The notes below the pieces were generated by a model. It was not told the origin of the DNA. It was given only the letters and a program-made list of their open reading frames with translations, and did no database searches. A DNA stretch of 64,000 nt from Puniceicoccaceae bacterium (GTDB taxonomy: Bacteria > Verrucomicrobiota > Verrucomicrobiia > Opitutales > Oceanipulchritudinaceae). This document shows positions 1-64,000 of the stretch, one piece after another. Both the position numbers and the translations under genes were made by a program. Numbering within the stretch: position 1 is the stretch's first letter; every line of letters begins with the position of its first letter. Location of the stretch: positions 55,465 through 119,464 of the forward strand of contig JBFOMH010000002.1 in assembly GCA_040830765.1 (NCBI GenBank). Reading direction: 5' to 3'.

Positions 1-273
1 ACCAACAACAACCTCATGTTGAGCGAGGAGTGCGAGGCCAATTCCCTCCCGGGTCTGGAAATCAAGGCCAACGACGTCAAGTGTTCGCACGGGGCCACCA
101 CCGGACGCATCGTCGATTCGGAACTGTTCTATTTCCTTGCCCGGGGCATCCCCCGCAAGAAGGCCCAGGAACTGATGGTCTTCGGCTATTTCGAGGAAAT
201 TGTCGGTAAGCTGGAGAACAGCGAGCTGGCCGGCTACGTGCGCGAACTGGTGCAGCACAAGTTTACCGACTAA
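1..273 (+). CDS. sufD: Fe-S cluster assembly protein SufD, C-terminal part (5' end outside window)
   Basis: Frame is open from base 1: TNNNLMLSEECEANSLPGLEIKANDVKCSHGATTG..ELFYFLARGI, the SufB/SufD C-terminal motif. It precedes sufT. Confidence 0.85.
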   Translation, partial: TNNNLMLSEECEANSLPGLEIKANDVKCSHGATTGRIVDSELFYFLARGIPRKKAQELMVFGYFEEIVGKLENSELAGYVRELVQHKFTD

Positions 274-300
274 AAACCCCCCATTACCAACAGCTCTAAA

Positions 301-849
301 ATGGACTCAGAACGCACAGTCAGTCGTGACATTACCGCTACAATTGTCCCTTATGGGGACGCGGTGACCATTCCCGCAGGGACGCGGGTCAGCATCACCC
401 ATCGCCTCGGTGGTAACTTTACCGTCACTTGGGAAGGCGGCATGGCACAGATCAACGGCAGCCAAGCCGATGCCATCGGCGAGGAAATTCCAACCGTGGA
501 AACGGAAGCCGGGGCCGAGGCCCACGCCGGCCCGCCCAGCGAAGACAAGGTCTGGGCAGCCCTGAAGAAGGTTTATGATCCGGAAATCCCGGTCAACATT
601 GTCGACCTTGGACTGATCTACAGCATGGAGGTCATCCAGGAGCCCGACTCCGGCGACTACCACGTCAAGGTGGACATGACCCTGACCGCTCCAGGCTGTG
701 GCATGGGGCCGGTCATTGCCCAGGACGCGAAGTACAAGGTGGAGCAGGTGGCAGGCGTTACCCAGGCCCATGTCGACATTGTCTGGGATCCGCCGTGGCA
801 TCAGGACATGATCTCCGAAGAGGGGAAAATGGAACTGGGTCTCCTCTAA
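301..849 (+). CDS. sufT: Putative Fe-S cluster assembly protein SufT (DUF59 domain with N-terminal extension)
   Basis: VYDPEIPVNIVDLGLIY, MTLTAPGCGMG and VWDPPW DUF59 motifs; follows sufD. Confidence 0.9.
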   Translation: MDSERTVSRDITATIVPYGDAVTIPAGTRVSITHRLGGNFTVTWEGGMAQINGSQADAIGEEIPTVETEAGAEAHAGPPSEDKVWAALKKVYDPEIPVNIVDLGLIYSMEVIQEPDSGDYHVKVDMTLTAPGCGMGPVIAQDAKYKVEQVAGVTQAHVDIVWDPPWHQDMISEEGKMELGLL

Positions 850-850
850 C

Positions 851-941
851 TATCTTAATCTTAGCCTTAATCTTAATCTTAGCCTTAGCCTTAGCCTTTC
901 GCGACGAGATTAAGATTAAGATTAAGGCTAAGATTAAGATT
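851..941. repeat. Hexamer inverted-repeat element, copy 1 (empty)
   Basis: Left arm TATCTT AATCTT AGCCTT AATCTT AATCTT AGCCTT AGCCTT AGCCTT (851-898), spacer TCGCGAC, right arm GAGATT AAGATT AAGATT AAGGCT AAGATT AAGATT (906-941). 852-880 is the exact reverse complement of 912-940. Confidence 0.95.
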
Positions 942-943
942 AT

Positions 944-982
944 AAAAAAAAGGCCCTTCTGCCTTGGTAGGACAGAAGGACC
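944..982 (-). terminator. Rho-independent terminator of ppdK
   Basis: Minus strand GGTCCTTCTGTCCT-ACCA-AGGCAGAAGGGCC followed by T8. Confidence 0.75.
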
Positions 983-1018
983 CTGAAAGTTGCGGGAAAA
1001 GAATTTCCGCTACTCGCC

Positions 1019-3781
<2,763 letters not shown>

Positions 3782-3892
3782 GCTTGATACTTGATTCGAG
3801 TTGTATAGTGATGATGACCACAGAGGGTCAGCGGTAAGAAAAACTGGCGAAATTAGACCGAATGCCCTCTGTGTCAATGAGTAACGTCCCCA

Positions 3893-4729
3893 ATGTCCAA
3901 CGACCCATCCAGTGAACAGCCCGAATACGACCTGCCCACGGTCGATTCCATTGATGACCTGCCCGAACCAGAGGAAGAAGCAGGCCAGATGAGCTTTCTT
4001 GATCACCTTGAGGAACTGCGCTGGACGCTCTTCAAGAGCTTCATTTCCTTCGGGCTGGCCTGTATCCTCATCGGGGTCTTCATTGCCCAGTTTTCGGACA
4101 TCCTTCGCTGGCCCTTTGATTTTGCCGTCAGTGGACGGGAAATCGAGATGTCAGGCCTCATCAATACCTCCATCCTGGGGGTCTTCTCGGTCATCTTTTA
4201 TCTCCTCCTTGGCGGCGGGCTGGCCCTGTCGCTTCCCTTCATCCTATATTTCGTGGGCAGTTTTGTCGCTCCCGGGCTTAATGAGCGGGAACTCCGGTTG
4301 CTCCGGCCTGCCTGTACGGCGGCCTTCGTCCTCTTTCTCGCGGGTGCCGCCTTCAGTTTCTTCGTCCTCGTCCCGGCGGCCATGCGGGCTTCCATCATCT
4401 TCAACGAGATGCTCGGATTTGCCCCACTGTGGACGGCTTCCAGTTACTACGGCCTGCTCACCTGGATGGTCCTGGGGGTCGGGATTGCCTTCCAGTTTCC
4501 CCTCGTGCTGCTGATCCTGGTCTACCTGGAGATCATCAGCCGTGCCCAGCTGGTCGGCTTCCGCCGCTACTCCATCGTCATCTTCCTCTGCATCGGGGCA
4601 CTCGTCACCCCGACAACGGACCCGGTGACCTTCATCCTTCTCGCCTTCCCGATGTCGCTCCTCTACGAGCTGGCTATCTTCGGGGCCAAGCGGATCGAGG
4701 GAAGAATCCGGCAAGAGGAGGAGGACTGA
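3893..4729 (+). CDS. tatC: Twin-arginine translocase subunit TatC
   Basis: [22 protein letters not shown] and TPTTDPVT...PMSLLYE motifs; multiple TM helices. Confidence 0.95.
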
Positions 4730-4731
4730 AT

Positions 4732-4765
4732 AAAAAAGCGGCGCCATCCCGAAGGATGACGCCGC
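4732..4765 (-). terminator. Rho-independent terminator (minus-strand pair of small genes)
   Basis: Minus strand GCGGCGTCATCC-TTCG-GGATGGCGCCGC followed by T6. Confidence 0.8.
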
Positions 4766-4788
4766 AAAAGGGTGCAAAATCCCTTGTG

Positions 4789-4950
4789 CTACTTTTTGGT
4801 CACGACAATCAAGGCGTGGATGATCGCCGGCAACCAGAGGAGGAAGCAAAGCACAATGTTGATGATCAACGACTTGTTAGCCCCGTCCTTGAGGTAGACT
4901 GCCAGCGGCGGCAAGATAATCGCGAGAATAATAAGCAGTACTGGATTCAT
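4789..4950 (-). CDS. YqaE/Pmp3 family small membrane proteolipid (53 aa, absent from the ORF track)
   Basis: Manual translation gives MNPVLLIILAIILPPLAVYLKDGANKSLIINIVLCFLLWLPAIIHALIVVTKK*, with the Pmp3 signatures LAIILPPLAV and WLPAIIHAL. Confidence 0.9.
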   Translation of the reverse strand: MNPVLLIILAIILPPLAVYLKDGANKSLIINIVLCFLLWLPAIIHALIVVTKK

Positions 4951-4979
4951 TATGGTTCCCTTGGTTGAGGTTAGTTCAT

Positions 4980-5336
4980 TTAGTCCGTAATGGACGCGCC
5001 CTGTTCCTTCAGGGCATCGAGATAAACAGCCAGTCGCTCCTTGAGGGCATTCATGTCCTCGGTCAGGGCGGCAATGTCCGCCTTGAGGGCAGTGGCTTCG
5101 TCGCCCATCTGTTCCATGAGCGGAATTTCCTTCAATTGAGCCGTGATGGGCTCGATTTCCGCCATCTTGGCCTCAATGGCTTTTTGGTACTCAGCCGCCT
5201 TGGCTTTCAGGTCATCGACGGAGAGGGTACTGGCTTCCTGCTCGAGGTCCGCCACCGGTGTCTCGGTGTCGACGCCCTTGCTGCAGCCGGCCAAAATAAC
5301 CATTCCGGCCAGTAGAATGATAGAGAATAATTTCAT
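4980..5336 (-). CDS. Hypothetical coiled-coil lipoprotein
   Basis: Signal peptide with lipobox ILAG-C, then an acidic helical/coiled-coil body; AAGGA upstream. Confidence 0.75.
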   Translation of the reverse strand: MKLFSIILLAGMVILAGCSKGVDTETPVADLEQEASTLSVDDLKAKAAEYQKAIEAKMAEIEPITAQLKEIPLMEQMGDEATALKADIAALTEDMNALKERLAVYLDALKEQGASITD

Positions 5337-5449
5337 CACTTTCCTTGGTTAAGGTATTATATAGGGGAAAATACCTAAGGAATAATCCAAAGGAAAGCAA
5401 CTGATTTCGGACTTGGGCCGGGTACGGGCCTTTGCAGGTATCTGGGGGC

Positions 5450-7009
5450 TCAGGAGGGATTGCCGGACTCCCCGGCATCAGTCACCTGCGGCCGCGGGAA
5501 GAGAATGGTCTTGCCGCCGAGCACCTGTCCGTCAAGGCGGCTGGACCAGTCCAGTTGGCCCTCCCAGCGCTCAACCGGTTCCTGCCCGAGAAGTCCGCTG
5601 ATCTTGTCCGAGATATCCGGCATGACCGGCTGGAGGAAGGCGTTGGCGAGCCGAAGTCCCTCGGCGAGGTTGGCCAAAGTAGTGGCCAGCAATGCCTGGT
5701 CGGCGGCCTCTTCCGACTTGGCCAGCTTCCACGGGGCACGGATTTCGGCATAGCGGTTAAGGCTGGTGACGAAGGCAAAGGTCTTCTCCAGGGCGAGATG
5801 AAACTGGAACTGGTCGAAGGCCTGCAGGACCTCCTCGCGGGTCTTGTCCCAACCGGCCTTCAGTTCCTTCTCCGGGTCCTCCTCGACGGTTGCTGGCTGC
5901 AGCCCTTCCGGGAAATTGCGTCCGGCCATGTTGAGGAGGCGGCTGACGAGGTTGCCAAGGTTGTTGGCAAGGTCGGCATTGTAGCGGCCGAGGAACAATT
6001 CCAGCGTGAAATCGCTATCCTGCCCGACGCTCATTTCGCGGGTCAGGAAGTAGCGCAAAGCATCGGCGCCATAGGTCTCGGCAAACTCCACCGGATCGAT
6101 CTTGAGCCCGGTGCTCTTGGACATCTTGGCCCCGCCGATGTGCCACCAGCCGTGGACCAGCAGCGCCTTCGGGGGCTCCACCCCGATGGCCTTGAGCATG
6201 GCCGGCCAGTAGACAGAGTGCGGCGGCACAAGGATATCCTTGCCAATGACATGGTAGTCGACCGGCCAGTACTTGTTGAAGTCGTCCGTCCCGTAGCCAA
6301 TGGCGGAGATGTAGTTGATGAGGGCGTCGAACCAAACGTAGGTGACGTAGTCGGTATCGAAGGGCAGCTCGATGCCCCAGGAAAGCCGCGTCTTGGGCCG
6401 GGAAATGCAGAGATCATTGACGGGTTCCTTGAGGAACTCCAGCACCTGCTTCTGGCGGAAGGCCGGCACGACAAAGGCATTCTCCTTGAGGAAGCTGATG
6501 AGCCAGTCCTGGTAAGCGCTCAGCTTGAAGAAGTAGTTCTCCTCCTGAATCTGAACCACCTCGCCGTAGATTTCCGGCCAGCTGCCATCCGCCTCCCGCT
6601 CCTTCTCAAGGACAAACTGCTCCTGGCGGACAGAGTAGAATCCCTCGTAGCTGCCCTTGTAGATTTCCCCGCGATCATGGAGGTCCTGGAGGATTGTCTG
6701 GACGACGTCCTTATGCCGCTGCTCGGAAGTGCGGATGAAGTCGTTGTTGGAAATATTCAGATGCTGGCAGAGCTCGACAAAAAGCGGGCCGACCTCGCTG
6801 GTCAGCTCGAGGGGAGTCCTTCCCTGGGCCTCGGCGGTCTGGGTCACTTTCTGGCCATGCTCGTCAATCCCGGTCAGGAAATGGACTTCCTCGCCAGTGA
6901 GGCGCTTGTAGCGGGCGACAACATCGGTCAAAACCTTCTCGTAGGCATGCCCGAGGTGAGGCGGACCGTTGGCATAGTCAATGGCAGTGGTGATGTAGAA
7001 CGTCTTCAT
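5450..7009 (-). CDS. metG: Methionine--tRNA ligase (short form, no C-terminal OB domain)
   Basis: FYITTAIDYANGPPHLGHAYE (HIGH-like), YVWFDALINY, IGKDIL and KMSKS; AAGGAG before the ATG at 7009. Confidence 0.96.
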   Translation of the reverse strand: MKTFYITTAIDYANGPPHLGHAYEKVLTDVVARYKRLTGEEVHFLTGIDEHGQKVTQTAEAQGRTPLELTSEVGPLFVELCQHLNISNNDFIRTSEQRHKDVVQTILQDLHDRGEIYKGSYEGFYSVRQEQFVLEKEREADGSWPEIYGEVVQIQEENYFFKLSAYQDWLISFLKENAFVVPAFRQKQVLEFLKEPVNDLCISRPKTRLSWGIELPFDTDYVTYVWFDALINYISAIGYGTDDFNKYWPVDYHVIGKDILVPPHSVYWPAMLKAIGVEPPKALLVHGWWHIGGAKMSKSTGLKIDPVEFAETYGADALRYFLTREMSVGQDSDFTLELFLGRYNADLANNLGNLVSRLLNMAGRNFPEGLQPATVEEDPEKELKAGWDKTREEVLQAFDQFQFHLALEKTFAFVTSLNRYAEIRAPWKLAKSEEAADQALLATTLANLAEGLRLANAFLQPVMPDISDKISGLLGQEPVERWEGQLDWSSRLDGQVLGGKTILFPRPQVTDAGESGNPS

Positions 7010-7103
7010 GATCTCCTTTGCGGAAAAAGCAGTCAGATTTGCCCGCGACTCCGGTGGCGTCAATTTAATTGCCTGATTTAGGAAGATGGCAATGCTGTCG
7101 GTC

Positions 7104-8507
7104 ATGTCGGAAAAGAAACAGGCTACATGGGGTGGACGGTTCTCGGAGGGACCCGCCGACCGGATGATCCGGTTCAGCGAATCGGTATCCTTCGACCAGC
7201 GGCTGGCACCTTACGACATCATGGGCAGCCAGGCACACGCCCGCATGCTGGCCCATGTCGGGTTGTTGGAGGAAGCGGAATGTTCCGCCATCTGCGAGGG
7301 ACTGGATGCGATTGGTGAAAAAATCGCCGCCGGGGAATTTACCTGGGACCCGCGCCTCGAGGATGTCCACATGAACATCGAACAGGCCCTGACCCAGGCG
7401 GTCCCGGCAGCAGCCAAGCTCCATACCGCCCGCAGCCGCAATGATCAGGTAGCCACCGACATGCGACTCTTTTTCCTCGATGCCGCCTGCCAGCTGGACG
7501 GTGCCCTGGTGACACTGTTGAAGGCCCTCCTTTCCCAGGCTGCCGCCACACAGGAAGTGGCCATTCCAGGCTATACCCACCTGCAGCGGGCCCAGCCGGT
7601 CTCCATGGCGCATCACTTACTGGCCTACATGGAGATGCTCGGCCGCGACCGGGATCGCATTGCCGACTTCTGCCGGCGGGCCCGGGTCTGCCCGCTGGGG
7701 GCGGGGGCCATCGCCGGGACAACGCTCCCCATTGACCGTGAATTTGTCGCCCGCGAACTGGGATTTGTCGACGAAGCGGGCAATCCGCAAGTGACCCGCA
7801 ACTCCATGGATGCAGTCGCCGACCGCGACCTCTTCATCGAATTCGCCAACTGCTGTGCCCTCGTCGCAACCCACCTCTCCCGGATGGCGGAGGACGTCAT
7901 CCTCTGGAGCAGCAACGAGTTTGGCTTTGTCCGGCTGCCGGACGCCTACACCACCGGCTCCAGCCTCATGCCGCAGAAAAAGAACCCGGACTCCCTGGAA
8001 CTGATCCGGGGCAAGGCAGCCCGCATCATGGGACAGTCCCATACCCTGCTCACTTTGGTCAAGGGACTGCCCTTGACCTACAACCGCGATCTTCAGGAAG
8101 ACAAGCCACCGGTTTTCGAGACCCTCGACATGACACTTGACTGCCTTCTGGTCATGGAAGGCACTCTCGCCGGAATGACGGTCAACAAGGAGACCTGCGA
8201 GGACGCCGTTGCGGATCCCCTGCTGCTGGCCACCGACCTTGTCGATTATCTTGTCCTCAAGGGGGTTCCGTTCCGGGATGCCCACCATGTCGTTGGTGAG
8301 TTGGTGGCCCTCTCCGAGAAAAGCGTCTGCCCGCTGAATGCCATTCCCCTCGACGAGGCCCAGAAGATTTGCGACAAGATTGAGCCCGACTGGACCGATT
8401 GTTTTTCCGTCGAGAAGGCCCTTGCCGGGCGTGAACGGCCGGGCATGCCCGGACCCAAACAGATTGAAATGGAACTCGACCGCTGGAAGGGAACCCTTCC
8501 GGAATAA
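7104..8507 (+). CDS. argH: Argininosuccinate lyase
   Basis: [50 protein letters not shown]. Confidence 0.97.
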
Positions 8508-8512
8508 GGCTG

Positions 8513-9889
8513 GTGCAGCAAGCGGCCTCAGCGGGAACGGACAAGGAGGGAAGTGCCAGTCCCTCGCTGGCACCCTACACCAACCTCCTCAAGTTCAGCT
8601 TTTTCAACGCCACCACCTGGATGATCGCCATGGGGACCCCGCTGGTCCTGCTGGCCAGTGAACTGGGGGCCAACTCCTTTGAGGTCGGGTTGATCTATTC
8701 CTTTGTCTTCCTCCTCCTCCCGGTCCAGATAATCGCCACCTCGACCCTCCCGAAACTGGGCTACAAGAAGCAAATCATGCTGGCCTGGATCGCCCGCGGG
8801 GCCTCCCTTGTCATTCCCTTTCTCCTTGCCCTGCAGGCTCCGGATCCGGCTCCGCGCTGGATGGTCCATGCCCTCATTCTCTCGGCCTTTCTCTTTGCCT
8901 TCTTCCGTACCTTCGGCAGTTGTGCCCTGCCTCCCCTGCTCTACGCCACGGTCAAGGACTCGGTCCGCGGACGTTATTTCAGTACCGACCAGGCCATTGC
9001 CGCCATGGCCGGCATTCTGACCCTGCTCCTGCTGGCGGTGCTCTTTCGAATGGTCTCCGCATTTACAGCCTTCGCCTGGCAGTACACCTATGCCCTGTTC
9101 GCGGTTGTCATGACAATCTACTACATGGCCAAGGTGAAAGACCCACCGAAGCCGGCGCAAGCCAGCCTCAAGGAAATCGCCCTCGAGACCCCGAAGATTT
9201 CCCTTCAACGCTCCCCCTTCCGGCAATACCTGATTTTCATGATCAGCTCAGCCCTCATGGGGACCGCCTTTGTGCCCTTGAAGGCCTACTACCTCCGGGT
9301 GGAAGCGGGGATTGGCACGGACCAGATTCTTGTCTTCACGGCCATCCAGTATTGCGGGGCGATCCTTGGGACCATCCTTCTCCGGAAGCATATTGATGGG
9401 CTGGGAGTAAAGCCGGTATTCCGCATCTCCCTGTTTCTTGGGGCGGTGGTCAGCATCTACTGGTTCCTGCTTGTCAGTGGTCTTGTCCCGGGCATCGAGA
9501 ACCTCCTCATGGTGGCCTATTTTCTCTTCGGCATATCAGCCAGCCAGTGGCTGACCGCACACCTGAAGTACATGCCGCGCGTCTGCAGCGAAAAGCGGCA
9601 GGCCCTGCATGTCTCCGTCCATGCGGCGATTGTCGGCATCGTTGGGGGAATCGCCCCCATTGTCTGGGGTTACCTGGTCAAGACACCGGGCACCCCGGGG
9701 GTCGATGCGGAAGTTTTTGCCATCTTCTTTGTCGCCATGCTGCTGGTGCAGGTCATGCTTTTCCTCTACATCCCGCGCCTGACCTCGCAACACCGGGAAA
9801 GGCCACCACTGCAGACGGGTTCCGGTCTTCTCCGGCCCTTCCGTTACCTTGGTGGGCTGATCAACATTATTCCGGAGAAACGGCGGTAG
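8513..9889 (+). CDS. MFS-type membrane transporter
   Basis: About 12 hydrophobic segments in two halves; MFS-like 'RGRYFS' loop; GTG start. Substrate unknown. Confidence 0.7.
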   Translation: MQQAASAGTDKEGSASPSLAPYTNLLKFSFFNATTWMIAMGTPLVLLASELGANSFEVGLIYSFVFLLLPVQIIATSTLPKLGYKKQIMLAWIARGASLVIPFLLALQAPDPAPRWMVHALILSAFLFAFFRTFGSCALPPLLYATVKDSVRGRYFSTDQAIAAMAGILTLLLLAVLFRMVSAFTAFAWQYTYALFAVVMTIYYMAKVKDPPKPAQASLKEIALETPKISLQRSPFRQYLIFMISSALMGTAFVPLKAYYLRVEAGIGTDQILVFTAIQYCGAILGTILLRKHIDGLGVKPVFRISLFLGAVVSIYWFLLVSGLVPGIENLLMVAYFLFGISASQWLTAHLKYMPRVCSEKRQALHVSVHAAIVGIVGGIAPIVWGYLVKTPGTPGVDAEVFAIFFVAMLLVQVMLFLYIPRLTSQHRERPPLQTGSGLLRPFRYLGGLINIIPEKRR

Positions 9890-9895
9890 CCTCCT

Positions 9896-10007
9896 TGGAG
9901 TGCTGCGGCATGCCGCAGCTTTATAAGGCGGCGACAAGTCGCCGCACTCCACGGCGCTCGCTATTCCGCAGCTTTATAAGGCGGCGACAAGTCGCCGCAC
10001 TCCACGG
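9896..10007. repeat. GGAG-type REP/REPIN-like palindrome cluster between convergent genes
   Basis: TGGAGT + palindrome GCTGCGGCATGCCGCAGC (9902-9919), facing GCGGCGACAAGTCGCCGC-ACTCCA. There is also an exact 42-bp direct repeat at 9913-9954 and 9966-10007. Confidence 0.8.
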
Positions 10008-10013
10008 GGCGTG

Positions 10014-11522
10014 CTACATATCGAGCTGCGGACGCGCCGGGTCGGGCCAGTCGATATGGTAGAACTGGCCGCGGGGCTTGTCGGTGCGCTCGTAGGTGTG
10101 GGCCCCGAAGTAGTCGCGCTGGGCCTGGAGCAGGTTCTGCGGCAGGCGGGCGGTCCGGTAGCCATCGTAGTAGCTCAGGGCGCTGCTGAAGGTGGGGATG
10201 CTGATCCCGGCCTGGGCGGCGATCCCGATGACCTTGCGCCAGTTGGCCTGGGCCTTCTGGATGGTCTCGTTGAAGTAGGGATCGAGAAGCAGGTTGGCCA
10301 GCTCCGGATCGCGCTCATAGGCCTCCGTGATTTTCTGCAGGAAGACGGCGCGAATGATACAGCCACCGCGCCAGATCTGGGCAATCTCCCCAAAGTTCAA
10401 CTTCCAGTCATATTCCTTCTGGGCTTCCCGCATGAGCTGGAATCCCTGGGCATAGGAACAAATCTTCGAGCAATACAAGGCATCGTGGATGGCCGCGATG
10501 AACTCGGCCTTTTCCCCCTCGAAGGCATAGCCCTCCGGGCCCTTGAGAATCGGCTCGGCCGCGACCCGCTCCTCCTTGACCGCACTGAGGAAGCGGGCAA
10601 AGACCGCCTCGGCGACCGTTGGGGCGGGCACGCCCATGTCCAGCGCGTTGACGCTGGTCCACTTCCCAGTGCCCTTCTGTCCGGCTGTGTCGAGGACGAT
10701 GTCCACGAAGGGCTGACCACTTTCCGGGTCGGCCTGCTTGAGGATATCGGCCGTGATCTCGATCAGGAAACTGTCCAGCATGCCGGCATTCCATTCCGAG
10801 AAGACCGCCCCCATCTCGGGTGCACTCAGTCCAAGGACCCCCTTCATGAGGTCGTAGGACTCACAAATCATCTGCATGTCACCATATTCGATCCCGTTGT
10901 GGACCATTTTTACATAGTGACCGGCTCCGTTTTCGCCGATGTAGGCCGCACAGGGGACTCCCCCCTCGACCGGCTTGCCCGGCTCTGCTCCCTCAAGGGG
11001 CCGACCGGTTTCCGCGTCCACTTTCGCCGCAATCGCTTCCCAGACGGGCTTCAAATGTTCCCATGCCTCGGCCGCGCCACCGGGCATCAGGCTGGGACCA
11101 AAGCGGGCCCCTTCTTCACCACCGGAGACCCCGCTGCCGACAAAGCGCAGCCCCTTCTCCGTCAGCTCCTTCTCCCGGCGGATCGTGTCCGTCCACTTGG
11201 CGTTGCCGCCATCAATGATGATGTCGCCCTCTTCCATTAACGGGACCAGGCCCTCGATCACCTTGTCCGTGGCCCAGCCAGCCTGCACCAGAATGATGAC
11301 CTTGCGCGGGCGCTTCAGCGACTGCACGAAGCCCTCCAGGGTCGCTTCGCCGACCAGCCCCCCGGGCGTATCCGGGTGCTTGGCCACAAATTCCTCCATC
11401 TTGCTCGTCGTCCGGTTGTAGACCGAAATCCGGAATCCATGGTCCGCAATGTTCAAGGCCAGGTTCTGGCCCATTACCGCCAAACCAATTAATCCAATTT
11501 CTGATAATCCTTCTTCACTCAT
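10014..11522 (-). CDS. gnd: NADP-dependent 6-phosphogluconate dehydrogenase
   Basis: [59 protein letters not shown]. Confidence 0.97.
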
Positions 11523-11582
11523 GATGGAGAAAGCTTAAAAGACACGGCTCGCCCCCTGTCAACCCAACACGTGTTGGAAATT

Positions 11583-11698
11583 GATCTTAATCTTAGCCTT
11601 AGGCTTAATATTAATCCCAAAACCCAATCTTAGTCTTAGCCTTAATCTTAATCTTAATCTTCTGCGCCGGGATTAAGATTAAGGCTAAGATTGAGATT
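11583..11698. repeat. Hexamer inverted-repeat element, copy 2 (two left arms, one right arm)
   Basis: GATCTT AATCTT AGCCTT AGGCTT AATATT AATCCC / AATCTT AGTCTT AGCCTT AATCTT x3 / CTGCGCC / GGGATT AAGATT AAGGCT AAGATT GAGATT. Confidence 0.95.
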
Positions 11699-11699
11699 A

Positions 11700-14600
11700 T
11701 TAAGCTTTCCACCAGTGGTAGGCGCGGCGGAAGAACTTGGCGATATCCTCGAAGATGAGATAGACCATGGGGACGAGGAAAAGGGTGAGGAAGGTGGCGA
11801 AGGCGATCCCGCCGGCGAGGGAGACGGCCATGGGGATAAGGAACTGGGCCTGGCGGGACTTCTCGAGGAGAAGCGGGGTGAGGCCGCCGATGGTGGTCAG
11901 CGAGGTCAGGAGGATGGGCCGGAAGCGGACGACGCCGGCCTTGGAAACGGCCCGGAGGAGGGAATAGCCTTCCTGGCGGCGACGGTTGACATAATCGACG
12001 AGGACGAGGGAGTCATTCACGACCACTCCTACGAGGGCGAGCATGCCGAGGATGGACATGATACTGAGGGTATCGCCGCGGAAAATATGGAAGAGAATGG
12101 CCCCGATGGTGCTGAAGGGAATGATCAGCATGATAATGAAGGGCTGGGCATAGGAGCGGAAGACAATGGCCAGCATGGCATAGATCCCGAAGAGGACGAG
12201 AATGATGCCGAAGCGGAGGCTCTCGAAGCTCTCGCGCTGTTCGCGGGCTTCCCCCTCGAGGGAAAAGGAGACTTCCGGATGGAGGGCAAGGAGATCGGGG
12301 AGGTAATTCTCGATGAGGTCCGCCTTGATCTTTTCGACGTCGCCCTTCCCTTCCTCGATGTCGGCGGTGACATTGAGGGTGCGGTTGCGGTCGACCCGGC
12401 GGATATTGGGCAAGCTTTTGCCCATCTCGGCATTGGCCACCTCAGCGAAGGGCACCTCGTTCCCGTCGGGGGTACGGATGCGCATGTTCTCGAGGTTGCC
12501 GAGGCTGCGGCGCTCCTCCTCCGGATAGCGGACCATGACGCGGACATCGTCTCGCCCGCGCTGGATACGCTGGGCCTCGAGCCCGAAAAAGGCCTGGCGG
12601 ACCTGCCGGGCGAGGTCCTCGGAGGTCAGGCCGAGGTTACGGGCGGCCGGCTTGAGAGTCAGCTTGAGCTCGTCCTTGCCGGACTCGAAGGAGTCGAGGA
12701 TATCGACGACGCCGGGATAGGTAGCGAGCTGGTCCTTGAGCTTCAGGGCGAGAGCGTCGAGCTGCTTGAAGTCGGGCCCGGAGAGCTGGATATCGATGGG
12801 CGCGCCCGCACTGGAGCGGGAGAAGATATAGCTGACTTCCCCACCGGGGACAAAGCCGACCTTGTTGCGCCATTCGCCCGAGACCGCAAAGGCGGAAACG
12901 GCGGGGTTGCGGGTTTCGCCAGGCTCCAGCTCAAGAATCACTTCCCCGAGGTGGCTCTGGCCACTGCCACTTCTCCCGAAGCGGCTCCCGAAAGGCTGGC
13001 CACCGACGGTCATAAGGGAATTCATGATGGTCCCGTCGCCGTATTGCTCGTTGAACTGGTTACGCGTCTCCTCCGCAGCAGCGGCAATCTGGCGGATATA
13101 GCGCTCGGTGACTTCAATTGGCGTCCCGATCGGCATGTCGAGGCGGACGGTCACGGTATCACTCTCGATACGGGGAAAGAAAAAGAACTTCAGCCGGCCG
13201 GTGGAGAGAAACCCGATCATAACCATGAGGAGGACCACGAAGACGGCGGCCGTACTGTAGCGGTACTTGATGGCACCGTGAAGGAGCGGCCGGTAGACCT
13301 TCTTGATCAGCAGCTCCAGTCCATCAGCGAAGAAGCGTTGGAAGCGCTGCAGGAAATTGAGCTTTTCCCCCTTGCGGCCAAGGTGGGTCAGCAGGCTCAT
13401 GTGGGAAGGCAGGACCAGCTTGGACTGGACGAGGGAGAACGCTAGGCAGGCAATGACGACAATGGCAATGACCGAGAAAAAGGCCCCGCGGCGACCCGGG
13501 AGCAGCATCAGCGGGACAAAGGCAATCATCGTGGTGATGACCCCGAAGGTCACCGGGACGCTGACTTCATGGGTCCCCCGGATGGCGGCCTCGGTAGTGT
13601 CCCCGCCCTTGCGCAGATGGTTGAAGATATTCTCCCCGGTGACAATGGCATCGTCGACGACAATCCCCAGGACCATGATGAAGGCGAACATCGAGAGCAG
13701 GTTGAGGGAGATGTCGAAGAGCGGCATCACCGCCAGCCCGCCGAGGAAACTGACTGGCACCCCGATGGCTACAAAGATGGCCACCGAGAAACGGAGAAAG
13801 GCCGCCAGTATCAGGAAAACCAATACACCCCCCCAAAGGAGGCTGCTGGTCAGGGTATTGAGGCGGCCCTCGATCCGTTCCGACCAGTCGCTCCAGACGG
13901 TCAGGCTGACGCCCTCAGGCAGGGTCGCCGAGGAGCGCTCGATGTAGTCCTTGACGGTATTGGCCAGCTCAATGACGCTCTGGTCGCCGACGCGGAAGAC
14001 ATCGACCATGACGGCGCGGTTTCCGTTGAACTCGGAATACATGACGTTCTCGTCAAAGCCGTCATTGACCTGGGCAATGTCAGCGAGGGTGAGCCGGGTC
14101 CCGTCGGCCTGGGTAACGACGACAATCTCCTCGAACTCCTCCTGGAATTGGGCCTCGGCATCGGTCCGCAGGAGGACATCGCCCCCGCGGGTACGGATGC
14201 GACCGGCCGAGAGGTCGACGGAGGAACGGCGAATGGCATTGGCGACATCGGCAAACGTCAGCCCGTAGGCCCGGAGTGTATTTTCCGAAATCTCAATCGC
14301 CACTTCATAGGGCCGGGCCCCACGGAGCCCCACCTGGGTGACCCCGGGGAGGTTGGTAATCTCGTCCCGGATACGTTCCCCGAGGCGCTTGAGGTCACGC
14401 TCGGTCAGCGGGCCGGAAAGGACAATGTTGAGGACGCGCTCGGAACGGGAAGGTTGCTCGATAATCGGGCGCTCGGCGTCCTCGGGAAAGGTGCTGATGG
14501 AATCGACCCGGTTCTTGATATCGTCAAGCAGCTTGCGCGGTTCGTATCCCTTCTGGACTTCGGCGGTCACGGTCACCGAGCCCTCCGAGGCATTGGTAAA

Positions 14601-14837
14601 GATACGGTCGATTCCCTGGAGATCCTGAATCGCCTCCTCAATACGGACCCCGATGGCCTCTTCTGATTCGGTCGGGGTGGAGCCGCGGTAGATGACGCGG
14701 ACATTGACGACATCCGCCTCGACGCTGGGGAAGACCTCAAGGGTCAGCCGGTTGAAGGCGGAGAAGAAGCCGACCACGCAAATGGCGGCCATGAGGAGGT
14801 TGGCCGCGACCCGGTTCCGTGCGAAGTAATCAATCAT
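11700..14837 (-). CDS. RND efflux transporter permease (AcrB/AcrD/AcrF family)
   Basis: About 1045 aa with two large periplasmic loops; GIVVDDAIV and RFRPILLTSLTT motifs; the ATG overlaps the MFP stop. Confidence 0.93.
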   Translation of the reverse strand: MIDYFARNRVAANLLMAAICVVGFFSAFNRLTLEVFPSVEADVVNVRVIYRGSTPTESEEAIGVRIEEAIQDLQGIDRIFTNASEGSVTVTAEVQKGYEPRKLLDDIKNRVDSISTFPEDAERPIIEQPSRSERVLNIVLSGPLTERDLKRLGERIRDEITNLPGVTQVGLRGARPYEVAIEISENTLRAYGLTFADVANAIRRSSVDLSAGRIRTRGGDVLLRTDAEAQFQEEFEEIVVVTQADGTRLTLADIAQVNDGFDENVMYSEFNGNRAVMVDVFRVGDQSVIELANTVKDYIERSSATLPEGVSLTVWSDWSERIEGRLNTLTSSLLWGGVLVFLILAAFLRFSVAIFVAIGVPVSFLGGLAVMPLFDISLNLLSMFAFIMVLGIVVDDAIVTGENIFNHLRKGGDTTEAAIRGTHEVSVPVTFGVITTMIAFVPLMLLPGRRGAFFSVIAIVVIACLAFSLVQSKLVLPSHMSLLTHLGRKGEKLNFLQRFQRFFADGLELLIKKVYRPLLHGAIKYRYSTAAVFVVLLMVMIGFLSTGRLKFFFFPRIESDTVTVRLDMPIGTPIEVTERYIRQIAAAAEETRNQFNEQYGDGTIMNSLMTVGGQPFGSRFGRSGSGQSHLGEVILELEPGETRNPAVSAFAVSGEWRNKVGFVPGGEVSYIFSRSSAGAPIDIQLSGPDFKQLDALALKLKDQLATYPGVVDILDSFESGKDELKLTLKPAARNLGLTSEDLARQVRQAFFGLEAQRIQRGRDDVRVMVRYPEEERRSLGNLENMRIRTPDGNEVPFAEVANAEMGKSLPNIRRVDRNRTLNVTADIEEGKGDVEKIKADLIENYLPDLLALHPEVSFSLEGEAREQRESFESLRFGIILVLFGIYAMLAIVFRSYAQPFIIMLIIPFSTIGAILFHIFRGDTLSIMSILGMLALVGVVVNDSLVLVDYVNRRRQEGYSLLRAVSKAGVVRFRPILLTSLTTIGGLTPLLLEKSRQAQFLIPMAVSLAGGIAFATFLTLFLVPMVYLIFEDIAKFFRRAYHWWKA

Positions 14838-16002
14838 CCCCAATTCCCTCCGGCTGGACATGCATGCCGTCAATGGCAAGGGGGAGCTGGGTCAGGCAGG
14901 CGAGTGTTCCGGGTTGGATGCTTTCCTCGCGGAAGACGATGACCTCGTTGTCGGACCAGAGGGGCTCGACAGTGACACGCTTGATACGGTTCTCGTCGTC
15001 GAGGGCAAGGATGTAGCGGGCCTCGCGGAAGGCCCGGCGCGGCAGGACATAGACATTTTCCAGGATACTCCCCTCGATCCGGGCCTCGACAAAAAGCCCC
15101 ACCTTGAGCGGCTGGCCATGGCTGGGACCGTAGGGGTCATCCACCTGGGCGACGACAAAGACCTGCCGGCTGCTGGTATCAATCGCACCCTCGACACGGA
15201 CGATGCGGCCCCTCCAGCTGTGGTCTTCCTGTCCGAAGGAGGCACTCAATGTCACGGGAACATTGGGCTGGGTTGAGTTGTCTCCCCGGACCACGGGGTC
15301 GACATCGAGAAAGGCAAACTCCCCGGTGGTCAGGGGAAGGCGGATTTCCGCGTAGTCGACAGCATATACGCGGGCCAGGACGGAGCCCGGACTGACGACC
15401 TGGCCAATGTCGACATTCTTGTCGAGGACACGGCCATCGTAGGGCGCGGTGATGCGGGTCCGCTCGAGATTGCGGCGGGCCTCGGCGACGCGCGCCTCGG
15501 CGGCGTCAACATTGGCCCGGGCAAGCGCCAGTTGGGGCACCCGGAGGACCAGGTCGGTCGGCGGAGCGCCTTCCCCGAGGCGTTCCCAGTCCCGCTGGGC
15601 CTGATTAGTCTGGGCCTCCTCCTCGGCGAGGCGGACCCGCGCCTCGGCAAGGTTGGCCTCGGCAATCGTCAGGGCTGTCTGGTAGTCGCTGGGATCAATC
15701 TCCAGCAGGATGTCACCCTGCGCGAAAAAGCCACCCTCGCGGAAATTGTCGGCGACGTACATGATTTCCCCGGAGACCTGCGGAATAAGTGTACTTTCGG
15801 TCCGCGCAGAGACAGTCCCCTGGGTATCGAGAACAACCGTAAAGGATTGCGGCTGGAGGGCCTGCGTCTCGACCTCGATGACCGGCTCCGGCGGTGTCCG
15901 GCGCTGGGCGACCGGCTTGGTGGCCACGAGAGCATAAAAGATAATGACCCCGACCCCGAGAATGAGGAACGGCAGTGACTTGCGGAGGATTTTCGAAAGC
16001 AT
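14830..16002 (-). CDS. RND efflux membrane-fusion (periplasmic adaptor) protein
   Basis: N-terminal TM; PQVSGEI..GDILLEID lipoyl half-motif, helical hairpin, ITAPYDGRV. Confidence 0.92.
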   Translation of the reverse strand: MLSKILRKSLPFLILGVGVIIFYALVATKPVAQRRTPPEPVIEVETQALQPQSFTVVLDTQGTVSARTESTLIPQVSGEIMYVADNFREGGFFAQGDILLEIDPSDYQTALTIAEANLAEARVRLAEEEAQTNQAQRDWERLGEGAPPTDLVLRVPQLALARANVDAAEARVAEARRNLERTRITAPYDGRVLDKNVDIGQVVSPGSVLARVYAVDYAEIRLPLTTGEFAFLDVDPVVRGDNSTQPNVPVTLSASFGQEDHSWRGRIVRVEGAIDTSSRQVFVVAQVDDPYGPSHGQPLKVGLFVEARIEGSILENVYVLPRRAFREARYILALDDENRIKRVTVEPLWSDNEVIVFREESIQPGTLACLTQLPLAIDGMHVQPEGIGDD

Positions 16003-16011
16003 CGTTAACAA

Positions 16012-16140
16012 GGTCTTAATCTTAGCCTTAATCTTAATCTTAATCTAAGACTTTTACGCAGGGATTAGGATCAAGATTAAGATTAAGGCTAAGATTAAGA
16101 TTGGGAGGGAAAGATTAAGGCTAAGATTGAGATTAAGATT
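16012..16140. repeat. Hexamer inverted-repeat element, copy 3 (one left arm, two right arms), inside the RND operon
   Basis: GGTCTT AATCTT AGCCTT AATCTT AATCTT AATCTA / 13-nt spacer / GGGATT AGGATC AAGATT AAGATT AAGGCT AAGATT AAGATT / GGGAGGGA / AAGATT AAGGCT AAGATT GAGATT AAGATT. Confidence 0.95.
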
Positions 16141-16141
16141 T

Positions 16142-17539
16142 TTAGTAGTCGCCCCCGAGGGCCAAATAGAGGGCGAGGCGGTTTTGCAGTAAGTCGTTTT
16201 TCACGGAAAGCATATTGCTGCGGGCGGTAAAGGCCCGGCGCTGGGACTCGAGGACGGTGATGATATCGACAAGGCCACGCTCGTAGCGTTCCTCGGCCAA
16301 TTCCTGGGCGCCGACGGATTCCTCGGCGGATGTCTCCACGGCTGCCAGCTGCTCCCGCAGCAGTTCCTCCCCGACAAGGGCTGATTCCACTTCGCGGAAG
16401 GCGGTCAGGGCGGTATTCTGGTAATTGGCGATGGATTCGGCAAGGGCCGCCTCGGAGCGATCGACATTGGCCCGCAGGCGCCCGCCCTGGAACAGCGGTG
16501 CAGTGAGGTTGCCAGCCAGGCTCCAGACATCAAAGGAGTCCTTGAGGATATCCTCCAGATCGGCACTGGCCCGGCCGTAGCGGGCCGTCAGGCTGATGGA
16601 GGGAAGAAGGGCCTTTTTGCTCTCGGCAAAGCGGTAATCGGCAGCGGCCACGCGCTGCTCCGCGGAGAGTAGATCCGGGCGCCGCAACAGCAGGTCCGAG
16701 GGAACACCGGCCGGGACAATGCCCTCCAGTTCCGGAAGCGCCTCCGCCACGGCAAGGGTCCCGGAGGGATAACGTCCGAGGAGGACTTCCAGCTGGCGCA
16801 CGGCCGTATCCGCGAGGCGCTTGCGCAGGTTGTAGGTGGAGCGGGCACCGGCAACATTGGCCCGGGTCAGGCGCAGATCGAGGGCCGGACTAAGGCCGCG
16901 CTTGAAGCGTTCCTCGACGGTGGTCAGGTTGGCCTCGAAGGAGGTCAGGGTCTCCATCGCAAGGGCTTCCTGCTGCCTTGCCTCAATGGCCGCAAACCAG
17001 GCCTGGGCGACCCGGGTGGCAATGGAGAGCCGCAGGGCACGGAAGTCGGACTCGGCGGCCGCGGCATCCGCCCCGCCGGCAAGGGCTTGCGCCCGCACGC
17101 GGCCCCAGAGGTCGAATTCCCAGTTGGCCACTGCGTTAATATCAAAGCGGTCGGAACGGAAACGGATCGGGGGATCCGATAAATTGTTGCTCATGGAGCG
17201 CTGGGCCCCACCGGTCAGGGAGACGCTCGGCAGGCGCTCGGCCCCCTCGATGCGGGCAATGGCCATCGCCTGTTCCAGCCGGGCCACACCCGCCTGGAGC
17301 TGGAAATTGCTGTCTACCGCCTCATTGACCAAGGCATCCAGCTGCGAATCCCCGAAGGCCCGCACCCATGCCTGCGGTTCGAGACCCTCACCACTGCCGG
17401 TTCCCCAGCTCGACGGGACCTCCACCTCAAGGATGGCTTCCGCCGGCGGCGGCCCTTGCACGCAGCCTCCCAGCAGTGCCAACCCGGCCAGCCCGGTAAT
17501 CACTCCTCCTTTAAGCATTGCCTCTTTTAAGCGGTTCAT
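16142..17539 (-). CDS. Efflux outer-membrane factor lipoprotein (TolC/NodT/OprM family)
   Basis: Lipobox LLGG-C; WEFDLWGRVR, PSDLLLRRPDL, AFREVESAL and LYLALGG motifs. Confidence 0.93.
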   Translation of the reverse strand: MNRLKEAMLKGGVITGLAGLALLGGCVQGPPPAEAILEVEVPSSWGTGSGEGLEPQAWVRAFGDSQLDALVNEAVDSNFQLQAGVARLEQAMAIARIEGAERLPSVSLTGGAQRSMSNNLSDPPIRFRSDRFDINAVANWEFDLWGRVRAQALAGGADAAAAESDFRALRLSIATRVAQAWFAAIEARQQEALAMETLTSFEANLTTVEERFKRGLSPALDLRLTRANVAGARSTYNLRKRLADTAVRQLEVLLGRYPSGTLAVAEALPELEGIVPAGVPSDLLLRRPDLLSAEQRVAAADYRFAESKKALLPSISLTARYGRASADLEDILKDSFDVWSLAGNLTAPLFQGGRLRANVDRSEAALAESIANYQNTALTAFREVESALVGEELLREQLAAVETSAEESVGAQELAEERYERGLVDIITVLESQRRAFTARSNMLSVKNDLLQNRLALYLALGGDY

Positions 17540-17683
17540 TCCTCAAAGCGCCAACTAAATCTGTTTTTACCGGATGGCAAATGACAGAGGTAGTTAACCG
17601 TCCATTTATTCCCTTCCACCCGGTGATTTGATTTGCATTGACGGAATTAATTCCCCTTTCAATCCTCAATTCTCCTTGCTTGT

Positions 17684-17759
17684 GGGGCTGTAGCTCAGTT
17701 GGAAGAGCGCGTCGTTCGCAATGACGAGGTCGTCGGTTCGATCCCGATCAGCTCCACCA
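17684..17759 (+). tRNA. tRNA-Ala(CGC)
   Basis: 76 nt GGGGCTG...CAGCTCC-A-CCA with the G3:U70 alanine determinant; anticodon arm CGTCG-TT CGC AA-TGACG; T-loop GGTTCGATCCC. Confidence 0.97.
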
Positions 17760-17920
17760 TGCTTCGCCCTGCTACACTTCGTTTCGCAGGGCTACGCATG
17801 GCAGGCCATAGAAGCGGTTTATAACAAATACGCCCGGGAAACCGTGATTTAGCTTGAGGGATGGGGAAAAATATATGGCTGTGGGAGCAGCTCAACCACC
17901 GTTGAGGACGCAGCGAAGGC

Positions 17921-19708
17921 ATGAAAGAAGAGGAATCCCAAAACACGCCACAGCGTGAAAGCCCGGGCAGGAAACCCCCGGGCGACCGCTTCATCCTGCT
18001 GGTACTGGCCGCGGCGGTCCTCCTCCGGCTGGTTTACGTCTTCGAGGTAATGGGCGGCCCCTGTCCGGAAACCTACCAGAACACGGACTCGGACATGAAT
18101 TTCTTCCTCATGCAGGGAAGGATCATTGCCAAGGGCGACTGGCTGCAGGACCGTTCCCTGCATCCCTACGCCAGCTGGCAACAGCGCATGGCACAGGAAT
18201 ACTTCGCCCACCTGGCCAAGGAAAGCGGTGAGGCGGAACCGCCCGTGGATCATGCCCGCAACCGCCAGCTCTGGGACGAATGGTACGGCGGCAAAACCTA
18301 CCACCAGGAACCTCTCTACGCCTACCTGCTGGCCATCCTGCATGCGCTCACGGGCCAGGAAATGCTGCTGGCCTACCTCATCCAGAGCCTCGCCGGGCTG
18401 GCCACCATCTTCCTGCTTTATGACGTCGCGCGGCAGCTCTTCGGGATGGCCACGGCCAGGGTAACAGCGGTGCTGGCCCTCCTGCATGGGCCAATGATCT
18501 TCTACGAGACCCTCCTGCTGCGGGCCAGCCTCATCACCCTGATCAGTATACTGGTCGTCTGGCTGACCCTGCGGGCCCGGGAACGCGGCCGGTTCGCCGG
18601 CTGGATTGTCGTCGGGCTGGCAGGCGGTGCCTCGATGCTCCTGAAGTCGACCTTCCTCCTCTACTTTGCCGGCATTGGTTGCCTGCTCCTGCTGGACCGC
18701 CCCTTGCGGATGCGCCGGGTTGTCCTCTGCGGCTCGGCGATGGCGGCAGGACTGGCGATTGCCCTGCTGCCCCTGATGGCGCGAAACCTTACCGTTGGCC
18801 TGCCCCCCCTGAAGATGGGCAGCGTGACCCCGATCACCTTCCTTGCGGCCAATCTCCCGGAGCAGGAGCAGCTCTTCGCCAGTGAGGAGATCGCCATTAT
18901 CATGGGCGAGACCAACGGGGAGACCCTCCCCATCGTCAAGGCAGTGTGGCGGGAAAACAGCCTTGGCTCCCTTGTCGCGACGGTCGCTAAGAAGGCGCAA
19001 CAGGTCCTGCACTGGTACGAAATCCCCAACAACAACAACATCTACTTCAACGCGCTCTATTCGAATGTCCTGCGATGGCTTCCCGCCACTTCGCACCTTC
19101 TCATCGCCCTTGCCCTACCCGGCCTGTTCCTCTCCTGGCGCCGCTGGCGGACCACGGCCCCGCTGTTGCTGATGGCGGCGAGCCATCTTGCCACCCTGCT
19201 GATCGCCTTTGCCCTTGCCCGTTACCGATTCCCGATGGTGGTCTGCATCATCCCCCTGGCGGCCCATACCCTCGCCTGCGGGTATAGCTATCTGAAAACA
19301 AGACGGTACCGCCCCGCGTTGATCACGGTGCTGTCCTGCATCCTGCTCTTTGCCTACATTGGCCGGCCCCTTCCAAAGGACCGGACCCTCGTCCGGTCCA
19401 GCGATGTCCTTCTCTCCCAGATCGCTTATTACTCAATGTATCTTGCGGTCGCCGAGGACCAGGGGGACTGGCCGACAATGGCCAGCCTGTGGGAGCAGTT
19501 CCTTGAGGCCAAGCCGGCATCGGTCCGCCGCATGGAGGATGGCCACCCGCCGCGCAACTCCCACGAGGAGGAGCTGGCCGGCATCTTCGCCAGGGCCTAC
19601 CGGGACTACAGCGAGGTCCTGCTGAAGGCCAACCGTCCTGAGGCCGCAACCGCGGCCAGGCAGTCAGGAGCGGCCCTGGAAGAAGTTGTTCCCCAGCCGC
19701 TGCAGTGA
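17921..19708 (+). CDS. GT-C fold (ArnT/PMT-like, GT39-type) multi-pass membrane glycosyltransferase with helical C-terminus
   Basis: Many TM helices; acidic first loop (DSD); YHQEPLYAYLLA, WYEIPNN and ARYRFP motifs. It resembles 61566-63371. Confidence 0.65.
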   Translation: MKEEESQNTPQRESPGRKPPGDRFILLVLAAAVLLRLVYVFEVMGGPCPETYQNTDSDMNFFLMQGRIIAKGDWLQDRSLHPYASWQQRMAQEYFAHLAKESGEAEPPVDHARNRQLWDEWYGGKTYHQEPLYAYLLAILHALTGQEMLLAYLIQSLAGLATIFLLYDVARQLFGMATARVTAVLALLHGPMIFYETLLLRASLITLISILVVWLTLRARERGRFAGWIVVGLAGGASMLLKSTFLLYFAGIGCLLLLDRPLRMRRVVLCGSAMAAGLAIALLPLMARNLTVGLPPLKMGSVTPITFLAANLPEQEQLFASEEIAIIMGETNGETLPIVKAVWRENSLGSLVATVAKKAQQVLHWYEIPNNNNIYFNALYSNVLRWLPATSHLLIALALPGLFLSWRRWRTTAPLLLMAASHLATLLIAFALARYRFPMVVCIIPLAAHTLACGYSYLKTRRYRPALITVLSCILLFAYIGRPLPKDRTLVRSSDVLLSQIAYYSMYLAVAEDQGDWPTMASLWEQFLEAKPASVRRMEDGHPPRNSHEEELAGIFARAYRDYSEVLLKANRPEAATAARQSGAALEEVVPQPLQ

Positions 19709-19740
19709 GGCGGACTTGCCCTGTCGGCAGTCGGCCGAAT

Positions 19741-19774
19741 AAAAAAGCGGAGGACCGCGCATGCGATCCCCCGC
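19741..19774 (-). terminator. Rho-independent terminator after the 1378-aa secreted protein
   Basis: Minus strand GCGGGGGATCGC-ATGC-GCGGTCCTCCGC followed by T6. Confidence 0.75.
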
Positions 19775-19801
19775 TGGGAATTATAATCCAATCGGTTCAG
19801 G

Positions 19802-22800
19802 CTATTCCTCCGTATCCATGAAATCGATACGGCGGAACCAGATATCGTTCCCGACGTCGTGCGGCGAAATGGGCCACTCGTCGCCATGGGTATACTGGTG
19901 CCAGATGGCATAGAGGCGGTTACCGGATGGATGCATCCGAATCTGGGCATGGCCCTGATGCGGTCCACCCTGGGCCAGCCAGGGCCAACGGTAGACAGTC
20001 TCCCCGGCGTCGGGACTGGAGCTGTCGGGATTGATATCCCAGGGCACCATCAGCCAGGTGGAACCACCATCGGTGGTCCGGGTGTAGAAGATATCCTCCT
20101 TCTCGGTGGTTTCCCCGCCCATGGGCTCGCCGATCCCATGGAGGACCTCCGCGGTGCCAAAGGCCACGTAATAGAGGCCATCGACCTGGGTATCATCCTC
20201 GGGATAGGTCTTGTTAACGGTGCTGCCGCCTTTCATCGGCGGGACCAACCGCGGGTCGGTGACGGTGTACTTGTTGCCCTTGAGCAAGGAGACATTCCGT
20301 GCCGGCTCGAAGTCGCCCCGGCCGTAGCGGTATTGTTTCTTGCCCCAATCACCGGTTTCCGGATCGCGCTCGATGACCTCGTGAATAACTTCCTCCGGTC
20401 CGTTCGGATCGGTGGTATAGCTCTGGCCACCATCGAAGGAGCGCCGGACATAGAAGTCCATGTGATCGCCCCCGAGGCGCCCCCAGTTGGGAGTGAAGGA
20501 GAACCCGAAGACAACCGTGTCGCCGCGGATAAACCCGCGGTGTGCCTTGGCACTGGAGAACGGATTGGCGAAGGACTCATCGGTCATGTTGCCATGATAC
20601 TGCTTCCATTTGCCAACCTTGTTCCAGGAATTGCCTTCGCCATCCCCTGCCCGTTCGATTGGATCCATCGACTCGACGGTGGCAGCACTCATGTTCATGT
20701 GCCGCCGATGTCCTTTCATAACCGTTTCGTCTGTCGCCTCCGCACCGGTGTCATAGCGTTGCAGGTTATCGAACTTATAGGGATTACCCGTATCACCAGG
20801 AGGAACAACACCCCGGACGACAAATACGTCCGATGGCTTTCCGTTGCCTTCGCGCCCCTGCCGGTAAGCGGCCAGCAGAACGGTGCGGCTCGCACCCATC
20901 TTGCTCTTGGGCTGGCTGATAAACCGGATCCGGCGCGCGGTTTCCGTCTTGTACTGACGGGTAATTCCAGTGCTTACCCCATCCGCATCCTTGAAGAAGA
21001 TGGGGATGAGATCCCCGTTGTTGTCGAGGGCGGGCAGATTGAGGATATGACCGGCACTGATCCGATCCGGCTGATCGAACTTGAACGAGTGGTAGATGAT
21101 GTTCTTGCCCTTGTCGTCCGGTTCAGGCCGTTCGGTGTCTGTATCCTCGCCATGTTCACCTTCCGGTGGAATCCCAAGGCCCTTGGTCTCCTCGTAGCCA
21201 AGGATGACCCAGCCACCGGATTGCACCTGCAGTGATGGCCGGCAGGCTCCCGTATTCCCGTCAAGCTCGCGACCATCAGCAGTAACGGCGACGGTCTTGA
21301 GAACGCCAGGCTTGTTGATGAACTGTGTCCACCGTAAGCCGCTTGCGGGTTGATAGTCGCCCAGGACCTCTTCGTCCCAGATGTTTTCGTCACGGTCCGG
21401 ACTGAGGTCAACAATCCCGAGCTCGGGCAGCTCGTAGGCATAGCGGGCCATGCCCCAGCCGCCACCGCGGCCACCATGGTCGCTATGGTCGTGGTCATGT
21501 TCATCCTCGGCTGAATCAGCCTCGGCGACATCGACCACGGTGTCATCGCAGCCACCCTCATGCTCGTGTTCGGTGGCCTCGAAGTCTTCCTCGAGGGCCC
21601 CCATAAGCGGGATGAAGGTACCGGTGACCGGATCAATGACCGGCAGGCCGGTTTCCGGATCCAGCTCGACCTTCAAGTTCTCGGTATTGACGACGGCGTT
21701 GTCAGAGACACGGACCGGCAGGGACATCGGCACCAGCCATTTGGGCCGGTTGGAGATCTCGGGCTGTTGTCCGTGATCATCGGGCGATTCCTCGCTGTGC
21801 TCGTCCCCGGAATGATTGGCATCGGGATCCCAGTTGACATCTATCTTATCGAAGTCGTCGATCTTGATATAGCTGTACCAGATGTCGGTCTTCTTGTGGA
21901 CGGTAGCACCGCTCCAGCCATGACCGCCACCCTTGCAGCTACCGGGAAGCAAGCCGCCCGGGTCTTCCTGCCAGGCGACCGCAAAGCCGACATTCCTCGC
22001 TCCATGCAGCATGGCGAAAAAGGCATCGCGGCGTCCGGAGGTCAGCCGTTCCGGCTTGAACCAGACCATGTCGCCGATTTCCTTTTCCGGATAATCAACG
22101 GCATTGCCTTCCCAGACCAAAACCCCACGGCAGGCCCACAAGGCGTAGTAGGGAATCTCGCCGAATCCCTGGTCGCCGACATCCTTGTCCTTGTCGTAGT
22201 CAACAGAACCCTGTCGACCCCTTACACCCCAGACGTCGTTCACGACATAGGCGTCATCATATGGATAGTCGTCGTCTCCCTTGATGGCGAAGCTGGGCTT
22301 GCCACCATGAGCGAAGGCACTGGTCCAGATAACCATGACCTTGTCATCGACAATCTTTTGTCGCGGTCCGCGGGAATCACCCGGGAAGCGCTCACCCGAC
22401 TTCAGCATGAAGGAGGATTTGCGGGCCATGTGGGAAACGTTGAAACGCTTCCAGGTGGCTCCATCGTCCATCGAAACCGCGGTGATGATGTCCGCGCCCC
22501 GGCGGGAAATACCTGCCGAGGGATTGGGTTCCTGCTCCTCGGTGTAAGTAACGATGAGCGGCTTCACCTTGGTATGGGTGCTGATGACGTTGCCCTCTGC
22601 ATCCTTGTAATCAACGAAGGTCGAATCGCCGGCGGCAGTCCTTGCCGGTACGTAGACCGGCATGATGTCCAGCTTCGGCTTGTCGACGGCATACTCCGGG
22701 CTCTTGGAGATGTTCCGGCGCATCAGTCGGGAGCCAATCGCATCCTGCAACCAGGCGAGGGCGTCCTCAGGTAAGACATCCCCCAGAATGGCCAGGAGCT

Positions 22801-23938
22801 GATCGATTTCCTCCGTGTTGCTGAAGTCCAGAACCGTCAGGCCGAGTTCTTCCATAGCATCAGTCAGGGCCTCTTCCGATTCCTCGTTGATTTCGAGGGT
22901 CTTACTTTCCGCCTCGGCATTGTCGAGGGCGAGAAGGAGGCGCGCCAGGTTGATGACAGTCGGATCCGTGATTTCCTGCCCCGGGAAGAGATCCAAGGGA
23001 GATATCCGCTGGTTGGCCACGGCAGAGCCGATGTAGACATCCCCAATCCAGATATCGACGGTTTCGCCGGGGAAGAAGGAGAATCCTCCCTCGGAATCCC
23101 CACCGGGTCCATGGGTCGCGGTGATATAAATCAGACCCCGGACCGGGCCGTCAAACTGCCCGTGCGAGGGATGCTGCAGCTCATAAGTCTGGGCCAGCAT
23201 GTTGTCGCTCCAGCCCGTCATTTGTCCCCCGAAGGAAACGTATTGATTATGAGCGCAGGCGTTGAAGGTCACCGGGACGATGTCCGTGGTCTTCAATTCG
23301 GCATGGACGGCCACCGTTGCCAGACGCTGGTCCAGCCACGGAACACCCCATGGACCCCATTGCAGGCCCTCGATGTCGTCCAATGGTACCACCAGGGACC
23401 ATTGCTCCTGGGGTTCCTTCTTGAACTTCACCTTATAGGGCCACTCCCCATAGTCGGGATCCACGCACAGGGCGAGGTACTCTTCCATCAAGGCGTCATA
23501 CTCGCTTTCCAGACTGCTGATCGTCCCCTTAAGGATATCGGCTTGCTGGCTGATAGAGAGGTAGTCCGCCGATTCCGGAAGAAGCGTTGTCAACGATGTG
23601 TTGAGCGCAGTCAGCTGGGCATTCAGCCCGGCCAGCTCGGCTTCCATTTCCTTCAATGTTTCCTCATACCAGGGCGGGACCGGTTCGGGTGCCGGCTCGG
23701 TACTGAGGTAGACATTCACCTTGCTCAAGAGACAGCGGTCGGTGAACGGCTTGACGACGACATACATGTTATTGCGGTCGTTGTAGATTTCCACGGTGCC
23801 GACCCGTTCCATCGTGTGGTAGTCAACCAACTCGGCGTCCAGCATACCGACGGTGCCGTGCACGGTGACATAGTCGGCCTGGGCGGCCGGCAAAATCATC
23901 AGACACAACAGTGTGGCAGCTAATCGTGTAGTTTTCAT
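19802..23938 (-). CDS. Large secreted protein, choice-of-anchor O-like C-terminal region
   Basis: Signal peptide. Motifs SMDDGATWK, WQEDPGGL, GWSGA..TDIWYS, AHRGFIRGD, TPNW and YVRRSFDGG match the choice-of-anchor O family as I recall it. Asp-box-like repeats. Confidence 0.65.
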   Translation of the reverse strand: MKTTRLAATLLCLMILPAAQADYVTVHGTVGMLDAELVDYHTMERVGTVEIYNDRNNMYVVVKPFTDRCLLSKVNVYLSTEPAPEPVPPWYEETLKEMEAELAGLNAQLTALNTSLTTLLPESADYLSISQQADILKGTISSLESEYDALMEEYLALCVDPDYGEWPYKVKFKKEPQEQWSLVVPLDDIEGLQWGPWGVPWLDQRLATVAVHAELKTTDIVPVTFNACAHNQYVSFGGQMTGWSDNMLAQTYELQHPSHGQFDGPVRGLIYITATHGPGGDSEGGFSFFPGETVDIWIGDVYIGSAVANQRISPLDLFPGQEITDPTVINLARLLLALDNAEAESKTLEINEESEEALTDAMEELGLTVLDFSNTEEIDQLLAILGDVLPEDALAWLQDAIGSRLMRRNISKSPEYAVDKPKLDIMPVYVPARTAAGDSTFVDYKDAEGNVISTHTKVKPLIVTYTEEQEPNPSAGISRRGADIITAVSMDDGATWKRFNVSHMARKSSFMLKSGERFPGDSRGPRQKIVDDKVMVIWTSAFAHGGKPSFAIKGDDDYPYDDAYVVNDVWGVRGRQGSVDYDKDKDVGDQGFGEIPYYALWACRGVLVWEGNAVDYPEKEIGDMVWFKPERLTSGRRDAFFAMLHGARNVGFAVAWQEDPGGLLPGSCKGGGHGWSGATVHKKTDIWYSYIKIDDFDKIDVNWDPDANHSGDEHSEESPDDHGQQPEISNRPKWLVPMSLPVRVSDNAVVNTENLKVELDPETGLPVIDPVTGTFIPLMGALEEDFEATEHEHEGGCDDTVVDVAEADSAEDEHDHDHSDHGGRGGGWGMARYAYELPELGIVDLSPDRDENIWDEEVLGDYQPASGLRWTQFINKPGVLKTVAVTADGRELDGNTGACRPSLQVQSGGWVILGYEETKGLGIPPEGEHGEDTDTERPEPDDKGKNIIYHSFKFDQPDRISAGHILNLPALDNNGDLIPIFFKDADGVSTGITRQYKTETARRIRFISQPKSKMGASRTVLLAAYRQGREGNGKPSDVFVVRGVVPPGDTGNPYKFDNLQRYDTGAEATDETVMKGHRRHMNMSAATVESMDPIERAGDGEGNSWNKVGKWKQYHGNMTDESFANPFSSAKAHRGFIRGDTVVFGFSFTPNWGRLGGDHMDFYVRRSFDGGQSYTTDPNGPEEVIHEVIERDPETGDWGKKQYRYGRGDFEPARNVSLLKGNKYTVTDPRLVPPMKGGSTVNKTYPEDDTQVDGLYYVAFGTAEVLHGIGEPMGGETTEKEDIFYTRTTDGGSTWLMVPWDINPDSSSPDAGETVYRWPWLAQGGPHQGHAQIRMHPSGNRLYAIWHQYTHGDEWPISPHDVGNDIWFRRIDFMDTEE

Positions 23939-23985
23939 TTCAATACTCCTAACTTAAATTTGTGCTCATTGCTGCGGAGACGGCC

Positions 23986-25491
23986 TCAGTCGTGTGTGAA
24001 CTCGAGGTCGTTATAGGGATAGTTCGTCACCAGCCAGGCTTCCTCCCCGCGTTCCGGGTTGGTCCCGTAACCAACGATGCGATCGCCGGCAGCGGATACG
24101 CCGGTGGCTTCCTTGAGGACCCAGGAGGACCCCATCAGGGATGCCTCTCCGGCACCGGTCTTGATGAGAATCTTCTCAAGATCGTACATGTAGCCGATGT
24201 ACTCGTTTTCCCCACCATCCGGCAGGGTGTAGGGTCCATCGGGTTCCAGTACGGCATTGCCGGTCCAGACGAAGGCCTCCGAGGGGTAGCGGATGGTCTG
24301 GCTTGCACCGACAACCATGAGGTCGCCGGCTGTTGAACCAGGCCGGTAGCAGATACTGCTGGCAACGCTATCGTACTTCTTCTTGGAGAGTCCGCCGATT
24401 CCCCTGACCACATAGACTTCGGTTTCCGCGGTTTCAGGATCATCTCCCATGAACCAGATACAGGCTTGCGGGCCCTTGGGGCTGTCACTGCGACCGGCAA
24501 TGACGAAACCCAGGATGTCGTCAGTCTCGGTCAAGGCATAGGCTTCACACCACTGGCCGCCAGCGAGTGCCGGCAGGAGATAGCTTTCCAGAAGGGCTTC
24601 CCCGGTGGTCTCATCCACGCCCAGGAAGGTCGTGACAAAGGCCTTGTTACCGGTCTTGGTAGCCCCATATCCGGCAATCGTCAGGCCGTCGGCGGAAACC
24701 GCTTCGGCCGAGCTTGATTGCAGGGTTTGCCCGCTATCGTCGGTTGAGAAGTCCGTAATGGTCAGCTGTACCGGAATAGGCACGAGGTCTTCATCGACAA
24801 CCAGTGTATCTGCGCGGAAGGCCACAGGGCCGGTCATGGTATTTCCGGTACCGACGATGATTTGGCCATCAAACGAGACATCTGTGGCCACCATTTCGGA
24901 AATGCCGCCTCCGTAATCGGAAATAGCATAGAAATCCGTCCCGGGGACGAATTCCTCTCCGACACGATCCAGTACTGGGAGCAACCACTGAATGGCATAG
25001 GACACTTGCCCGACGCTGTAGGTGCCCACTGGGAAGGATCCTCCCCAGTCAAGGACGAGGTTCACCTTGTCGTAAGTGGGGACATAGGTCATATCCGAGG
25101 CCGCAAAGGCGGCACTGGGCTGGGATGGCTGGACAAGGCCGACATCCTCCTGAACTTGGAGCTCGTTGTAGAGCGGTGGAATTCCATCATCGGTGGCGAT
25201 GGCCCAATCAATGTCGAGTCGCCAGGCACGGTAGAAGTCCACCACCTGGGTTGTGCCAACGGCGGTTTTCCCGTCGCGGGAAATACCCAAGGCAATGCTT
25301 GAGGTATGCGGGCCATCCATGTGCCCGAGCCGCCAGAAATAATACCCTTCAATGGGTGTTGGCGGCGGATCTTCCTCGTCTCCCGGTTTATCCGGCTTGC
25401 CGGGGATGCCCCCTTTGGCTCCAAATGCTGCGGAACCTGCTGCCAGGACACTGAAGACGAGAATGATTATCGTGAATAATCTTAGCTTCAT
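23986..25491 (-). CDS. Secreted beta-rich protein with HAF-type extracellular repeats
   Basis: Signal peptide; repeated 'A.GIS.DG..vvG' units (ALGISRDGKTAVG, ATDVSFDGQIIVG, AEAVSADGLTIAGYG, ATGVSAAGDRIVGYG). Confidence 0.7.
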   Translation of the reverse strand: MKLRLFTIIILVFSVLAAGSAAFGAKGGIPGKPDKPGDEEDPPPTPIEGYYFWRLGHMDGPHTSSIALGISRDGKTAVGTTQVVDFYRAWRLDIDWAIATDDGIPPLYNELQVQEDVGLVQPSQPSAAFAASDMTYVPTYDKVNLVLDWGGSFPVGTYSVGQVSYAIQWLLPVLDRVGEEFVPGTDFYAISDYGGGISEMVATDVSFDGQIIVGTGNTMTGPVAFRADTLVVDEDLVPIPVQLTITDFSTDDSGQTLQSSSAEAVSADGLTIAGYGATKTGNKAFVTTFLGVDETTGEALLESYLLPALAGGQWCEAYALTETDDILGFVIAGRSDSPKGPQACIWFMGDDPETAETEVYVVRGIGGLSKKKYDSVASSICYRPGSTAGDLMVVGASQTIRYPSEAFVWTGNAVLEPDGPYTLPDGGENEYIGYMYDLEKILIKTGAGEASLMGSSWVLKEATGVSAAGDRIVGYGTNPERGEEAWLVTNYPYNDLEFTHD

Positions 25492-25677
25492 TGTATACAG
25501 TCCTTTCGTGAAGTGTTTGCTTCATAAAAGGCGTGCGCCAATGAGGCTGAAAAGGGGACAGCGGATGCTGATTCCGCCACCAAGGACGACCATCCGAAAA
25601 CAGGCATGGAGAGCGCTTCAGCTGGCTGTTCCCGGTTCCAGTCTTGATTTGCCGGCAATAATTGCCACCATGACCGC

Positions 25678-26010
25678 ATGACAACACCGACCAACGACAA
25701 GCTCTGGAATGTTCTCTGCCACCTCTCCGTCTGGCTCGGGGTAGGCATAATCCTCCCCCTGATCGTCTATCTGGTGACGAAGGACGATCCGGAATCATCC
25801 ATCCCGGCCCATGCCAAGGAGAGCCTGAACTTCCACATCTCGATGTACATCTACGGGTTCATCAGCCTGCTGCTTTTCGTGGTTGTCATCGGCATGATTC
25901 TGCTCCCGCTGATCGCGCTGGCCACGGCCGTCCTCTCGGTCGTCGGGGCCGTCAAGGCCTCCAATGGCGAGGTCTACCAGTATCCGGCAACGATCCGGCT
26001 GGTGAAGTGA
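25678..26010 (+). CDS. DUF4870 family small membrane protein
   Basis: LCHLS, PLIVYL, HAKESLNFHIS and GEVYQYP..IRLVK pattern. Confidence 0.85.
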   Translation: MTTPTNDKLWNVLCHLSVWLGVGIILPLIVYLVTKDDPESSIPAHAKESLNFHISMYIYGFISLLLFVVVIGMILLPLIALATAVLSVVGAVKASNGEVYQYPATIRLVK

Positions 26011-26035
26011 CCGTCGGTGACCCGGGACAGGTTCC

Positions 26036-27181
26036 CTACTGCTGGATATAGACCCAAGCGCCACTCTGGGAGACGTTCTCCCCGGGAACAAACAGCCATT
26101 GGCTGAGGCTGAAGGACCAGACGTAGGGATCGGAATCGACCCACAGCCAGCCCATCCAGGATCCCGTATCGACGTAACCGCCGTCAACCGGCCAAAGGCC
26201 CCAGGTGGTTCCGGAAGCCCCGATGGGCTGCAGGCTGGTCACGCGGAATCCCAGCTGCATGAGCTCGGAACCGGGGGTAGTTGTCCGGACATTGCCCTCC
26301 GAGCTGATGAAGACCGGATTATCCAGGAAGGAACCGCCTGAACCAATGACCCGCTGGTTGGAGTCCTGATAAATGGTATCATTGAATTCGGTCACGTTGC
26401 CCGCCATGTCGTAGGCCCCGACAAAGGTGGTGGCAGCAGTGTAGGCCCCGACATCGGTAGGAAAGCCGGCGATGTCGGTCGGACCACCCGAGACCGCAAA
26501 GTTCAGGTTGGCACTGTTTGGATTGTCGCTGTTGGGCTCGACAAATGCCGGTTCAAGGTCACTGCGGGTCGGATAGAGCCACCAGTCGTCCGCCGGTCCG
26601 TTGGAGCTGGCATCGTAGTAGGCCGCCTTGTACCATTCATTCTGGCTGGCCACGGCAACGCCGCCCGCGGCCCAGGCATCTGGGTTGCGGGTGACCGTGT
26701 TCGAATTGAGCGCCTGGGGATCCGTCAGGTCGTACATGCCGGTATTGGGATCGCTGTTACCCTGGCCATTGGTCAGCCAGTTGCAGAAGGCCATGGCTTT
26801 CCAGAGGGAGAGGTAGTTGACCGGCTTGTTGGCCATCCCCTCCTTCAATTCATAGGTGTAACTCCCCTTGGAACCGGAGCGGAGAATCCCGCCCCGCGGC
26901 TTGGCCCCCATATTGAAGCCATAAAGCCACTCGTTTTCACCGGCCGAGGCAACGGCGTTGAGAAAGGTCGCATACTGGGCATTGGTAACCTCGTAGGTCC
27001 CGATGTAATAATCGTAGGACACGGTCCCGCGCCGCAACTCCGGAAAGTCCCCGTCTTCCGGATTGGGCGGGTTGTTGGCCCCGCCGACAAGGACCGTCTC
27101 GACTACCAGGTTGGCGAACAGGAAGAGCGGGGAGAGAAGGAAAAGGCTAAGGATCAAAGTGCGATACTGGAGACGTTTCAT
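26036..27181 (-). CDS. Secreted FGE-sulfatase (SUMF1/EgtB/PvdO-like) domain protein with Trp-rich C-terminal tail
   Basis: IGTYEVTNAQYATFLN, NEWYKAAYY, YDMAGNVTE and LGFRV motifs; signal peptide. Confidence 0.85.
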   Translation of the reverse strand: MKRLQYRTLILSLFLLSPLFLFANLVVETVLVGGANNPPNPEDGDFPELRRGTVSYDYYIGTYEVTNAQYATFLNAVASAGENEWLYGFNMGAKPRGGILRSGSKGSYTYELKEGMANKPVNYLSLWKAMAFCNWLTNGQGNSDPNTGMYDLTDPQALNSNTVTRNPDAWAAGGVAVASQNEWYKAAYYDASSNGPADDWWLYPTRSDLEPAFVEPNSDNPNSANLNFAVSGGPTDIAGFPTDVGAYTAATTFVGAYDMAGNVTEFNDTIYQDSNQRVIGSGGSFLDNPVFISSEGNVRTTTPGSELMQLGFRVTSLQPIGASGTTWGLWPVDGGYVDTGSWMGWLWVDSDPYVWSFSLSQWLFVPGENVSQSGAWVYIQQ

Positions 27182-27416
27182 GGCGATACAGGTTGGATTA
27201 TGACATTAGGAAAATTAATAGACTCTATAAGTGTTTGCCTAAAAACCTTATGTGCCGAGCCCCTTCCGGGGTCAAGGGATTTGCCGAGGGAGAAACCGTT
27301 TGGAAAGACATCTCCAGCTATACCCACTGGAGACTGGTGTCTGCCAACCTCCTTTTGATGCTGTATGGAAGGTATCCTCGCTAAGAGGCCTCAGTATTCA
27401 ATCCGTCTCGCGGAAG

Positions 27417-28445
27417 TCACTTCCCGGAACCGGCCCTTTTCGCATTCAAGCGACGTCGGATAACAAGAATGGTGCCTAGGACAGGAAGTGCCAGCAGCCC
27501 AACTGTTGCGGGCTCCGGGACAGGATTGAATAACAGGGTGTCCAGTTCGTAGATGTTCTCCAGGTAATTATCGGGATCATATGGAGAGCCTGCTTGAGCA
27601 AGACTATACTCACGGTTCCACCAGTAATTCCCCGGATCAGTTAAACCTTCAGTGGCTTCGAAAATGATGGGGGAGCTGGAGTTCCAGATCAATGAGTCTA
27701 TCGTTTCACCAAGAATCTGGTAAGCAAAAGCAAATTCCACTGTATTGGCGTTGTTAGGATCGACCCGGGACCAGAGAATGGGGTCATCAACTGAGCCTCC
27801 GGCATCAGAATTTTTCAAGGTTCCGTCGACTGCGATTTCATTGTCGTAGCCATTGCCGCTGGGTTCAGTAGGGCTGTCTTCGACCAATTCCGGCGATCCC
27901 AGCAAGCGATCGTCATTGGAATCATAAAACACCTTGTTAGTGCCGTCCTGACTTTTCAAATTCCAGTCGGTGTCCTTGGGATCCGTTGTCGTGTTCAGTT
28001 CGTCGACGCTGATGTCCTCCGCACTGAGTAAATATTGGCCAATCCGAATCCGGTATTGCTTATTCAGGCCTGTTTCGACGAGCTCTCCACCATCGTTTGG
28101 TTCTTCATATCGAGAGAACAGCTCAATCCGCCCGTAAATAAAGTTGTCATCATAGCCGAGCGAAGCTTCCACAATGTCCAGGCTTCCGAAATAATCCGAA
28201 CCTTGGGACCCGTTGTAGAATGTCGTTTGCAATGGACGCTCATAGAGCTCCATTTCATAGACATCGGCACCATCACCAACTTCCCAGCTCCGTTCGCCTG
28301 TCGTGGGATCCGTGGTTTTGGTCAAGCCTGTGACAAAGTCCTGTTGGGTTCCCAGATTATATATCGGGTTGGTGGGTGTATATTGACCCATCAGGCAGAC
28401 AGGAAGAAAACTGATGCAGAACCACAAAGAGAGAGTATTTTTCAT
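27417..28445 (-). CDS. PEP-CTERM sorting-domain protein
   Basis: Signal peptide; C-terminal VPEPATVGLLALPVLGTILVIRRR; acidic body; visibly AT-richer than its neighbours. Confidence 0.88.
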   Translation of the reverse strand: MKNTLSLWFCISFLPVCLMGQYTPTNPIYNLGTQQDFVTGLTKTTDPTTGERSWEVGDGADVYEMELYERPLQTTFYNGSQGSDYFGSLDIVEASLGYDDNFIYGRIELFSRYEEPNDGGELVETGLNKQYRIRIGQYLLSAEDISVDELNTTTDPKDTDWNLKSQDGTNKVFYDSNDDRLLGSPELVEDSPTEPSGNGYDNEIAVDGTLKNSDAGGSVDDPILWSRVDPNNANTVEFAFAYQILGETIDSLIWNSSSPIIFEATEGLTDPGNYWWNREYSLAQAGSPYDPDNYLENIYELDTLLFNPVPEPATVGLLALPVLGTILVIRRRLNAKRAGSGK

Positions 28446-28607
28446 TGGTAGGAAGAGAGAACCTTATAATGTAAGGAAAAATTCTTATTAAAGTAAATAA
28501 AAAATTTAAGAATAATGAGTATTTTACCTTAGACTATTGCAGGAGTAACCTAAATTGACTAAAGCAGCAGGTTGGCGGTAAACCCGAAGTCGAGCCATGC
28601 TGCCCCT

Positions 28608-30143
28608 ATGCTCTCCACCGTCCATTCCGGGGCCCTGATGGGGATTGAGGCCTGGCCGGTGACGGTGGAGGTCAATACCGGGGAATGTGGCGAGCCGAAT
28701 CCGGTCGTGGTGGGGATGGCCAGTACGGCGGTGAAGGAGAGCAAGGACCGGGTCTGGGCGGCGATTGCCAACAGCCGCTACACCCTGCCGCAGAAGCGGA
28801 CGGTAATCAACCTCGCCCCGGGGCATTTGCGGAAGGAAGGGGCGCTCTATGACCTGCCGATCGCTCTCGGGGTCTTGCAGGCAACGAGCCAGCTGAGCCC
28901 GCAGGGACTGGGAGATTACCTTGTCGCCGGTGAGCTAAGCTTGTCCGGGGAAGTCCGACCGGTCCGCGGTGGTCTTGCCCTGGCCGTCTGTGCCCACGCG
29001 GAAGGAAAGAAGGGATTACTCCTGCCCCCGAAGACAGCCGAGGAGGCAGCCCTGATGGGAGATGTGGATGTCTATGCCATTTCCTCGATGGATGCAGCCT
29101 GCGCCTTTCTCGAGGGACGCCATGTCCTCAAGCCGCTGAAGAAACGTTTCTCCACGGCTATCCCGTCGGCGGCTACTGACGGAACCGACTTCTCCGACGT
29201 GAAGGGTCAACAGGCCGTCCGGCGGGCGGTCGAGGTAGCAGCGGCGGGGGGGCATAATCTCTTGATGCTGGGTCCGCCAGGTTCTGGAAAGTCAATGATG
29301 GCCAAGCGGATTTCGACCATCCTGCCACCTTTGCGGGAAGCGGAATATCTGGACATCCTGCGCATTTACTCCGCCTCGGGCAAAACCCTGAACGGGGAGG
29401 CGGTGACGGCGCTGCGTCCCTTCCGCAGTCCCCACCACACGATCAGTGACGTCGGGCTGATTGGCGGGGGGACCATTCCCGGGCCGGGGGAAATCTCCCT
29501 TGCGCACCATGGGGTTCTCTTTCTTGACGAGTTGCCGGAGTTCAAGCGCGGTGCCCTGGAGGTGCTGCGCCAGCCGCTGGAGGATGGAGCGGTGACCATT
29601 TCCCGAAGCGCCGGCAAGGTGACGCTGCCCGCTTCCTTCATGCTGGTCAGCGCCATGAATCCCTGCCCCTGCGGCTACCTTGGCGATTCGCGGAACCGGT
29701 GCCAGTGCACGGCCCTGCAAATCCAGCGCTACCGTTCGCGGGTCAGCGGTCCCCTGCTCGACCGGATCGACATCCATGTCGAGGCACCGGCCCTCAGCAT
29801 CGAGGAGCTGCGGCAAAAGAATCCGGGCGAGTCCTCCCTGGCCATGCGTGAACGGGTCGCCGCCGCCATGGAGCGCCAGGCAAGCCGCTTCGCGGACAGC
29901 CCGCCGGGCATTCCCCGGGTCAACGCCCGGATGTCCCATGCCCGTATCCGGCAACATTGCCGGCTGGACGGAAACCTCGGCGACCTCCTGCAGCAGGCCA
30001 TGAAGCGCCTCCGCCTCAGCGCCCGGGCCTACGACCGCATCCTCAAGGTGTCCCGGACCATCGCCGATTTGGAAGGTAGCGATAAAATCGCGACATCCCA
30101 CCTGATGGAGGCCATCCACTACCGCAGCCTCGATCGGGAATAG
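28608..30143 (+). CDS. comM: YifB/ComM family Mg-chelatase-like AAA+ ATPase
   Basis: [19 protein letters not shown], Walker [46 protein letters not shown]. Confidence 0.92.
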
Positions 30144-30147
30144 TCAA

Positions 30148-30183
30148 AATCTTAATCTTAGCCTTAATCTTGATCTTAATCTC
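30148..30183. repeat. Hexamer inverted-repeat element, copy 4, left arm
   Basis: AATCTT AATCTT AGCCTT AATCTT GATCTT AATCTC; 4 nt after the comM stop and 9 nt before the four-helix-bundle ATG. Confidence 0.95.
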
Positions 30184-30192
30184 CCCTACCAC

Positions 30193-30561
30193 ATGAAGGT
30201 CGAATTCAACCACGAGAAACTCAAGGTTTACAGGGACTCAATCCTGTTTGTGAACAAGTTGAACCAGATCCTGGATTCGCAAAAATCCAGAACCCCAATC
30301 AGGGATCAGATAGAAAGAGCGTCCATCTCGATTCCTTTAAATATCGCTGAAGGAAACGGCAAGTTCACGCCTAGAGACAAGTGCAGATTTTTTGATATTG
30401 CCCGTGGCTCGGCAATGGAATGCGCCGCTTGTCTGGACATTCTTGTCGTTAAAGAAGAGATAGCCCCGCACATGGCTAAAATGTTGAAGGGTATCCTCCA
30501 CGAAATCGTATGCATGCTGGTCGGCTTAATCCAATCAACGGATAAAAGGAGGAACTACTAA
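30193..30561 (+). CDS. Four helix bundle protein (23S rRNA IVS-protein / Avd-like family)
   Basis: F.HEKL.VY, DQIERASISIPLNIAEGNG, RFFDIARGSAMECAACLD family signature; AT-richer codons than the flanking genes. Confidence 0.92.
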   Translation: MKVEFNHEKLKVYRDSILFVNKLNQILDSQKSRTPIRDQIERASISIPLNIAEGNGKFTPRDKCRFFDIARGSAMECAACLDILVVKEEIAPHMAKMLKGILHEIVCMLVGLIQSTDKRRNY

Positions 30562-30590
30562 GTGGAAACTTTTGGAGTTAACCAAAAATC

Positions 30591-30638
30591 ACGATTACGG
30601 CTTAGATTAAGATCAAGATTAAGGCTAAGATTAAGATC
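30591..30638. repeat. Hexamer inverted-repeat element, copy 4, right arm
   Basis: ACGATT ACGGCT TAGATT AAGATC AAGATT AAGGCT AAGATT AAGATC; 30604-30637 is the exact reverse complement of 30149-30182. Confidence 0.95.
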
Positions 30639-30642
30639 TAAT

Positions 30643-31671
30643 TTAATGAATCAGATCCCAGACGACGCGGCAGTCGTGTATCAGCTTTTTCAGGACATCG
30701 GGAGTGACGGCCTGCTTGGGATCGTCGCCGATGCCGGAGATGGGATTGACGTGGGCCTCGATGATAAGCCCGTCGGCCCCGTAGGCGATGGCGGCGAGGG
30801 AGCAGGCGGGGACAAACTTGGCCCGGCCGACGGCGTGGGAGGGATCAGCCACGACGGGTGCCCATGACTTGTCCTTGAGCAACGGGGTGATGCTCTCGTC
30901 CGGGTGATTGCGGAAACCGTCGAGAGCGGGCATGGTCCCGCGGGGACAGAAAATGACATTGGGATTGCCGTTGGCGGCAAGGTACTCGGCGGCGGAAATA
31001 TATTCGTCAACCGGTCCCATGTGGCGACTACGCTTGAGGAGGACCGGGATTCCGGCCTCCGCGGTGCGGCGGCCAATTTCCGCCAGAAGGGTGTAATTGA
31101 GGGCGTTGCGGGTCCCGATCTGGAGGACGTCGACTTCGGCATCCAAAGCAACCGTCAACTGGGCCTCGTCCATGACCTCGGCGACCACCGGCAGACCCGT
31201 GCGGGTACGTGCCTCGAGCAGTACCTCCATGGTCTTGGCGGTTCCCTGGTAGCTGTGGGGAGAGGTTCGCGGTTTCCAGACACCCCCGCGGATACCGTGG
31301 GCGCCCGCTTCCTGGACAGCGGCAGCGGTCTCCAGGAAGGCCTGAGGATTCTTCGGATCGATGGTGCAATGACCGGCAATGAAAAGGGGTTCCTTGCCCA
31401 GCTCCACGTTTCCAATGCGGATGGAGTGTTGGGCCAGGTCGGAGCGGGCATCCATCAGCTTGTAGACCGACTCCATGCGGTCGACCCGGTCGATGTACTC
31501 CAGTCCGACGAGGCGATTGACCATGGTTTCACTCCGCTCATCCCCGATGATGGCGTAGATATTGCGGTGTGCCCCGTAGATGACCTGAATCTTACAGCCG
31601 AATTCGCCGACGATGGCCTCGACTTCGGAGAGTTGAGGATCGGTCAGGGTAGGTGCCTTGGAAATAATCAT
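30643..31671 (-). CDS. 3-deoxy-7-phosphoheptulonate (DAHP) synthase, type I-beta with N-terminal regulatory domain
   Basis: RGGVWKPRTSPHSYQG, QIGTRNALN, PVLLKR, DPSHAVG and ADGLIIEAH motifs. Confidence 0.85.
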   Translation of the reverse strand: MIISKAPTLTDPQLSEVEAIVGEFGCKIQVIYGAHRNIYAIIGDERSETMVNRLVGLEYIDRVDRMESVYKLMDARSDLAQHSIRIGNVELGKEPLFIAGHCTIDPKNPQAFLETAAAVQEAGAHGIRGGVWKPRTSPHSYQGTAKTMEVLLEARTRTGLPVVAEVMDEAQLTVALDAEVDVLQIGTRNALNYTLLAEIGRRTAEAGIPVLLKRSRHMGPVDEYISAAEYLAANGNPNVIFCPRGTMPALDGFRNHPDESITPLLKDKSWAPVVADPSHAVGRAKFVPACSLAAIAYGADGLIIEAHVNPISGIGDDPKQAVTPDVLKKLIHDCRVVWDLIH

Positions 31672-31696
31672 AAGCGGAGAGAATTAGCCAATCCGC

Positions 31697-32419
31697 CTAG
31701 TGAAGGGCAACGGCAAAAACGTCCGGAACCGGGCTTTCGGCCTGGAAATCCACCTCAGTACCGTCAATCGCCAGGTGGACCTGCGTCCTGAAACTGTGCA
31801 GGAAAAGCCGGTTCACGCCCTTGAGCTGCTTGAATTCGCGGTTGAAGGCATATTGACCATAGGTGGAATCGCCGATGATGGGCAGGTGCCGGTGGGCACA
31901 CTGGACCCTGAGCTGGTGTGTCTTGCCCGTTTTCGGATTGAGGGCGATGAGCGCCCGCGCTGGTGGGCCGGACCCGCGTTCCAGGAGGCGCATCTCACAA
32001 AAGGCATTGGCCCGGCCGAGGGTGACAACGGTGCGCAGGGAGCCACGTTGGCGGACCACCTTGAGGCAATCCCGCCAGCTGTCCTGCGGACGTGGAGGGA
32101 TGCCTTTGACCAGGGCCACGTATTCCTTGCTGACCGAGTGCCGGGAGAAGCATTCCCTGACTTTCCGGGCGACCTCAAGGGTCTCGGCCATGAGGATCAC
32201 CCCGCTGGTCGGGGCATCCAGACGATTGAGCAAGTACCATGAACGGGTCCCGTCGAAATAGCTTTCCGTCTCGTGGTCGTAATCCGCCTCCAGGAGGGTG
32301 CTTTTGCGTTCCCCGCGGATGTTGGGATGGGACATGATGCCGGCAGCCTTCTCCAGCGCCATCAGACCCGAGGGATGGGTCGTGAGCAGGCGGCAGGATT
32401 TATGTAGCGGCAAACCCAT
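31697..32419 (-). CDS. RluA-family RNA pseudouridine synthase
   Basis: NRLDAPTSG (catalytic Asp), TGKTHQLRVQ, PIIGD..YG, LFLHS. Confidence 0.9.
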   Translation of the reverse strand: MGLPLHKSCRLLTTHPSGLMALEKAAGIMSHPNIRGERKSTLLEADYDHETESYFDGTRSWYLLNRLDAPTSGVILMAETLEVARKVRECFSRHSVSKEYVALVKGIPPRPQDSWRDCLKVVRQRGSLRTVVTLGRANAFCEMRLLERGSGPPARALIALNPKTGKTHQLRVQCAHRHLPIIGDSTYGQYAFNREFKQLKGVNRLFLHSFRTQVHLAIDGTEVDFQAESPVPDVFAVALH

Positions 32420-32425
32420 GACATT

Positions 32426-33553
32426 CTAGTAATAGAAGTGAATGGCACAGGGAGCCTTCTCCCCCATCTTGACGATCATCTCGGGAGTCCATTCGAAGTA
32501 CGGCGCCTCCCCGACGATGGCATCGACGGAGATCGTATCGGCTAGCTTCCCGGCCGAAGTATGGGCCACCTTGACATCCGTCACCTGGCCATCACGGGTG
32601 ATCGAGAACTGGACCACGACGCGCCCCCCGGGCGGGATGGCCCGGGTATTGTAGACAAGGTTGCGCCAGCGGGCCTCGATGATCTCCGCGACCCGCCGCC
32701 AGTATTCGCCAAACTCCGAGTACTGGGCATCAAAGGCCAGCCGGCCAATGACAATGGCCCCCTGCCGGTTATCCTTGATGGGGCCGAAGGAAGTGTCCCG
32801 CTCGACCCGCAGGCGGGGCCGCGGAGTCGGCGTGGGCTGCTGGGCCGCCTGCGCCGGGGTGGTCATTTCCGCCTGCCCCTGGCCATCGTACTCACTGGTC
32901 ACGAGGACCTCCTCGAGGGGTTCGGTAGGCTCTTCCGGTTCCTCCTGGGCCTCGGCCGGATTCTCAATGCTGGCTATGCCCTCGTCGGTCTCCGGCGCTT
33001 GCTCAATGTAGTCCGGATCCACCTGGACCGGTTGCTCCCGGGGTGCTGCTTCCTGCTGCACAACGGGACTGGCGGCCGAAGTCGGGCTGGCGGCTGGCGG
33101 CGAAGGGGGTGTCGGCTCCTGGTTGGGATTGCCCTGGATCAAGCGGTTGGATTCCTCTTCATCCCCCTCGACATAGGGCGTGTTGTCGGGGCTGAGGGCG
33201 GCGATGGCCTCCTCCTGGGCGGCGACCTGGTTGCGGTCGGAAATATTGAGGGTCTCCTCGGGCACCTGCTCCTGGACATTGGGAGCGGCCCGGACATAGG
33301 TCTCCTCCATCTCGGGCTGTTCGGGAATGGCCTCAAGCATGATTTCCATTGATTGCGGGATCAGGACCTGTTTTTCCGGCTCCTCGAACAATTCCCGCGG
33401 TGTGGCCCAGAAGAGGAGAAGGTGCAGGAAAAAAGCCAGCAGGATGGCGGCGAACAAACCTTCGCGGTTGCGCCGTTCCTCATCTTCCCGGGGATTCCGC
33501 TGGCGGGTCCTCCGGTCTGGTTTCTCAACTGTCGACCTGTAATCGTACATCAT
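32426..33553 (-). CDS. TonB/TolA-like protein (TM anchor, Pro/Glu-rich linker, TonB C-terminal-like domain)
   Basis: TM segment with LAFFLHLLL (S/H-motif-like); long PE/PQ-rich linker; C-terminal GRVVVQFSITRDGQVTDVKV. ATGA overlap with the maf stop. Confidence 0.7.
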   Translation of the reverse strand: MMYDYRSTVEKPDRRTRQRNPREDEERRNREGLFAAILLAFFLHLLLFWATPRELFEEPEKQVLIPQSMEIMLEAIPEQPEMEETYVRAAPNVQEQVPEETLNISDRNQVAAQEEAIAALSPDNTPYVEGDEEESNRLIQGNPNQEPTPPSPPAASPTSAASPVVQQEAAPREQPVQVDPDYIEQAPETDEGIASIENPAEAQEEPEEPTEPLEEVLVTSEYDGQGQAEMTTPAQAAQQPTPTPRPRLRVERDTSFGPIKDNRQGAIVIGRLAFDAQYSEFGEYWRRVAEIIEARWRNLVYNTRAIPPGGRVVVQFSITRDGQVTDVKVAHTSAGKLADTISVDAIVGEAPYFEWTPEMIVKMGEKAPCAIHFYY

Positions 33554-34143
33554 GCCTTCATCGATGGCAGGGCCACCCAATCCAGTTGGACCAACTCGGT
33601 TTGCAAACGTTGAACCGGGAGGCCCATTATATTTTCAAAGGAGCCACTGAAGCCCTCGATAATGAGGTCCCCGTGTTCCTGGATGGCATAAGCCCCCGCC
33701 TTGTCGTAGACGTGCACCTTGCCAAGGTACTGGTCAATCAAAGCGCGGGTGAGTTCCCGGAAAGTGACTTCGCTGGTTGCGTGGAAACAATGTTCCCTGC
33801 CTTCAAGCAGCAGGGCCATTCCCGTGACGACCTGATGCTGCCGGCCACTGAGGGTGGACAGCATGGCCACGGCATCCTCCCGGTTACGGGGCTTGGCAAA
33901 GAGACGCTGGCCGAGGGCAACCGTGGTATCGGCGGCAATGACAAGCGCCTCCGGACGTTCAGTGGCAACCGCCCTGCCCTTGTGGAGGGCATTGTGCTCC
34001 ACCTGGTGGACCGGATCGGCAGTATCCGGTTCCCATTCCGGAATATCCGGGGAAATAACCTCGAAGTCCGGCTGGATGCGGGCCAGCAACTCGCGGCGCC
34101 GCGGCGAAGCGGAGGCCAGAATCCACTGGATTCCGTCGCTCAT
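33550..34143 (-). CDS. maf: Maf family nucleotide pyrophosphatase
   Basis: ILASASPRRRELL, IAADTTV, DKAGAYAIQ, NIMGLP. Confidence 0.93.
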   Translation of the reverse strand: MSDGIQWILASASPRRRELLARIQPDFEVISPDIPEWEPDTADPVHQVEHNALHKGRAVATERPEALVIAADTTVALGQRLFAKPRNREDAVAMLSTLSGRQHQVVTGMALLLEGREHCFHATSEVTFRELTRALIDQYLGKVHVYDKAGAYAIQEHGDLIIEGFSGSFENIMGLPVQRLQTELVQLDWVALPSMKA

Positions 34144-35078
34144 AAGGTGCGGAGGGCGGGAATGGTCCGGACAAGGTAGTCCCGGCTCGCGATAATCTCC
34201 TCGGTCGTCAGGCGCGGGCTCATTTCCATGACGACGACATCGTCCTCGCGGACATTGTCGGCAATGATGGACCAGTCGATGACGCCGGTTCCCGGCACCT
34301 GGTGATCGTGGTTGGCCGCACTGACATCATGGAGGTGAAAGCCGACCAGGTGCGGACGGAGGGATTCGAGGTGCTCCCGATGATCAATCAGGCCCATACG
34401 GACCTTCAACTCGGCGTGCCCGGAATCGTGCCAGTAGCCAAAAACCTCGTGCTCCTTGAGCGATTCCTGCAGGGCCAGCATGTCGGCATCAAGGGGCAGC
34501 TCGCTGAAGGCCTCGCGGTTTTCCACCCCGAAGACAATGCCCAGTTCCCGGGCCCGGGCGGCGACCAGCCCATAGCTCTCCTTGAGGCGCTTCATGAAGC
34601 CTTTTTTCTTCCGGTTCAGTCGCCGCAGACCTTTCTCACGGGCCTGCTTGAGGGCGTCCGTGTCCTCGCCATCCGCTTCGTCGAAGGCCTTGTCAACAGC
34701 CGGCCCGGGGTTTCCCCAGACCAGACGGACCTTTCCGGAATGCAGGACAACGCGCTGGCAATCAACCCGTGCGGCAAAATCGAGTGTCTTGAGGGTATTG
34801 TGCAGCCAGAGGACGCGTTCCCGCCGACTGACCGCTGATGGCTCATAGAGATTGGGAGCCGCCCCCATTACCCCAACCGGCAAGGGGCAAAAATTGTGTA
34901 CCGAGGCCACCTTGACAATACCCTGTTCAAGGCCCTCCAGGATGCCGGGGACAAGACTCAACCGTGTCCCGTGCGACAACTCGACATGGGAAAAGCCCAA
35001 ATCGGCCAATTCGCGCAACATGGCCTTTCCGTCGTCGTGACGGTGCGAGTTCCAGCAACTGGAGATGGCAAACTTCAT
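34140..35078 (-). CDS. Sugar-phosphate isomerase/epimerase (AP endonuclease 2 TIM-barrel) family
   Basis: VELSH, SVHNF, GVENRE, WHDSGH, FHLHD and DHQVPGTG metal-binding motifs. Confidence 0.8.
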   Translation of the reverse strand: MKFAISSCWNSHRHDDGKAMLRELADLGFSHVELSHGTRLSLVPGILEGLEQGIVKVASVHNFCPLPVGVMGAAPNLYEPSAVSRRERVLWLHNTLKTLDFAARVDCQRVVLHSGKVRLVWGNPGPAVDKAFDEADGEDTDALKQAREKGLRRLNRKKKGFMKRLKESYGLVAARARELGIVFGVENREAFSELPLDADMLALQESLKEHEVFGYWHDSGHAELKVRMGLIDHREHLESLRPHLVGFHLHDVSAANHDHQVPGTGVIDWSIIADNVREDDVVVMEMSPRLTTEEIIASRDYLVRTIPALRTL

Positions 35079-35143
35079 ACGGGCAAAGAGCTAAAGAGAA
35101 ACCGCAATCAGCCCCGAAGCGCAACCCCGACCTGAAAAATAGC

Positions 35144-35174
35144 AAAAAAAATCCCTGCCGTTACCGGGCAGGGA
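35144..35174 (-). terminator. Rho-independent terminator of rpsU
   Basis: Minus strand TCCCTGCC-loop-GGCAGGGA followed by T8. Confidence 0.75.
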
Positions 35175-35202
35175 CGAAAGACATTGGCCTTTGGGAACCG
35201 GA

Positions 35203-35403
35203 TTACTGGTTCTCGTAGCGGGCCCGTAACATGGCGGAGAAGGCAGCAACCTTCTTCTTGCGGCGACGGACTTCGCACGGCTTTTCGAAATAGCGCTTGG
35301 CGCGGACATCACGGATGACGCCTTCACGGTCGAGGCGCTTCTTGAGCCGGCGCAGGGCGCGCTCAATCGGCTCTCCTTTACGAATCTTAACTTCTACGGA
35401 CAT
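35203..35403 (-). CDS. rpsU: 30S ribosomal protein bS21
   Basis: VKIRKGEPIERALRRLKK...RYFEKP. Confidence 0.93.
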   Translation of the reverse strand: MSVEVKIRKGEPIERALRRLKKRLDREGVIRDVRAKRYFEKPCEVRRRKKKVAAFSAMLRARYENQ

Positions 35404-35467
35404 GATTTATATTGAAATTGAGGAAAAGGGGACGAGCAAAACAGGCCAGAACGGCGCGTCAACAACA

Positions 35468-35565
35468 AATCTTAATCTCAATCTTGCTCTTAATCTTAAT
35501 CTCCAGGCCGGCTGGGGGCTTGGGACGGGAAGATTAAGATTAAGATTAAGGCTAAGATTAAGATT
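35468..35565. repeat. Hexamer inverted-repeat element, copy 5 (overlaps the clpB stop)
   Basis: AATCTT AATCTC AATCTT GCTCTT AATCTT AATCTC / 26-nt G-rich spacer / AAGATT x3 AAGGCT AAGATT AAGATT. Confidence 0.93.
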
Positions 35566-38173
35566 GGGATGAAGTGATCGTCCAGGCCGGGTGGCCGCCC
35601 TCGTCGAGGGAGAAGGTCACAGTGGAATCCTCCGCGATTTCGCCGCTGATGATGCCCCGGGCGAGCGCATTCTCGATCTCCTTCTGGATCAGGCGTTTCA
35701 GCGGACGGGCCCCATAGACAGGGTCATAGCCCTTTTCGGCAAACCAGTCCATGGCCGCTTCATCAAGACTGATGCTGACTTTGCGCTCCCGGAGCCGCTT
35801 GTTGAGGTCCTGCAGGAGAAGCCCGATGATGAGGCGGATGTTCTCGAGGGTCAGCGGCTTGAAGAGGATAGTATCATCCAGCCGGTTGAGGAATTCCGGA
35901 CGGAAAGCATGGCGCAGCTCGGTAAAGACCGATTCGCGGACGCTTTCGGGAATCTCGTCCCCGCTGACCCCCTCGGTCAGGTAGCGACTGCCGATATTGG
36001 AGGTCAGGATGATGATCGTGTTCTTGAAGTCGACTGTATGTCCCTGGCTGTCGGTAATGCGGCCATCATCCATGATCTGGAGGAGAACGTTAAAGACATC
36101 CGGGTGCGCCTTCTCGATTTCGTCAAAAAGGATGACGGAATAGGGCTTGCGGCGGACAGCCTCGGTCAACTGGCCCCCCTCGTCGTAACCGACATAGCCC
36201 GGGGGCGCCCCGACAAGGCGGGAAACCGAGTGCTTTTCCATGTATTCGGACATGTCCAGCCGGACCATGTTGTCCTCACTGTCGAACAGGGCCTCCGCGA
36301 GGGTACGGGCCAGCTCGGTCTTGCCGACGCCCGTGGGGCCAAGGAAGAGAAAGCTGCCGATGGGGCGGCGCGGATCCTTGATCCCGGCACGCGAGCGGAG
36401 AATGGCCTCGCTGACGACTCGGACGCCTTCCTCCTGCCCGACCACCCGCTGATGCAGGATGTCTTCCATCTTGAGGAGCTTTTCCTTCTCCCCCTCAAGG
36501 AGGCGGGAGACCGGGATGCCGGTCCAGCGGCTGACAATGTCGGCGATTTCCTCGTCCGTGACCTCCTCCTTGAAGAGGTGGCTCTGCTTTTCACGGGCCG
36601 CAGCTTCGGCTTCCTTGAGCTTCTGCTCCAGATCGGGCAAGGTCCCGTGGCGCAACTGGGCGGCCCGGTTGAGATCATAGACCCGTTCCGCGGCATCCAT
36701 CTCAGTGCGGACCTGCTCGATCTCCTCCCGGATGCGGCGGGTCGACTCGATGGTCGACTTCTCGCTTTCCCACTGGGCCCGCAAGGCGGAATGTCCCTCG
36801 CGGGCATTGGCCAGTTCCTCGCGCAGCTCCTCAAGGCGCTCACGGGAGGGCTGGTCCTTTTCCTTCTTCAGGGCCGCCTCCTCGATCTCCAGCTGCATGA
36901 CGCGACGGGACAGGGCATCCAGCTCCTGCGGGAGGGAGTCCATTTCGGTACGGACCATGGCAGCCGCCTCGTCGACGAGGTCGATTGCCTTGTCGGGCAG
37001 GAATCGATCGGTGATGTAGCGATGCGAGAGGGTGGCCGCATTGACGAGCGCGTTGTCGGTAATGCGGACCCCATGGTGGACTTCAAAGCGCTCCCGCAAG
37101 CCACGCAGGATGGAAATGCTGTCCTCGACCGTCGGCTGCTCGACGAGGACCGGCTGGAAGCGGCGCTCCAGGGCGGCATCCTTCTCGATGTGCTTGCGGT
37201 ATTCATCAAGTGTCGTGGCCCCGATACAGTGTAGCTCACCCCGGGCCAGCATCGGCTTCAAAAGGTTGCCGGCGTCCATTGCACCTTCGGCCTTTCCGGC
37301 CCCGACAATGGTGTGCAGCTCATCGATAAAGAGCAGGATCCGCCCTTCCGCGGCCTTGATTTCCTGCAGGACTGCCTTGAGGCGTTCCTCAAATTCCCCG
37401 CGGTACTTGGCCCCGGCGAGCAAGGCCCCCATGTCGAGCGCGAAGACCGTCTTGTCCTTCAGCCCTTCCGGGACGTCGCCCTTGAGGATCCGCTGGGCCA
37501 GGCCCTCGACAATGGCCGTCTTGCCCACACCCGGGTCCCCGATGAGGACAGGATTGTTCTTGGTCTTCCGGGAAAGTATCCGCACCACCCGGCGGATCTC
37601 GTCGTCCCGGCCAATGACCGGGTCCAGTTTGCCCATCCGGGCCGTCTCCACGAGGTCGATGCCGTACTTTTCCAGCACCTCGTAGGTCCCCTCGGGATTC
37701 TGGTTGGTCACCCGCTGGGTTCCCCGCAGTGACCGGATTGCCTCACGGACGCGCGATTCGGTCAGTTCAAAGGTCTCGAAAAACGTTTTCTGGCCGGTCT
37801 TGGCAGCCTGCCGGACAAGTCCCAGGAACAGGTGCTCGACGGAGACAAATTCATCCTTCATCTGGCTGGCCAGTTGCTCGGCATCGCTGAAGACACTGCC
37901 CAGCCCCTCCGTTATGTAGACGGTTCCTGCGGCCGTGGACCCGCTGACCGCGGGCAGCTTCTCCAGCTCCCGGTTCAGGGCCAGTTCCACCGCCGAGACG
38001 GTAATGTCGAGCCGCTTCAGAAGGGCCGGGACAATCCCGTCAGCCTGCAGCAGCATTCCGGCCAGCAAGTGCCAGCCGTCCACCTGCTGGTGTCCCAGCC
38101 GGCGGGCTTCTGTCTGCGCACTGGCCACTGCTTCCCGGGCCCGTTCTGTGTATTTGTTGGCGTCAAAAGTCAT
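35558..38173 (-). CDS. clpB: ATP-dependent chaperone ClpB
   Basis: [34 protein letters not shown], coiled-coil M-domain, [32 protein letters not shown]. Confidence 0.97.
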
Positions 38174-38185
38174 GCCTCCGTTAAC

Positions 38186-38200
38186 GCACAAATTGTACCA
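38186..38200 (-). promoter_or_regulatory. Candidate sigma-54 (-24/-12) promoter of clpB
   Basis: Minus strand TGGTACAATTTGTGC has GG and GC at the canonical GG-N10-GC spacing, 12 nt upstream of the ATG. Confidence 0.45.
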
Positions 38201-38316
38201 GCCTCAATTATTCATTAAAGCATTGATATAAAACAGCTTACAGAATAATCTCATTTCCCGGATGAGACAGTATTACCCACCCCGGGAAAGCGCCTTTTCA
38301 GCAAAGCGCCATTTTG

Positions 38317-39945
38317 TCACTCACCGGAGGGGACCAGCCGGACTGCCTTATAGGGCTGATCCATGAGGGGTTTCGGTGCCCAGCCCTGCACATCCGGGTG
38401 CATGAGGTACATGTTGCGGGACCAAGTAATGGGAAGAATGGGCAAAGCCTCCATGAGGATGGCCTCGGCCCTGGCAAGGAGGGCATAGCGGGCGGCGAGG
38501 TCGGTCTGCTGGTTGGCTTCGAGGACGAGGCGGTCAAACTCGGCATTGCTGAAGCCGGTCCGGTTGTTGCCATCGCCGGTGCGCATAATCTTGAGGAAGG
38601 TGGCCGGGTCGAGGTAGTCGCCGATCCAGGAGAGGAGGAAGATATCGAAATTGCCGCTGTCCATCTCGCTGATGAGGACCTGCCACTCCTTGTTAAGGAT
38701 GGTGATGTCAATATTGAGTTCCGTGCGCCACATTTCCTGGACGACCTCGGCAAAAATCCGGGTGGTATCGTTGTTGACGATAATGAACTCAAGGTTGGGG
38801 AAGCCGGCACCATCGGGATAACCCGCCTCGGCCAACAACTGGCGGGCCCGATCCGGATCATAACCGACCGGCTTCCCGGAGGGGTAACCATCAATAAAGG
38901 GGGGAACGAATCCACCGGCCGGCTGGCCGTTCTTGGTCACCTTGTCGATGATGGCCTGGCGATCGAGGGCAAGGTAAAGGGCACGGCGGACCTTGGGGTC
39001 GGAAATGGCCTCGTTGAGGGTGTTGATGCCCATGTACCCGGTGGCGAAAAGCGGATCCTCGCGGAGGGTCGGGTTGTTTTCCTGACGATACTTGTCCCGT
39101 AGGTTGTAGGGAATGCCATTGGTGGCATGCAGCTGGCCGGTGAGGAACATGCGGTTCTCCGTCTGGCGGTCCTGGACAGGGAAGAAATGGATGGCGTTGA
39201 GGGTTACCGAATCAGCGTCCCAGTGATTGGGATTCTTTTCGACGATGATGCGCTGGTTGGGCTTCCACTCCTTGAGGAGGAAAGGTCCATTGCCGACAAA
39301 GTTCTCCGGCCGGGTCCAGCCACTGTCCCGGCTGGCAAAGGCATCGAAGGCCTCGATGGTTCCCCGGTGAATGGGATACCAGGTGTAATGGGGCAGCATG
39401 AGGGGAAAATACGGCGTCGGGCCATCGAGAATGACCTGCAGGGTCGAGGCATCAATGACCCGGATACCGACCTCGGAAAAGTCGCTGATCTCCCCACGGT
39501 TATAGGCAGCGGCGTTTTTGACCCGGAAGAGCATGCTCGAATACGGTGCCCCGAATTCCGGGTTAAGGATGCGCCGGTAGGCGTAGGCAAAGTCGTCAGC
39601 GGTCACCCGGTCGCCATTGCTCCAGTAGGCTTCGCGCAGGTAGAAGGTCCAGACACTCTTGTCGTCATTGGATTCCCACGACTTGGCCATGCCGGGAGCC
39701 ACCTTGTTGCTGGTCTCGGGGTGCTCCGTGACCAGGCCCTCGACGAGCGACTTGATAACCCTGTTTTCCGGCATCCCGGTGACGATATGGTGATCGAGGT
39801 CGCGCGGCTCGGCGCCGTTGTTGTAGAGGAAGACCCCGTTGCGGGTGGCCTCCGCCACGGCAGATTCCGATTTGCCGCAGCCGGCAAGCAATGTCAGGAG
39901 GGCGGCCGCGGCCACTGTCAGAAAGATGAAGGGTTTATTAGTCAT
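38317..39945 (-). CDS. Oligopeptide ABC transporter substrate-binding lipoprotein (OppA family)
   Basis: Lipobox LLAG-C; NGAEPRDLD, WSNGDRVTADDF, VGNGPF.L and WIGDYLDP motifs. Confidence 0.9.
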   Translation of the reverse strand: MTNKPFIFLTVAAAALLTLLAGCGKSESAVAEATRNGVFLYNNGAEPRDLDHHIVTGMPENRVIKSLVEGLVTEHPETSNKVAPGMAKSWESNDDKSVWTFYLREAYWSNGDRVTADDFAYAYRRILNPEFGAPYSSMLFRVKNAAAYNRGEISDFSEVGIRVIDASTLQVILDGPTPYFPLMLPHYTWYPIHRGTIEAFDAFASRDSGWTRPENFVGNGPFLLKEWKPNQRIIVEKNPNHWDADSVTLNAIHFFPVQDRQTENRMFLTGQLHATNGIPYNLRDKYRQENNPTLREDPLFATGYMGINTLNEAISDPKVRRALYLALDRQAIIDKVTKNGQPAGGFVPPFIDGYPSGKPVGYDPDRARQLLAEAGYPDGAGFPNLEFIIVNNDTTRIFAEVVQEMWRTELNIDITILNKEWQVLISEMDSGNFDIFLLSWIGDYLDPATFLKIMRTGDGNNRTGFSNAEFDRLVLEANQQTDLAARYALLARAEAILMEALPILPITWSRNMYLMHPDVQGWAPKPLMDQPYKAVRLVPSGE

Positions 39946-40717
39946 AAATTGTCAGGTTGTTCTTCCGGATCACGCTTTTCACCTTCTCGACATAGAGCCA
40001 CTGTTCCTGGGAATATCGGTAAAGGCCATCCGCCAGCTCAAGACCGGTCGGTGAACGGCCCTCAAGGCGGCTTTGCTCGCGGCGGAAACGCAGCGATGCA
40101 TAAGCGGAATTGGAATTGAGGTTATTGATGTAGGCGAGAAAGGACTCCCGCGGGGAATAGTAACTGGCGACTTCATAGGTCGCCCCGGCCGGGCGTTTGC
40201 GGGGAACAATGCCGCATCCGGGCTCGTAACACCACATCCCGAAAAGGTTGTTGCCCTGCTGGGCGAAGCGACTGGTCCCCCACCCGCTTTCCAAGGCAGC
40301 CTGAGCCAGAGCCAACGACGCCGGAATGATATCGAGGCGGCGTTCCAGTTCCTCCAGCTGCTCCGGGGCCGGCTGCTCAAACCGCTCAAACTCGAGTCCG
40401 ACAGCATCCCCGGTAACCTGGAGCCAGTAGAGGTGGCGACGATTGAGAGGGCCGAGACGGGCCTGACGCTCAATCGCCAGCAACTGCCGGCGCAGGGCCA
40501 GCACGTTGGCGTTGCTCTCTTCAATGTAGGGATGCAGGAAAGCAAAAAAGGCTGCCTTGCGCTCCTCCCCGGCATGGATTTCAGAAAAGTCCGGCAAGGA
40601 CCGATGGAAGAGCGGACCTGGCCGCAAAGCTGCCAGGATAAATAAAAGCAATATCGCTGCCAGGGCGGATGCCACGAGGACCAGCCGCCGAGCCTGTTGT
40701 CCGCTCAGACCTGCCAT
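39938..40717 (-). CDS. Glucosaminidase-domain (Bax-like, GH73) protein
   Basis: LAQAALESGWGTSRFAQQGNNLFG, YINNLNS; N-terminal TM. Start uncertain. Confidence 0.85.
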   Translation of the reverse strand: MAGLSGQQARRLVLVASALAAILLLFILAALRPGPLFHRSLPDFSEIHAGEERKAAFFAFLHPYIEESNANVLALRRQLLAIERQARLGPLNRRHLYWLQVTGDAVGLEFERFEQPAPEQLEELERRLDIIPASLALAQAALESGWGTSRFAQQGNNLFGMWCYEPGCGIVPRKRPAGATYEVASYYSPRESFLAYINNLNSNSAYASLRFRREQSRLEGRSPTGLELADGLYRYSQEQWLYVEKVKSVIRKNNLTIYD

Positions 40718-40739
40718 GGTACGCTGCCGGAGAAGCAAC

Positions 40740-41126
40740 CTAATCCACCTTCTTCAGATGGAGAATCAGCTCCTCACTCATCCAGTACTCAATGAAGCGA
40801 GCTTCTGTAAGCACCCAGTCCGTCCACTCGTTGGCCTGCTTTCCCTGGTCGGCCGGGGAGACCAGCTCAAAGGTGCCGTGATGCCACTTGCGGTAGCCGG
40901 CACCCTTCTCGTTGGAGATTTTCACCCGTAGCTCGCGCTCCCGGTAAGCCGGATTGAGCAGGATCCAAACCTCCCCGTTTTCCTCCACCTTCACCCCCCG
41001 GATGACATCACTGTTGATAGTCAGGGCCTCATAGGGACCGAAGCGGACTTCAGCCTGCAGGATGGATGGCAAGAGAATGGAGACGACGAGAAAAAGAAGC
41101 GGTAATTTGCGATTCGATAATTTCAC
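40740..41126 (-). CDS. Hypothetical secreted protein
   Basis: Signal peptide (…SILQA-E); tightly packed with the downstream gene; GTG start. Confidence 0.6.
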   Translation of the reverse strand: MKLSNRKLPLLFLVVSILLPSILQAEVRFGPYEALTINSDVIRGVKVEENGEVWILLNPAYRERELRVKISNEKGAGYRKWHHGTFELVSPADQGKQANEWTDWVLTEARFIEYWMSEELILHLKKVD

Positions 41127-41191
41127 GCATCAACCGTAGGTGCAGGACCTTCCGTTGTCAAAGCCGCTTGCACGGTTCCGGCAACTAATTC

Positions 41192-41536
41192 CTAGAGAAA
41201 CTCACCCCGCAGGACGCCTATCGCCACAGCAAAGGAAAACAACAGGCCCGCCAGTACGAAAACGATCAAGTTTCCCCAATAGCCGATGGTCGCCATCGTC
41301 TCCCCGCGGATGCGCCCGCCCTTGCGACGGATTATCTTCCGTGCCCGCCAGGCCATGACCAGCCCCACCAGCCCCAAAAGGGTCGAGATCAGCGTTATCA
41401 GAAGAATGTCCGTACCCCGGAGAGCCGGCCAGACAAAGAAGTTGATCAGCAACAGCAGTACCGGAATTTTCGCCATCAGCGGTTCCCCCTGGCCCTTCTG
41501 CTGGCCCCAGCGCCTGCCTTTCTTCCATTTTCCCAT
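41192..41536 (-). CDS. Small hypothetical membrane protein (DUF4190-like)
   Basis: Three TM segments with a 'ARKIIRRKGGRIRG..MATIG' loop. Confidence 0.55.
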   Translation of the reverse strand: MGKWKKGRRWGQQKGQGEPLMAKIPVLLLLINFFVWPALRGTDILLITLISTLLGLVGLVMAWRARKIIRRKGGRIRGETMATIGYWGNLIVFVLAGLLFSFAVAIGVLRGEFL

Positions 41537-41634
41537 GGCGCCTACCTATGCAAGGCCACTTCGTTACAGGCAATATTTTTCCCCTCCCCGAATTTATTGA
41601 CTAAGCAATGCCAATAAGAAAGGGTGATGGGCGG

Positions 41635-42699
41635 ATGGAGGCACAAGGAGGCAGAGGTCCCCGGGAGGGGTGGCTACTGTGGGTGCTGGCGGGATTGCTG
41701 GTACTGGCCTCGGTGCTATCGCTGGCCCTGGGCTCGCTGGAGACCCCGGGGAAGGAAGTTCTGGGAGCACTTTTGCAGCGGCTGAGCGGGGGCCTGTGGG
41801 CAGGCACAGTGGATGAGCGGGTCGTGACGGTGGTGATGGACATCCGGCTGCCGCGGGTACTGGTGGCGATCCTGGTCGGAGCCGCGCTGGCGACGGCGGG
41901 GGCCTGTCTTCAGGGATTGTTCCGGAATCCGCTGGCGGATCCGGGGCTGATCGGGGTCAGCAGTGGCGGGGCCATTGGCTCTATCCTCGCTATCAGCAGC
42001 GTGGGCCTGATTCTGCCATCAAACAGCCTTCTACTGGAACTGCAGATACCGCTGTGGGCGATGGCCGGGGCCATGGTAACGACCTTCACCGTCTACCGCA
42101 TTGCGCGGATTGCCGGCAAGACCCACATCTCGACCCTGCTGCTGGCCGGAATAGCGGTCAATGCACTGGCCGGGGCGATTGTCGGGGCAATGCTTTACCT
42201 GTCCGACAACGACTCCCTGCGGCGCTTCACCTTCTGGACACTTGGCAGTCTCCAGACCACGACCTGGCGGACGCTCTTCCTGATGGCCCCTTTCATTGTT
42301 TTTCCACTGGCCATCCTCCCGGGTTACCGCCGAGCGCTGAACGCCTTTCTGCTGGGAGAGGCGGAAGCCTACCATCTTGGTTTCAACACCCAGAAGACGA
42401 AGCGGTTGGTGGTCGGACTGTGCGCCCTCATGGTCGGGGTGACAGTCGCCTTCTGCGGGCTGATTGGATTTGTCGGCCTGGTGGTCCCGCACCTCGTGCG
42501 CCTGGTCTGGGGTCCGGATTTCCGCCGGCTGATTCCCGCCTCCGCCCTACTTGGCGGCTTGCTGGTCCTGCTGGCAGACCTGCTTGCCCGGACCATCAAC
42601 GCACCGGCTGAAATGCCGATCGGGGTGGTGACATCCCTCGTCGGGGCCCCGTTTTTCCTGTACCTGATCCACCGCCGGAAACGGCACTTGAGTTTTTGA
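41635..42699 (+). CDS. Iron/heme/B12 ABC transporter permease (FecCD/HmuU/BtuC family)
   Basis: IRLPRVL, QGLFRNPLADPGLIGVSSG, GLIGFVGLVVPH, EMPIGVVT. Start uncertain (41608 or 41635). Confidence 0.93.
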   Translation: MEAQGGRGPREGWLLWVLAGLLVLASVLSLALGSLETPGKEVLGALLQRLSGGLWAGTVDERVVTVVMDIRLPRVLVAILVGAALATAGACLQGLFRNPLADPGLIGVSSGGAIGSILAISSVGLILPSNSLLLELQIPLWAMAGAMVTTFTVYRIARIAGKTHISTLLLAGIAVNALAGAIVGAMLYLSDNDSLRRFTFWTLGSLQTTTWRTLFLMAPFIVFPLAILPGYRRALNAFLLGEAEAYHLGFNTQKTKRLVVGLCALMVGVTVAFCGLIGFVGLVVPHLVRLVWGPDFRRLIPASALLGGLLVLLADLLARTINAPAEMPIGVVTSLVGAPFFLYLIHRRKRHLSF

Positions 42700-42700
42700 G

Positions 42701-43501
42701 ATGTTGCGCGCCAAGGACATAACACTGGACATCGGGCCGCGGCAGATCCTGCGGGGCATCGACCTTGCGGTGGAACCGGGAAAGGTCACCGCCATCCTTG
42801 GCCCCAACGGGGCGGGCAAGACAACCCTGTTGCGCATCCTTTCCGGCGAGTGGACCCCGGACCGGGGATCGGTGGAACTGAATGGAGAGGCGATCGGGAA
42901 AATTCCGGTCCGCCGACTGGGCCAGCTGAGGGCCTACCTCCATCAGGAGTCGACACTGGATTTTGCCTTCACGGTCCTTGAGGTGGTGTTGCTTGGGCGG
43001 AGCCCGCACATGGAAGGCAGCGAACGGCCGGAGGATTACGAAGCGGCCCGCAAGGCGCTCCGGGAAGTGGATCTGGCGGACCGGGAGAATGACTTCTACA
43101 CGGCCCTTTCCGGAGGAGAGAAGCAACGGGTGCACCTGGCCCGCGTCCTATGCCAGATAGATGAAGCGGGCATCGGGGAAGCCCGGTACCTCTTTCTTGA
43201 TGAACCGACCAACAATCTCGACCTGTCCCACCAGCAAACGATATTCCGGGTAGTCCGGCGCCTGACGAAGGCTGGCACCGCGGTTTGCATGGTGGTACAT
43301 GACCTTAACCAGGCCTTCCAGGTGGCGGACCGCGTCATCATTTTGGACAAGGGAACCGTCGCGCTGGAGGGAGAACCGGAAATTATTGCCCAGTCAGACG
43401 AGTGTGCGCGTATCTTTGGTGTCCGGCTGAAGCGGATCGAGGTGGGTTCCTCGCGCCGGCCATACCTGATTCTCGATCCCTCGGAGGAAACGGAGGCCTA
43501 G
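42701..43501 (+). CDS. Heme ABC transporter ATP-binding protein (HmuV-like)
   Basis: GPNGAGKT, LSGGEKQRVHLARVL.Q, LDEPT, HDLN. Confidence 0.9.
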   Translation: MLRAKDITLDIGPRQILRGIDLAVEPGKVTAILGPNGAGKTTLLRILSGEWTPDRGSVELNGEAIGKIPVRRLGQLRAYLHQESTLDFAFTVLEVVLLGRSPHMEGSERPEDYEAARKALREVDLADRENDFYTALSGGEKQRVHLARVLCQIDEAGIGEARYLFLDEPTNNLDLSHQQTIFRVVRRLTKAGTAVCMVVHDLNQAFQVADRVIILDKGTVALEGEPEIIAQSDECARIFGVRLKRIEVGSSRRPYLILDPSEETEA

Positions 43502-44925
43502 CCAGCCTCCCCGCGGATACAGCGCAGAAGAGCCTCCATTTTCATACTGGTCTCGCGCAGCTCCAATTCGGGAACAGATCCCTCGACGATACCGGCACCG
43601 GCGTAGAGCCGGGCCTCCGAGCCGCGAGTCAGGGCACTGCGCAGACCGACCGCGAACTCACCATTGCCGCGCAGGTCAAACCATCCGGTAACGCCGGCAA
43701 AGAGCCCGCGCGGGAACGGTTCCCAGGCGGCAATATCCGGAATAGCCGCCTCCCTTGGCTTGCCACCGACCGCCGGAGTCGGATGGAGCGACTGGACCAG
43801 ATCAAGGATATGAAGGCCGTCCCGCATATCTCCCTCAACGGGGGTCCTGAGGTGTTGCACGTTGGGCAGGACGAGCAGGCCAGGCTGATTGCCGACCGTC
43901 GCCTCCAGTCCCAGGTCGGCGAGGCGGCGGCGAATGCTTTCCACGACATGGCCGTGTTCGCGCAGGTCCTTTTCACTGGAAAGCAACTCCCGGGCCAGCC
44001 GAGCATCTATGCGGGCATCCGGATCCCGGCCGGCGGAGCCGGCGATGGCCTCCGTGATGAAACGGCCATCCTTGACGGCGACAAGGCGCTCAGGGGTGGC
44101 CCCGATGAAGCTGGCCCCGTTTTCGTGCTGTAGCGAAAAACTATTACAAACGGAATAATCCTGCCGCAGGCGGTTGAGGATCTTCAGGGGCTGACAGGGA
44201 TTGTCGAAGACCAGGTCAACGGCCCGGGAGAGGACAATCTTCTCGTAGGCTCCTTCGCGGATCCGGGAAAGGGCACGCTCGACATTGGCGGTGAAAGCCC
44301 CCTCCGGCCCGACCTCGTTTTCCTCGAGGATGTGATAGACGGGAGCCGGCGGCGGACGGTCGTAGGAAAATGTAGTGAATTTCTGGTGCGCATTCCAGAT
44401 TCGCCCGGCCACGGCCTCCACGTCCATGGCAGGCTGGATCAGGACATTGGCGACCGCGACATAGCAATCACCGGTACGGGCCACCTGCCACTGGGGGACA
44501 AAGACCAGGGCGGAGGGAAATGCCTCGCCGGCCTCCGCGGCGTCCATGAATGTGAAGCCCGAGAAAAAGAGCGGACCGGCCATTGGCAGGCTCATGTCGC
44601 CAATGGCGATGACATGCTCGTCCCACTCCTTGGCAAAATCCCGGGCCAGTTGGAAACGATCCGCCCCGTTCCAGACACCCGAGACCACCCCCTCAGCCCC
44701 GGCAACCGCCCATTCACGGCTGGGATTTTCCATGTAGAAGTGATGGGCCTCCCCCTCGTAAATGGAATCAAGGACGGCCAGGGGATCAATATGCCGCACC
44801 CCGAGACTGATGCTGGCGATCTTGTCATGCCCATCTGTATCGGCAGAGTCACGACAAGCAGAGAGAAAGACCTTGAGGTCCTCCGGATCGGCCCGGTTCT
44901 CGAGAGGAATGTCGATAATTTCCAC
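43498..44925 (-). CDS. Isochorismate synthase (MenF/EntC-like chorismate-binding enzyme)
   Basis: KIVLSR, FIGATPERL, EAIAGS, KDLREH, NVQHL, LHPTPAVGG, LYAGAGIV. GTG start at 44925 chosen to avoid overlap. Confidence 0.88.
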   Translation of the reverse strand: MEIIDIPLENRADPEDLKVFLSACRDSADTDGHDKIASISLGVRHIDPLAVLDSIYEGEAHHFYMENPSREWAVAGAEGVVSGVWNGADRFQLARDFAKEWDEHVIAIGDMSLPMAGPLFFSGFTFMDAAEAGEAFPSALVFVPQWQVARTGDCYVAVANVLIQPAMDVEAVAGRIWNAHQKFTTFSYDRPPPAPVYHILEENEVGPEGAFTANVERALSRIREGAYEKIVLSRAVDLVFDNPCQPLKILNRLRQDYSVCNSFSLQHENGASFIGATPERLVAVKDGRFITEAIAGSAGRDPDARIDARLARELLSSEKDLREHGHVVESIRRRLADLGLEATVGNQPGLLVLPNVQHLRTPVEGDMRDGLHILDLVQSLHPTPAVGGKPREAAIPDIAAWEPFPRGLFAGVTGWFDLRGNGEFAVGLRSALTRGSEARLYAGAGIVEGSVPELELRETSMKMEALLRCIRGEAG

Positions 44926-44941
44926 GGGGACAAGTGTTGGT

Positions 44942-45685
44942 TCAGGAGTGGCGGATCCAGCGGGAGGCCTGGGCCACCGACCACTGGTACTTGCGCTGAT
45001 GTTCGCGAATGAGAAAGGGCATGTCCCATGTCGCATCAAGGTCGAAGGCGGATTCCAGATTCGCCTTGAGGGCCTCAAGGGGTTGACCCGTTTCCTGGGT
45101 CGCCCCGAGCCAGTACTCGGAGGCGGTAAAGGACTCCAGCCAGGTATTGGGAGTTGTAATAATCAATTGCCCGCCCGGCTTCAGCAGGTCGGGGAGGCGA
45201 GCAAGGAAATCAACCGGCCGGGCCAGCCGGCAGAGCAGGTTGGCGGCAAGGACACAATCGAAGGAGCCTAGGTCCTCCCTCAGGGCCTGGGCATCCCCCT
45301 GCTCGAAGCGGACTGAACCCGTTACCCCTTCCGGACGACGGGCGACAGCCGCATGGACAATGGTGCCGGTTTCCTTGATGAAGTAATTCAGTTCACCCTC
45401 TTCGGCGATGGCTTTCCCGGCGTCGGCAAAGGAGCTGGAGTAGTCAATCCCGATGACCTCGTCGAAGATCCTTCCCAGCTCGAATGTGGCCCGGCCGACG
45501 GCACACCCGATGTCCAGGGCGCGGCCGAAAGCCGGCATGCGGACACCCTCCGTGACGCAACGGGCGGGGAAGCCGAGCGCCTCGCCTGGCCCGAATTCCC
45601 AGGGGAGTTGCTCCCCGGGTTGACCATAGTGGAAGAGCAGGTACTGGTGCAGTAATTCGGCGGTTTCGTAGCTACCGGTGTTCAT
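44942..45685 (-). CDS. SAM-dependent methyltransferase resembling the OvoA C-terminal (mercaptohistidine N-methyltransferase) domain
   Basis: YET.ELLHQYLLFHYG, RALDIGCAVGRATFEL, GIDYS, LAANLLCRL, IREHQRKYQ. Confidence 0.75.
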   Translation of the reverse strand: MNTGSYETAELLHQYLLFHYGQPGEQLPWEFGPGEALGFPARCVTEGVRMPAFGRALDIGCAVGRATFELGRIFDEVIGIDYSSSFADAGKAIAEEGELNYFIKETGTIVHAAVARRPEGVTGSVRFEQGDAQALREDLGSFDCVLAANLLCRLARPVDFLARLPDLLKPGGQLIITTPNTWLESFTASEYWLGATQETGQPLEALKANLESAFDLDATWDMPFLIREHQRKYQWSVAQASRWIRHS

Positions 45686-45787
45686 GCAAGGCACCATAGG
45701 CGGAAACCTGCCGAATGCAAGGACCCGCGCGGTTGTCCGGTGAGAATTCACCTTGCAGGAAAGGGGGAGCAACCCAAAGGTGAAATC

Positions 45788-46321
45788 ATGACCCTTGAAG
45801 AGCGACTGGAAACCTACCTCAGCCGGAGCCCGGAAATCGACCCGAGCGCCTATGTAGCACCATCGGCGGTAGTCATCGGTTCAGTAAAAGTCGGGCCCAA
45901 GGCCTCCGTGTGGCCCAATTGTGTCCTGCGGGGTGATATTGAGGACATTATTATTGGCGAAGGCTCCAACGTGCAGGACGGGACGGTCGTCCACCTTGCA
46001 GACGACCTCGCGGCGCGGGTGGGCAAGTACGTCACCATCGGGCATATGGCGATGATTCATGCCTGCACAATTGAGGATGAGTGCCTCATTGGGATGAAAG
46101 CGACCGTCCTTGACGGGGCGGTCATTGGCAAGCGCTCCATCGTCGGGGCCGGGGCCGTTGTCACCAAGAACACCATCGTTCCACCGGGCTCCCTCGTGCT
46201 GGGGATGCCGGCAAAAGTGGTCAAGCAGTTGAGTGAAGAAGAACAGGCCTCCCTGCGAACATGGGCCGAGAAATATGTCATCGTGGCAGCGGCCCACAAG
46301 GCACGCGAAGAGGAGCAATGA
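45788..46321 (+). CDS. Gamma carbonic anhydrase family (YrdA-like) protein
   Basis: Hexapeptide repeats; LRGD, SNVQDGTVVH, VTIGH.A.IHAC. Confidence 0.9.
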   Translation: MTLEERLETYLSRSPEIDPSAYVAPSAVVIGSVKVGPKASVWPNCVLRGDIEDIIIGEGSNVQDGTVVHLADDLAARVGKYVTIGHMAMIHACTIEDECLIGMKATVLDGAVIGKRSIVGAGAVVTKNTIVPPGSLVLGMPAKVVKQLSEEEQASLRTWAEKYVIVAAAHKAREEEQ

Positions 46322-47322
46322 CCAAGGGCCAGAAAATCCTCACCTACGCCACGGGATTTGCGCTTGGATGTCTCATCCTGGCAGTCATCCCCCGCGAGCG
46401 CGAAGCTCCCAAGGAACATCCCTGGCATGCCCAGACGGCCCTCGAGGGAAGTTACCCGATAGCCATAGAGGACGACCTTGGCCGGACCGTCCGCCTTGAG
46501 CGGCAGCCCCGGCATTTCATATCCCTTGCCCCGAGCATCACGGAAATCCTCTTTGCGATGGAGATGGGCGATCACCTGATGGCGGTTACCAAATGGTGTG
46601 ACTATCCAGAAGAAGCCCGCGCCCTTCGCGATGCCGGTGCCCACATCGGCTCGATGGACCAGCCCAACCGGGAACTGATCGCAACCTACCGCCCGGACTT
46701 GATCCTCGGTACGGACCTGACTCCCCCGGAAGTTTATGGTGCCATCGAGAATCCACCCAAGACGGTCGCGGTGGCACTGGCCCATGACAGCATGGAAGAC
46801 GTGATGGAGGACGTCCGCCTCATCGGTCGCCTGACGGGTGTGCCCGGCAAGGCATTGCGACTGATCGACGAGCTCGAGGCGGAGCAGGCTGCTGTCCGGA
46901 TGGGCCTTGAACCGTTTGCCTCAGCGTCGCCCAAGCAGGTGCTCTTCCTGCTCTCCATAGAGGAGTCGATGCAGCCGGGATGGGCACCGGGAGAGAACAC
47001 CTGGGTGCACAACCTGATCGAGGAGTCCCATGCCCGCAACCTGGCCGCGGAGCTGGGGAAGTCATGGGGTCAGGTCTCCCTTGAGGGCCTCCTGAGCATG
47101 AATCCGGAAATACTTCTCATCCGGGATGGTGAGTCCGCACAAGCGCAGGAAACCCTGCGAGCGCGCATCGCTAAGTTGCCGGAACACCCGGTCTGGAGGC
47201 AGGTCGAGGCCGTCAAAAGGGAACGGGTCCACATCCTTCCCTACGGTCCGCTGAACATTCCGGGACCCCGCATCATGGATGCATACTGCTCTGTCGCCAG
47301 CGCCGTCTGGGATCTGGACTAG
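46318..47322 (+). CDS. ABC transporter substrate-binding protein (BtuF/HmuT helical-backbone family)
   Basis: ISLAPSITEILFA, VTKWCDYPEEA, PGPRI; ATGA overlap with the upstream gene. Confidence 0.85.
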   Translation: MTKGQKILTYATGFALGCLILAVIPREREAPKEHPWHAQTALEGSYPIAIEDDLGRTVRLERQPRHFISLAPSITEILFAMEMGDHLMAVTKWCDYPEEARALRDAGAHIGSMDQPNRELIATYRPDLILGTDLTPPEVYGAIENPPKTVAVALAHDSMEDVMEDVRLIGRLTGVPGKALRLIDELEAEQAAVRMGLEPFASASPKQVLFLLSIEESMQPGWAPGENTWVHNLIEESHARNLAAELGKSWGQVSLEGLLSMNPEILLIRDGESAQAQETLRARIAKLPEHPVWRQVEAVKRERVHILPYGPLNIPGPRIMDAYCSVASAVWDLD

Positions 47323-47711
47323 GCCTGGCAATCCGGGCAGATGCCGTAGAAGATCGTCTCCTGTCCAGTGAGCTGGAATCCCTCCGGGGCCGGAATCTCG
47401 ACATCCGGAACCTCGACCTGAAGGTCGTAAACCCGGTCACAACGCCGGCAAATGAAATGGGCATGATGTCCATGGCTGACCCATTCATAACGCAGGGGCT
47501 GACCCGGGTAATCCACCCCGACGATCAAGCCCTCCTCGGACATGTCCTTCAACTGGCGATAGATCGTACGCAGCCCAATCTGGGGCAGGATGCGCTTTGC
47601 CCCCTTGTGGATTTCCGGCGGCGTGAGGGGTCGCTTTTCCTTCTGAAAAACCTCCTCGATGGCTAGCCTTTGCCGGGTCCTGCGGATCAAGGTTTCATCC
47701 TCCTGGATCAA
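47319..47711 (-). CDS. Fur-family transcriptional regulator
   Basis: TRQRLAI, IGLRTIYRQL, HHAHFICRRC and C-terminal CPDC; TTG start overlapping the upstream stop. Confidence 0.88.
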   Translation of the reverse strand: MIQEDETLIRRTRQRLAIEEVFQKEKRPLTPPEIHKGAKRILPQIGLRTIYRQLKDMSEEGLIVGVDYPGQPLRYEWVSHGHHAHFICRRCDRVYDLQVEVPDVEIPAPEGFQLTGQETIFYGICPDCQA

Positions 47712-48478
47712 TCAACAAGGTTGTCCCGGATGTAACGGAAACTCATTTCCAGGGAGTCAAATGGGTCCCCGGGACACTTGTCCTGTTCGACAATAAACCA
47801 CTGGCAGCCGGATGCTTCAGCGGTGGCAATGATGGTCTGGAAATCAAGAATGCCATTACCAATCTCGGCAAATTGCGGATTACCGTCTTCATCGATGCGG
47901 CAATCCTTGAGGTGCAGCAGCGGCAGCCGGTCACGCAAACGGGCACACCAGGCTTCCGGGGAGGAATTGCCGACATGGATCCAGTAAGTATCGATTTCCC
48001 CCTGAACAAATTGCGGGTCCGTCTCGCCGTAAATAATATCGAGAATGGGAACACCATCCAGCATCTCCAGCTCGACCGCATGATTGTGATAGGTGAGGAC
48101 CTTGCCCGCCTCGGCGAGGACCTTGCCCGAAGCATCGAGGCCCTTGACGAGCCCGTGGACGGATTCTTCCGATTGAAAGTCAATGCCCCTGGGGAACGGA
48201 TACGCGGTGTAGCGGCATCCGAAGGCCTCGAGATTTTCGACAACCTTCTCCGGATTGTTCAGGATCAGGTCGGAATCCTCATGGCTGGAATTAATGACCA
48301 GCCCCTTTTCCGCACAGAGGGAGGCTATCTCCATCTCGCTTATCGGACGCGGTCCGGAGACCTGGACAGACTTGTATCCAATCTCGGCGACTTTCTGGAG
48401 GGAGGCCTGGTAATCCTCCGGGGTGGTTAGATGATCCCTCAGGGTGTATAACTGAACGGCGACTTGTTCTATTTTCAT
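47708..48478 (-). CDS. Sugar-phosphate isomerase/epimerase family protein
   Basis: QLYTLRD, YHNH..E, EIDTYW, LHLKD, EIGNG.LD, IVEQD. Confidence 0.85.
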   Translation of the reverse strand: MKIEQVAVQLYTLRDHLTTPEDYQASLQKVAEIGYKSVQVSGPRPISEMEIASLCAEKGLVINSSHEDSDLILNNPEKVVENLEAFGCRYTAYPFPRGIDFQSEESVHGLVKGLDASGKVLAEAGKVLTYHNHAVELEMLDGVPILDIIYGETDPQFVQGEIDTYWIHVGNSSPEAWCARLRDRLPLLHLKDCRIDEDGNPQFAEIGNGILDFQTIIATAEASGCQWFIVEQDKCPGDPFDSLEMSFRYIRDNLVD

Positions 48479-48488
48479 TGTCAAAAAT

Positions 48489-49058
48489 TCAGGAACGCTG
48501 GCTCTTGCGGGTTTCCCGCTTTAACCGTTTCAATTTCTGGTCCAGCAAGCGAAGTTTCCGCTTTTCCATATGGTCAATAAACAAACGCCCGTTTAGATGG
48601 TCAACCTCGTGCTGGATCACTCGGGCGAACCAGCCACTGCAAACGAGTCGGTGAGGCGTGCCCTTGAGGTCCTGGTAGGTGACCTCGATGGACTCGGCGC
48701 GGGGAACGTCCCCCCGGATATCCGGAAAGGAGAGGCAGCCTTCCTCCCCGACCAAGGTCCGACCGGGCAGCACGCGGACAACGGGATTGACGAGGGCCAA
48801 GGGCATCAACAGGTCGATCGGTGGCCGCAACCCATCGAGTTGGTAGTCCAGTTCCTCCTCAGGCAACATGGAGACATCGACCACACAAAGCATCAGGGCC
48901 TTGTCGATCTGCTGGGCGGCAAGACCGACGCCCTCCTCGGCATACATCGTCTCCACCATGTTATCGGCCAGGTCCTTGAGCTGGTCATCAAAAACAGTGA
49001 CCGTTTCCCCGGTTTGCCGGAGGATCGGTTCGCCGTAATGTGTGACCCGTAAAACCAT
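48489..49058 (-). CDS. def: Peptide deformylase
   Basis: GVGLAAQQ, EEGCLSFP, QHEVDHLNG. Confidence 0.95.
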   Translation of the reverse strand: MVLRVTHYGEPILRQTGETVTVFDDQLKDLADNMVETMYAEEGVGLAAQQIDKALMLCVVDVSMLPEEELDYQLDGLRPPIDLLMPLALVNPVVRVLPGRTLVGEEGCLSFPDIRGDVPRAESIEVTYQDLKGTPHRLVCSGWFARVIQHEVDHLNGRLFIDHMEKRKLRLLDQKLKRLKRETRKSQRS

Positions 49059-49114
49059 GCGCTCCATTTAACAGCTTGCACCAAGCGGCCTGTCCAGTCA
49101 AATAAGGGATTCCG

Positions 49115-50812
49115 ATGGCTACCACCCCGGCAAAGCCAAGCCGCCCCTACCACCAGTCCATCTGGTATAAAATCCCGATGGCCGGCTTGCACTTGATCCT
49201 CGCGACCGCCGCGTTGTGGCTGGGTATGAGCATTCCCTCCTACTTCCGCTCCGTATCGCCGCTGGTCCTCGAGGCCGCAGCCGCAGGAACGCCGGACCTT
49301 GTCCAACAGGCGACCGACCAACTGCAAAGTGGCCGACCGGGCCTGGCCCAGCCCCTCCTGCAACTGGCAGCGAATCAGCCGGGCACATCGACCCTGCAGC
49401 TGCAGGCGGAGGCCCTTTTCGAGGCGAATCCCAACTACAAGTGGAGTGGCGGTCCGGCTCCTTTCTACGAACAGTTCCTGCAGCAGGCAGCCTTCCTGAG
49501 GGAGGATGAGACTTCCGTCATTCCAACCCTGCTTCCGGGTGAGCATCGCCGGCAATTGCTGGGCTTCCTCGAGCAAAGCCCAAACCGGAATGTCGGGCTT
49601 ATCTTGCAAACGCGTGAGCTTGATGGCTGGACGCGATTCTATCCGGTCAATTCCACCTCCGGCCAGCCCCTTGACGCCACTATCCTGACCACCGCCTTGC
49701 TGGAACAGTCGGGTGCCTTGCCTGAAGACCTCCGCCAGAGGCTGTTCAGCATCATTGAGACTGCTCTGGACAGGGGTCCCGAGGCCATCGCGCCGCTGGA
49801 ATCCTTTTATATCAGTATCCTGACCATCGGGCGCCGGGCCGACTGGATTCAGCTGCAAACGCTGGTGCAGGCCTCACGAACACCGGAACAACTGCTTTTC
49901 GCCGCCCAATCCCTGCAGGAGAATCCGGAGCGACTGCCGGTCCTCCTCGCTGCCAGCCTTAATGCCGAATCCAATCTGGCCCTGACGGGCTACCTCCACC
50001 GCCATGGCAAACGCGGATGGGAGGGGGTCGCCAGCGCGCTCCAGATGGGGCGTGGAGCTTTCGAGTCCCTGCTGGCCTTTGACAAGCCACTGTACCTACC
50101 GCCGGGATTCTGGTCGCGGCTGCCGGCTGAAGTCCGGGATAGCCAGAACACCTTCAAGACTTTCGCCGAGAGCTTCCCGGTATTAGGGATAGTCGCACGG
50201 GTGCTGGCTTTCGGCCTGTGCGGGTTCTTCCTCGTCGGCATCCTGAGGGTAATTATCCTTGGCCGGCGCCAGCGGGCCAGTCATGACCGCCGTGTCCTCA
50301 TCAACATCGACAGCCTCGTCGGGGCCGTCCTCGTCACCCTCCTGGTCTGGGTCCTGATTGAACCCGGACTGATGGATTTTCGTCCCAATGAACTGGGCAG
50401 CCTGCAAATCAAGCTGGCCCAGATCCTCCCGGAGGATAGCCTTTCCACAACCGAAAACGCCGTTTCCAAAATGATTGATCAAGTAACCATTCTCGTCCTG
50501 CTGCTGTTTTTCATCGCGCAGCTCCTGGTATTCATCTTTGGCCTGCTCAAGATAACGGAGATCCGCCGCCAGAAGGTTGCCCCGGAGGTCAAGCTGCACC
50601 TCCTCGACAATGAGGAAGTGCTCTTTGAACTGGGGCTTTATGTTGGGCTTGGAGGTACCGTGGGCTCACTGATCCTCGTTGTCCTCAACGTGGTCGATGC
50701 CAGCCTCATGGCGGCCTATGCCTCCACCCTTTTCGGCATCATCTTCGTGGCCATCCTGAAGGTCGGTTTCCTCCGGCCGTTCCGCCGCAACCTCATCCTT
50801 GGAAAAAACTGA
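49115..50812 (+). CDS. Uncharacterised membrane protein with a MotA/TolQ/ExbB-like C-terminal segment
   Basis: N-terminal TM, large helical domain, then several TMs ending GLYVGLGGTVGSLI...SLMAAYASTLFGIIFVAI. Confidence 0.6.
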   Translation: MATTPAKPSRPYHQSIWYKIPMAGLHLILATAALWLGMSIPSYFRSVSPLVLEAAAAGTPDLVQQATDQLQSGRPGLAQPLLQLAANQPGTSTLQLQAEALFEANPNYKWSGGPAPFYEQFLQQAAFLREDETSVIPTLLPGEHRRQLLGFLEQSPNRNVGLILQTRELDGWTRFYPVNSTSGQPLDATILTTALLEQSGALPEDLRQRLFSIIETALDRGPEAIAPLESFYISILTIGRRADWIQLQTLVQASRTPEQLLFAAQSLQENPERLPVLLAASLNAESNLALTGYLHRHGKRGWEGVASALQMGRGAFESLLAFDKPLYLPPGFWSRLPAEVRDSQNTFKTFAESFPVLGIVARVLAFGLCGFFLVGILRVIILGRRQRASHDRRVLINIDSLVGAVLVTLLVWVLIEPGLMDFRPNELGSLQIKLAQILPEDSLSTTENAVSKMIDQVTILVLLLFFIAQLLVFIFGLLKITEIRRQKVAPEVKLHLLDNEEVLFELGLYVGLGGTVGSLILVVLNVVDASLMAAYASTLFGIIFVAILKVGFLRPFRRNLILGKN

Positions 50813-50821
50813 TCCCTCCCG

Positions 50822-52153
50822 GTGAACAAGACGCTTCTCATTATTATCTGCGATTTCCTTCTTATCAGCATCCTCGCGCTGGTCGAGTTCAAGCCCAGTA
50901 TCGAGGAACAGCTGGTGGACGAGAAGAGCCTCCGCGACGAAGCCGCGGAGGAAATGCTGGAGCTGTTGCAGTTGTCGCTTGAACATGAAAGTTCACAGCG
51001 TAAGGAGGTGGAAACCTCCCTCGAAAACACCCGCGAGGAACTCGATACAACCAGGGAAAACCTCGATGAGACATCGCAATCCCTCGAGCAAGTGAGTGCG
51101 GATCTGCAGCAGACCGAAAGTGAACGGGTGGCATTGGCCAATTCACTGGAGGATACCCGCAGTTCGCTTGAGCTGACCCTGGAGGAGAAGCAGGCCATTG
51201 AAGCATCCTTGCGGCAGAACGAGGAACGCTCACGACGGCTGCAGGAGGAGTTGCGCACACAGCAGGCCCTGGCGGAACAGAAAAGTGCCGACCTTGCTGC
51301 CGCGGAGGATAACCTCTCCCGCCTGCAAGTCGAACAGCAGCAGATGGCCACCGAGCTTAAGATTCTCGATACAGAAAAGCAAATGCTGTCCCAGAATCTG
51401 ATCGCGGCCGAAGCCGAGGTGGAACGGGCCCGTATTGAAGCCGAACGCGCCCGTGTCCGTTCCGAGAGCCTTGCTGCCGGAGTGAGTGAACTGGCTGCTT
51501 CCTCGACGGCATTGAAGGAGGAGATCCGGCAGACCCAGCCCTTGTCCTTGAATGCCGTATACAAGACCTTTGAAGACAACCGGATCTTCATCCGCTTTTT
51601 CTGGGATGAGCGGGGGCTCTTCGCCACCAACCGGCGCGAGTCAGCCATCCAGTCCCTTCTGGTTGATACTGGAAATGGAATCTTCGCCTTGTTTGCGACT
51701 GCCAACACCCCCATTGACAAGGGCACCGGAATCGACCCGGCGGCGGACCTTGTCATCGGCTCGCGAAAGCTGGTCATCAGTGAAGTCGGATTCATGGTTG
51801 GGGAACCGGGCATTGCCGCGGTGCAGGTTCCGGTGGAGCTGGCCCGTGAAAGCGGCTTGCGGGTGTTTCCCATTGCCAGCGACCCCCTCAAGTTTTCCAC
51901 CGCTGTCCTAGTCACGGACGACCGGGAACTCTACGGGGAAATCCCGATCCGTGTCCCTCCCGGGGAGACCGGATTACTGGAAGTCGAGAGGAAGCTCTTT
52001 AATCGCCTCTTCGGCGAGTTCTCCCCCACCCCCGGTGACTATGTCTTTTCCATGACCGGGGAACTGACCGGCATCATGGTGGGCGACGACCGGGCCCGCA
52101 TTGTTGATAATCCCACCTTTTCCAACTTCCGTGCGCTCAGGGTGACGCAATAA
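50822..52153 (+). CDS. Uncharacterised membrane-anchored coiled-coil protein (Asp-containing N-terminal TM)
   Basis: TM LLIIICDFLLISILALV, a Glu/Gln-rich coiled coil of roughly 200 aa, and a beta-rich C-terminal domain; GTG start 9 nt after the upstream stop. Confidence 0.65.
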   Translation: MNKTLLIIICDFLLISILALVEFKPSIEEQLVDEKSLRDEAAEEMLELLQLSLEHESSQRKEVETSLENTREELDTTRENLDETSQSLEQVSADLQQTESERVALANSLEDTRSSLELTLEEKQAIEASLRQNEERSRRLQEELRTQQALAEQKSADLAAAEDNLSRLQVEQQQMATELKILDTEKQMLSQNLIAAEAEVERARIEAERARVRSESLAAGVSELAASSTALKEEIRQTQPLSLNAVYKTFEDNRIFIRFFWDERGLFATNRRESAIQSLLVDTGNGIFALFATANTPIDKGTGIDPAADLVIGSRKLVISEVGFMVGEPGIAAVQVPVELARESGLRVFPIASDPLKFSTAVLVTDDRELYGEIPIRVPPGETGLLEVERKLFNRLFGEFSPTPGDYVFSMTGELTGIMVGDDRARIVDNPTFSNFRALRVTQ

Positions 52154-52213
52154 GGACCGTTCGGTTTTTTTATCGCCTCGTTTCGCTGCAAGCCCTATAC
52201 AATACCCCCGACA

Positions 52214-53245
52214 ATGAATTATACCCTGCGTGTATTAAGATTGTTCTTCATGCTGCTTTGCATTGTCGGTGCATGGCTGATCAGTTATGTCGTTCCCGAG
52301 TGGGATGCCTATCGCTGGCTGGCCATATTCATCGGTGCGGGCATTGGGGCGTTGGTAGTCCTGATCGATGTCATGTTGAAAGGCTTTTCCCTGCGCGGCC
52401 TCTCCGCATTGACCTTCGGACTGTTTGCCGGTTGGGTCTGCGCGCACCTGATCGCCACCTCACCCTTTTTTGATTTCCCCTACGAGACCGGGGATGAAGC
52501 CAGCGTTATCCTGACCCAGAATCTCTATCTGATTCGAATGGCCCTTTACGTCATCCTGATGTACCTTGGTGCCGTCATCGCCCTCCGGGGCAAGGATGAG
52601 TTCAATTTGGTTATCCCCTATGTCCGTTTTGTTCCCCACGGAGTGGAGGTTCCACTGGTCGTTGTCGATACCAGTGCACTGATTGATGGCAGGCTGGTCG
52701 GTATTTGCCAAAGCCGCTTCATGGGATACGGTCTTGTTGTCCCCAGATTTGTTCTCGATGAGTTGCAAATGATCGCGGACTCAAAAGACCCCGACCGACA
52801 AACGCGCGGCAGAAAGGGGATAGAAACCCTAAACAGGCTTAGGGAAATGCCTCATGTGGATCTGCGGATCAATGAAAGTTCTGTCAGCAATCGGGAAAAA
52901 GTGGACGCCAAGTTGATTTTCCTCGCCCAATCCCTCAAGGCAAAGATCCTCACAACGGACTACAACCTGGCGCAAATAGCTGAATTCCATAATGTTGAGT
53001 GGCTGAACCTCAACGCCCTCGCCAAGGCCATGAATCCCGAGCTGGTCGTCGGCGACCGGCTTTCCATCAAGCTTACGAAGCGTGGCAAGGATACGGGCCA
53101 GGCTGTTGGATACCTCCCCGATGGATCGATGGTTGTAGTGGCTGACGCCACGACAGACATCGGGAACACGATTGAGGTTGAAGTGGAATCGATCATTCCT
53201 TCAGCCGGTGGAAAAATGGTGTTTTCCCGGAAAAAAGAGGGGTAA
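52214..53245 (+). CDS. PIN/TRAM domain membrane protein (YacL family)
   Basis: N-terminal TMs; PIN motifs VDTSALIDGR, VLDELQ, VDAKL and TTDYNL; TRAM-like GQAVGYLPDGSMVVV...SAGGKMVF. Confidence 0.88.
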   Translation: MNYTLRVLRLFFMLLCIVGAWLISYVVPEWDAYRWLAIFIGAGIGALVVLIDVMLKGFSLRGLSALTFGLFAGWVCAHLIATSPFFDFPYETGDEASVILTQNLYLIRMALYVILMYLGAVIALRGKDEFNLVIPYVRFVPHGVEVPLVVVDTSALIDGRLVGICQSRFMGYGLVVPRFVLDELQMIADSKDPDRQTRGRKGIETLNRLREMPHVDLRINESSVSNREKVDAKLIFLAQSLKAKILTTDYNLAQIAEFHNVEWLNLNALAKAMNPELVVGDRLSIKLTKRGKDTGQAVGYLPDGSMVVVADATTDIGNTIEVEVESIIPSAGGKMVFSRKKEG

Positions 53246-53386
53246 ATCCACTACAAAATCAGCACCTTTAAAAACAGTGTAAATCCTTCATTAGCACTAG
53301 TTTTTACTTGGCAAAGAAGGAAAATTCGGTGAAATTAACGCTTCCTCAAAGGAGGAGTATCTATAATCCAATATCAGGAGAATATT

Positions 53387-53728
53387 ATGAATAATAAGAG
53401 CAAAAAGGGCTTCACCCTCGTTGAAATTATGATCGTGGTCGTGATTATCGGCCTCTTGGCCGCGATGGCCATCCCTGCCTTCCAGAAGGTTCGTACTACC
53501 TCTCAGCAGAAGGCTGTTACTAACAACCTCCGTCAGCTTGCCGCTGCTGCTCAGCAGTACATGCTGGAAACAGGTGCCACCCAGGCTTCACAGACCAGCA
53601 TCATTGGTGACGGTCTCTGGCTGACCACTCTGGAGCAGGTTGCCACGGAAACATACCCGACCACCATTACTTCGGGTGATTCCGAAATCTCCACCACTGG
53701 CAATCCGGTTGTCACTTACACATTCTAA
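53387..53728 (+). CDS. Type IV pilin-like protein (probable major pilin)
   Basis: Class III signal KKG|FTLVEIMIVVVIIGLLAAMAIP; AGGAG RBS; codons typical of highly expressed genes (GGT/GCT/ACT/CGT); own terminator. Confidence 0.88.
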   Translation: MNNKSKKGFTLVEIMIVVVIIGLLAAMAIPAFQKVRTTSQQKAVTNNLRQLAAAAQQYMLETGATQASQTSIIGDGLWLTTLEQVATETYPTTITSGDSEISTTGNPVVTYTF

Positions 53729-53751
53729 ATTTTTAGAAATTTGTATTTTTC

Positions 53752-53782
53752 AGTCGTCTCCCAACCGGGAGACGGCTTTTTT
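53752..53782 (+). terminator. Rho-independent terminator after the pilin gene
   Basis: AGTCGTCTCCC-AACC-GGGAGACGGCT followed by a T-run. Confidence 0.8.
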
Positions 53783-53805
53783 ATTTTCCAGAGATCGCGT
53801 TAGCT

Positions 53806-55695
53806 ATGAAGCAGGTTATCATCTTCACCATTATCGGGTTCCTGTCAGCAGGGTTGAGCTTCATTCTGGGAAACCATTATGCGCGGGGCGGACACATCGT
53901 TTACCTCACCTACCCCAATCTCCTGTTGAGCTTTGCCCTCTTTATCGGGGGTCTGTTCTTCCTTCACCGGAAGGAGTGGAGCTTCAAGCGACTCTTGCCG
54001 GAAACAAGGGGAGCATGGATCAGCGTAGTGGGCGTCAGCCTGCTGCTCTTGCTGCTGGAACCGTTTGAGTTCAAGATCATCTATGATGAGGTGTTGATGG
54101 CCGTGGCGGCTGAGATGATCCATTTCAGCCGGATCGTCGGGATGGCGACGATGGCCAACGACTACGACGGCAGCTACCAGTTTCTGCTGCCGATCCTGGA
54201 GAAGCGGCCTTTCTTTTTCCCGTTTCTGGTTTCGCTGGTTCATGACATATCCGGCTACCGCTACACCAATGTCTTTATCCTCAACGCCATTTTGACACCG
54301 GTCTTCCTTGTGCTCCTGAATTTTCTCGGGAAGCAATTCGGTGGAAGAAAAGGGGGGATACTTGCGGTTCTGCTTGCCGGCACCCTTCCGTTGCTGGCCC
54401 TGATGGCAACCAGCGGCAACCAGGACATCCTGAACCTGGTCATGCTTTGCCTGGCCCTGATACTCTCGTGGCTGTATTTATCCGCCCCGACGGACCGGCG
54501 TTTGATCCCGCTTGTCTACTGTCTCATCCTTTTCTTCCAGATTCGCTATGAAAACGGGGTCTTCCTGCTCCCCTTTGGAATACTGATCCTGATGGGCTGG
54601 CAACGAGCCAAACGGGCCATCCTTCCCTGGCCGGTCTTGATCAGTCCCCTGTTCCTGATCCTTCCCAGCATCCACTATTTCATCGTCACCAACAACTCCG
54701 GTCGTTACTTCCAGAGCGGCCCGGGCGGAAGGGAAAGCACCTTCTCCCTCGATTACTTCTCCGAGAACGTCGGAGCGGCCGGGCGGTTCCTTTTCTCAGT
54801 TGGCCAGGGCCTTCCCAATTCCATTCTCCTCACCATGCTTGGCTTCAGTTCCTTGCTGCTGTTCCTGTATTACGCAATGGTCAATTCGAGGAAGAAACGG
54901 GAAGCCACTGTCGCCTCGACAATCCTGCTCTTCCTGATGCTGGGCGTTGTCCTTCACCTGTCGCTGGTCTTACTTTTCAACTACGGCGTATTCGATTCCT
55001 ACCTGACAGCCCGCCTGAGCCTGCCGCTGAACCTGCTTTTCATTCTTCTTGTTCCCTTTGTCTTCAGGCGCTTCGGGCGACGTGCCATCCTCGTGACCCT
55101 GACCGTGTCCCTGGTCTGCCTCTACTTTGTCTTCCTCAACCTGGAGCCGACTTTCCTCTCGACGGTGGGTCTGCAGTTCCTTGCCGCAACGCTGGGCCTG
55201 CTGATCCTTGGGGCGGTCGTCTGGTTAAAGCGGGTGCCATCGCGCCAGGCGGCCATCATTGCCTGCCTGGCCTACATCATTGCCATTGGCCTGCCGGTCG
55301 GCCACGCGCAAAGGTATTCCAAGCGGGCCAACCACAACGATACCATGATGGGGGAGCTGGCTTTCCTCAAGGAACGGGAAGACGAGCGCATCCTCTGGGT
55401 TTCCTCCACCCCCTACGCAGCCTTGTTGAACCAGGTCAACTGCCTGCCGATTTCCCTCATGAAAGACGACCCGGCGAGCATAAAGACCTATCTGGACGAC
55501 AACAGCTATGACGCCATTTACATCTCCCGGCGGCTCAAAAGAAAACCCTCTGAAGCCTTCAAGCTGATCGAACCGCGCGAGTCATTTGATGAGTCCATCT
55601 TCCTGGTGGAGCCGGTGGAGCTAATTAAGTACAACATGACTACCCGTCTGGAGATCGTAAGGCTGGTTGGCATCAACTTACCAGACAACCAATGA
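53806..55695 (+). CDS. GT-C fold (ArnT/PMT-like) membrane glycosyltransferase
   Basis: More than 12 TMs; luminal-loop DE motif (KIIYDE), KRP..FP and IRYE. Confidence 0.65.
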   Translation: MKQVIIFTIIGFLSAGLSFILGNHYARGGHIVYLTYPNLLLSFALFIGGLFFLHRKEWSFKRLLPETRGAWISVVGVSLLLLLLEPFEFKIIYDEVLMAVAAEMIHFSRIVGMATMANDYDGSYQFLLPILEKRPFFFPFLVSLVHDISGYRYTNVFILNAILTPVFLVLLNFLGKQFGGRKGGILAVLLAGTLPLLALMATSGNQDILNLVMLCLALILSWLYLSAPTDRRLIPLVYCLILFFQIRYENGVFLLPFGILILMGWQRAKRAILPWPVLISPLFLILPSIHYFIVTNNSGRYFQSGPGGRESTFSLDYFSENVGAAGRFLFSVGQGLPNSILLTMLGFSSLLLFLYYAMVNSRKKREATVASTILLFLMLGVVLHLSLVLLFNYGVFDSYLTARLSLPLNLLFILLVPFVFRRFGRRAILVTLTVSLVCLYFVFLNLEPTFLSTVGLQFLAATLGLLILGAVVWLKRVPSRQAAIIACLAYIIAIGLPVGHAQRYSKRANHNDTMMGELAFLKEREDERILWVSSTPYAALLNQVNCLPISLMKDDPASIKTYLDDNSYDAIYISRRLKRKPSEAFKLIEPRESFDESIFLVEPVELIKYNMTTRLEIVRLVGINLPDNQ

Positions 55696-57638
55696 ATGCA
55701 GATGCCAATCCAACATCCGACACACGGCTGCTCCCCGGCAACTGGCTGCCGCTGGCATTGGTACCGTTGCTGTGCATGGCCGGTGCCGCCGTCGGGTACC
55801 TGATCCCCGATAAGATCCGGGGTGACTTGATTGCCTTTGCCGGGTTCGGCATATGCATCCTGCTGCTGGCATTTATTGGCCTCCGGATCGCGAGGATTCA
55901 TGGAGCCTCCCTCAGCATCAGGGGAATTACCGGCAACCTTCCCCTGATAGGCACGTGCGCGGTTATCGTCTTCATCTACAGCCAGATTGATCACCGGGCC
56001 AATAAGGTAATCCTCGATGAGTTGATCCTGCAAAGCTCGGCCATGCAGTTGCTCGACAACAACGAGTACAGGGCACCGCAGTTTGCGGAGAATCTAAGTA
56101 GTGAATTTTCATTACATCTGGGCGTTCCGGACAAGCGGCCACCAATGTATCCTGTCGTCCTCTCGATTGTCCACCGGGTACTGGGATACAGCCAGGCCAA
56201 TGGATACATCCTGAACGGGATTCTCGGGTTCCTGACCCTGCTCTTGATTGGCAAAGCAGGAGAGCAGATCTACCCGAGGTGGGGAGGCCTCCTGTCCATA
56301 CTCGGAATGGCATCGATACCGCTCCTTTCACAGAACGTGACCAGCCAGCACCTTGAGCTGCTGTACTTGTTCCTGATCAGTTTCCTCTTCCTGACCTGTT
56401 TGCGGATTACCATCAGGGGCAACAGCGGTGAACTTTCCCTGGCCTATCTTCTGGCAGCCGCCATCGCCCTGACCCGATATGAGGGATTGCTCTTCTTCAT
56501 GGTTCCGTTCGCGATGCACCTGTTTCTTGCCTGGAAGAAGCAATCCGTGCGGGAGCTGAGAGCCGTCTACCTCATCTGTCCCCTGGCGATTGCCTACATC
56601 TTCACCCTGGTCGGCTACATCTTTACGGTTCCCGGATTCTGGCAACTGGATGACCTGCAGAATACAAGTGCTTTTGGCATTCACTACTGGCAACAGAATA
56701 CCGGCGCCCTGTTGATGTTCCTCTTCAACACAAGCCGGGATTTGCCGGGCTCGCTCCCGCTCTCGATGTTGTGCCTGGCTTCCCTGCCGATCACCATACT
56801 CTACATTAGCAAGTCCATCACACCGGCAGGGAAAGATAATCCATCAGCCCTTGAGGAATCGTTGCCGATCGCCGCCCTCCTGCTGACCATGCTGTTGTTC
56901 CTGGGGCTGATCTTCTCCTACCACTGGGGCTATGTTAATTCCCACCTCACCGCCCGCTTTCTGCTCTTTCCCTATTTCATCATGGGGGCATCCGCTCTCT
57001 ACGCTTTCAAGCGTGAGCCCTTCTGGCTGCTGGTCATCGCTTCTTTCCTGACCTTGTTTGCCGGTATTCTCTCCAGCCAACTGGATGGACCCGGGCCCGG
57101 ATTCTCCTATTATCTTGTGTTGCTGGCTTTTGCCGGGCTTGCCGGGCTGCACCTGAAAGACCGCAGTGTGCAACGGATTCCTCAAGTGATGGCACTGTTC
57201 TGGGTCCTCTTCCTGCTCTGCGAAACATTCCCGGCCATCAACCAGAGACAATACGAGCGGGACTACCTTCCGATTCCACGGACAAAAGCATTCCTCGAGT
57301 GGGTGGATAGCTACTCCGGGACCAACTCGGTTTTCATTTCCAATTCGCCCTACTATGGCATCCTCAACAAGGAGTCCGCCACGTCCATTGAAAGGTTCAG
57401 TGGCAATCCCCAAAGGCTCCTCTCACTTGCCGGCAATAAACGGTTCAGCAATATCTTTGTCATGCAGGAAGTCGGACGCGTGGAAAGTGGCGAGTTAATC
57501 CCTTACGCAGGTTACCAACTCCCTCCGGAAATTACCTTTGAGACCGTAGAGGAAAAACGGATTGTCGGCGACTTCGGTGTCCGCCTGGTGCGCATTACTG
57601 GTATTAGGAAGGATCCGGCCGGGGCAGTTTCCGAATGA
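55692..57638 (+). CDS. GT-C fold membrane glycosyltransferase, paralog of the upstream gene
   Basis: KVILDE, DKRPPMYP, TRYE, LTARF; ATGA overlap. Confidence 0.65.
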   Translation: MNADANPTSDTRLLPGNWLPLALVPLLCMAGAAVGYLIPDKIRGDLIAFAGFGICILLLAFIGLRIARIHGASLSIRGITGNLPLIGTCAVIVFIYSQIDHRANKVILDELILQSSAMQLLDNNEYRAPQFAENLSSEFSLHLGVPDKRPPMYPVVLSIVHRVLGYSQANGYILNGILGFLTLLLIGKAGEQIYPRWGGLLSILGMASIPLLSQNVTSQHLELLYLFLISFLFLTCLRITIRGNSGELSLAYLLAAAIALTRYEGLLFFMVPFAMHLFLAWKKQSVRELRAVYLICPLAIAYIFTLVGYIFTVPGFWQLDDLQNTSAFGIHYWQQNTGALLMFLFNTSRDLPGSLPLSMLCLASLPITILYISKSITPAGKDNPSALEESLPIAALLLTMLLFLGLIFSYHWGYVNSHLTARFLLFPYFIMGASALYAFKREPFWLLVIASFLTLFAGILSSQLDGPGPGFSYYLVLLAFAGLAGLHLKDRSVQRIPQVMALFWVLFLLCETFPAINQRQYERDYLPIPRTKAFLEWVDSYSGTNSVFISNSPYYGILNKESATSIERFSGNPQRLLSLAGNKRFSNIFVMQEVGRVESGELIPYAGYQLPPEITFETVEEKRIVGDFGVRLVRITGIRKDPAGAVSE

Positions 57639-58398
57639 CAATCACCATGCGCAGGGCCAGGTGCTGAAGCAGGACCTGTGGAATAAAGCCCTCCAGGGAG
57701 AGCAGCGGTTGAATCAGCCAGCCGGGGGCAAGTTGTGGACCGGAGTAGCCGCCGCTCAACGGGTAGGCCCATAAATCGCGATAGGCCACTTCATGGACGG
57801 CGAGGCCCAGCTGTGATAACCGTTCCCGGCAAGCCTCCTTGTTAAGCCGGAAAAGGGAGACCCCCATCCCCATGTTGGCAAATTCACCCGATTCGTCATC
57901 CGGCTCCATTTCGAAAGGCGGCGTGATTCTGAATGGGCGGATCGGTTCCTCATGGAAGAGTGTGTAGAAAAGGCGGCCGAACAGCGTTGCCGCCGGTTCA
58001 ACCAGGATGATCCGTCCTTCATCTGCCAGCGCCGTGGAGGCGCTTTGAAAGAAGTCGAACGGACGGCAAAGGTGGTGCAAGACATCGACGGCAACAAGGT
58101 TGGCCCACTTTTCACCGGAGGCATCATCCGGTGGCTTGATGATCTCATAGGCGGAGCAGGCGGTATCAACGTACTCGGTTTTCACAAGGTCACTGGTAAC
58201 AACCTGCGGGAGAGACTCCTTGAGGTTGCCAATGCCCGAACCCAGCTCAAGGGAAGGACCTTCCACCATGTGTCCGCGGATTGCCTCAAAGATGGACCCA
58301 TACACGGCCCGGAGTCCGGCTGAACGCTTCCACTTGTCCGCGCTGGCCGCAAGCAGTTCCAGGTTATAGGTAATAGGGGGTTGGGGAGAACCGTCCAT
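57604..58398 (-). CDS. Class I SAM-dependent methyltransferase
   Basis: LELGSGIG, DVLHHL, GRIILVEP, YPLSGG. Confidence 0.82.
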   Translation of the reverse strand: MDGSPQPPITYNLELLAASADKWKRSAGLRAVYGSIFEAIRGHMVEGPSLELGSGIGNLKESLPQVVTSDLVKTEYVDTACSAYEIIKPPDDASGEKWANLVAVDVLHHLCRPFDFFQSASTALADEGRIILVEPAATLFGRLFYTLFHEEPIRPFRITPPFEMEPDDESGEFANMGMGVSLFRLNKEACRERLSQLGLAVHEVAYRDLWAYPLSGGYSGPQLAPGWLIQPLLSLEGFIPQVLLQHLALRMVIVIRKLPRPDPS

Positions 58399-58403
58399 GC
58401 TTG

Positions 58404-59828
58404 TCAGGCGAGAAACTTGAGCTTGCGGGCGGCAATCCAACTCATCCGGAAAAGCAGGGCGCCATCGCGCCAGCGGTCGATTTGCGGGGAGCCGTAGGTA
58501 CGGTTCTGGTAACGCACCGGGATGTCACGAAGGCGGAGGTTCAAATGGGCCGCTCCAAAGATAAGGTCAAAATCTCCAAATGGATCAAACTCCCCGAAGT
58601 AGGATCGGTTCGCCTCAATCATCCGGTAGTTGTCCCGGTGAAAGACCTTAGTCCCGCAAAGCGTGTCCTTGATCGGCTGGTTGAGCAACCATGAGAAAAG
58701 CAGGCTGAAGAACTTGTTGCCGCACATGTTGAAAAAGCGCATGGCCTCGTCCTCCATCGGATACACGAGGCGTACCCCGTTGGCGAATTCCGCCCGGCCA
58801 CTGGCGATGGCTTCGTAGAATTTCGGCAGGTCTTCCGGAGGAACCGTCAGGTCGGCATCAAGAATCATCAGGACCTCCCCCTTGGCTTCCCTGTAGCCAA
58901 GGCGCATGGCGTCGCCCTTGCCCTTGCCGGTTTGTTGAAAGGCACGGATGTCCTTGTCGGGGAATTCCTTCATTATCTCCTGGATGGTCTCCCAGGTATT
59001 ATCCTGGGAATGACCTTCAACGAAAAGGATTTCCATTGAGGAGCCCATTGCCGGGGTCCGCTCAAGGGCCGCCCGAATATTCCCCGCCTCGTTCCTAGCC
59101 GGAATGATGACCGTTACGGAAAGGTCTCTCTTTTCTCCGGGATCCGGCTTGACCCTGGCGACAAAGAAGAGGCTCAGGCAGAACCAGGGGAGAAACGGCG
59201 CCAGGACGCAATTGATCAATCGCCCGAGGCCTAGCAGATCATGAGGCACCAGGATGCGGGTCTCATGGCGTATGACCTCCCATCCGCTCAAGTCGAAGAG
59301 GTTTAAGAGGTCGTCGCGGGAAAGCCAATTGAGTTCAGGACGCTTCGGTTTAAGGCCGAGAAAAGTGGCCAGGGCCAGCACTGGTCGCCAGAGGGTATTG
59401 TAGACATTGACGACCAGGCGAGTTTCCCGGTTGGCACTTTGGCGGATATTCTCAAGGACGGCCTGCGCATCTGCAGCCTCATTGAGAATATCGGAAAGCA
59501 AAATGTAGTCATATCCCTCCCCTATCTCCACTTCTTCAGCTGCGCCTTGGGAAAAGGTGCATTCGGGATATCGCCGGGTGGCCTCCTCCACCTGCTCCGG
59601 GACCAGGTCAATACCGTCCCGTTTGCGGTCGCCCAGCGTGGCCAGCAAATCGCCGGTCCCGCACCCGATTTCCAGAAGGCGGACTCCCTTCGGAATGTAG
59701 CGGTCCAGATAGCGACCGAGGATGGTCCTGTAGCCCCGGCTCATCGTGGGAAGGGGTGGGATTTCCTGGTAGTGTTGGCGCACCCGCTTCCAGTGGCGCT
59801 TCAGTATGGATTGACTGGGATCCATCAT
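58404..59828 (-). CDS. Bifunctional SAM-methyltransferase-like / GT2 (polyprenol-phosphate glycosyltransferase-like) protein
   Basis: N-terminal LEIGCGTG; C-terminal VIIPARNEAGNI, VEGHSQD, GKGDA, ILDADLT (DxD), DTLCGTK, DPFGDFDL. Confidence 0.85.
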   Translation of the reverse strand: MMDPSQSILKRHWKRVRQHYQEIPPLPTMSRGYRTILGRYLDRYIPKGVRLLEIGCGTGDLLATLGDRKRDGIDLVPEQVEEATRRYPECTFSQGAAEEVEIGEGYDYILLSDILNEAADAQAVLENIRQSANRETRLVVNVYNTLWRPVLALATFLGLKPKRPELNWLSRDDLLNLFDLSGWEVIRHETRILVPHDLLGLGRLINCVLAPFLPWFCLSLFFVARVKPDPGEKRDLSVTVIIPARNEAGNIRAALERTPAMGSSMEILFVEGHSQDNTWETIQEIMKEFPDKDIRAFQQTGKGKGDAMRLGYREAKGEVLMILDADLTVPPEDLPKFYEAIASGRAEFANGVRLVYPMEDEAMRFFNMCGNKFFSLLFSWLLNQPIKDTLCGTKVFHRDNYRMIEANRSYFGEFDPFGDFDLIFGAAHLNLRLRDIPVRYQNRTYGSPQIDRWRDGALLFRMSWIAARKLKFLA

Positions 59829-59894
59829 GCTTAGCTCATGGGGAAATTGAGGATTGAAGGCAAGTGTGGAAATAGATCCCCGCTGCGAGGTTCC

Positions 59895-61430
59895 CTACCC
59901 GGCGGGCGGATACAGGTAAATGTGCAGACCCGCATTATTGTCCGCGTGCAGGAGCCGCAGGCGATGGTCGTTGAAGGCATTGACAGTGAAAATAAGGGAG
60001 CCGGGGACCGGCGTGGCAATCGGTACCCTGCCACTGGAATCGATGGTATATTGCCGGGTCCGCTCACGGAAGATCCGGGCCGGTGGCAGCGTTTCCTGAA
60101 ACACGGCGTCAAAGGTCCTTGCTTCCCGAAGGGCAAATGCCTTGGCCGACAAGGGATGCCGCACCTCGAGACTGAAGTAGAGCATCTCCGGTTGCAGTGT
60201 TGTAATGGCCTGATCGACAAAAGGCCGGGTGGCTTGGTCGATAGCCAGGGTAACAACATGCACGGCCCTCTGGTTGACCAGGGATGTCATCAACACGGCC
60301 ATCAAAAGCGCAGTGGTCGCCAGATGGAAGTACTTCGGGAACGGCATGCTGCCCGACAAAAGGCGCTGATACCAGAAGCCCACAAACAGGGGTGTCTGTA
60401 CCAGTAAGTATTTGATCTGATAAGGGTGCTTCGCGAAGGCCAGCCAGGTAAGAAGGAAACAAAAGAGAAAGCCCAAGGCGGTCAGCCGGGAGGTTAACGC
60501 AGCCTTGCGGTCCAGCGCATCAGCCACGGCCAACCAGCCCAACAGGACCATCGGGACCACGGTCGCGAAATTCTGCAGCCTCAAGCCACTGATGGTCCAT
60601 TGGAGGATCTGGGACGCACTGAGAAAGGAGCCGGGGTCCGCCTCTTGGGCATGGCCATAGCGCCCGCTGTTTTGCAAAAGTGAAAATACCCAGGCCCACT
60701 GGGCTTGGGGATCGGCGGCAAAGATCGAACCCACGATTAGAAACGTGACCAGGGTAATGCCAAAAAAGAGTCCGGTCCGGACCAGCCGATGGCGGAGATT
60801 CCCGGAACACGTGATAGCGTAGACCCCGATCACAAAGAGCGTTACCGGCCACAGGGTCAGCTTGATGGTCGTGGCCAAGCCCAGCAGGAGGCCGCAGCCG
60901 AATAATCCCGCTACGCGGACTTGTGGACCTTTATGAAAGCGCTTCAGGAGAAGCACCATGACGGGGATAAAGAGTACCGTGAAAGCCCCTTCAGGGGTGA
61001 ATGTTCCCCAGTAAATCAGGGAGTTGTAATCGGCGAAGAGCAGGGCGAGCAGGCATACAAACATCCACCCGCGGCCCGCTTGCTCAAGTGAACGCCAGAG
61101 GAAGACCACCAGCAACAGTGTCAGCAGCAGGGAAACGACTTGCCACGAACCACGGAACAACTGGATCGCACTGTCGGTGAAGACTTCCGCGGGAGCGATC
61201 CCGAGGAGGCGGGAAAGTACCGCACCAGCCAACTGAAGACCGGTCCCGGGATGGTCGGTATGTTCCACCTGCCCCTCGAAGGCCAACATGACCGAGTTCA
61301 GGAAATACGGCAGCTCAGGATCCGAAAAGAAGCTGTAGAAAGGAAGGGGGCTGATCACCTTGTAATACAGGAAAAATGACAGGATCAGGAGTATGGGAAT
61401 TCCAAGGGCCGGCCTGAAGTATCGTGACAT
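59895..61430 (-). CDS. Multi-pass membrane protein, probable GT-C glycosyltransferase
   Basis: Acidic first loop (SDPE), 'HTDHPG' motif, about 10 TMs; sits within the glycosylation cluster. Start uncertain. Confidence 0.55.
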   Translation of the reverse strand: MSRYFRPALGIPILLILSFFLYYKVISPLPFYSFFSDPELPYFLNSVMLAFEGQVEHTDHPGTGLQLAGAVLSRLLGIAPAEVFTDSAIQLFRGSWQVVSLLLTLLLVVFLWRSLEQAGRGWMFVCLLALLFADYNSLIYWGTFTPEGAFTVLFIPVMVLLLKRFHKGPQVRVAGLFGCGLLLGLATTIKLTLWPVTLFVIGVYAITCSGNLRHRLVRTGLFFGITLVTFLIVGSIFAADPQAQWAWVFSLLQNSGRYGHAQEADPGSFLSASQILQWTISGLRLQNFATVVPMVLLGWLAVADALDRKAALTSRLTALGFLFCFLLTWLAFAKHPYQIKYLLVQTPLFVGFWYQRLLSGSMPFPKYFHLATTALLMAVLMTSLVNQRAVHVVTLAIDQATRPFVDQAITTLQPEMLYFSLEVRHPLSAKAFALREARTFDAVFQETLPPARIFRERTRQYTIDSSGRVPIATPVPGSLIFTVNAFNDHRLRLLHADNNAGLHIYLYPPAG

Positions 61431-61565
61431 GGTATTCAACACCGAAGGACCTAAGCTTGCTTGTAATTTAGAGGCAATGGCAAACATCCAGCTGTTGATT
61501 ATCCGTATCGGCTAAGATTGGGCTTGTCTGGATCTCATTTCAGCATGTTCTGAAGGAGAGCTTTC

Positions 61566-63371
61566 ATGAATTCGAACGGGCAGGAAAAAGGCAAAGCGAT
61601 CCAGTGGATCATCCTGCTTGGGCTGGTCGTCTACACCCTGGCTTTTACCTTTAGTTACGTGGCCGATCCAATGGCCCTTTCGCCCCAGCTGGATGCAAAG
61701 GAAAACCTGACCCTGGCCAGCCAGTTTGATGCCGGTAGCTCTGCTCCCGAGCCCTTCTACCGGGCGGTCCTCTACCCCTACATCCTGAGCCTCATAGCCA
61801 CGGAAGGAGCAAGGCCCCTGATTGCCCTGCTGATCGGCCTGGGGTGCCATCTGGGCAACGCCTTCATGGTCTATTGGCTGGCCGGCTGGATATGGCAACG
61901 CGCGTCCGCCAAGGCTGCGGCAGCCGCCCTCTACCTCCTGAACCCGGCCTCCTTGTTTTTCTCCCTGCAGGTTCTCGACATGACGATGGGCACGAGCCTG
62001 TTCCTCGGAGGCCTGATACTCGCCATAAATGGAAGGGAGCGGCTCCTGCCGGCTCTCGTATCCGGCCTGGTACTGGGATTGTGCGTCCTGGTCCGCCCCC
62101 ACTTCCTGCCGGTAACTTTGCTGGTCCCGGCGGTCATGATGCTGCTTTCTGGCTGGAAGGTCCGTCTTCCCGCTCTCGGATGGCTTACGCTGGCCGTGGT
62201 CCTGCTTTCCCAAGGTGTCGTGAACTACACCCGGTCGGGGGAGTTCCGCATCCTTCCGTGGCAGGGAGGCTATAATCTGTATGCCGCCAACCGACCGGGG
62301 GCAAACGGGCTCTATTACAAGCAGAGTGTGGATGTCTCCGGCCAGACCTACCTCAATCCGGCACGGGCAGAATCCGAGCAGCTCTACCAGCAGGCCACCG
62401 GGGCAACACCGCCTTTCGATATCGATGACGTGAACAGCTACTGGCGCCAGCAGACCATAACAACCGTCCTCGATGATCCTGCCCGCTGGTTGCAATTGAT
62501 GTTCTTCAAGGGCTACGCCATCCTGAATTCAGCCGAGCAATACAACAACCTCACCTTTTCCTACCACAAGGCGCGCTTTCCCCTGCTGCGCTTTAATCCA
62601 ATGAACTGGGGTATCCTTGTCATCCTGGGGACACTTGGCTGCTTCCTTCTCATCCGCAGGGATCGCCTTCGCGCAGGGGCCCTCGTTCTCCTCATCCTTG
62701 GCTATAGCGCGGCACTCCTGCTTTATTATGCCAGTGCGCGATTCCGGCTCCCCTTGGTCCCCTTGATGGCCATTCTTTCCAGCGGAGTTTTTGCCTATCC
62801 GAAGGACCTTCGCGCTTCGTGGAAGGTAACCGCCACCACCGCCATCCTGGCCGGGATCTCCGGGTTCCTTGCCTACAGTTCCTTTGGCTCAATCCGCAGC
62901 ACGGAAACCTATGTCCAGGACAAACTCCTCATGGCCAATGCCAATGCCGAGCTGGGCGATGATGTTGAAGCTGCCCGCTATGCCCACAATGTCCTCTGGG
63001 ACTATCCTGAGCGGCGGGAAGCGCTGCGCATCTACACTGTGAGTTACTTCAATTTGCGCCTGACCGAATCCCCGGGAGCACAACTCTTCGGCGATTGGGA
63101 CCTGCAAAAGCAATGGGTGATTCAATTCCCTCCCACCGACCCGGTCCAGGATGTCATCCTGGGGGTCTATTTCTGGCAATGGGGAGAGCTGGAAAAGGCT
63201 ACCCTTATCTGGAAAAGCATCCGGGCCCAAGGCGGCCCGGGAGCCAACCTTGCCGGGGCCTGCCTGGCAGCCTCCGGGACCGGAGAGCCACTTACCGGGG
63301 AACTGTCCGCACTGCAGGAAGCAGTTGCCAGACTACTGCATAAGCCCAATCCTGCAGGGGAGGATTCATGA
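61566..63371 (+). CDS. GT-C fold (GT39-like) membrane glycosyltransferase
   Basis: QLDAKE loop, PFYRAVLYPY, LVRPH, QGGYNLYAAN, EQYNN, ASARFRLP; resembles 17921-19708. Confidence 0.65.
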   Translation: MNSNGQEKGKAIQWIILLGLVVYTLAFTFSYVADPMALSPQLDAKENLTLASQFDAGSSAPEPFYRAVLYPYILSLIATEGARPLIALLIGLGCHLGNAFMVYWLAGWIWQRASAKAAAAALYLLNPASLFFSLQVLDMTMGTSLFLGGLILAINGRERLLPALVSGLVLGLCVLVRPHFLPVTLLVPAVMMLLSGWKVRLPALGWLTLAVVLLSQGVVNYTRSGEFRILPWQGGYNLYAANRPGANGLYYKQSVDVSGQTYLNPARAESEQLYQQATGATPPFDIDDVNSYWRQQTITTVLDDPARWLQLMFFKGYAILNSAEQYNNLTFSYHKARFPLLRFNPMNWGILVILGTLGCFLLIRRDRLRAGALVLLILGYSAALLLYYASARFRLPLVPLMAILSSGVFAYPKDLRASWKVTATTAILAGISGFLAYSSFGSIRSTETYVQDKLLMANANAELGDDVEAARYAHNVLWDYPERREALRIYTVSYFNLRLTESPGAQLFGDWDLQKQWVIQFPPTDPVQDVILGVYFWQWGELEKATLIWKSIRAQGGPGANLAGACLAASGTGEPLTGELSALQEAVARLLHKPNPAGEDS

Positions 63372-64000
63372 TCGATACTTCCCGCATGTACCATCGCCTG
63401 ACAGCTGTTGTCATCCTCCTCTTTCTGGTGACGGGGCTCCTCGGCGTTAAGGACTACGGGATGGGCTGGGATGAGGTAACGCGCTGGGATTCGGGCGACT
63501 TGAAATTTCTCTATTACGAGAAGTTGCTGGCCGGCGAAGCCGCTGAGCTGGAGCAACGGATGGCCGGCGACCGTTATCCGGGGCTCTTTGATCTTCCCCT
63601 GGCTGCCTTCAACGCCGCTTTTGGGGGCAACCGCATGCTCCAGGGACACCTGCTCAGCCTCGCTTTTGGCGTCCTCGGACTGGTCGCTACGGCCTGGATG
63701 GCTTTTCTTGTCTTCAATCCGCGGGTGGCCTTCTTCTCAACCCTGTTCCTGGCCATATTGCCCCACTTCTACGGGCATGCCATGATCAACCCGAAGGACA
63801 TCCCCTTCATGGCCACCTACACGCTTGGACTGGCCACGGTTCTGCGGGTTAGCCAACGGTTGGTCCTGCATGAAAATATCCGCTGGTATCGGTTTGTCCT
63901 TTGTGGACTGGCCATCGGGATGGCCGGGGCGGCGCGCGTTCCGGGACTGGTCCTGCTGGCAATAGCAGGAGCCTCCTGGCTCGCTGCCAGCCTCTACGGC
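63368..64000 (+). CDS. GT39/PMT-like membrane glycosyltransferase (runs off the window; not in the ORF track)
   Basis: Manual translation MIDTSRMYHRLTAVVILLFLVTGLLGVKDYGMGWDE...YPGLFD...PHFYGHAMINPKDIPF; ATGA overlap with the upstream stop. Confidence 0.75.
   Translation, partial: MIDTSRMYHRLTAVVILLFLVTGLLGVKDYGMGWDEVTRWDSGDLKFLYYEKLLAGEAAELEQRMAGDRYPGLFDLPLAAFNAAFGGNRMLQGHLLSLAFGVLGLVATAWMAFLVFNPRVAFFSTLFLAILPHFYGHAMINPKDIPFMATYTLGLATVLRVSQRLVLHENIRWYRFVLCGLAIGMAGAARVPGLVLLAIAGASWLAASLYG

Follow-up and report, generated by a model that had tools for sequence, protein, structure and literature searches.

The locus analysed here raises the question of why a single small gene is enclosed by two arms of tandem hexamers in the spacer that separates comM from a DAHP synthase gene, and of what connects this gene with the gene-less copies of the same hexamers that lie elsewhere in the genome. 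The features of the window (the whole stretch of 64,000 nucleotides that was analysed) that bear on this question are collected in Table 1.

A gene between two hexamer arms

Table 1. Positions in the window of the cassette, its neighbouring genes and the gene-less copies of the repeat
Feature	Position	Strand	Description
ComM/YifB-type Mg-chelatase-like ATPase gene (Mg_chelatase/ChlI)	28572..30143	+	ORF and Pfam match
Left arm	30148..30183		six tandem hexamers: AATCTT, AATCTT, AGCCTT, AATCTT, GATCTT, AATCTC
Four-helix-bundle protein gene, PF05635 / TIGR02436	30193..30561	+	profile match; 122 aa
Right arm	30585..30638		AAGATT-type hexamers, perfectly complementary to 30149-30182 over 30604-30637
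DAHP synthase gene	30643..31671	-	convergent with comM; ORF and Pfam match
Gene-less hairpin, same hexamer family	852..942		7-nt loop; directly past a stop codon
Gene-less array and hairpin, same hexamer family	11584..11699		7-nt loop; pattern match, TRF
Gene-less hairpin with extra AAGATT array	16014..16140		same site in sister species G010
Gene-less hairpin	35468..35565		site common to G010 (same dialect) and congener G008 (dialect of G008)

The cassette is a segment of 491 bp, and both of its arms are tandem hexamers with a period of 6 as detected with TRF. The inverted repeat that they form is 34 nt long and 100% complementary, its two halves being 421 nt apart; the GATCTT unit of the left arm is answered by AAGATC in the right arm, and the remainder of the right arm (30585-30603) consists of extra, imperfect units. 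The left arm begins 4 nt past the comM stop codon and finishes 9 nt short of the ATG of the enclosed gene, and the right arm stops 4 nt from the DAHP synthase stop codon, each of the two convergent genes ending 4 nt from an arm. On the plus strand, the 122-aa gene is the sole ORF of at least 50 aa that fits between the arms. The GC content is 0.426 in the cassette and 0.453 in its ORF, against 0.644 and 0.612 in the flanking genes. All of this agrees with the sequence-only reading, which had named the perfect 34-bp repeat and its mirrored unit, the single cargo gene, the AT-richness of the cassette, its convergent neighbours and four gene-less copies of the repeat in the window.

The 122-aa protein matches PF05635 (E 1.8e-21, 76.8 bits against a cut-off of 33.8) and TIGR02436 (73 bits against a cut-off of 24), and no other PF05635 gene was found in the genome. 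The protein is basic (pI 9.16) and contains the family motif R-x3-S-x3-N-x2-E, as given in PMC3936711, at residues R42, S46, N50 and E53, all four of which are invariant or nearly so in the alignments. Its predicted structure (pLDDT 92.9) has four helices in the Xcc0516/BT_0352-like four-helix-bundle fold, and superposes on 2GSC with a TM of 0.88-0.91 (rmsd 1.3-1.7) and on 2RLD with a TM of 0.76-0.87. The structural kinship to Avd that had been suggested from the sequence is reproduced by the model, which superposes on the Avd proteins of DGRs (4DWL, 8UB7) at a TM of 0.75-0.78 with about 11% identity. The 2GSC structure contains five chains, and a homopentameric state is stated for solved relatives in the accessible text of PMC4990558; by analogy with these relatives, the 122-aa protein is probably pentameric.

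When positions 30140-30650 are folded as RNA, the 34-bp stem closes the MFE structure as well as the centroid structure (-160.5 kcal/mol, z -6.83), and 100 shuffles gave no fold as good. A sigma-70-type scan gave no promoter-like site at the cassette, and we infer read-through transcription from comM because no such site was found; terminator-like sites occur there at chance level. No known RNA family was detected at the cassette at the Rfam gathering thresholds, and in the window as a whole Rfam gives one tRNA and no rRNA, the cassette not lying in a 23S rRNA helix. Contigs from RNA libraries lie over parts of the ORF (X3 30199-30349, X4 30194-30601, X2 30464-30623); libraries of this kind can contain DNA, and the contigs carry no information on RNA ends. 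Comparison of four public runs (Logan contigs) with the stretch gave two apparent joints, from 30178 to 30603 and from 30181 to 30603. Because the 28 letters carried by the latter match the loop of a paralogous hairpin in the same genome (C12:25498), the joints represent other members of the repeat family and not excision; these runs gave no further joint that would point to an excised or circular form of the cassette.

The same hexamers at gene-less sites

The 18-mer AATCTTRRYCTTAATCTT has 34 matches in the window when at most 2 mismatches are allowed, against 0 in 100 shuffles. The whole genome holds 25 gene-less sites, 13 of them hairpins and 12 single arrays, and the cassette gene is flanked by inverted copies of a repeat that is dispersed in its own genome, as in REP/RAYT systems. 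All gene-less hairpins share one polarity (13 in this genome, 12 in the sister species G010, 0 reversed). Judged by crude ORF calls (the longest ORF of at least 120 aa), 12 of the 25 sites have an ORF within 15 nt at each end, and a further 10 have one at a single end; the site at 16014-16140, for example, fills the gap between two minus-strand ORFs, with 6 nt and 1 nt to the ORFs. Co-directional ORFs surround 15 of the 25, and among the single arrays in such positions, 6 of 7 show the purine-rich AAGATT strand in the mRNA, directly upstream of the next start. The 20 proteins that neighbour the arrays, 2 of which have no Pfam match, share no functional theme; the neighbours are unrelated housekeeping genes, and hence no regulon theme emerges. 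Like other short-word tandem arrays, these are intergenic, single or convergent, and kept in place, with a period of 6 rather than 7.

The sequence-only reading had regarded the cassette and the gene-less hairpins as loaded and empty forms of one mobile element. This part of it is not supported, given that the 22 gene-less loops hold no gene remnant, that the loops are unrelated and that the sites are old. Compared with the cassette interior, 0 of the 22 loops of at least 20 nt score above shuffles, and a reading of the hairpins as deletion derivatives of the cassette was rejected. When the loops were compared among themselves (22 loops of at least 10 nt from 25 hairpins), five pairs exceeded the score threshold, four of them weak or orthologous; the one clear paralogous pair belongs to neighbours 2 kb apart in inverted orientation. 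Spread of the hairpins as whole units was rejected as well, the loops being unrelated between sites apart from those five pairs.

The earlier observation that the window contains no reverse transcriptase extends to the entire genome (96.9% complete), which gave no PF00078 match where control genomes did, and a reverse transcriptase partner was therefore discarded. Three RAYT-like proteins are encoded in the genome. Each of their genes has GC-rich palindromes of its own at its flanks, no hexamer array lies within 1.5 kb of any of the three, and RAYT was dismissed as the mobiliser of the hexamer hairpins since these genes carry other repeats. A distant RAYT-like ORF (NF047646, E 1.3e-10, below the cut-off), which has no Pfam match, occupies this comM-DAHP spacer in genome G006.

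The sister species G010 belongs to the same genus and shows 89% DNA identity in comM and DAHP. Of the array sites that could be resolved, 17 of 18 are common to the two genomes, from which it follows that the arrays are old and fixed, and single arrays that have no partner are conserved likewise. The pattern has 47 hits in G010 and 50 in this genome, and the hairpin stems are 28.9 bp at 93% in the former and 25.8 bp at 94% in the latter. G010 yielded neither a PF05635 match above the cut-off nor a DNA match to the ORF, in an assembly that is 92% complete and has the comM-DAHP junction at two contig ends. The expectation that repeat abundance would track gene presence thus fails in G010, which is rich in equally intact arrays and has no detectable PF05635 gene in its 92% complete assembly. 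As far as these sequence comparisons go, gene-less arrays can persist without the gene; they are intergenic elements that are old and fixed, and not copies still on the move.

Within the genus, the arrays follow distinct dialects, AATCTT/AGCCTT in this genome and AATCAY/AATCYC in G008, where an orthologous cassette occupies the same comM-DAHP site. AGCCTT accounts for 11-15% of the array units in this genome and G010 and for 15% of the units in the cassette arms of this genome, and is missing from the top words of G008; AATCAT and AATCAC together make up 28% of the array units of G008, with AATCAT at 29% in its cassette arms, and both are outside the ten commonest words of this genome or G010. 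Two array sites are common to this genome and G008, each with the words of its own genome. The dispersed arrays therefore speak the dialect of the resident cassette, which upholds the earlier view that gene and arrays belong together. At 9 of the 11 resolvable array sites of G008, this genome has short spacers without an array, and the arrays are therefore dispensable. Filled and empty sites were both found; the alignments are loose, which makes target-site duplications, a mark of MITEs, unreadable.

Arms, protein clades and words among relatives

Among Opitutales relatives, flanking inverted-repeat arms were found at 24 of the 29 scorable PF05635 loci and at 0 of 113 control windows (an arm being called at an inverted-repeat score of at least 30, and the controls, shifted by 700-1000 nt, reaching a maximum of 27). 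Two of the five loci without arms are sub-threshold matches (L026, L027). The prediction that paralogs and orthologs would be flanked by arms was therefore correct for most loci. In the protein tree, a clade of 8 proteins is supported at 100/99, and the 7 of its members that have arms (7/7) all have period 6; of the remaining 19 rows, 15 have arms, every one with a period of 7 or 8.

The alignment of the 8-protein clade was used as query for a sample that covers this clade only, and 80 further loci were recovered at 48-60% identity from Verrucomicrobiota, Planctomycetota, Kiritimatiellia, Lentisphaerae, Desulfobacterales and Ignavibacteria. Of these, 77 were scorable and 67 have arms, all with period 6. 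The consensus of the unit across the six phyla is R-M-T-C-N-T (T3 0.93, C4 0.92, T6 0.88, in a register picked so that TC is maximal, a choice that inflates the values at positions 3-4); arms of 6-7 units are the most frequent, and arm polarity is opposite in 15 of the 67 cassettes. Judging from these loci, the word is clade-specific across the phyla, and co-inheritance makes up part of this association with the protein.

Other clades, at times in the same genomes, keep other words of 7-8 nt. GGTTGCT occurs in G007 only, among 41 genomes, at the cassette and 4 other sites, and GGCTGTR is found in G019 at the cassette and 4 other sites; a second gene in G009 is flanked by two copies of the dispersed AATCGA-type hairpin of that genome. 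GGCTGTR arrays are present in G023 and G038 without a cassette of that word in the assemblies, and in G015 the cassette is present and dispersed copies are absent. A search of the literature outside the subscription journals found no paper linking PF05635 genes outside rRNA to arms of tandem words.

A periodic word and its possible reader

The cassette is one copy of a widespread gene-in-a-stem design, sited between ordinary genes, and this design is the same as that of the ORF-bearing intervening sequences (IVS) of 23S rRNA, but outside rRNA. The IVS ORFs of Coxiella burnetii (helix 45) and Leptospira belong to the same family (S23p/PF05635), are likewise enclosed by terminal inverted repeats with a stem of about 28-34 bp, and have short tandem repeats beside the start codon, which in Coxiella are GACAGAT heptamers. 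In contrast to an IVS, the present cassette lies between two protein-coding genes, its arms are tandem hexamer throughout, and its word recurs at about 25 gene-less sites.

We propose, with a probability of about one half, that the cassette is IVS-like and that its protein, probably a pentamer, reads the periodic word. Read-through from comM would transcribe the cassette, and the two hexamer arrays would pair in the RNA into the predicted 34-bp stem, a candidate substrate for RNase III, which cuts this kind of duplex in rRNA intervening sequences. The protein would read the word with about one repeat per subunit, as TRAP reads spaced triplets. TRAP is a ring of identical subunits that reads a periodic short motif with variable spacer bases, and provides a functional analogy only, its fold being unrelated to PF05635. 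Having bound, the protein may act on its own transcript, either by autoregulation or by controlling the formation and cutting of the stem, which in IVS is cut mid-stem (accessible text of PMC4990558), and it would probably act as well on the arrays by which other intergenic gaps are filled. That some 25 other intergenic gaps are marked by the same word suggests that the protein reads it. More tentatively, PF05635 proteins at large may be ring-shaped, sequence-specific readers of words of 6-8 nt, with word and period set for each clade, and a cassette and the arrays of its dialect would then be one protein-repeat system with a REP/RAYT-like layout and no catalytic gene. We count against word-reading the arrays of G010 without a gene, the mismatches in G023, G038 and G015, and the lack of a regulon theme, and copying or gene conversion among the arrays could produce a shared dialect in which the protein plays no part.

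It is rather unlikely, in our judgement, that the cassette is a selfish IVS-like element whose arms serve as a structural stem only (for processing by RNase III or as insulation from the host transcript), with the word unread and the arrays being simple-sequence repeats, prone to slippage, that have a common ancestry with the arms or exchange sequence with them. The intact arrays of G010, the stability of sites between species and the lack of a theme among neighbouring genes would all fit such an element, as would the heptamer arrays of Xanthomonas, also conserved in place and with no known factor in the accessible text of PMC4692102. A stem, however, needs complementarity alone, yet the period and three of six positions are fixed in 67 loci of six phyla whose proteins are about 50% identical; other clades hold other words and periods, sometimes in the same genomes, and partnerless single arrays are conserved too. 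An origin of the arrays as intercistronic elements useful to the host (a spacer or ribosome-binding region, or an mRNA-stabilising or processing hairpin), into one of which the four-helix-bundle gene landed or recombined as a passenger, is quite improbable. It would account for the nearly exact filling of gaps, the placement between co-directional ORFs with AAGATT before the next start, and the uniform polarity of the hairpins, but the supporting ORF calls are crude, the array-less spacers facing 9 of 11 resolvable G008 sites speak against it, and it explains neither the presence of separate arms at almost all PF05635 genes across many phyla nor the fact that the word follows the protein clade.

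In REP/RAYT systems, a gene is flanked by inverted, hairpin-forming repeats that are dispersed in the genome and constitute a genome-specific family. The present layout mimics this, with one gene amid inverted copies of a genome-specific dispersed hairpin repeat, and both the three resident RAYT-like proteins and the sub-threshold ORF in the G006 spacer could be read as signs of it. That a resident HUH tyrosine transposase mobilises the hairpins in trans, in the manner of REPs or MITEs and with the four-helix-bundle gene as cargo, is nevertheless very improbable: the RAYT-like genes use palindromes of their own, the loops are not conserved between copies, and the sites are stable with respect to G010. 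The present system differs from REP/RAYT in that its protein is a four-helix bundle without HUH or tyrosine transposase signature and its repeats are tandem words instead of single palindromes. We find it scarcely credible that the protein is an Avd-like retroelement accessory whose stem-loop RNA is copied in trans by a reverse transcriptase. Avd forms a positively charged pentameric barrel and functions within an RNA-protein complex (accessible text of PMC6182149), and the model has a similar fold, superposing on Avd also within the DGR ribonucleoprotein (TM 0.75-0.78); against this stand the genome-wide lack of a PF00078 match with positive controls and the lack of any template or variable repeat pair among the repeats seen.

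For the large and widespread PF05635 family, two crystal structures exist and no function is known apart from that in DGRs, and both ORF-bearing rRNA intervening sequences and intergenic arrays of short words have stood unexplained for decades. Reading of the word by the protein would, if true, explain the ORF-bearing 23S IVS, the excess of short-word arrays in Xanthomonas and cyanobacteria, and the function of a family that includes Avd. For this proposal, the locus provides one protein, one word of 6 nt in which three positions are fixed, and, through a congener of another dialect, a natural control for specificity. Intact arrays can persist at their sites in the absence of the gene, and a model that has the protein maintain or spread them needs to allow for long persistence after its loss. 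Should binding be confirmed, the 5' and 3' untranslated regions that carry arrays in many phyla would be candidates for a new form of post-transcriptional control.

Similar to the gene-less arrays are the heptamer arrays of Xanthomonas (GGGAATC) and Nostoc described by Rehm et al. 2015 (PMC4692102), which are likewise intergenic tandems of short words, single or in convergent pairs able to form stem-loops. In the accessible text of that paper, the words 'intervening', '23S' and 'S23' do not occur, the Xanthomonas arrays change in length between species and are of unknown function, and 83% of sites are retained between Xcc and Xac, to be compared with 17/18 resolvable sites here. Unlike those arrays, the ones described here have a period of 6 and not 7, and share their dialect with the resident PF05635 cassette to which they are tied.

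The cassette and its arms

In the window (C2:55465-119464 of G000, the genome that holds it), a gene of the PF05635 four-helix-bundle family is enclosed by two arms that contain a perfect inverted repeat of 34 nt with a spacing of 421 nt. Tandem-repeat analysis showed that tandem hexamers compose both arms (AATCTT-type on the left, AAGATT-type on the right), and an odd left-arm unit, GATCTT, is mirrored by AAGATC in the right arm. The neighbouring genes, for a ComM-type ATPase and a DAHP synthase, are convergent, each with its stop codon 4 nt from an arm, and the GC content of the cassette is 0.426 against 0.61-0.64 in these neighbours. Four gene-less arrays of the cassette word also lie in the window, where an 18-mer pattern matches 34 times, and not once in 100 shuffles. 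The cassette-repeat feature is real and non-random, and every particular of the sequence-only reading (inverted repeat, hexamer arms, mirrored odd unit, PF05635 cargo, AT-richness, convergent flanks and four gene-less copies) was confirmed. In the predicted RNA fold of the segment, the 34-bp stem closes both the minimum-free-energy and the centroid structures (z -6.83).

Coordinates of the features discussed
Feature	Location	Remarks
Inverted repeat, left	window 30149-30182	
Inverted repeat, right	window 30604-30637	
122-aa ORF	window 30193-30561	single ORF between the arms; PF05635 match, E 1.8e-21; also TIGR02436
Array common to G000 and G008	G000 C2:90932 (window 35468)	
Array common to G000 and G008	G000 C23:15593	
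GC-rich repeat at a G010 array site	G000 C19:80277-80405	contains CGCGGGATAAACCCG
Second family member in G009 (L194)	G009:C6:19000-20400	
RAYT-like gene (L173)	G000 C40:7843-8208	
RAYT-like gene (L174)	G000 C17:323400-323804	
RAYT-like gene (L175)	G000 C13:85757-86146	
326-aa ORF in G006	L047:2556-3533	
AT-rich 22-nt tandem repeat	window 28463-28503	1.9 copies
342-aa ORF	window 27417-28445 (-)	

The same layout recurs across the order. In a sample of 30 loci from 41 genomes, G000 included, 24 of 29 scorable PF05635 loci are bordered by an inverted repeat with a score of at least 30, a value reached by none of 113 control windows shifted 700-1000 nt in the same loci (maximum 27); of the five that fail, L026 and L027 are sub-threshold matches to longer proteins and L003 is cut by a contig end. 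The arms are tandem short words throughout, and the word varies from gene to gene (GGCTGTR, GGTTGCT, AGAAGAC, AAGGGACA, GAATGAT and others).

The word, the protein and the genome dialects

A tree of 27 proteins places the window's protein in a clade with 100/99 support, in which the period is 6 in all seven members with arms; among the remaining 19 rows, 15 have arms, every one with period 7 or 8. Species-representative genomes, searched specifically for this clade, yielded 80 loci with 48-60% identity, which belong to Verrucomicrobiota, Planctomycetota, Kiritimatiellia, Lentisphaerae, Desulfobacterales and Ignavibacteria, and arms are present in 67 of the 77 with enough flank, all with period 6. 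The unit on the pyrimidine-rich strand is R-M-T-C-N-T (T3 0.93, C4 0.92, T6 0.88; positions 1, 2 and 5 variable), with a register set to maximise TC, which inflates positions 3-4 and leaves position 6 and the period unaffected. This strand lies upstream of the gene in 52 loci, with the opposite polarity in 15, and arm length peaks at six units on the left and seven on the right. The formation of a stem demands complementarity only. The retention of the period and of three fixed positions, while the proteins have diverged to about half identity and other clades keep other words, provides the strongest indirect argument for recognition of the word by the encoded protein.

The AlphaFold2 model of this protein (43-sequence alignment, pLDDT 92.9) has four predicted helices and superposes on Xcc0516 (2GSC; TM 0.88-0.91) and on BT_0352 (2RLD), and also on the Avd protein of diversity-generating retroelements (DGR), alone and within the DGR ribonucleoprotein, with TM 0.75-0.78 at about 11% identity. 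The protein is basic (pI 9.16, with pI at least 8.5 in 21 of 27 relatives) and carries the family motif R-x3-S-x3-N-x2-E. The Xanthomonas homologue is a homopentamer (PMC4990558), and Avd forms a pentameric barrel with a positive charge that acts together with a reverse transcriptase and RNA (PMC6182149).

The words also differ between genomes of the genus. In G008 the comM-DAHP site likewise holds an orthologous cassette, in the same orientation, with arms of AATCTC, AATCCC and AATCAT and their complements. The two cassette proteins (L014 in G008) are only 59% identical, the flanking genes being 70-76% identical at the DNA level; the cassette may either evolve faster than its neighbours or have been swapped at this site. 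Matches to four AATCNN units number 128 in G008 versus 17 in G000. AATCAT and AATCAC make up 28% of units in sampled G008 arrays, and AATCAT 29% of its cassette arms, with AGCCTT outside the ten commonest words; AGCCTT accounts for 11-15% of array units in G000 and its sister species G010 and 15% of the G000 cassette arms, and AATCAY is outside the ten commonest words in both. For 11 of 20 G008 arrays examined, both flanks could be mapped in G000: two sites are arrays in both genomes, each with its genome's own words, so that persisting arrays follow the dialect of the genome, and the remaining nine are short array-less spacers in G000, so that G000 and G008 differ by gains or losses of arrays. 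Other words show a similar pattern. GGTTGCT occurs in one of the 41 genomes (G007), at the cassette and four other sites, and GGCTGTR at the cassette and four other sites in G019, at the cassette only in G015, and in G023 and G038, where the assembly lacks a cassette of the same word. G009 holds a second type of four-helix-bundle gene for the genus; to its two sides lie complete copies of that genome's own dispersed hairpin (AATCGA/AATCGC words, GGTCTCGG inner stem), which stand in direct orientation and take the place of a single inverted pair.

Stability of the gene-less arrays

The G000 assembly (3.99 Mb, 96.9% complete) has one PF05635 gene, that of the window, and a regular expression with inspection located the cassette word at 25 gene-less sites, 13 of them hairpins (convergent array pairs) and 12 single arrays. 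Hairpin polarity is uniform, with the AATCTT-type arm first (reversed in 0/13 in G000 and 0/12 in G010). By crude ORF calls, 12 of the 25 sites have an ORF no more than 15 nt away on each side, and another 10 have one on a single side; 15 of the 25 lie between co-directional ORFs, where six of seven single arrays place the AAGATT strand in the mRNA just 5' of the next start. Twenty neighbouring genes were examined; they are housekeeping genes with no relation to one another, two without a Pfam match, and include those for MurB, DHFR, LepA, a KsgA-type protein, iPGM, 6PGD, cytochrome oxidase parts and transporters.

In G010, whose comM and DAHP genes are 89% identical in DNA to those of G000, there are 47 matches to the 18-mer pattern, compared to 50 in G000; of the ten other congeners, G008 has 3 and the remaining nine have none. 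For 18 of the 24 G010 arrays, both flanks could be placed within 1.5 kb in G000, the other six being unresolvable. In G000, too, 17 of these 18 sites hold an array; the last holds a different, GC-rich repeat, of which G000 has 11 copies. This GC-rich repeat also lies within a hexamer-hairpin loop of G010 (L060, G010:C67), which suggests nesting or replacement between repeat families. Arms are conserved between the two species and loops are often unalignable, and the hairpins are no less intact in G010 than in G000. In the G010 assembly, the PF05635 profile gave nothing above its cut-off, and the cassette ORF had no match at the DNA level. Its comM and DAHP genes stand at two contig ends (L043, end of C67; L048, end of C16), whose overlap is a GC-rich repeat, about 150-190 nt long, that directly abuts both stop codons, with neither arms nor gene there. 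As the assembly is 92% complete and in 150 contigs, absence of the gene is probable, not proven. The common sites and intact hairpins, in a species where the gene was not detected, indicate that the arrays are old and stable and do not decay quickly without it.

The sequence-only reading had proposed a protein-plus-repeat system with loaded and empty forms. The system is supported in part, through the clade-specific word and the genome dialects, but G010 keeps intact arrays with no detected gene. The idea that a presently mobile element alternates between loaded and empty forms is not borne out, given the sites common to G010 and the loops of the gene-less hairpins, none of 22 of which resembles the cassette interior beyond shuffles, as would remnants of cassettes. 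Most loops have no relation to those at other sites: five pairs exceed the threshold, and just one of them, two neighbours that are inverted relative to each other, is clearly paralogous. A link to RAYT transposases also fails: the hexamer hairpins show no association with the three RAYT-like genes of G000 (NF047646: one over the cut-off, two just under), each of which has its own GC-rich palindromic repeats on both sides, and these are classical REP/RAYT units. No reverse transcriptase was found in a whole-genome search of G000, and no Rfam family matches the hairpins.

Known systems and a possible mechanism

The closest known system is the ORF-bearing 23S rRNA intervening sequence (IVS), from which the cassette differs in lacking the defining rRNA location; it is an IVS-like cassette outside rRNA. 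In Coxiella, the IVS has a 28-bp terminal stem cut mid-stem by RNase III, with tandem GACAGAT heptamers before the S23p start (PMC4990558). The dispersed arrays match those of Xanthomonas and Nostoc in every tested feature except the period, and that study has 0 occurrences of "intervening", "23S" or "S23" and leaves the protein family unmentioned (Rehm et al. 2015, PMC4692102). REP/RAYT units have a similar layout, but the cassette gene is not a transposase. Our literature search yielded no publication in which PF05635 genes outside rRNA are connected with tandem-word arms.

As a scan for sigma-70-type sites found nothing promoter-like, we propose that the cassette would be transcribed by read-through from comM. 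The stem would then form in the RNA and, as happens with rRNA intervening sequences, be cleaved by RNase III, and a ring of subunits would bind the periodic word, by analogy with TRAP. Through this binding the protein could control its own stem (autoregulation) and touch other arrays. Homologous exchange through the arms is a possible route of cassettes and arrays to new sites. The cassette offers a testable and potentially broad hypothesis on the role of PF05635 proteins.

The comM-DAHP spacer of the congener G006 holds, in place of the four-helix-bundle cassette, a 1.3-kb insert whose ORF has no Pfam match and a sub-threshold NCBIfam match to a REP-associated tyrosine transposase (E 1.3e-10, 41 bits, cut-off 80); small selfish genes apparently accumulate in this gap, where two genes converge. 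In the window, the gap upstream of comM contains an AT-rich tandem repeat, and the 342-aa ORF of the minus strand ends, by reading only, in a PEP-CTERM-like tail (a VPEP motif, then a hydrophobic stretch and basic residues).

Follow-up and report, generated by a model that had tools for sequence, protein, structure and literature searches.

A co-inherited gene pair of Verrucomicrobiota encodes a candidate ion-driven envelope machine with a coiled-coil rod and an inactive HtrA-like head

The gene pair and its surroundings

The window analyzed here, a stretch of 64,000 nucleotides from a Puniceicoccaceae bacterium (contig JBFOMH010000002.1), contains two adjacent genes, referred to as A and B, which are separated by only 9 nt. 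The genes and sites at this locus are:

48489..49067, − strand: peptide deformylase gene (def), divergent from A (Pfam Pep_deformylase, E 7.4e-49)
49115-50812, + strand: gene A, 565 aa, ATG start, an inner-membrane protein with six predicted helices (ORF, hydropathy)
50822-52153, + strand: gene B, 443 aa, GTG start, a bitopic protein (ORF)
52214..53245, + strand: membrane PIN/TRAM protein (PIN 25.7 bits, cut-off 23.6; TRAM 18.8 bits, sub-threshold)
53387..53728, + strand: prepilin-type (pseudo)pilin gene (N_methyl E 2e-9; GspG and PilA N-terminal matches)
53752..53777, + strand: terminator-like hairpin of 11 pairs with a T run (terminator-like site scan)

Genes A and B form a tightly linked, co-inherited pair of Verrucomicrobiota. 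Among 80 related loci, which were fetched with a peptide pattern that includes the Asp of B, gene A was located immediately 5' of gene B in 78, as expected from the initial annotation of this DNA, and the other two had no room upstream of B. The gap between the genes was -8 to +20 nt in 58 of the 78 loci, and a 4-nt overlap was observed in 16. A short-form pair was identified in 12 further loci from other Verrucomicrobiota lineages, in which a four-helix A protein of ~170-206 aa is followed by a B-like gene of 485-629 aa. The pair was carried by 112 of the 301 sampled genomes, with one match in each, and in several families it was present in most or all of the genomes sampled (5/5, 23/26 and 46/48). 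The sequence observations of the initial annotation were confirmed overall, including the strings GLYVGLGGTVGSLI and SLMAAYASTLFGIIFVAI in the two C-terminal helices of A (residues 506-527 and 530-552), LLIIICDFLLISIL in the sole helix of B (residues 5-23) and FSPTPGDYVFSMTGELTGIMV near the B C-terminus; its interpretation is partly supported.

The only other widely conserved neighbor is def, which was present and divergent in 59 of the 80 loci. A PIN/TRAM gene and then a pilin gene do follow B in the window, as had been noted (PIN above its cut-off; prepilin N-methylation motif), but the suggested functional tie to these genes did not hold up. The PIN/TRAM gene was located 3' of B in 8/80 loci, all from close relatives, and the pilin gene was downstream in 7/80; both are neighbors in the closest relatives only and not conserved partners. 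The hairpin at 53752..53777 has by far the longest stem and the best tail among the + strand terminator-like sites past the start of A, the other listed sites having stems of 5-6 pairs only. Three of these lie inside A or B (stems at 50601-50616, 50620-50636 and 51581-51594), and two are downstream at 53935-53952.

Architecture and conservation of the two proteins

Gene A matched no Pfam family at E<=1 and no NCBIfam family, and every one of its 75 homologs is unnamed. The following parts were distinguished in the protein, for which an AF2 model was obtained with a pLDDT of 81.3:

49244..50170, + strand: A residues 44-352, soluble all-alpha domain between helices 1 and 2, predicted to be periplasmic (AF2 model)
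50297..50809, + strand: A residues 395-565, conserved four-helix core, helices 3-6 (alignment of long and short forms)
50630..50695, + strand: A helix 5, LGLYVGLGGTVGSLILVVLNVV, with the motif G-x-x-G-T-V (alignments, hhalign)
50702..50770, + strand: A helix 6, SLMAAYASTLFGIIFVAILKVGF, with the motif A-x-x-S-T-x-x-G and the invariant Ser537 (alignments, hhalign)

The extra soluble domain of ~300 aa that had been proposed for A was found at residues 44-352. It is helical, with pLDDT values mostly of 88-97 in the AF2 model, and is restricted to the long form of A, being absent from short forms of ~180 aa. When searched as part of A in the Atlas, it matched Verrucomicrobiota clusters only (TM 0.83-0.87), with named clusters at TM <=0.34. 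The four-helix core is the sole part of A that is common to long and short forms, and in other Verrucomicrobiota lineages the last four helices stand alone as ~180-aa proteins, again with a B-like gene next to them. Short forms consist of helix 1, a periplasmic loop, helix 2, a 25-residue cytoplasmic loop, and helices 3 and 4. Because the N-tail, the 2-3 loop and the C-tail of A contain 10 Lys or Arg versus 1 Asp or Glu, given six helices from hydropathy, the core is predicted to be N-in/C-in, as in MotA.

Conservation in A climbs toward helices 5 and 6, with pairwise identities of 0.35-0.48 in helices 1-3, 0.67 in helix 4, 0.83 in helix 5 and 0.87 in helix 6. The motifs show little or no variation across 39 homologs and likewise across 29 long and short forms; in the latter, residues Q469, L508, Y509, G511, G514, A534, Y535, S537, G541 and I542 of the core are invariant, and position 515 in helix 5 is Thr or Ser in all forms. 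The conserved polar residues in the helices are Gln469, Tyr509, Thr/Ser515, Tyr535, Ser537 and Thr/Asn538, and the 29-form alignment contains no conserved Lys or Arg inside the helices.

For gene B, 105 homologs were collected, and the protein is composed of the following parts:

50831..50890, + strand: B residues 4-23, membrane helix (pairwise identity)
50852..50854, + strand: GAT codon of Asp11, the sole charged residue inside the B helix (codon read)
50900..51517, + strand: B residues 27-232, coiled-coil rod (composition, periodicity)
50951..50992, + strand: B residues 44-57 (EMLELLQLSLEHES), conserved periplasmic segment past a variable linker (alignment)
51515..52150, + strand: B residues 232-443, chymotrypsin-fold (HtrA/S1C-like) domain without catalytic triad (AF2, Foldseek, VIA)

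Pairwise identity in B is highest in the membrane helix (0.78), the coiled coil and the C-terminal domain having values of 0.34 and 0.36, respectively, and judged from the alignments the membrane parts form the conserved heart of both A and B. The single transmembrane helix with one Asp that had been described for B is present, and Asp11 is invariant in 48/48 homologs and in 88/88 distinct N-termini. Of these N-termini, 14 stem from loci that were found via gene A and its neighbor, without an Asp-containing seed; the remaining 74 come from the 80 loci above and are no independent test of Asp11, since the fetching pattern contains the Asp. The B helix is conserved on all faces, which fits a helix enclosed by protein. 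In the segment at residues 44-57, S52, L53 and E56 are nearly invariant, and pairwise identity is 0.54 versus 0.22 in the preceding linker.

The rod of ~206 residues contains no Pro and a single Gly, 67% of it is E, Q, L, A, R or K, and its 3.5-residue hydrophobic periodicity was reached by 11 of 2000 shuffles. It matched coiled-coil families and chains only, in agreement with the long coiled coil of about 200 aa reported before, and Pfam identified neither an OmpA nor an ExbD domain in B, also as reported.

The degenerate trypsin-like tail attributed to B was corroborated by the model of the head (AF2 pLDDT 91.1, pTM 0.87), for which HtrA, DegP and DegS are the best Foldseek matches (E 1.2e-5) and VIA gave Z 12-13.5 over 152-177 aligned residues, and by the lack of any His in the head of the window sequence. 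The double beta-barrel chymotrypsin fold and the GxLxGI strand, which is in register with the HtrA paralogs encoded by this genome, are common to the B head and these S1C proteases. Such features would also suit an active, membrane-anchored HtrA-type quality-control protease, with A, unrelated to it, as a membrane partner or a gate for substrates, but we consider this highly improbable. Unlike HtrA, DegP and DegS, the B head has no catalytic His or Ser and is joined to a membrane helix and a coiled coil in one protein. Across 34 sequences, conservation stays below 90% in every His, Ser or Asp column, the column facing the HtrA catalytic Ser is variable, Pfam detected neither a PDZ domain nor a Trypsin_2 match in B, and hhalign of the head against the genome's own HtrA gave P 0.13. 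With neither a His nor a conserved Ser, the head is therefore a pseudoprotease. The S1C domain of RsgI9 (7sjy) is a degenerate relative with likewise a double beta-barrel chymotrypsin fold, and MamO is reported as another degenerate relative (PMC4794232).

Possible relationship of A to the MotA/ExbB superfamily

Searches with Pfam, NCBIfam, HMMER and PDB sequences did not detect MotA/ExbB in A. A PF01618 scan of the genome found nine other genes and not A, and among 29 A-family members PF01618 matched only one, at 14.4 bits (cut-off 22.9), as compared to 6/29 for noise families. The A-core profile retrieved 516 clusters only from 1.84 billion representatives and is confined to its own family, so that canonical stators were not picked up; likewise, the ESM Atlas returned nothing outside the family of A. 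A PDB sequence search gave nothing better than E 0.2 with the alignment of full-length A, and the best match of the A-core alignment was FtsX (8tzj_C; E 0.052, 16.6 bits) over a helix-cytoplasmic loop-helix segment.

We also compared the motifs to the nine ExbB and five ExbD paralogs of the genome. The A motifs match invariant columns of the nine PF01618 paralogs (P..G..GTV.G and A...T...L...I), with helix 5 aligned by hhalign to GLLGTV and helix 6 to the ALxTTxxGL helix. Two profile-profile tests of the A core against ExbB were chosen beforehand, with one side reversed in the controls. They yielded P 0.0022 (score 27.4) for the nine paralogs and P 0.0031 for 129 ExbB sequences, both with the two A helices in register, as compared to P 0.07-0.18 for the reversed controls, and the hhalign probabilities were low (10-13%). 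With the A-core HMM, 4/9 ExbB paralogs ranked in the top 44 of 13,628 ORFs (hypergeometric P 1.2e-8 for all ORFs and 8.7e-4 for the 788 ORFs with any score), and the ExbB HMM placed A 14th of 13,628. Helical profiles can mislead: an RnfG-like N-terminal anchor matched with P 8.9e-6, versus P 5.5e-5 for a true MotA_ExbB subfamily, and post-hoc families picked from a large search reach equal or better scores though unrelated. The B helix has no profile similarity to ExbD/TolR (P 0.52), and the five ExbD/TolR-like genes of the genome share the layout of B, namely a basic stub, ~7 hydrophobic residues and an Asp.

The FtsX match, which tops the PDB sequence matches of the core, suggests a different scheme in which the A core is a MacB/FtsX-type domain and B, a coiled coil plus an enzyme domain that is degenerate or regulated, corresponds to EnvC, PcsB or CwlO. 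A putative ATPase would drive conformational changes in A, the coiled coil would transmit them, and the pseudoprotease head would switch a periplasmic hydrolase. The topology of short-form A, four helices with a short cytoplasmic loop, is also compatible with an FtsX domain, a coiled coil combined with a dead enzyme domain is reminiscent of EnvC, and in the genome, at 96.9% completeness, FtsX_ECD was not matched and nothing passed the cut-off for FtsE. However, the A core gave P 0.1 against the genome's 18 FtsX-type (PF02687) domains, which is the level of the reversed controls (0.11-0.15), the A-core HMM placed no PF02687 ORF above rank 155, and PF02687 matched neither A nor the 29 A-family members. 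There is also no conserved ATPase gene nearby, just A, B and def being conserved, and EnvC-type partners need no invariant membrane Asp, whereas B is membrane-anchored and has one. A relay of the FtsEX-EnvC kind is thus quite improbable.

In a structure search of 48,161 chains, the top 50 matches of A included ZorA (8qyh_A, Z 10.3; 8vvn_C, Z 9.1 over residues 406-565) and ExbB (Z 8.6, with 17% identity, the highest in the list). Unrelated three-helix bundles scored similarly, with Z 11.8 for ribosome recycling factor and Z 9-10 for spectrin repeats, and as judged from the model generic three-helix bundles match at least as well as ZorA and ExbB do (Z 8.6-10.3). For the membership of A in the MotA/ExbB superfamily claimed in the initial annotation, the profile-profile comparisons (P 0.002-0.003) thus speak in favor, and the lack of PF01618 detection and the structure matches within bundle noise speak against; we regard the link as suggestive only.

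The ZorA matches and the PIN-domain gene next after B also bear on the earlier idea of a Zorya-like anti-phage module, with A and B akin to ZorA and ZorB and the PIN/TRAM nuclease as a possible effector. This idea was not sustained, and we now give it almost no credence. PADLOC identified no ZorA or ZorB in A, B or the PIN/TRAM gene, which follows B in so few loci (8/80). The single pair per genome in 112/301 genomes, its presence in most or all of several families and its position beside def in 59/80 loci, among housekeeping genes, give it a housekeeping-like distribution. Both systems have a long coiled coil, which in ZorAB is the cytoplasmic tail of ZorA, whereas here it is periplasmic and located on B.

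A proposed ion-driven envelope complex

The best reading of A and B, to which we give about an even chance, is a divergent stator-like, ion-driven force transducer; the pair would most likely be an ion-powered machine of the envelope that differs from those described so far, with a tentative link to motors. By homology or analogy, A and B would form an inner-membrane complex working like the MotAB, ExbBD and TolQR stator units. The last two helices of A, with their invariant Gly-x-x-Gly-Thr/Ser and Ala-Tyr-x-Ser-Thr/Asn motifs, would line a channel around the B membrane helix, in which Asp11 may bind and release H+ (or Na+), and ion flow would result in rotation or a conformational cycle of B against A. 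Because A exposes very little to the cytoplasm, namely a 25-residue loop and a 13-residue tail, the output is probably directed outward. B would be a dimer with a ~200-residue coiled coil, ~30 nm long if fully extended, capped by a pair of catalytically dead HtrA-like domains that may bind to a peptide-like target located in the cell wall or outer membrane. The ion-motive force would thus be coupled to an envelope process, as for TonB, TolA and GldM.

The rod and the head of B are real, no search connects A to an energy-coupling family, and polar residues may occur in membrane helices for the sole purpose of assembly. The pair could hence be a passive envelope tether or spacer, in which B is an anchored periplasmic rod that attaches through its dead head to material of the wall or outer membrane, A serves as a membrane receptor or stabilizer of B, and the role of Asp11 is limited to polar contacts between helices, with Gln, Tyr, Ser and Thr of A as partners, with no ion flow and no movement. 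We consider a tether unlikely, although it deserves some weight. Conservation peaks in the membrane helices rather than in the rod or head, an invariant buried carboxylate with no basic partner is costly for mere anchoring, and the ExbB tests chosen beforehand exceed their controls.

As a stator-like transducer, the pair can be compared to ExbB-ExbD and TolQ-TolR, which are also encoded by adjacent genes and direct their output toward the envelope. The terminal helix hairpin of A, with G-x-x-G-T-V and A-x-x-[ST]-T-x-x-G, resembles ExbB/TolQ, and B resembles ExbD/TolR in having a short basic stub and one helix with a single Asp, with the remainder in the periplasm. Unlike ExbB/TolQ, A is undetected by PF01618, its cytoplasmic loop is a minimal 25 aa, the stator-typical cytoplasmic domain is missing, the loop of the helix 5-6 hairpin is ~10 residues shorter than in ExbB, and the long form has two extra helices and the ~300-aa periplasmic domain. 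B lacks an ExbD/TolR domain and carries the rod and head itself, with no separate TonB or TolA. The four core helices, N-in and C-in, and the Asp on the partner helix are also reminiscent of MotAB/PomAB, as is the conserved segment after the B helix, for which a plug-like role is only a guess. In contrast to MotAB/PomAB, A has no large cytoplasmic torque-generating loop, B has no OmpA-like peptidoglycan-binding domain, and there are no flagellar genes near the pair.

GldL-GldM, the motor for gliding and type IX secretion, likewise combines a small membrane subunit with a bitopic subunit that spans the periplasm and delivers the output, and by this general description it is similar to A-B. GldLM relies on a Glu/Arg pair in place of an Asp on the bitopic subunit, and GldM has Ig-like domains instead of a coiled coil and a protease fold. 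As a precedent, TolQ-like pentamers with non-canonical, Asp-bearing "transpore helix" proteins that have vWA heads have been proposed in Verrucomicrobia and Proteobacteria (PMC12204202). As described there, that system also has an Asp-bearing B-type subunit with a non-canonical periplasmic head and proposed direct force transduction, its A subunit is a recognizable TolQ homolog, and its vWA head is placed on a disordered linker (PMC12204202). In the window, by comparison, profiles do not recognize A, and a dead HtrA-like domain carried on a coiled coil forms the head.

Linkage and distribution of the gene pair

The two genes considered here, A and B, are located as follows:

49115-50812, forward strand: gene A, ORF of 565 aa with an ATG start
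50822-52153, forward strand: gene B, ORF of 443 aa with a GTG start, beginning 9 nt after A

The initial annotation had described two same-strand genes separated by 9 nt, and both ORFs, together with the peptide strings quoted from them, were verified at their places. In a homolog search, 75 relatives of A and 105 relatives of B were identified in the Puniceicoccaceae, the Opitutales and other Verrucomicrobiota, all of which are unnamed or recorded as "hypothetical". A full-text literature search found no paper on the A-B family, and the family is without any annotation.

One genome per species was scanned, which gave 319 loci with a B relative, of which 80 were kept. A homolog of A is located directly upstream of B in 78 of the 80 loci, and the remaining two loci begin too near B. 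The gap between the two genes is -8 to +20 nt in 58 of these 78 loci, and the genes overlap by 4 nt in 16. The only other widely conserved neighbour is the peptide deformylase gene, def, which is divergent from A in 59 of the 80 loci. Clustering of the flanking ORFs identified nothing conserved beyond A, B and def, and no third partner in the loci with a long form of A. The PIN/TRAM gene and the pilin gene that follow B in the window had been noted as neighbours with speculative roles, and a link to the pair was not upheld, with the former found after B in only 8 and the latter in only 7 of the 80 loci, in the closest relatives exclusively.

A Zorya-like defence role, also raised in the initial annotation, was rejected: PADLOC gave no matches to ZorA or ZorB, no accessory Zor genes were present, and apart from A and B only def is conserved in the neighbourhood. 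The PADLOC models that were matched are of non-Zor types, namely CARF_TM for A (weak, E 0.018) and the coiled-coil JetC/LmuB models for B (E 0.003 or weaker).

We also searched 301 sampled genomes of the phylum with a profile built from the last 120 residues of A. A match was obtained in 112 genomes, with a single match per genome, and a broader profile gave the same picture (113 of 301). Several families have the match in every sampled genome or almost every one (5/5, 23/26 and 46/48). No match was obtained in other sampled families (0/23 and 0/15), or in a number of small genomes from the same order.

The A-matching ORF is only about 170-230 aa long in many lineages. Fourteen loci with such a small ORF were fetched, of which 12 encode a short, four-helix A (169-206 aa) and two encode long forms. 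In all 14, the gene immediately after A is B-like (485-629 aa) and shares with B the N-terminal helix and a C-terminal motif, so that the predicted co-occurrence of A and B was borne out in these loci as well as in the 78 of 80 above. Since the short forms hold only four helices, the conserved core of A corresponds to helices 3-6 at residues of about 395-565, and helices 1-2 and the periplasmic domain of the long forms are a lineage-specific addition. The median length of B is 574 aa beside short A (n = 12), as compared to 464 aa beside long A (n = 77).

In six of the 12 short-form loci (L090:6058-8340, L091, L092, L096, L097 and L103), a gene for a Hanks-type Ser/Thr kinase (Pkinase, E 4.7e-32) lies within a few bases downstream of B, and the one kinase that was followed to its end region carries a C-terminal FGE-sulfatase-like domain, which may point to a connection with signalling in this lineage. 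A contig of 2308 bp that is assigned to a Leisingera MAG (L013) contains A and the start of B, 84-88% identical to the window; it is probably a verrucomicrobial contig misbinned into an alphaproteobacterial MAG.

Predicted architecture of A and B

By hydropathy, A has six helices, which lie at approximately residues 22-40, 363-381, 401-419, 457-475, 506-524 and 530-548. The two terminal tails and the loop that joins helices 2 and 3 together contain 10 Lys/Arg as compared to a single Asp/Glu, and by the positive-inside rule this bias suggests that both ends of A are in the cytoplasm and that the 309-residue stretch 44-352 is periplasmic. Mean pairwise identity among the long forms is highest in helices 6 (0.87) and 5 (0.83), followed by helix 4 (0.67), and lower in helices 3 (0.48), 1 (0.44) and 2 (0.35). 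In an alignment of 29 long and short forms, Q469, L508, Y509, G511, G514, A534, Y535, S537, G541 and I542 are invariant, and position 515 is Thr or Ser in every sequence.

In the AF2 model of A, which has a pLDDT of 81.3, the C-terminal end is built of three helices, each about 34 residues long. No Pfam family was found for A at E <= 1, and NCBIfam and PADLOC provided nothing usable for either A or B beyond coiled-coil noise. The best match of the full A alignment to all PDB sequences was the HSP90 middle domain (E 0.2), and Foldseek with the whole model gave zero matches at E <= 0.001. Searches of the ESM Atlas with residues 446-565 and 44-352 retrieved only the protein's own family, with named clusters at TM scores of at most 0.52 and 0.34, respectively.

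B contains a single hydropathy-predicted helix at residues 5-23, and since only three residues precede it, the protein would be almost wholly periplasmic. This helix is the most conserved part of B, with a mean pairwise identity of 0.78, as compared to 0.34 in the coiled coil and 0.36 in the C-terminal domain, here called the head. The Asp noted previously in the helix, Asp11, is invariant in 48 of 48 homologs and present in 88 of 88 distinct N-termini, in part by construction, since the 80-locus scan was seeded with a peptide pattern that includes the Asp. The 14 loci reached through A also retain it, in the contexts CDF, LDV, IDV and MDF. The helices of A contain no conserved basic residue, and Asp11 is thus not one half of a salt bridge.

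The long coiled coil described in the initial annotation was recovered at residues 27-232, which contain no Pro, one Gly and 67% E/Q/L/A/R/K, and whose heptad-type periodicity was equalled in 11 of 2000 shuffles. For B, Pfam gave coiled-coil noise only, and the full alignment matched only coiled-coil chains among all PDB sequences (best E 9.8e-5). No OmpA-like or ExbD/TolR domain was identified with Pfam or NCBIfam, in agreement with the earlier description.

The last 212 residues of B (232-443) were folded from a 34-sequence alignment built from the loci, which gave a model with a pLDDT of 91.1 and a pTM of 0.87. The top Foldseek matches are the protease domains of HtrA, DegP, DegQ and DegS (E 1.2e-5, TM 0.45-0.56), among 86 matches at E <= 0.001. 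Comparison to known structures with VIA gave Z scores of 12-13.5 over 152-177 aligned residues, and these matches include an astrovirus protease, HAV 3C, the RsgI9 S1C domain, and HtrA proteins from M. tuberculosis (HtrA) and human (HtrA1). As modelled, the head is a full chymotrypsin-type double beta-barrel, and the degenerate trypsin-like tail proposed from the sequence was thereby confirmed. There is no His in residues 232-443, and no His, Ser or Asp column is conserved to at least 90% in the 34-sequence alignment; the catalytic His-Asp-Ser triad of the S1C proteases is absent. Alignment of the head to the three HtrA paralogs of the genome with hhalign placed a common GxLxGI strand in register and is weak overall (P 0.13); in this weak alignment, the column facing the catalytic Ser of HtrA varies within the B family. 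The head has no match to Trypsin_2 or any other Pfam family and no C-terminal PDZ domain, the protein stopping shortly past the barrel. The head of B is a pseudoprotease.

Comparison of the pair to stator and FtsX-type proteins

The proposed kinship of A with the MotA/TolQ/ExbB family (PF01618) was sustained at the level of motifs. The hairpin of A contains the motifs G-x-x-G-T-V and A-x-x-[ST]-T-x-x-G with conserved hydroxyl residues, and G511, G514, Thr/Ser515, A534, S537 and G541 show either no change or only conservative replacement in alignments of 29 to 39 sequences. A whole-genome profile scan identified nine PF01618 genes, none of which is located inside the window. The invariant columns of these paralogs read P..G..GTV.G and A...T...L...I, and A retains these columns as G511..G514-T515-V and A534...S537-T538..G541.

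The kinship was further examined with hhalign, using a 50-sequence alignment of the A core and ExbB tests that were fixed beforehand. The core aligned to the nine paralogs with P 0.0022 (score 27.4, both helices in register) and to 129 ExbB sequences with P 0.0031, with a probability of only 10-13% in both cases, as compared to P 0.07-0.18 for controls in which one side was reversed. When the 13,628 ORFs of the genome were searched with an HMM of the A core, ExbB paralogs ranked 11th, 20th, 32nd and 44th. The presence of four of the nine among the top 44 has a P of 1.2e-8 against all ORFs and 8.7e-4 against the 788 scoring ORFs, the latter being a conservative null. In the reverse search with an ExbB HMM, A ranked 14th.

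Other observations count against the kinship. PF01618 misses A, and only one of the 29 long and short family members was scored, at 14.4 bits, below the gathering score of 22.9 bits, while noise families match six members. In a structure search of 48,161 chains, ZorA (Z 10.3 and 9.1) and ExbB (Z 8.6, 17% identity) were all among the top 50, with Z scores not above those of unrelated bundles such as the ribosome recycling factor (11.8), spectrin repeats and designed bundles. A search of 1.84 billion representatives with the A-core profile gave 516 clusters, of which the best 150 all belong to the protein's own family, with 77 weaker matches at E 1e-10 to 1e-3; as far as such sequence matches can tell, the profile does not reach the very large canonical stator family.

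In a second scan of the phylum, the broad profile A6 gave seven weak extra matches (E 7e-5 to 0.04), which is about the chance expectation over 301 genomes. These comprise three RnfG-like proteins, one ABC permease, one NuoN-like protein, one spurious ORF and a single genuine member of MotA_ExbB. The latter (L134:554-1534, reverse strand) and its relatives (L137-L156) constitute a divergent MotA_ExbB subfamily (PF01618, 26 bits) with a membrane part of about 180 residues followed by a C-terminal coiled coil, which is a ZorA-like layout; the subfamily is present in 20 of the 301 sampled Verrucomicrobiota genomes, and a small MotB-like ORF adjoins the gene. The RnfG-like proteins (L131:422-1093, reverse strand, L130 and L132) are RnfG/NqrC-like FMN-binding proteins whose N-terminal anchor has 48% identity to the segment of A formed by a loop and helix 5, over 29 columns.

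Aligned to the A core with hhalign, the MotA_ExbB subfamily, which was picked after the search, gave P 5.5e-5 (probability 66%), and the N-terminal anchor of the RnfG-like protein, selected in the same way, gave P 8.9e-6 (probability 83%). The subfamily was therefore dropped as proof of a bridge between A and MotA/ExbB. Families picked after the search, the unrelated RnfG-like anchor included, reach P 1e-5 to 1e-3, and since that anchor outscores a true MotA_ExbB subfamily, matches picked after a large search prove nothing; the anchor is a warning that membrane-helix profile matches can mislead. Only the tests fixed beforehand thus count, and these are of moderate strength, so that homology of A to the MotA/ExbB motors is plausible but unproven. 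Two of the nine ExbB/TolQ paralogs of the genome bear N-terminal extensions of about 270 residues.

B has the layout of the MotB/ExbD/TolR/ZorB-type partners, with a single N-terminal helix that holds a conserved Asp and a gene placed beside A (78 of 80 and 14 of 14 further loci). The five ExbD/TolR-like genes of the genome share this layout, which consists of a basic stub, about seven hydrophobic residues and the Asp. An hhalign comparison of 88 B N-termini to these five genes detected no profile similarity (P 0.52), and B thus resembles ExbD/TolR in layout alone.

The four-helix A with its short cytoplasmic loop and a coiled-coil partner ending in a dead enzyme domain also recalls FtsEX-EnvC, in which case the A core would be an FtsX-type subunit and B its coiled-coil partner. 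The best PDB sequence match of the A-core profile is indeed FtsX, at a sub-threshold E of 0.052, and the source genome, which is 96.9% complete, has no match to FtsX_ECD and none to FtsE above the equivalog cut-off, which makes the analogy to EnvC tempting, yet does not support homology. The genome encodes 18 FtsX domains of the MacB/LolCE type (PF02687), but these align to the A core with P 0.1, the same as reversed controls, and the A-core HMM places none of the ORFs that contain them above rank 155. PF02687 is moreover absent from A and all 29 family members, and no ATPase gene is among the conserved neighbours. We consider an FtsEX-EnvC-like system unlikely.

Proposed working of the pair and its genomic surroundings

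Motors of the 5:2 stator type drive flagella, TonB-dependent uptake, Tol-Pal, gliding, type IX secretion and Zorya defence, and every new stator partner domain has revealed another route of membrane energy to the envelope. We tentatively suggest, with somewhat less than even confidence, that A and B represent a new family of stator-type envelope motors, driven by ions and distributed over several major lineages of the Verrucomicrobiota, in which the channel subunit lies beyond every profile library and B, as rotor or axle, is itself the force transducer, with a periplasm-spanning coiled coil of about 30 nm and a dead HtrA-like domain that grips the target. Such a motor could couple membrane energy to the remodelling of the wall or outer membrane, and since a recognisable FtsEX is absent, it could be the lineage's own means of doing so.

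The reading that we favour for the working of the pair is a complex that resembles a stator and is coupled to ions. In it, helices 5 and 6 of A would surround the helix of B, and Asp11 would carry the coupling ion, lined by Thr/Ser515, Ser537, Tyr509, Tyr535 and Gln469. A has almost no cytoplasmic mass, so work would go outward through B, whose rod may reach about 30 nm if extended, as estimated from a presumed rise per residue. Two dead-protease heads would sit at the wall or outer membrane and hold a peptide-like ligand; all of this, from stoichiometry and coupling ion to movement and target, is inferred. This scheme resembles one proposed for TolQ-like pentamers and Asp-bearing "transpore helix"-vWA proteins (PMC12204202).

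If the pair is a motor, a channel subunit that is invisible to profiles suggests that further motors are hidden, and a rigid coiled coil tipped by a pseudoprotease would be a novel output design. The hypothesis names specific residues, Asp11 in B and Thr515 and Ser537 in A. Should the motor reading fail, A and B still represent a conserved envelope complex of an unnamed kind that deserves a name.

The gene that follows B in the window (52214-53245) encodes a PIN and TRAM protein that is anchored in the membrane by four N-terminal helices and that we take to resemble the widespread YacL-type proteins. The sole strong terminator-like hairpin is located at 53752-53777, after the pilin gene, and A, B, the PIN/TRAM gene and the pilin gene may thus be co-transcribed in this genome, an arrangement that is local.

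Two metatranscriptomic libraries contained contigs that are identical to the window. Most of A, B and the PIN/TRAM gene is covered, at depths of about 3-48. For the pilin gene (53387-53728), contig depth is 712-890 in one library and 1151-1545 in the other, as compared to roughly 0-48 for the genes that precede it. This 50-fold contrast suggests that the contigs reflect RNA; the organism is present, and expression of A, B and the PIN/TRAM gene is probably modest. A single contig connects B with the PIN/TRAM gene and none spans the A-B junction with 31 letters on each side, noting that assembled contigs cannot reveal transcript ends. The pilin gene probably encodes a very highly expressed major (pseudo)pilin and probably has its own promoter.

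Directly after the pilin gene, two tandem, overlapping genes (53806-55695 and 55692-57638) encode large polytopic PMT_2-type glycosyltransferases (E 5e-9 and 4.9e-8), which might modify the pilin or the envelope. On the other side of the pair, just upstream of a sugar-isomerase gene and def, a gene for a periplasmic binding protein and a divergent gene for a Fur-family regulator (46261-47711) represent a context of housekeeping metal uptake, not a defence island.
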